20,000 bases of DNA. Origin: an uncultured virus (IMG/VR IMGVR_UViG_3300016467_000248). Its lineage: Duplodnaviria > Heunggongvirae > Uroviricota > Caudoviricetes. The notes beneath the pieces are model-generated. The model was not told the DNA's origin, ran no database searches, and was given only the letters and a program-made list of their open reading frames with translations. A program made the position numbers and the translations under genes. This document shows, piece after piece, positions 1 to 20,000 of the stretch. Position 1 is the first letter of the stretch, and every line of letters starts with the position of its first letter. The stretch lies in IMG/VR virus record IMGVR_UViG_3300016467_000248; one strand, 5' to 3'.

Positions 1-261
1 TTCCACTATTGGTACCTGCGCCGCATTCAGGATGCGTCTAAACCGGGTTATCAGACGCTGGATATGCCTTTCCGTTTTGTCCCCGCAATCATTGCTGGGT
101 TGGCTTATCACATGGCGGTTAAGACTCCTGAGTCGTACGATCGCATTCCCATGTTGAAGCAGATGTACGATGAAGCGTGGGATCAAGCGTCTAGGGAAGA
201 CAGAGATAAAGCCCCGTTGCGGTTAGTCCCTCTAGCCGGATATCTGATGGGAGGCTGGTAG
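1..261 (+). CDS. Phage head-tail adaptor/connector protein, C-terminal part (5' truncated by window edge)
   Basis: Frame 1 is open from base 1 (FHYWYLRRIQDASKPGYQTLDMPFRFVPAIIAGLAYHMAVK...EDRDKAPLRLVP). The PFRF..AGLAY..A motif resembles P22 gp4-like adaptors as recalled. Position is ahead of the tail genes. Confidence 0.65.
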   Translation, partial: FHYWYLRRIQDASKPGYQTLDMPFRFVPAIIAGLAYHMAVKTPESYDRIPMLKQMYDEAWDQASREDRDKAPLRLVPLAGYLMGGW

Positions 262-644
262 TGGCTACGCGTTTTGCCTCCTACAAACGAGCTTTTGGAT
301 TTTGCGACCGTTGTGGACAGCGCTATGATCTTCGCCACCTGAAAAAATATTTTATCATGGGGAAGTTGATTAACTCCAAAGTATGCCCCGAATGCTGGGA
401 TCCAGACCACCCGCAGAATTGGGTCGGCATCATTGGTTCTCAAAAAGTCAGCAATGACCCGCAGGCCCTGCGTGAACCTCGCCCCGATACAAACCGCAAC
501 GCAAGCTGCAGTGATTTTGCTTTCAATCCAGTAGCGACCTTGGTGGTGTATACTGAGCTGAACAATGTGAATCCTTCTGGGTTTACTTCGGTCGTACCGA
601 CCTTTCGTCCTGTCCCGCCCGTCATGGGTCCTGTTGACTTTTGA
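261..644 (+). CDS. Phage protein with two CxxC motifs (putative Zn ribbon)
   Basis: 127 aa. GTG start overlaps the upstream TAG and is preceded by GGAGG. Contains CDRC and CPEC followed by WDPDHPQ and ALREPRPD. Confidence 0.75.
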   Translation: MATRFASYKRAFGFCDRCGQRYDLRHLKKYFIMGKLINSKVCPECWDPDHPQNWVGIIGSQKVSNDPQALREPRPDTNRNASCSDFAFNPVATLVVYTELNNVNPSGFTSVVPTFRPVPPVMGPVDF

Positions 645-652
645 GGTGCCAA

Positions 653-850
653 ATGAAGCACGAAGATATTGTTGAAGATAAGAAGATGATCAAGAAGGCT
701 GTCGGTATGCACGACAAGCAGCTTCACGGCGGTAAGAAGACTGACCTGAAAGGTCTGAAGAAGGGTGGACCTACCTCCCTTGATCGTAAGAAATACGGCA
801 AGAATCTGAGCCGCGCAATGAACCAGAAGAGCTCTGGTCGGGGGCGCTAA
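653..850 (+). CDS. Small Lys-rich phage protein (65 aa), possible internal head protein
   Basis: ATG at 653 follows GAGGT, so it is preferred to the TTG at 641. MKHEDIVEDKKMIKKAVGMHDKQLHGGKK...LKKGG. Stop overlaps the next ATG (TAATG). Confidence 0.75.
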   Translation: MKHEDIVEDKKMIKKAVGMHDKQLHGGKKTDLKGLKKGGPTSLDRKKYGKNLSRAMNQKSSGRGR

Positions 851-1011
851 TGGCCAAAATCGAAAACAAACCCGCTTCGGCATATAACAAGCAAGGGCTT
901 AATCCTAATAGCTCTGGCTACCCAAACAATATCGCATCGACGCAGACTGTCAAGGTCCGTGGTACAGGCGCACAGACCAAAGCCACGAAGTGCAGCACTA
1001 AGCTGGGCTAA
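850..1011 (+). CDS. Small basic phage protein (53 aa), not in ORF track
   Basis: Manually translated: MAKIENKPASAYNKQGLNPNSSGYPNNIASTQTVKVRGTGAQTKATKCSTKLG. Starts in a TAATG overlap and exactly fills the gap to the 1014 gene. RGTGAxTK-type motif recalled from small proteins of related phages. Confidence 0.75.
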   Translation: MAKIENKPASAYNKQGLNPNSSGYPNNIASTQTVKVRGTGAQTKATKCSTKLG

Positions 1012-1013
1012 AT

Positions 1014-1670
1014 ATGACGAGCTACGACATTACTACTTACGCGGGTCTCAGCGCCGCAATCCAAGCCTTCACTGAAAGTGACGAGCCCACGTTTGTCGCG
1101 AACATTCCTACGTTCATTCAAAACACGGAGCGGTTGGTTAACAACACGGTGCAGCTTCCCGCGTTTCGTAAGAATGTCACAGGCACGAGTACGGCTAACT
1201 TTCCCTATCTGACGCTGCCTACGGATTTCTTGTCCATGTACTCGGTAGCGGTTGTGGGAAGCGCAACGGCGGGTTATTCCTATCTGCTTAACAAGGATGT
1301 GAACTACATTCGCGAAGCGTACCCGTTTCCGGGAGTAGTCGGGGAACCTGTTTGCTACGCTTTGTTCGATGCTAATACGTTCATGCTGGGGCCAACCCCG
1401 AATCAGTCCTATACGATCGAGCTGCACTATTTCGCATATCCATCATCTATTGTGACAGCGGGAACAACTTGGCTGAGTACGAATTACCCGAACGTGCTTT
1501 TGTACGGTGCATTGACTGAGGCTTATCTCTATCTTAAGGGTGAGCAAGATTTGATGCAGACCTATCAGGCGAAGTTCGATCAGGCAATGGCTCCGTTGAA
1601 ACAGCTCGGTGATGGCAAGGACCGCCAAGACAATTACCGTACAACTCAGGTTAGAGATAAGGTGGTCTAA
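1014..1670 (+). CDS. Phage adaptor / tail tubular protein A-like
   Basis: 218 aa. Helical N-terminus (TYAGLSAAI...IPTFIQNTE), LPTDFL, G.P..YA, LGPTP...Y.IELHY, and WLS.NYP.VLLYGAL.EAY.YLKG, consistent with a podovirus adaptor. Confidence 0.7.
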   Translation: MTSYDITTYAGLSAAIQAFTESDEPTFVANIPTFIQNTERLVNNTVQLPAFRKNVTGTSTANFPYLTLPTDFLSMYSVAVVGSATAGYSYLLNKDVNYIREAYPFPGVVGEPVCYALFDANTFMLGPTPNQSYTIELHYFAYPSSIVTAGTTWLSTNYPNVLLYGALTEAYLYLKGEQDLMQTYQAKFDQAMAPLKQLGDGKDRQDNYRTTQVRDKVV

Positions 1671-2098
1671 TGGCTGTTACCCAAGCACTCACCACCAGTT
1701 TCAAAGCCGAAATCCTGCAGGCGGTGCATAACCTAGCTGCTAACGGTGACACGTTTAAGATCGCGCTGTATAGCTCTTCCGCCAACATCAGCTCCTCGAC
1801 AGCGTTCTATACTACGGATGGTGAAATCTCTGGTGGCAGCTACGTCACCGGGGGTAAGGCGCTTACTAATCTAGGTGTGTCATCTTCGGGGACTGTCGCT
1901 TACACAAGTTGGGACAACGCGGTCTGGGCAAACGCTGGGTTCTCTGCAGCAGGCGCTTTGATTTACAATGCGTCAAAAGGAAATAAGTCCGTTGCGGTAT
2001 TGAACTTTGGCGGCACCTATACTTGGGATAGTACGGCTACGGCAACCATCACTTTCCCGGCAAACAATAGCACCACGGCTGTGGTCATCATTAACTGA
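1670..2098 (+). CDS. Phage tail/fibre-associated structural protein
   Basis: 142 aa, Ser/Thr/Ala/Gly rich. SFK.E.L...HN, FKIALY, AAGALIYN and VAVLNFGG motifs. TAATG coupling to the upstream gene. Confidence 0.65.
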   Translation: MAVTQALTTSFKAEILQAVHNLAANGDTFKIALYSSSANISSSTAFYTTDGEISGGSYVTGGKALTNLGVSSSGTVAYTSWDNAVWANAGFSAAGALIYNASKGNKSVAVLNFGGTYTWDSTATATITFPANNSTTAVVIIN

Positions 2099-2108
2099 TG
2101 AGGCTCAA

Positions 2109-2720
2109 ATGAGTAACGAACTTTCCAATTTTGGCGACCACGCTGAAGTCTTTATGCAGGCAAATACCGCTCCTTCTGAAGTTCTTGGTGTGCATGGGCA
2201 TTACCACGTTGAATGCCGTGATAAGGACGGTAACCTGAAATGGACGGATGGGTTCCCTAATCTTGTTGTTGCCGCGGGTAAAGAACTCCTTCTAAATACG
2301 TTGCTTCGCACCTCGGGAACGTATACCACGGTAGGTCCGTTTTTGGGTTTGACTAAGGTCAGCCTAACCCCGGCGGCAACAGATACCATGACCACGCTGG
2401 TTACGACCAATGCGGCTGAGTTCACCAACTACACGGTGGGCGGTTCCGCAGTTCGTGGTACGGCTTCTTTCTCAGCGGCGACATCTACGGGCTCAACGCC
2501 TTCTAACGTAACGACTTGCGCGGCTACGTCCATTACTTACACCATCACAGGTGCAGGCGGTACGGTCTACGGATGCTTTTTGGTCACGGGTACAGGCGCG
2601 GTGAATACTCAGAGCTCTACAGCGGGTACTCTCTATTCCGAAGGCAACTTCACCACGGCTAAGACTGTAACGGCTGGAGATACTGTAGCAGTCACTTACA
2701 GCACCACGGCGACTTCTTGA
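2109..2720 (+). CDS. Phage structural protein (tail-associated, 203 aa)
   Basis: ATG at 2109 follows GAGG. The track start at 2007 would overlap the previous gene by about 90 nt. G.Y.VEC.DKDG.LKW...NLVV..G N-terminal motif and Thr-rich beta composition. Confidence 0.65.
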   Translation: MSNELSNFGDHAEVFMQANTAPSEVLGVHGHYHVECRDKDGNLKWTDGFPNLVVAAGKELLLNTLLRTSGTYTTVGPFLGLTKVSLTPAATDTMTTLVTTNAAEFTNYTVGGSAVRGTASFSAATSTGSTPSNVTTCAATSITYTITGAGGTVYGCFLVTGTGAVNTQSSTAGTLYSEGNFTTAKTVTAGDTVAVTYSTTATS

Positions 2721-2732
2721 TAGGAGAGCCTC

Positions 2733-4754
2733 ATGGCTTTGGTTGTTGCGGATCGTGTTCAGGAGACCACGACTACTAGCGGTACGGGTACATTCAGTCT
2801 CGCTGGCGCTGTAGCTGGATTCAAGACGTTCGTATCTGGCATTGGTACGACAAATACGACGTACTACGCGGCTTATGACCAGACCGCTCAGGTTTGGGAA
2901 GTCGGGCTAGGCACAGTTACGTCTGGGTCTCCAAATACGCTTTCTCGTGACACAGTTCTATCCAACTCTTCGGGCACAACGGCTAAGATCAGCTTCGCTG
3001 GTAACACGACGTACGTTTGGTGCGACTACCCCGCAGGTAAAGTTGTTATTAAGGACGCATCTGGATTCGTTGGTATCAACGCTACTCCAGTGGTTCAATT
3101 TCAAATCGGTTCTGGTCAAGAGGTTCTTGATGTAGCGGGCGCGTTCAACACATCAAAATTTAACTCGCAGGGGACAGCGTGGAGCTCAGCTTCAGCCCTG
3201 CCGTCTATTGTCTTTAATGCCTCCGCAACGGATCGCCCTGAAGTTTCATGGATTAGAGGAGCACGGTCATACCCTGAATTTTCAATCAGACAGCATACAA
3301 CTTTAGATTCTGGAGGGCAGTTTTGGGCTGGTGCAGGAACAGCAGCGCCATCTTTAGTGTACAGTGTCACAAGCTCAAGCCAAACATGGGCTGTATCAGG
3401 CTCAGATGTCATGTATCTAGCGGGTACATCATTAGGAATTGGGTCTTCTCCAGCAGTAGACAGGGGAATACAAACCTCAAGAAGCGCAAGTGGCGCGACT
3501 ACGTGTTATGGAATTGTTTCGGGAGAAGCAGTTCAATCCGGTGTTACTTCTGGGTATAGCGGGTTTCTTTCTGCGCCAGCAACCGCCGCGGCGGCGTTTA
3601 CGCTATCAAATCTGCGTCATTTTTATGCGAATGGAGTGACAGTCGGAGCAGGCTCTGCCATTGCAAATCAATACGGGTTTTTTGTAGAAAGCAATCTCAC
3701 CGGAGCCACAAGCAACTACGGCTTCTACAGCAACATAGCATCGGGCACAGGCCGCTATAACTTCTACGCGAACGGATCTGCGGATAATTATTTTGCTGGG
3801 AACGTCGGGATCGGCACTACGGCGGCGGAAGGCAACCTCCACGTTCTTTCAACTTCTGCTGGAACTGTAACAGCAAGCATCAACGGCAACCTTGGTGTAT
3901 TTGAGTCTGGCTTATCTAACGGCCTAAGTATCCTCGTTCCAGATGCTTCTACATCAATCATCATGTTTGGTTCCCCTTCGAGCAATCGAGGGGCAGAAGT
4001 AAACTGGAGGTACAGCACAACCACAATGCAGGTTGGGACCAGAACGGCGGGTGGCATTCTTCAGTTGATGTCTGGAAATGCGACTGTCGGCGTAACTCTC
4101 GATGCTTCCGGTGGTTTTGGAGTAGGTACGGCTTCGCCTAGCGGTATAGTAGGTATAGTTGGCGCTGCTAGTGACACGTGGGCAACAAGCGGCAGTGGAG
4201 GGCTTGTACTAAATGGGTCTAATGCTGGTAACGCGGTATCAACGATAACTACTTATCTTGATACATCTTCAATACGCATTGGGTCCGGGCTCACCCAAAA
4301 AACTGGGATACTTATCAATGGATCGACATCCGCAGCAGGCTCTACTGTTCAGGTAAGCACCGGAGGCTCAGCCAGAACAACGGTGGACGCCATAGGCAAC
4401 CTACAAGTCTTAGGCGGTCTGGTCATGCCGGGACAGGGCGCTCCAACTTCAAAGAATGCAAATGCCACTTTGACTGGCGCGGAACTAATTACAGGTCTTT
4501 TAACAGCAACAGGGGCTGGCCCCACAACAGTAAGTTTCCCTACGGCGGCAAATATAGAAGCAGCACTTACATGGGGATCAACAAACACATGTATAGATTT
4601 TTATGTAATCAACACTTCTGGTGGTGCTGTAACTATGAATGCCAACGGCAATACTCAGGTAGGAGGAACATTTTCTGTAGCAGTAGGAACTTCAGCGCAA
4701 TTTAGAGTCCGTAGAACGGCAGCTAGTACGTTTACGATTTATAGGCTTGGTTAA
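2733..4754 (+). CDS. Tail fibre / receptor-binding protein (673 aa)
   Basis: AGGAG at 2722-2726. N-terminal ADRVQETTTTSGTG...WEVGLGT...LSR anchor-like domain, repeated GxVGIG fibre motifs, Gly/Ser/Thr rich. Confidence 0.8.
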   Translation: MALVVADRVQETTTTSGTGTFSLAGAVAGFKTFVSGIGTTNTTYYAAYDQTAQVWEVGLGTVTSGSPNTLSRDTVLSNSSGTTAKISFAGNTTYVWCDYPAGKVVIKDASGFVGINATPVVQFQIGSGQEVLDVAGAFNTSKFNSQGTAWSSASALPSIVFNASATDRPEVSWIRGARSYPEFSIRQHTTLDSGGQFWAGAGTAAPSLVYSVTSSSQTWAVSGSDVMYLAGTSLGIGSSPAVDRGIQTSRSASGATTCYGIVSGEAVQSGVTSGYSGFLSAPATAAAAFTLSNLRHFYANGVTVGAGSAIANQYGFFVESNLTGATSNYGFYSNIASGTGRYNFYANGSADNYFAGNVGIGTTAAEGNLHVLSTSAGTVTASINGNLGVFESGLSNGLSILVPDASTSIIMFGSPSSNRGAEVNWRYSTTTMQVGTRTAGGILQLMSGNATVGVTLDASGGFGVGTASPSGIVGIVGAASDTWATSGSGGLVLNGSNAGNAVSTITTYLDTSSIRIGSGLTQKTGILINGSTSAAGSTVQVSTGGSARTTVDAIGNLQVLGGLVMPGQGAPTSKNANATLTGAELITGLLTATGAGPTTVSFPTAANIEAALTWGSTNTCIDFYVINTSGGAVTMNANGNTQVGGTFSVAVGTSAQFRVRRTAASTFTIYRLG

Positions 4755-4755
4755 T

Positions 4756-5097
4756 ATGGCAATTACATATACTTGGAAAATAACTCGACTCGAAGTCGTG
4801 GATCAAGGTGATCTAAAAGACGTAGCTGTTCAGGCTTGCTTTGATGTTCACGGTGAAGATGAGGAAGGGCACAAAGGTTTTGCGCAGAGCGATGTGAAGC
4901 TGCTTCCTACTGATCCGGCAAATTTTACCGATATTCAAAATGTTTCGCATGAGCAAGCGATAGCTTGGACTAAAACAGCACTGCCTAATAATGGCGCGGA
5001 TTTTGAAGCTCGTGTTGCTGAACAGATTGGTTGGCAAAAGCAACCTAAGCCCCGAGCTGTAGAGCTTTCTTGGATGAAGAATGAGAGTGAACAATGA
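4756..5097 (+). CDS. Fibre-associated small protein (possible assembly chaperone, 113 aa)
   Basis: ATG at 4756, 1 nt after the fibre stop. MAITYTWKI...F.DI..VS.EQAIAW...LSW resembles proteins that commonly follow phage fibres (recall). Confidence 0.6.
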   Translation: MAITYTWKITRLEVVDQGDLKDVAVQACFDVHGEDEEGHKGFAQSDVKLLPTDPANFTDIQNVSHEQAIAWTKTALPNNGADFEARVAEQIGWQKQPKPRAVELSWMKNESEQ

Positions 5098-5249
5098 ACG
5101 AAGTTAATCTGACTCTTTCCGCGATGGAAGTAAACGCCATTCTTTCGGTGCTTGGAGACCTCCCGGCTAAGACAGGTGTATGGCCTCTCATCGTAAAGAT
5201 TAAGCAGCAAGCGGACGCGCAAAACCCGCCTGAGCCTCCTGTTGCCTAG
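5094..5249 (+). CDS. Small fibre-associated protein (51 aa), not in ORF track
   Basis: ATGA overlap with the previous stop. MNEVNLTLSAMEVNAILSVLGDLPAKTGVWPLIVKIKQQADAQNPPEPPVA. Fills the gap up to 5252. Confidence 0.75.
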   Translation: MNEVNLTLSAMEVNAILSVLGDLPAKTGVWPLIVKIKQQADAQNPPEPPVA

Positions 5250-5251
5250 AG

Positions 5252-6160
5252 ATGTTTGGTAACTACGCTTTCTCGCGGAGGCCCTTTGCTGGACAGAGCG
5301 CAGAGATTCTTGCGCTCACCGCGACTGAGAACGTTACCGTTGCTGACACAAGCTCTCAGACTTCCGCGTTTCTTCAATCACGTACAGAGAACATTACTCT
5401 AGCCGACACAAGCTCTCAGACTTCCGCGTTTCTGCAATCTTTAGCTGAAGGGATTACACTTGCTGATGTCATCACACCGGGGGTGGTATTTACTGTAAGC
5501 CTGACTGAAGATTTTACATCTGCGGATACAAGCTCTCAGGTCTTTGCATTCCTTCAATCACGCGCAGAAAATATCGCTGTCGCTGACTCTAATACCCAGA
5601 CATCGACGTTCTTATTTACGCAAGCTGAAAACATAGATCTTGCGGACGCAATCAACGGGTCCGCGGCTTTTTCTGCTACGCAGGTTGAAGGGTTTACTCT
5701 TGATACTGCTCTGGCTATCGCCGTCCAGTTCACCGCATCTGCTACGGAGAACATGTCATTAGCTGATGTCATCACTATTGGTATCGCGTACTCGTTTACG
5801 GTTACGGAACCGTTTACCTCATCTGAATCAGCGACAATAATTCGGGGTTTTATATTTAGCGCCACAGAGTCCATAACTGTCGCCGATGCCGCTGCTACTG
5901 TATCGCAGTTTCTTTTTGCTCCTATTGAAAGCATCACGGTAGACGCGCAGTACAAAACGCTGTACTGGTTGAAAGTGCCGGATACTCAGGACGCGAATTG
6001 GGGCCCGATTAATGACACGCAAGTGCCTAGCTGGATAACGGTAAATGACGGACAAACTCCTAATTGGGGGCCTATCAGCCATACGCAAACGGCGAACTGG
6101 AATACAATTGACGACAACCAAACCCCAGACTGGGTACCTGTAGAGGACGAACAACCATGA
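5252..6160 (+). CDS. Repeat-rich phage structural protein (302 aa)
   Basis: MFG...FS..PFA N-terminus, about 10.5 tandem 20-aa units (xE.I...AD), then six 11-aa W-x4-D-x-Q units. Confidence 0.7.
   Translation: MFGNYAFSRRPFAGQSAEILALTATENVTVADTSSQTSAFLQSRTENITLADTSSQTSAFLQSLAEGITLADVITPGVVFTVSLTEDFTSADTSSQVFAFLQSRAENIAVADSNTQTSTFLFTQAENIDLADAINGSAAFSATQVEGFTLDTALAIAVQFTASATENMSLADVITIGIAYSFTVTEPFTSSESATIIRGFIFSATESITVADAAATVSQFLFAPIESITVDAQYKTLYWLKVPDTQDANWGPINDTQVPSWITVNDGQTPNWGPISHTQTANWNTIDDNQTPDWVPVEDEQP
5324..5947 (+). repeat. Coding tandem repeat, 60-bp (20-aa) period
   Basis: Unit starts fall at 5324+60n up to 5924. GACACAAGCTCTCAGACTTCCGCGTTTCT is identical at 5345 and 5405, with a diverged copy near 5525. 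Confidence 0.9.
5966..6157 (+). repeat. Coding tandem repeat, 33-bp (11-aa) Trp-initiated units x6
   Basis: WLKVPDTQDAN/WGPINDTQVPS/WITVNDGQTPN/WGPISHTQTAN/WNTIDDNQTPD/WVPVEDEQP. Confidence 0.85.
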
Positions 6161-6531
6161 GCTTTATTCTCAGTCAGAAGTCATTACGCCGTCTTGAAGG
6201 TGTCAATCCTGCATTAGTGCAGGTAGTCAAACGGGCCATACAGATCACGCCTATCGACTTCATCGTCGTGGAGGGTCTCCGTACCAAGGAGCGCCAAGCC
6301 TATCTCTTTGAGAAAGGTGCAACCAAGACCATGAACTCAAGGCATCTGACTGGGGATGCAGTCGATCTGGCCCCCATCGTAAATAACAAAGTCTCATGGG
6401 ACTGGAAGGATTTCTACCCTCTGGCTGAAGCTGTGAAGAAGGCTGCTAAAGAAGTCAAGGTTGAGGTAGAATGGGGCGGCGACTGGGAGTCTTTTAAAGA
6501 CGGACCGCATTGGCAGTTACCTAGAAAATAG
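6157..6531 (+). CDS. Endolysin, M15 family Zn peptidase (L-alanyl-D-glutamate peptidase type)
   Basis: EGLRT..RQ, SRHLTGDAVDL (S-x-H-x6-D) and WGGDW...DGPHWQL motifs of T5-lysin-like M15 peptidases. Confidence 0.93.
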   Translation: MSFILSQKSLRRLEGVNPALVQVVKRAIQITPIDFIVVEGLRTKERQAYLFEKGATKTMNSRHLTGDAVDLAPIVNNKVSWDWKDFYPLAEAVKKAAKEVKVEVEWGGDWESFKDGPHWQLPRK

Positions 6532-6541
6532 GAGAAACAAC

Positions 6542-6718
6542 ATGCTCAAGAATTTTGGTATTGCATTAAACGAAGCCTCTACATGGCGTGGCATTGTTTA
6601 CCTCTTGACCGCAGTAGGTATTCAGATCAGCCCGGAGCTTCAAGGTGCTATTGTTACAGCAGGACTGTCCGTAGCTGCAGCAATCGGTATTTTCGTGAAA
6701 GATTCTAAAGCCGAGTAG
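6542..6718 (+). CDS. Putative holin (58 aa, two hydrophobic helices), not in ORF track
   Basis: AGGAG at 6530-6534. MLKNFGIALNEASTWRGIVYLLTAVGIQISPELQGAIVTAGLSVAAAIGIFVKDSKAE has two predicted TM segments and a charged C-tail, and lies next to the endolysin. Confidence 0.75.
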   Translation: MLKNFGIALNEASTWRGIVYLLTAVGIQISPELQGAIVTAGLSVAAAIGIFVKDSKAE

Positions 6719-6726
6719 GATAGCAA

Positions 6727-7137
6727 ATGCCAAGTACCTACAGCCCTAACCTCCGAATCACCCTGCAAGCCTCTGGTGAAAACGCCAACACGTGGGGCGA
6801 CATCACTAATACCAATTTAGGTACGCTGATTGAGCAAGCTATTGCTGGTTATCAGGCGATTAGTGTGGCGGCTGGGGATGTGACTCTTACCGCTTTGGAT
6901 GGTCTATCCGATCAGTCCCGTAATGCTATTCTTCAGTTTACTGGAACTCCGGGCGTTGCGCGAAGCGTTTACTGCCCAGCAGGGGTTACCAAAATTTATG
7001 TTCTGTACAACACATGTGGATCGAACGTGGCTCTGTATTGTGGGACTTCTGGCTCACATGGCGCAGGCGTTACGGTGCCTACAGGTACAGCGTATCAAGT
7101 TTTTTGCGATGGCACGAATATCGTTCGAGTAAGCTAA
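6727..7137 (+). CDS. Short tail fibre-anchor-like structural protein (136 aa)
   Basis: MPSTYS..L...ASGEN..TWG..TNTNL..LIEQAIAG resembles N-termini of phage fibres (recall). Ends in VFCDGTNI. Confidence 0.65.
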   Translation: MPSTYSPNLRITLQASGENANTWGDITNTNLGTLIEQAIAGYQAISVAAGDVTLTALDGLSDQSRNAILQFTGTPGVARSVYCPAGVTKIYVLYNTCGSNVALYCGTSGSHGAGVTVPTGTAYQVFCDGTNIVRVS

Positions 7138-7138
7138 G

Positions 7139-9562
7139 ATGCCTGAAAACTCGCTCCAAGTTCTCCAGCTACGTCCGGGTGTCAACCGAGAAGGAACCAG
7201 CTATTCTGGTGAAGGCGGGTGGTATGACTGTGACAAGATTCGTTTTCGTTCCGGCCTGCCTGAAAAGCTCGGCGGTTGGATGTGGTACGGCGAAGGATCG
7301 TATCTTGGAACCTGCAGGCACTTTACGGAGTGGGCGTCACTTTCCAACTTTCTGCTGATTGGTGTTGGAACCAGCAGTCTGTACTACATCCTGAGCGGAG
7401 GCAAGTATTATGACATTACACCGCTCACGCGCACCGATTCATTACCCACAAATCCGCTGTATTCCATGTACAGCACGCTATCCGCGTCCATTTCAAGCAC
7501 GCTGGATGTCATTCCTATCAACTCATTGTCTGCAAATAACTTCGACCTAATAGCGCCGCTAGTTGTTCAGATTGGTAGTGAGCTAATTTATGTACCCGCT
7601 GTGGACGCAGGAAGCAGCACACTAGGGACAGCGGCCGCAGGCTGCACAAGGGGTTACCTAGGGACTACAGCGGCAACGCACACATCCGGAGACGCGGTAT
7701 CTAGTTCTTGGTTAGTGGTTAAAGACACAAGCAATGGCTCTTCCGCTGGCAGTGTTGTGAACATCTCTGGGGCGGTAAATCTTCTTGCTACAGAGTCTTC
7801 TAATATCCTAGTTACACAAGGCGGCACGCAACTCGCTACGCAGCAAGATGTCATCTTTGATGTTTATACAGCGTCTGATATTAACGGGGAGCACACTATC
7901 ACTGCGGCCAATGCGACGTACATAGCATTCGATACGGGTGTCTACTCAACGGCATCTGCGCAGGGCGGCGGTTCGGGTATGGCCGCAGCTTATTCATTAC
8001 CCGCTGGGCTCTACTATCAAGGCGTGCAACAGGGGTGGGGCGCTGGCCCTTGGAACAGTGATAGAGAATGGAATCAAGCATTTATTTCCACCAATTCAAT
8101 CTACCAGATGCGCTTGTGGAGCGCCCAGAATTTTGGGCAGGACTTATATTTTAACCCTCGTAACAGCGGCATATTCCATTGGGACGCCGCAACTAACCTT
8201 AATTCTGTAGGGCAAGTCACTGGGCGTGGCGTAGATATTACTAGCGCAACATTCTCAAATGTTACGTTGGATCAGATTGTCGTAGGGAATTATTATCAAA
8301 TCAGGAGCGTTGGTTCGACGACACAAGCCCAATGGAATACTCTCGCTGGCACTTCGGCTGTCACATATGCCGCGGGCGATAAATTTTTCTGTGCTGATGT
8401 CATTGCGTCGGGTTATGGTACGGGCATTGTATTTGACCCCGGCATTCCTTCTGTCGCCTCTTATACTATCTGTACTGACGAACGGCATATTGTGGCTTTT
8501 GGTTGTAACGACGCGGTGACGGAAGTTACTAAAGGAACGGCTGTTCAACAAGATACAATGTTCATCTCGTGGTGCGCTCAGGAACAACCACAGGTTTGGT
8601 GGCCGACACAGACTAATACCGCAGGGAGCTACCGCTTGACGGTAGGCAGTAAGATCATCACTGCAGCGCAGACGCGCCAAGAAACGCTGGTCTTTACGGA
8701 TTTGGCGGTGTACTCCATGCAGTACCTCGGTGCGCCGTATGTTTTTGGTTTCAACTTGATTGACCAGAACGCCACCATCGCATCACCCAATGCTTATGCT
8801 ACGGCGAACAACATCACCTACTGGATGGGTCAGGATAAGTTTTACATGTACAGCGGTAGGATGGACACCCTCCCTTGCGCATTGCGGCAATACGTTTTTG
8901 ATGACATTAACAGCGATCAGCTAGACCAAGTATACGCAGGAACAAACGAAAAATATAATGAAGTTTGGTGGTTCTACCCTTCTGGTGACTCCATAGTAAA
9001 CGATAGATATGTAGTTTATAACTATTTAGAAAATCTATGGTTCTATGGGCAAATGTCTCGTACTGCATGGTTAGATTCGTACGCCGTTGGCTACCCCCTA
9101 GGTGCTGTGCCCAATTTAGACGATCCCTTGCAGCCGTCCGGGATATCCGTAACTCACGAAGTTGGAGCTGATGATGGGTCGGTTAATCCTATCCAGCCAA
9201 TTTCTGCATACATCCAGTCTTCTGACTTTGACATTGGGCAGGGTGGCTATCAGTTCTCATTTGTTAAAAGAATCATTCCCGACATGGATTTCATTGGGTC
9301 TACGGTAAATGGTCCCAAGGCTATGATGACTTTGACAGCGCGAAACTACCCGGGTATAGGGGTTAATACAGACCCCATGCAAGCTACGACTAGCGATGTG
9401 AATGGCACAAAAGTAGACGTGCAGGTCTATGATTATACTGAACAGGCATGGATTCGAATTCGAGGCAGGCAGCTTCAGTTTCGCATTGAGAGCTCTGATC
9501 TAGGCGTACGGTGGCAGTTAGGTACCCCTAGGCTTCAGATTCAAGTAGACGGTAGACGGTAA
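7139..9562 (+). CDS. Tail nozzle / DNA stabilisation protein (P22 gp10 / tail tubular B-like, 807 aa)
   Basis: Size, position directly before the ejection genes, and propeller-like repeats. PG.N.E.T.Y..EGGW.D.DK.RFR.G.PEK.GGW N-terminus, EVWWFYPS...NDRYVVYNY..W..G...RTAW.D, and C-terminal R.RGRQ...W.LG..R....DGRR. Confidence 0.75.
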   Translation: MPENSLQVLQLRPGVNREGTSYSGEGGWYDCDKIRFRSGLPEKLGGWMWYGEGSYLGTCRHFTEWASLSNFLLIGVGTSSLYYILSGGKYYDITPLTRTDSLPTNPLYSMYSTLSASISSTLDVIPINSLSANNFDLIAPLVVQIGSELIYVPAVDAGSSTLGTAAAGCTRGYLGTTAATHTSGDAVSSSWLVVKDTSNGSSAGSVVNISGAVNLLATESSNILVTQGGTQLATQQDVIFDVYTASDINGEHTITAANATYIAFDTGVYSTASAQGGGSGMAAAYSLPAGLYYQGVQQGWGAGPWNSDREWNQAFISTNSIYQMRLWSAQNFGQDLYFNPRNSGIFHWDAATNLNSVGQVTGRGVDITSATFSNVTLDQIVVGNYYQIRSVGSTTQAQWNTLAGTSAVTYAAGDKFFCADVIASGYGTGIVFDPGIPSVASYTICTDERHIVAFGCNDAVTEVTKGTAVQQDTMFISWCAQEQPQVWWPTQTNTAGSYRLTVGSKIITAAQTRQETLVFTDLAVYSMQYLGAPYVFGFNLIDQNATIASPNAYATANNITYWMGQDKFYMYSGRMDTLPCALRQYVFDDINSDQLDQVYAGTNEKYNEVWWFYPSGDSIVNDRYVVYNYLENLWFYGQMSRTAWLDSYAVGYPLGAVPNLDDPLQPSGISVTHEVGADDGSVNPIQPISAYIQSSDFDIGQGGYQFSFVKRIIPDMDFIGSTVNGPKAMMTLTARNYPGIGVNTDPMQATTSDVNGTKVDVQVYDYTEQAWIRIRGRQLQFRIESSDLGVRWQLGTPRLQIQVDGRR

Positions 9563-10227
9563 TGGCCAATCGAAACCAACCCCCGTTAAACACTCTCCCC
9601 CTCCCTCCTATGGAGCATGATGTTCAGTATTTGAACAGCCTCGTGCGCTTGCTGAATAACAACTTCAACGCAATTAAAAATCCCGGTGCTTCACGAGTAA
9701 CTGCGCAGGTGATGACGGACGAACCCACCCTGCCTTATGACCAGAATACGGGACAGGCGCTTGAGGATGGCACGGTTTGGAATGATGAGGGTTTTTTAAA
9801 AATCTTGCCGGAAGGGAATCCGGGTAACGTCAATGCCAACATCGTCCGTGCTTTTACGGCGGTAGAGACGCCACTCATTATTTTTGATATGGCGACGTTG
9901 TCCAAGCTGCTTGCCTACAACAGCGCGGTTACGGCGTTGGAATACAATTCAGGATCGTTGGCCACCCCCTCTGCTGACTATGTGCGTCTGGGTGACACAG
10001 GTGATGTAGACATTACGGGATCATATTTTGTTGATGCTACGCAGGTCGTTACAAATCAGCAGGCGGCTATCCCAGATGCCACTTCTTTAGATCCTATTTC
10101 GGTTTCAGGCTCGGCTGACTTAATCACAGGCGCGGTTACAGGCACAGCTACGACATCCTCTAATGTCGTAGGCACGGTTAATAGTATTCTTTCAGCGCTT
10201 AGAGCGCATGGGCTCATCGCAACTTAA
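9562..10227 (+). CDS. Phage structural protein (needle/fibre-like, 221 aa)
   Basis: TAATG coupling. LPLPP.E.D.QYLN.LVR.L helical N-terminus and C-terminal QVV..QQAAI...VNSILSALRAHGLIA. Confidence 0.6.
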   Translation: MANRNQPPLNTLPLPPMEHDVQYLNSLVRLLNNNFNAIKNPGASRVTAQVMTDEPTLPYDQNTGQALEDGTVWNDEGFLKILPEGNPGNVNANIVRAFTAVETPLIIFDMATLSKLLAYNSAVTALEYNSGSLATPSADYVRLGDTGDVDITGSYFVDATQVVTNQQAAIPDATSLDPISVSGSADLITGAVTGTATTSSNVVGTVNSILSALRAHGLIAT

Positions 10228-10240
10228 TAAGGAGCTTTGC

Positions 10241-11314
10241 ATGACTTACGGACCCCTTTCTTCCGCGGCTAATATCGGCACCTCGATGTTGAGCACTTAT
10301 GCGGCTCCGGCTATTGAGGAATACCTGTCTGGCGCCATTGACTCGCCTTGGCTTAGAAAAGCCATTGCTGCGGGCCTGCCGGCTATTGCCGCAGGCGGGA
10401 TTGGCGCTGCGACAAGCGGTGACAAGTATGGGTGGATGAACGCACTCCCTGCTGGGATTATGGGCGCAATGAGTCTTCCGGGGGATCACGGTAACGCGGC
10501 ACAGCTGGCTGAAGCCAAGCGTACGATCTCCGATGCGGATCCCTCGACAATAACCAAAGGTCAGAAGCTGGGTGCTGATACCAACGCTATTAAGCAATAC
10601 GGCGGAATGCCTTCAACCGAGGACGTGTACCCAACCCCTGATATTCTTAAGGCCGCGGGCAAGTCAGAGACTCCCGCTAAGGACGTAGCAAAAGCCCCCA
10701 CCGCGGGTGGCGGCGAGGACATGGGAGGAGTTTTCGGGAAGCTGATGAGCACGCCTGAAGGGAAGATGATGGTCGCCATGATGCTGGGCAATACCTTCTC
10801 TGGACTCGCTACGACCGCTGGGACGGACGCCTACTACAACAAGCTGAATCGTCAGACCAATCAGGCCAACGCCCTCGTTGGCCAGCAACAACGCGCCTAT
10901 ATCAACAAAGCGCTCGGGTATGCTATGGGCGGCCCAGTGGCCCCCACTGTGGTGCGTAACCCGCAGCACATGTACCCTCAGTCAATGATACCTAAGGCTG
11001 ATCCACGCACTGGTGCGTCTCAGATAAAGCGTGAGGTGGTTACTCCGCCTGTTCAGTTCAAACACGGCGAGCTGGTTGGTCCCGGTGATGGTATGTCTGA
11101 CTCAATCGAAGCCAACATTGATGGCAAGCGCAAAGCCAAGGTCGCTACGGGTGAGTACGTAGTGCCGAAGGAAGCGGCTGAGAAGTATGGCGACAAGCTG
11201 AATAAGATGATGAAAGCGGTACGTGCCGCGGCCCACCCGAAGAAGGGTGAGCAGGTTAAGCAGGACGCTGCCAAGCGCGAGTTCATCCGTCAGATGTCTG
11301 GAGTCAAGGCGTGA
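10241..11314 (+). CDS. Putative internal virion / ejection protein (357 aa)
   Basis: TAAGGAG at 10228-10234 places the start at 10241. Gly/Ala hydrophobic segments, YAMGG, and C-terminal GPGDGMSDSI...GEYVVP domain. Confidence 0.65.
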   Translation: MTYGPLSSAANIGTSMLSTYAAPAIEEYLSGAIDSPWLRKAIAAGLPAIAAGGIGAATSGDKYGWMNALPAGIMGAMSLPGDHGNAAQLAEAKRTISDADPSTITKGQKLGADTNAIKQYGGMPSTEDVYPTPDILKAAGKSETPAKDVAKAPTAGGGEDMGGVFGKLMSTPEGKMMVAMMLGNTFSGLATTAGTDAYYNKLNRQTNQANALVGQQQRAYINKALGYAMGGPVAPTVVRNPQHMYPQSMIPKADPRTGASQIKREVVTPPVQFKHGELVGPGDGMSDSIEANIDGKRKAKVATGEYVVPKEAAEKYGDKLNKMMKAVRAAAHPKKGEQVKQDAAKREFIRQMSGVKA

Positions 11315-11744
11315 GCCAAGCACTCGATCGGGGCGAGTTCGTCACGAACTTCGGCCCCGTCCTCTCTGGACTCATCGAGTCTGGAGAGGTAGACCCGGGC
11401 ACACAAACCATCATTGAGTACACCACAGACGACCTTTACGGTCGTCGGTGTCAGATCCCCGAAGGGACCATCGCCCAGACGTACGTACATCGTACGGACC
11501 ATATTTCTATCTGCCTTCAAGGGACTGTCGTTCTGATAGATCAGGACGGCGTTCGAACCAAGGTAACCGCCCCAGACGTCTTTGTTACGAGTAAGGGCAC
11601 GCAGCGAGTTTTGCTTGCTGTTACTGACGTCGATTTCATCACGGTCCATTACCATCCTAATGCTGATTTGTCCAACATTGAGAATGACTTAGGATGCCGG
11701 TCTATGGCAGAATACAACCATCTAATTTCTCATGAGGTAGAGCC

Positions 11745-11748
<4 letters not shown>
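11311..11748 (+). CDS. Cupin-like (RmlC fold) phage protein
   Basis: GTGA overlap start. LYGR...IPEGT.....HRTDHISICLQG.V....APDVFVTSKGTQR...AVTD..FITVH fits the two-motif cupin barrel. Confidence 0.7.
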
Positions 11749-12489
<741 letters not shown>

Positions 12490-12497
<8 letters not shown>

Positions 12498-12903
12498 CGT
12501 TGGTCTTGTCAGCATAGGCGCGGTCCACGAATGGTGGGACCAAGCGGAGCCTTATATTGAAGGCTCATGCCGAGAAGCCAATACCGACCTCACTCCGCTT
12601 GAGGTCAAGATCAAAGTTTTAAGCGGTGAATGGACGCTCATTGTGGTCTTCGACGAAGACACACATCACATTGAAGGCGCCGTTGTCGTTCATGTCTACA
12701 ACAGGCTGACCGATCGAGTGGCTTTCATTACCGCTATTGGCGGGAAGTTCATCACCAACGGATATTCGTTCGAAAGACTCCGGGCGCTCCTCAAGGACAT
12801 GGGGGCGACGTGCATTGAGGGAAATGTCCGAGACTCAGTGCTCAAGCTGCTAGGCAGACTGGGCTTTGTAAAGAAATCAACCACGATTACCTACACTTTG
12901 TAG
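12490..12903 (+). CDS. GNAT-fold (acyltransferase-like) virion assembly protein, T7 gp13-like position
   Basis: ATG at 12490 overlaps the upstream stop region (GTG at 12484 is an alternative). W......I, beta hairpin, AFITAIGG, MGATCIEG.VR...KLL.RLGF: the C-terminal 'RLGF' pattern is GNAT-like. Confidence 0.55.
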
Positions 12904-12911
12904 AGGTTACT

Positions 12912-14276
12912 ATGGGCAGTCCTTCTCCAGCGTCCCCGGTTACGCAAACAACCCAAATCTCCCAGATGGATCCAAGGCTGTACCAGTGGCTTTACGGTAC
13001 GGCAAACTCTCCGGGACGACTGCAGATTGCCAACGCATCTATGCTGGGTAAGACCATGCAGGGCGTGCAGAACGCCGACCCTACGGCGCTCGCGGCTTGG
13101 TATAACGTACCGAAAGGCACTGATCTGGCCCAATTCCAGTCCCACACTGGCGCTATTAACCCCGGGCAGGCGGATCCCAGCCTCATGCAGTTCCCCGGAA
13201 AGTCTGTTACTCCTCAGGACTACTACAAGCAAGCAACCGCTGGAGAAAAGGAAGATAAAAAGAGCCCAACGTCAACCGCTATTGCGGCCGAAGGCGGAGA
13301 GTTAGATGCCTATGCACAGGGTGGGCGCCCAAAACCCAAGCCTAAAGCGGAGCAACTCGCTCAGCCTACCGCTGACTTAAACGAATATGGTTTAACTGCT
13401 TCTCAACAGAGACGGTGGGATAACTACGAAAAAATGCGTAATTCGGGTAAGAAATTTACCCAGCAGCAGATTCGTGACTACAACTCGATGCGCGATACGC
13501 GTACTCAGTATCAGCAAGCAAATCCTAAATCTTCTTCAGGGAACACTCCGCTGTCTCTTGCTGACGCTCAGATCGGCGTAACGCCTTATTTTGACCCTCA
13601 GAAGATGCAGTCAACCAATCCCTACTACAATCAGGCGATTGATGTTCTTCGAGGCATGGGTACTCAGCCCTCACAATATGGGCAGGCTACAGATTTGTAC
13701 GGCCAAGTCGGTAAGGCGTCATGGACTGACCCGGGTGTGGCACAGAGATACATGAATCCTTACATAGAGACGGCATTAAAGTCTCAGGAAGACCTCGCTA
13801 ATCGTCAATTTGCACAACAGCAGAATCAGCTTCGTAGTCAGGCGGCGGGTAGAGGAGCCTTTGGTGGATCCGCTTCAGCTTTAGCTGAACAAGCTTCGCA
13901 GCAGAATCAAAACTTGAATATGCAGAACCTTGTAGCCCAAGGGATGAACCAAGCCTACAGTCAAGGTATGGGGCAATTTGGTAACGAGCAGCAACAGCGT
14001 CTCGGGGCCGCTCAAGGCTTGGGCGGGATGGGAAATAGCATAGCAAACTACAACCAGAACCTTTTGCAGAACTGGGGAGCCGCAGGCAACACCCTGCAGA
14101 ACCTCGCTCAGAACTACTACAATCAGCGCCAGCAGAGCGCCCAGAACATCTGGGGTGGTGTCAACACCGCGACGCAGCCGGCGACGGGCACACTGCTCGG
14201 ATCTCCGTGGGGTACGTCCTATCAGGGCCAGTACCAGCAGCGTAAGAAGGGTGGCAAGCTGAGCATCAAAGTATGA
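12912..14276 (+). CDS. Internal virion / DNA transfer (pilot) protein (454 aa)
   Basis: GAGGT SD. MGS...TQTT N-terminus, YMNPY...GAFGGS motif and long Gln/Asn/Ala-rich helical region, typical of podovirus ejection proteins. Confidence 0.75.
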   Translation: MGSPSPASPVTQTTQISQMDPRLYQWLYGTANSPGRLQIANASMLGKTMQGVQNADPTALAAWYNVPKGTDLAQFQSHTGAINPGQADPSLMQFPGKSVTPQDYYKQATAGEKEDKKSPTSTAIAAEGGELDAYAQGGRPKPKPKAEQLAQPTADLNEYGLTASQQRRWDNYEKMRNSGKKFTQQQIRDYNSMRDTRTQYQQANPKSSSGNTPLSLADAQIGVTPYFDPQKMQSTNPYYNQAIDVLRGMGTQPSQYGQATDLYGQVGKASWTDPGVAQRYMNPYIETALKSQEDLANRQFAQQQNQLRSQAAGRGAFGGSASALAEQASQQNQNLNMQNLVAQGMNQAYSQGMGQFGNEQQQRLGAAQGLGGMGNSIANYNQNLLQNWGAAGNTLQNLAQNYYNQRQQSAQNIWGGVNTATQPATGTLLGSPWGTSYQGQYQQRKKGGKLSIKV

Positions 14277-17260
14277 AAAACCCAGTCCAGAAAATGTTAA
14301 AAGCCGCGAGCCAGATGAAGAACAATCCTCAGCTGGCTCAACGTGAAGCGCAGAGCCCGAACAAGGTCAATGCAATCGCCGCACAGATGGTCATCCCGGA
14401 GCAGCAGGCCATGCAGAATTCAAAACCTATCCCTCACCCTGTCGGTTCAGTCCTCATGCAGAAACTCGCGCAGGCGCAGCAGGCGGCTATGGCAGCCAAG
14501 ATGCCCCAGCCCAGTGAAGGCGGTATCGCTCAGATGGCCGCCAAGGGTGGCGTGTTGAAGTTTGCGAAGGCTGGTGAAGTCCCAAAGGGGCGTAGGGGTA
14601 GGAAGAAAACTGAAACTGTGGCACAGCAAACGCAGAAAGAGGATGTGCAAAAGTTTGTGCGGGATTTTGGCGCCGGCCCGAGTTCGGCCCCGCTTACAGA
14701 CCCTATGGTTGAGGCTTTTAACGCGGCAAGAAACGAATCTGTTGACACGCAAGTAGACGCCGCTAATCGTCAGAGGCAACAAGCCTTAGGCGAGGGGATT
14801 GGGAAATACCAAGAGGCGCTTGCTAAACAGGAAAGAGTCCGCCCCGAGGTGGAGGGCCTAAGGAGAATAGGAAAGAATGTTAAATCTGCGTCTACGATAA
14901 CTCCTGAGCGTAAAAAACGACAAGAAGCAATTAATACGCCTAAGCCTAAGAGAGACTTTCTATCTGCTGAAGACGTATCTGAGCAAGACCAACACGCTGC
15001 GGAAAGAGAAGCGTCCCGCGCTAGAGCTAATGAAAAGCGCATTGCGGCAAGGCGTGGTGACACTAGCTTGTTACAAAGTGCTGAAAAAGCGGCGCCATTA
15101 GACCCCAGCATGGCTAAGCTAGGTAGTTTACGTAGCAAAAATATTCCTTCCGCACAAGATGTAATAAAAGGAGAAATAAGGGGCAAATCCTCCGTCATAG
15201 GCGAGAAGGGCCGAGTAGTGCCTAGATATCCGGCGACTCCAGAGCAGAAAAGGCGACGCGCCAAGGTGTCCAGCGAGCTGGGCTTGCCCGAGAAAGGAGG
15301 CATTGCTTCTGCGGCTTCAAAAGAGGCTAGGGAATACATGGCTGGAAAAGAGCAGCCCGCAGCTCCTAAAACAGAAAAGCCAGCTCCCAAACCCGATATT
15401 TCTAGGGAAGAAGCGGATACTCGTTTGGCTTCAGCCCATGCTGAGGGACAACGTAAAAAGACTGCGCAATCCCCTGCCACCATGATGGGGGATATTAACG
15501 ATGCAGCGCACAGCATTATTACTTCTAACCCGGAATGGGCGGACAAAATAGCTAAGGCCAGCGCGGAGTTCAACGCTAAAAATCCTAATGCTACGACTTC
15601 TGAGCGAGGAGCATATCTTAGGAGCATAGCGCCGCAGGAGGCTATTGAATCTCTGCTTGGGCAACTTTCTCCCACGCTGGAAAAGCACGGCCTTCTATTC
15701 AGTAAGGAGGGCGGCATAGGCGCACCAATGATGGAGGCTATAGATGAAGTGGCGCCAAAAGCTACCCCCCAGAGCGCGTGGAATGAGCCTAAGGATTTCA
15801 AACGCCCCGCAGCCGGACCATCTAGATTAGGCGACACGATAGAAGGAGCTGTTAATAAAGGCGCCATGGGCTTGCAGGCCTACAGCGCTCTTGCGCCCAT
15901 AGCTAACGTAGCGTTGGATCCTAATAAATCCAAAGCAGATGTTGCGAGAGAAGCTAAGTATCAGGCTGTGCAATCGAGCCCAACTATCGGCATAGGAAGT
16001 GCCGTGGGAAGCGGAATCGGAGAGAGCATAGATAAAGTTAACGAGTGGTTGGGCCGTCCTAAAACGGACTATGGCGCTGCTCTGTCTGCGTTGGGAGCCT
16101 ATGGCGGCAAAGGTTTCTCTGGGCTCACGCGCGATGTTATGCGTGGCAAGGGAGACGAGTCTCCTAACTTAACTGCTAAACAAACCCTTCCAAGCGTAGG
16201 GTCTCTAGTAGATACCGGAGTAGAAAAAGCCAAAGGCCTGTACAGCGGCATCGAGAAAGCCATGATGGACGAGCGCCTTCCCGCTGATAGAGAAAGGGAA
16301 GAAGAGTTACAAGCCCTTTTGGCGCAGGAAGAAGCCTCGCGTGGGGCTCCTGCAACACAGCAGACTGCAGCACCATCTACGCCCAGCGGAACCGCTACGC
16401 CTGTCGATAAAACGGCATTGTCAAGGGTCGGTAAAACGGCAAACCCAATGCCGTCAATGACGGAACAAAATCCTCAAGGTAGAGCACCAGCTGGACAAAC
16501 CGTGGGTTATCAGCCCTCAGCTGGCGGAGCAGCTGCTCCGTCTGCACCGCAGGCTCCTAGAGCTGAAACGCAAGCCACTCAGGACCAGTATGCCGGAGAC
16601 ACGAGCGAAGGCACGCCAGAAGGCGCCGTACGCGAACTGATGAAGCTCCGTGGGCCCGGGTATTCTTACTCTCCAGAAGTCATGGGTATGTTGAAAGACG
16701 CCCGGGATGAGGACAGGCAGGCTACCGCGCTCAGTATGCTGGCTGGAATTGGTGCTGGTCTGGCCAACCGTGATCGGTATGCTGGCGCTCATGACGCCGC
16801 TCTTCTGGCTAATCAGGCCTTTACTTCTGGTCGTGAGCGGGAAGACGCAGCACAGCAGCGGTTCCTGCAGGGCATCATTCATAACGAGCAAGTGCCGTTC
16901 GAACAGCGTCAAGCAGCGTACGAGATGTACACCAAGATGCAGATGGCTGCGGCTCAGAATGAGGCGTTGTATGGTCGAGCGCTGCTTAGCTCGGACGCGC
17001 GGAGGTACGCGGCCAACATGGGGTATGCGGGACGAGTCGCGAGCGGAGGTGGAAGAGACTGGGCTGAAAAGCAAGACATCGAAGGGCTCCATATCATGCT
17101 TAAGTCCATAGACAAAGAGCTGGAATCTAATCCGAACGACCCTTTTCTAACGGCTCAAGCGAAAGAAATTAGAAATAGGCTGGCTAACCTAAGCGGCCTA
17201 TCCGGTGGTAAAGAATTAGGGCAAACTGCACAAAAGCCTATTGACCTCGACATAAGGTAA
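14273..17260 (+). CDS. Large internal virion / ejection protein (995 aa)
   Basis: ATGA overlap. Q/A/M-rich N-terminus with EGGIA..AAKGG...FA, charged low-complexity middle, C-terminal L.MLAGIGAGLA segment plus coiled coil. Lies between the pilot and SLT genes. Confidence 0.7.
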   Translation: MKNPVQKMLKAASQMKNNPQLAQREAQSPNKVNAIAAQMVIPEQQAMQNSKPIPHPVGSVLMQKLAQAQQAAMAAKMPQPSEGGIAQMAAKGGVLKFAKAGEVPKGRRGRKKTETVAQQTQKEDVQKFVRDFGAGPSSAPLTDPMVEAFNAARNESVDTQVDAANRQRQQALGEGIGKYQEALAKQERVRPEVEGLRRIGKNVKSASTITPERKKRQEAINTPKPKRDFLSAEDVSEQDQHAAEREASRARANEKRIAARRGDTSLLQSAEKAAPLDPSMAKLGSLRSKNIPSAQDVIKGEIRGKSSVIGEKGRVVPRYPATPEQKRRRAKVSSELGLPEKGGIASAASKEAREYMAGKEQPAAPKTEKPAPKPDISREEADTRLASAHAEGQRKKTAQSPATMMGDINDAAHSIITSNPEWADKIAKASAEFNAKNPNATTSERGAYLRSIAPQEAIESLLGQLSPTLEKHGLLFSKEGGIGAPMMEAIDEVAPKATPQSAWNEPKDFKRPAAGPSRLGDTIEGAVNKGAMGLQAYSALAPIANVALDPNKSKADVAREAKYQAVQSSPTIGIGSAVGSGIGESIDKVNEWLGRPKTDYGAALSALGAYGGKGFSGLTRDVMRGKGDESPNLTAKQTLPSVGSLVDTGVEKAKGLYSGIEKAMMDERLPADREREEELQALLAQEEASRGAPATQQTAAPSTPSGTATPVDKTALSRVGKTANPMPSMTEQNPQGRAPAGQTVGYQPSAGGAAAPSAPQAPRAETQATQDQYAGDTSEGTPEGAVRELMKLRGPGYSYSPEVMGMLKDARDEDRQATALSMLAGIGAGLANRDRYAGAHDAALLANQAFTSGREREDAAQQRFLQGIIHNEQVPFEQRQAAYEMYTKMQMAAAQNEALYGRALLSSDARRYAANMGYAGRVASGGGRDWAEKQDIEGLHIMLKSIDKELESNPNDPFLTAQAKEIRNRLANLSGLSGGKELGQTAQKPIDLDIR

Positions 17261-17264
17261 ACGC

Positions 17265-20000
17265 ATGGCAACTTCTACTGGTTCTAGGGCCCTTGATTTC
17301 GCTTTGGGTATCGGGGCCTATGCCCCTCAGTATGACTTGCCTGAAGAAGCTCCTCAGGAGGGCGGCATCGCGTCCGCCCTTCCAAGTCGCGGAGGACCTC
17401 CCAGCAAAAACGCTGAAGCTTATGCTCCGCTAATCAAAGAAGCAGCTGCCCGACATAAGATACCCTATGAGCTTCTCATGGGCATTGCTCAGACAGAATC
17501 CAGCTTCAATCCGGCTGCTGTAGGGCCTAAGACAAAGTATGGAACAGCCAAGGGCATGTTCCAGATGATCGACTCCACGGCTCGTCGGTACGGCGTACAA
17601 GATCAGTTTGACCCAGCTCAAGAAGCGGATGGCGCTGCGCGCTATCTCAGCGACCTAATGAAGCGCTACAACGGAAATGCCGAACTAGCCGCTGCGGCGT
17701 ACAACGCTGGCGAAGGTAATGTGGACAAGTACCTCAGTGGTCGAGCGCCACTTCCGGCTCAGACTCAGGATTACGTTCCTAAAGTTCTTGGGCACGCAGC
17801 GCAGTTTGGCGCTTCTCCATTGGCGCAGGCTCCTCAGTCTCGTCAGCCATCTAATCCAATAGTCCCGCCACCGGAGGGTATGCAAGCTGTCTGGCTGTCC
17901 AACGGTACGCAGCTCAATGCTCCAGCGGGCATGACTCTGCAGCAGATCCACGAGAAGATGCAGAAAAACCATCCTGAGTTGGAGAATGTTGTTCCGACTC
18001 GAATCATGCAAACCGGCGATCAGACGTTTAACGTACCGTATAACATGCAGGACGACGAGGCTATGCACCACCTCGTCAACCAAGGGCTCATGAAAGACCC
18101 AATGGCAGCCAAGGGTGGCCGAGGTTGGAACAATCTGGTTAGCGGTCTCGAGAGGAGCATCGGCAACGCGGCGCTGGCTATGGGCAATCCTGAGATGGCC
18201 CAGCAGTTCTATGACAAAGCCAAGGCCGGCGAGTATCAGATGTACGAGTCTGAGGTCGAGGCGGCGAAGCGCAAAGGGTTTTTACCGGGCCTCAAGGCTG
18301 AGGCCATGCAGAATCTGGTCTATCCGGGCATGGAGATGCTCGGTGAGTTCGCTCCGGCTATGATACCTGTCGGCGGCGTCGCTGGCACAGCGGCCAAGAT
18401 TGCGGCTATGGTTCCGTCGTCGACTGGCTCCATCATGCAGTACGCCAAGGAAAGGGGCGTCGATCTCACGCCGACAGAAGCTTTGAGAGAGGGTATCCCG
18501 CTCGCGGCGGTCAGTACCGTAGGTCTGCCTTTGAAGGGTCTTGGGTTGGGGGCTGGTGCTGTAGAGAAAGGCCTGCTCCGCAGAACCGCTGAAGCGGGGG
18601 CGACCAACTTCGCCAAGAACGTCGCGGCTATGGGCACGATGGAAGGGCTCCATAAGGAGGCCGCTGGTGAGCCTGTGCTCCCTCAGACCCCCGAAGAAAT
18701 GGCTAGGCTCGCAGAGTCAGCCGCGTGGTTTGCAGGTCCTCATGCTCTGCTCGAAGGGGCCATGCCTCGTGAGCGCCCGGAGGCGCCGGAAGTCGCGCAG
18801 CGCGAACCTGTTCGGACCCCAGAAAGAGTATCTGAGGTCGTCGAGCCAGAAGTGGCCGGAGGCCCAGAGGTTGCCCCCGCTGTTAGAACCGAGCTGCAAA
18901 ACATCGGTGAGATGTATGGCCGGCATGTAATGGAAGCCGAGGCTCGGGGCGAACCACCCATGAGCCCGGAAGAGTTTATGGCTCAGTACAAACCTGAGCC
19001 TGTAGTGCAGGAAGAAATTAAAGACGAGCTCGCCCCGGGTGACATCGAGGCGGCTCCATCTTCTGCACCTGTTCAACCCAGCCCGTTCGTGCGTAAAGCA
19101 CAGGAGAGAAAGAATGCCCAGCAAGAGCCCAGCACAGGCGCGCCTGATGGCGGCAGCGGCGCACAACCCGGCTTTCGCGAAGAAGGTAGGGATCAAGCAG
19201 TCGGTGGCCAAGGAGTGGAACCAAGCGGACAAGGGGTCAAAGCTCCTGAAATCAAAGTCCCGGAAAAGAAAGTAGCCGCTGGTAAGCCACCTACTACTGA
19301 ACTCGCTCCACTGCAGGAAAGGGACTTTACGCCAGAAGAAGTTCAACAGATTCATGCGTGGCAAGACGAAGGTATCAGCCATAGAGATATTGCTAAGAAG
19401 CTCAAGATCCCCTATTTCAACTACTTGGTTAAAGCCGGCAAAGTTAGGGCCGGCGAAGGCGATCTAGGTAGTGTCATCAAGCCGGGCACTATGAAAGAAG
19501 GTGAGTACGCTACTCACGCCGAGTTGGAAAAACTGTCCGAAAAAGACCAGCTCAGCTATCTGCAGCTAATGGGTAAAACCAAGGAGGAGATGGGCGAGCG
19601 GCTTAAGCTGTCTGAAGAAGAAGTTACGAACAAGCTCCAAGAGTACGGCTTGCCTGACACAGAAGCTGAGCTTCAGCGGAAAATGTCCGAGGAGAAGAAA
19701 AAGGCGATCGAGGCTGACATTGAGCACCGCGCGCAGTTTCGTGAAGAGGAGCCTGCGCCTGTTTTGTCCGAAGGGTCCATTGAACGAGCAAGAGCAAAGA
19801 ACGAAAGGAGTACGGTCGTATTCGATCGGTCATCAAAAAGGGACCTCATAAAAAGTCGTAGCACAATTAGAAGGCGGGCGGAATCGGAGGCTAAAAAAGC
19901 GGGGACTATGGAAGAAGTAGTGCCCAGATCATGGCCTGAGATTGAAGCGGATCTCACGTCTACTTTTAATGACCTCCAGCGTTTACGCGAAGAAAAGGCA
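17265..20000 (+). CDS. Giant internal virion protein with N-terminal soluble lytic transglycosylase (SLT) domain; T7 gp16 analogue; 3' truncated
   Basis: Not in the track because it has no stop in the window. ATG at 17265 follows TAAGGT and the frame runs to 20000. SLT motifs: IAQTESSFNP (catalytic Glu codon 17496-17498), AKGMFQ, AAAYNAGEG, TQDYVPKV (about 17421-17790). Confidence 0.9.
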   Translation, partial: MATSTGSRALDFALGIGAYAPQYDLPEEAPQEGGIASALPSRGGPPSKNAEAYAPLIKEAAARHKIPYELLMGIAQTESSFNPAAVGPKTKYGTAKGMFQMIDSTARRYGVQDQFDPAQEADGAARYLSDLMKRYNGNAELAAAAYNAGEGNVDKYLSGRAPLPAQTQDYVPKVLGHAAQFGASPLAQAPQSRQPSNPIVPPPEGMQAVWLSNGTQLNAPAGMTLQQIHEKMQKNHPELENVVPTRIMQTGDQTFNVPYNMQDDEAMHHLVNQGLMKDPMAAKGGRGWNNLVSGLERSIGNAALAMGNPEMAQQFYDKAKAGEYQMYESEVEAAKRKGFLPGLKAEAMQNLVYPGMEMLGEFAPAMIPVGGVAGTAAKIAAMVPSSTGSIMQYAKERGVDLTPTEALREGIPLAAVSTVGLPLKGLGLGAGAVEKGLLRRTAEAGATNFAKNVAAMGTMEGLHKEAAGEPVLPQTPEEMARLAESAAWFAGPHALLEGAMPRERPEAPEVAQREPVRTPERVSEVVEPEVAGGPEVAPAVRTELQNIGEMYGRHVMEAEARGEPPMSPEEFMAQYKPEPVVQEEIKDELAPGDIEAAPSSAPVQPSPFVRKAQERKNAQQEPSTGAPDGGSGAQPGFREEGRDQAVGGQGVEPSGQGVKAPEIKVPEKKVAAGKPPTTELAPLQERDFTPEEVQQIHAWQDEGISHRDIAKKLKIPYFNYLVKAGKVRAGEGDLGSVIKPGTMKEGEYATHAELEKLSEKDQLSYLQLMGKTKEEMGERLKLSEEEVTNKLQEYGLPDTEAELQRKMSEEKKKAIEADIEHRAQFREEEPAPVLSEGSIERARAKNERSTVVFDRSSKRDLIKSRSTIRRRAESEAKKAGTMEEVVPRSWPEIEADLTSTFNDLQRLREEKA
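19102..19106 (+). promoter_or_regulatory. Shine-Dalgarno site (AGGAG) of the nested gene
   Basis: Same motif and 6-7 nt spacing as at the starts 2733, 6542 and 10241. Confidence 0.65.
19114..19275 (+). CDS. Nested +1-frame small basic protein (53 aa)
   Basis: AGGAG 7 nt upstream of ATG. MPSKSPAQARLMAAAAHNPAFAKKVGIKQSVAKEWNQADKGSKLLKSKSRKRK resembles a small protein family recalled as free-standing genes in uncultured phages. Confidence 0.75.
   Translation: MPSKSPAQARLMAAAAHNPAFAKKVGIKQSVAKEWNQADKGSKLLKSKSRKRK

Follow-up and report, generated by a model that had tools for sequence, protein, structure and literature searches.

Background

Out-of-frame nested genes in phages are, to our knowledge, textbook rarities, and almost all the cases we know of are those of a young gene placed on an old one. 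In Rz/Rz1 of lambda and 18.5/18.7 of T7, the larger gene contains, in its +1 frame, an entire small gene that has a start of its own, and one mRNA is translated into both products; Rz1 is a lipoprotein and acts as the lysis partner of the protein made by its host gene. In phiX174 (E in D, B in A, and K), one stretch of bases is read in two frames under asymmetric constraint. Nested genes of the phiX174 type are young, lineage-restricted and created de novo.

The host of a nested gene can also be compared with described proteins. The locus analyzed here lies in a gene for a giant virion protein that shares an SLT domain with the T7 gp16-type internal virion proteins. Polyvalent-protein domains in its relatives (LPD38/LPD39) and an invariant H-E-x-x-x-H stretch suggest a likeness to phage polyvalent proteins (Iyer et al. 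2017, PMC5512222), as do its giant, multidomain build, its N-terminal lysin and its place among virion genes. The searched passages of that paper contain neither "frameshift" nor "overlapping" (0 occurrences each) and describe no out-of-frame gene at a module junction.

The giant host gene

The window (the whole stretch of DNA analyzed, 20,000 nucleotides) holds the 5' part of this gene for a giant, SLT-bearing polyvalent virion protein at positions 17265 to 20000 of the plus strand, where 912 codons run off its end. Residues 56 to 158 of the product form an SLT lytic transglycosylase domain (17430 to 17738, plus strand; Pfam PF01464, E 2.1e-26), and the neighboring genes in the window include an SU10-type adaptor, tail-fibre-like genes and an endolysin. 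The full-length protein, 2171 aa, is encoded on contig L004, which is 98% identical to the window. Its architecture comprises the N-terminal SLT lysin, a variable N-terminal module and a large conserved C-terminal module. Relatives encoded on contigs L006 and L086 contain LPD38, and one on L090 contains LPD39; LPD38 was not detected in the L004 protein at E ≤0.001, but its C-terminal module is still homologous to the LPD-bearing relatives. Residues H77, E78 and H82 are invariant in a four-sequence alignment, A4 (HEIGVH in L004), with no profile match for a metallopeptidase. Overall, the host protein resembles internal or ejection proteins. None of 50,697 phage records matched the giant gene at E ≤1e-10, so no cultured relative was found.

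A small gene in the +1 frame

Inside the giant gene, a small gene of 53 codons plus TAG occupies 19114 to 19275 of the plus strand in the +1 frame. Direct reading of the DNA places its ATG at 19114 to 19116, its TAG at 19273 to 19275 and an SD-like AGGAG at 19102 to 19106 (plus strand), 7 nt before the ATG. An earlier sequence-only reading had claimed AGGAG-N7-ATG and a 53-codon +1 ORF inside the frame that begins at 17265; its coordinates agree with ours, its 53-aa translation is an exact match, and a recount gives the same 14 K/R and 2 D/E. The small-frame product, which includes the peptide LMAAAAHNPAFAK, has a basic C-terminus, KSKSRKRK. Over the same bases (19113 to 19274, plus strand), the host frame co-encodes host residues 617 to 670 (NAQQEPSTGAPDGG...PEKKV), here termed the shadow. 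The host frame across the nested gene reads ...QERKNAQQEPSTGAPDGGSGAQPGFREEGRDQAVGGQGVEPSGQG..., as quoted in the earlier reading.

The same nesting was found on five contigs that represent four lineages; the window, L004, L006, L086, L168 and L090 make six contigs in all. The pattern AGGAG-N4-9-ATG is without significance alone, with 5 matches in the window versus 3.74 expected and 5 or more in 60 of 200 shuffles. Across the nested loci, an SD-like 4-mer (AGGA, GGAG or GAGG) is present at -16 to -5 of the nested ATG in five of five cases and all four lineages, against a background of 7% to 13% of positions in host genes. Entry into the small frame by a +1 frameshift of ribosomes on the host frame was rejected because a small-frame stop lies 0 to 2 codons 5' of the nested ATG in four of the five loci (L006, L086, L168 and L090). 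An RNA element was also considered and rejected: Rfam gave no match in 18800 to 19600, and the substitutions show codon periodicity.

The small-protein family

Homologues of the +1 peptide, expected from the sequence-only reading, were recovered by protein and profile searches. The peptide matches phrog_16759 at E 4.6e-22, with residues 1 to 50 on profile positions 1 to 50 of 58, and on this homology the nested ORF is far beyond chance. Its relatives comprise 1907 proteins of 29 to 93 aa (69% to 93% identity among the 120 matches listed) and 1526 longer database proteins of 94 to 2000 aa in which the small domain is fused to longer sequence; mostly, these are free-standing genes or N-termini of phage proteins. 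Among 167 tblastn matches on fetched loci, 103 are N-termini of longer ORFs and 40 are free-standing genes of ≤70 aa. The stand-alone homologues anticipated in that reading exist, with sizes of 46 to 70 aa, and the family occurs both free-standing and, in the four lineages, nested. In-frame internal copies of the small domain were found in other phage proteins of 340 to 1110 aa.

Members of the phrog_16759 family are about 50 to 60 aa long and consist of a conserved helical core (42 residues) and a tail rich in lysine, and a structure model of the nested peptide predicts three helices (pLDDT 75). A 33-sequence alignment (A1) has invariant columns M1, P2, S3, Q8, A9, A13, A16, H17, F21, A22, G26, V31, N36, D39 and G41, of which the window's nested peptide, itself included in A1, retains 15 of 15. 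phrog_16759 and the N-termini of phrog_25121 (121Q gp51) and phrog_22033 have a common core, MPSKS...AHNP.FAKKVG...N.ADKG, and a basic tail. With thousands of relatives at 60% to 90% identity, the family extends from podophages to jumbo phages, and 121Q and 201phi2-1 are among the jumbo phages that carry members. This reach is broader than that of the giant-host family, and the small gene is therefore older than the nesting, in agreement with the earlier description of a pre-existing gene. Known relatives of phrog_16759 are annotated as free-standing or N-terminal, whereas the nested state seen here is without annotation.

Sequence searches of Pfam, NCBIfam and PDB returned no assignment for the nested peptide. 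A BFVD fold search at E ≤0.05 matched the family's own members, uncharacterized or unnamed, with weak matches beyond, and literature searches found neither the nested gene nor the small family described. Pfam DUF3008 (PF11450), which we take to be a small, basic, helical phage or bacterial protein with an N-terminal pattern like that of the nested family, was considered as an identity, and PF11450 occurs in 37% of the members of one ESM-Atlas neighbor cluster. This identity was rejected: hmmscan found PF11450 in 0 of 33 family members with a cutoff as loose as E ≤10, and P0001 had no match at E ≤1.

The small domain forms the N-terminus of 121Q gp51, phrog_22033 and phrog_25121, which are virion structural proteins by annotation. 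Neighbors of free-standing copies were scanned for 30 of 42 neighbor proteins at 23 loci. A head scaffolding protein is the next gene at three free-standing loci (L010, L032 and L049), and the neighborhoods are otherwise mixed, including terminase, tail proteins, an HNH endonuclease and an exonuclease; a Pfam scan did not confirm a portal identity for the ORFs upstream of these copies. The small protein is probably virion-associated, and the nested arrangement links a widespread uncharacterized small protein to packaged or ejected polyvalent proteins.

Recurrence of the nesting and its absence from gene calls

The relative frame of nesting is identical in all four lineages (window/L004, L006, L086/L168 and L090). 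The host proteins of the other three are 31%, 25% and 19% identical to that of L004 and differ in their N-terminal domains, and their small genes differ from that of the window by 2, 4 and 10 aa, in the same rank order as host divergence. Between the window and L006, DNA identity begins about 5 nt before the ATG and stops at the TAG, with flanks, upstream included, that are unalignable. Contig L006 belongs to G003, a genome of 68,984 bp that is complete and has terminal repeats, in which the nested copy is the sole copy of the family. The closest free-standing copy (L087) stands in an unrelated gene context. A split ancestor with separate lysin, small and C-terminal genes was rejected, as no relative of the giant protein is encoded at the other small-gene loci (tblastn, E ≤1e-5).

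By blastp, the shadow was found in 41 of 164 related giant proteins, and in 43 of the 164 the codons would permit an intact family member at 31 to 42 of 42 positions, where the background maximum over 269,485 offsets is 27. The shadow is present in 16 of the 20 closest long representatives. One 1541-aa protein with the shadow at aa 33 (P0253) looks like a truncated call of the full-length form. None of the 164 giant proteins contains the small domain in frame. That gene callers would miss the nested gene had been foreseen: a collection of 15 billion proteins contains the host proteins and 0 of 5 nested peptides. At the protein level, the shadow peptide can serve as a search key for nested genes. 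The giant gene of L004 contains 39 alternative-frame ORFs of at least 40 aa on both strands, and the nested ORF alone matches a PHROG family. The remaining 38 of the 39 lack a PHROG match, so that the single gene scanned lends no support to the wider suggestion that cargo genes are often hidden in linkers of giant virion genes.

Selection in the two frames

Substitutions were counted over 42 codons in six pairs of nested lineages; the counts are small and, because the four lineages share ancestry, not independent. By position in the small-frame codon (1, 2, 3), the differences number 4, 2, 10; 5, 4, 8; 10, 9, 19; 6, 6, 12; 9, 7, 16; and 11, 13, 18. Per pair, 11, 8, 17, 12, 15 and 16 substitutions leave the small protein unchanged but alter the host residue (about 77 possible), whereas 0, 1, 5, 1, 4 and 6 alter the small protein and are silent in the host (about 88 possible). 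The window and L004 differ at two sites within the ORF, and both differences belong to the first of these classes. This pattern shows purifying selection on the small frame.

In non-nested homologues, the frame equivalent to the host frame has a median of about 4 stops; only 2 of 161 homologues (1 of 32 at GC 0.55 to 0.65) lack a stop across 45 codons of it. This closure in free-standing homologues indicates that the small protein is the ancestral coding frame. When the nested gene was recoded randomly with synonymous codons at the window's codon usage, the host frame stayed open in 0.29% of 20,000 trials (P about 0.003). T occupies 1 of 53 third positions in the nested gene versus 28% in the window's genes. 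The host frame also appears to be held open by selection, and both frames appear selectively intact. Signs of selection had been looked for in each frame; they were found as sequence conservation in the small frame, whereas the host frame is kept free of stops with its residues left free. The shadow amino acids vary freely, yet without stops, which bears out the earlier description of a tolerant linker, a G/P/Q/E-rich stretch that is free to evolve and stays open.

Synonymous sites in nested pairs are less diverged than those in free-standing pairs at equal protein divergence; one nested pair has 8 third-position differences, compared with a minimum of 10 among 169 comparable free-standing pairs. 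This low divergence fits a constraint from the host frame, and it fits a recent exchange of cassettes between lineages as well.

A probable dual-coding segment and its alternatives

The computed results are the homology of the small gene, the retention of its nested position in different lineages and the traces of selection on each frame. They make it very probable that 19114 to 19275 is a true dual-coding region, a small phage gene inside a giant gene, with independent internal initiation of translation inferred. Ribosomes on the giant gene would read through the segment, and the spacer that joins the variable N-terminal module to the conserved C-terminal one would come out rich in Gly/Pro/Gln/Glu; on the same late mRNA, others would initiate internally, at the ATG with its SD-like motif, and yield the basic 53-aa protein. 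Selection would preserve the small protein and, separately, keep the host frame stop-free by limiting the synonymous codons of the small gene. The small protein might be, for example, an internal head protein or an assembly or packaging helper that is co-made with the giant protein. As to origin, a linker may have captured the gene, or the host frame may have been extended or fused across one that already existed.

A more specific and tentative version, which we regard as possible but doubtful, is that the spacer of the giant protein came from read-through or fusion across an older free-standing small gene, with the host overprinting its guest in the opposite sense to the classical case. Dozens of lineages would have kept the arrangement because the giant protein depends on the small one as an obligatory partner made in cis. 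It could then act as a packaging or ejection helper or as a co-injected DNA-binding protein, made from one mRNA at a fixed ratio. In a bolder variant, a -1 slip at the lysine-rich end would also yield an isoform joining the small domain to the C-terminal module.

An unlikely alternative to the dual-coding segment is that the small gene is a passenger, a cassette spread recently by recombination or functional elsewhere, so that the nested copy is unexpressed or unneeded. The restriction of between-lineage identity exactly to the ORF is as expected of an exchanged cassette, and synonymous divergence is low, at 8 to 12 of 42 third positions in three pairs, though the hosts are 28% identical. However, the ranks of small-gene divergence track host identity, and the asymmetry of substitutions shows purifying selection continuing in the nested state. 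SD-like motifs are retained within upstream DNA that is non-homologous, site and frame are common to all nested lineages, and the complete genome G003 has no second copy that could function in place of the nested one.

A frameshift-linked isoform would arise if translation began at the nested start and slipped by -1 at the lysine-rich end, fusing the small domain to the C-terminal module of about 1500 aa. A -1 shift out of the small frame enters the host frame by construction, and A-AAG precedes the stop in four of five nested loci and three of four lineages (window, AGA AAG TAG; L006, AAA AAG TAG; L086, AAA AAG TAA; L168, AAG AAG TAG). Fusions of the small domain are also common, as in the 1526 longer relatives, and it is N-terminal in "virion structural protein" profiles of 845 aa and 263 aa. 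We nevertheless consider this rival very unlikely because no slippery site is conserved: L090 ends in AAG AAA CGG TAG. The basic tail of the family predicts lysine codons regardless of slippage, free-standing forms of 46 to 70 aa are common, and the Rfam search of the region had returned no match.

The host-frame peptide could itself be the selected element, a motif of the giant protein with the +1 ORF as a by-product. Outside the C-terminal module, the shadow is the stretch on which the giant proteins agree best, and an automated locus search picked it as the pattern. Against this stand the substitution classes, in which host-silent changes are the rarest (0 to 6 per pair) and small-silent, host-changing ones the commonest per possible site, and the stops that close the host-equivalent frame in free-standing homologues, so that this explanation is most improbable. 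An assembly or sequencing frameshift that displaced a domain truly in frame in the giant protein, for which in-frame internal copies in other phage proteins offer a precedent, is effectively refuted by six contigs with one frame relation, small-frame start and stop codons and upstream stops, and by the lack of an in-frame domain in all 164 giant proteins.

Comparison with known systems

As a dual-coding segment, the locus would be a concrete example of phage structural genes concealing coding capacity, one in which the nested partner is an old, highly conserved small gene and the arrangement recurs in about one-quarter of 164 giant proteins. Unlike programmed -1 cassettes of the dnaX or tail chaperone G-GT type, the nested ends have no conserved slippery heptamer. 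With the embedded spanins it has in common that a larger gene encloses the whole of the nested one in its +1 frame. However, unlike Rz1, the 53-aa peptide has no Cys, lipobox or hydrophobic signal sequence, and its host is a 2171-aa virion protein. In further contrast to Rz/Rz1, the family of the nested gene is far wider than that of its host, and the host frame over the nested gene is therefore the derived one. Overprinting in phiX174 likewise combines a two-frame reading with asymmetric constraint, but here the nested gene is the old and widespread partner, and the overlapping host segment is the novel and loosely constrained one.

A small gene inside a giant virion protein gene

Computation shows a pre-existing, widespread small phage gene embedded out of frame in the gene for a giant polyvalent virion protein. 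The host ORF starts at 17265 on the plus strand and continues past the end of the window, and its +1 frame contains the nested ORF of 53 codons (plus strand, ATG at 19114, TAG at 19273-19275), preceded by a Shine-Dalgarno-like AGGAG at 19102-19106. These nested-gene signals were read directly from the sequence, and re-translation gave a peptide identical to that of the earlier sequence-only reading. Across the same bases, the host frame translates as KNAQQEPSTGAPDGGSGAQPGFREEGRDQAVGGQGVEPSGQG. The N-terminus of the host protein carries an SLT domain (Pfam, E 2.1e-26), and its PHROG matches are to lytic tail protein families and to families of internal virion proteins bearing an endolysin domain. 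In L004, an IMG/VR contig 98% identical to the window, the host ORF is 2171 aa long and the nested peptide is 100% identical to that of the window.

Apart from the host gene, the window consists of a podophage-type structural module, which contains tail-fiber-like genes, an SU10-type adaptor protein (1014-1670; PF24175, E 1.7e-26), and an M15 peptidase endolysin (6157-6531; phrog_465, E 2.6e-63), the last two identifying it as a podophage tail and lysis module. Two large ORFs (454 and 995 aa) lie directly upstream of the host gene, and no family match was found for the large window ORFs at 2733-4754, 12912-14276, and 14273-17260. An antisense ORF of 221 codons (18717-19382, minus strand) also covers the nested gene, and no PHROG matches its counterpart in L004. 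Since antisense frames are often open across free-standing homologues of the small gene too, this ORF is probably a composition effect.

Family membership and arrangement in other loci

No match to the 53-aa peptide was found in Pfam or NCBIfam. In PHROG, the full length of the peptide aligns with phrog_16759 (E 4.6e-22), and two profiles labeled "virion structural protein" (845 and 263 aa) match it at their positions 1-50. Among 5.8 billion protein clusters, 1907 small relatives (29-93 aa) and 1526 longer ones (94-2000 aa) were found, with identities of 66-93% among the matches listed, and the window peptide keeps all 15 of the invariant columns in a 33-sequence family alignment. On this homology, the nested ORF is a genuine member of a small phage protein family. 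Members include a 52-aa gene of Stenotrophomonas phage BUCT555, gp383 of Pseudomonas phage 201phi2-1, and the N-terminus of gp51 of coliphage 121Q (263 aa, annotated as a virion structural protein). The predicted fold has three helices (AlphaFold, mean pLDDT 75), and its BFVD matches at E<=0.05 come from this family too, all of them uncharacterized or unnamed. Among the 39 alternative-frame ORFs of at least 40 aa in the L004 giant gene, the nested ORF is the only one that matches any PHROG.

We fetched the best 80 of 590 confirmed viral and the best 80 of 239 confirmed metagenome loci, and sorted the 167 tblastn hits in them by script. Most place the small domain at the N-terminus of a longer ORF (103) or as a free-standing gene of at most 70 aa (40); ten are in-frame internal or have a long open frame upstream, six are cut by a contig end, and eight overlap a long ORF read in a different frame of the same strand. 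The free-standing homologues anticipated by the sequence-only reading thus exist. The giant-gene nesting accounts for six of the eight overlapping hits (the window, L004 and L005 on one contig, L006, L086, and L090), and L168 is a further contig with this nesting. In L017 (3227-3409) and L165 (1122-1313), the ORFs that overlap the small gene in another frame are 216 and 328 aa long, respectively, and lie on the same strand; both loci may represent additional overlaps that have nothing to do with the giant gene.

In-frame internal copies (L034, L042, L047, L059, L064, L095, and L157) begin at family residue 3, with E-K/R replacing M-P, in uncharacterized phage proteins of 340-1110 aa. In two proteins, P0131 and P0185 (128 aa), the small domain is joined to DUF6321 (PF19846), and at L121 (1249-1719) a DUF6321 gene lies immediately upstream of a free-standing copy and overlaps its start. 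By these associations, DUF6321 is a recurrent partner of the small domain.

Conservation of the nesting

Host ORFs of the nested loci are 2171, 2117, 2254, 2645, and 2288 aa long, with the small gene starting at host residue 617, 670, 862, 862, and 782, respectively, and lying one base ahead of the host frame in every case. The host proteins of the other nested lineages are just 31, 25, and 19% identical to that of L004. Between L004 and L006, identity is 28% across 1160 C-terminal residues and 53% over the 89 residues overlapping the nested gene. The DNA of the window and L006 is alignable from ~5 nt before the ATG, and alignment is lost at the TAG; a 15-nt insertion in L006 preserves both frames.

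The N-terminal modules of the host proteins vary, with SLT in one, Phage_lysozyme2 in another, and none detected in others. Among P0244-P0261 and the four lineages (L004, L006, L086, and L090), the modules before the nested gene are swapped (SLT PF01464, Phage_lysozyme2 PF18013, PF18760, or none), and the C-terminal module is homologous throughout. Judged by domain content, the nested gene marks the junction between a variable N-terminal part and a conserved C-terminal module. Relatives of the host protein contain the polyvalent-protein domains LPD38 or LPD39. A four-sequence alignment of the C-terminal module has an invariant H-E-x-x-x-H (HEIGVH in L004, aa ~1116-1121, outside the window). 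Polyvalent proteins are described as having a zincin-like processing peptidase, which this stretch may represent; profile searches gave no match for it.

Selection in both frames

Over 42 codons in four lineages, pairwise differences at small-frame positions 1, 2, and 3 are 4, 2, 10; 5, 4, 8; 10, 9, 19; 6, 6, 12; 9, 7, 16; and 11, 13, 18, so that third positions hold most of them. When every inter-lineage difference was scored for its effect in both frames, those silent in the small protein and changing the host numbered 11, 8, 17, 12, 15, and 16 per pair (~77 possible), vs 0, 1, 5, 1, 4, and 6 host-silent differences that change the small protein (~88 possible), these being small counts from lineages related to one another. 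Within the ORF, the window differs from L004 at two positions, each leaving the small protein unaltered and replacing a host residue (G to S and V to I). The small-protein sequence is under purifying selection in its nested position. A dead relic, or a selected host-frame motif, would give the opposite asymmetry. Conservation in the host frame only, which the sequence-only reading had named as refuting it, is not what the data show.

Selection also keeps the overlapping host frame open. The equivalent frame is stop-free over the first 45 codons in 2 of 161 non-nested homologues (median ~4 stops), in 1 of 32 of those at GC 0.55-0.65, and in 0.29% of 20,000 random synonymous recodings of the window peptide drawn from the codon usage of the window itself. 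Third positions of the real gene include one T in 53, vs 28% T in the genes of the window. Together these indicate that codon choice in the small gene is shaped by the need to keep the giant frame readable. The synonymous divergence of nested pairs, which is lower than that of free-standing pairs matched for protein divergence, also fits such shaping, and recent cassette exchange may be an alternative source of it.

Spread and invisibility to gene calling

With the host-frame peptide read from the nested bases (the shadow) as query, 18 giant proteins (1541-2413 aa) were recovered; for the C-terminal module, a full phmmer search gave 1029 relatives. By blastp, the shadow is present in 41 of 164 giant proteins, and 43 of the 164 are codon-compatible with an intact +1-frame family member (31-42 of 42 positions; background maximum 27 over 269,485 offsets); of the 20 closest long representatives, 16 carry the shadow. 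These counts are inferred from protein sequences, with nesting read in DNA for the five nested loci only. The small domain is in frame in none of the 164. Gene callers skip the nested gene, as had been suspected: none of the five nested peptides is an exact entry among ~15 billion predicted proteins, a collection in which their host proteins are present. G003, a complete genome of 68,984 bp with terminal repeats that contains L006, has no family member besides the nested one. The giant gene was not found in cultured phages (50,697 phage records, E<=1e-10).

Expression, role, and known parallels

The number of AGGAG-N4-9-ATG motifs in the window is not significant (5 vs 3.74 expected). Across the nested loci, an SD-like 4-mer lies at -16 to -5 of the nested ATG in five of five, compared with 7-13% of host-gene positions, in upstream DNA that is non-homologous between lineages. 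A small-frame stop 0-2 codons upstream of the ATG in L006, L086, L168, and L090 fixes the nested start and excludes a +1 slip out of the host frame into the small one. At the other end, A-AAG precedes the stop in four of five loci; L090 ends AAA CGG TAG, which leaves a conserved -1 slip site unsupported. On the late mRNA, ribosomes would start independently at the internal SD and ATG and make a 6-kDa basic helical protein in addition to the giant protein.

With modest confidence, we favor a virion-associated role. Polyvalent proteins have been described as a packaged or ejected class (Iyer et al. 2017, PMC5512222), and the nested gene lies within a gene of this class. The domain also heads annotated virion proteins, and a head scaffolding protein gene comes next in three free-standing loci, the free-standing neighborhoods being otherwise mixed. 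A spanin identity was rejected because the peptide has no Cys.

No description of the nested gene was found in the searchable literature. Rz/Rz1 and the overprinted genes of phiX174 are established overlapping-gene architectures, and that of the nested gene works like both. The age relation is reversed, however: here the nested gene is old and the overlapping host reading is derived.
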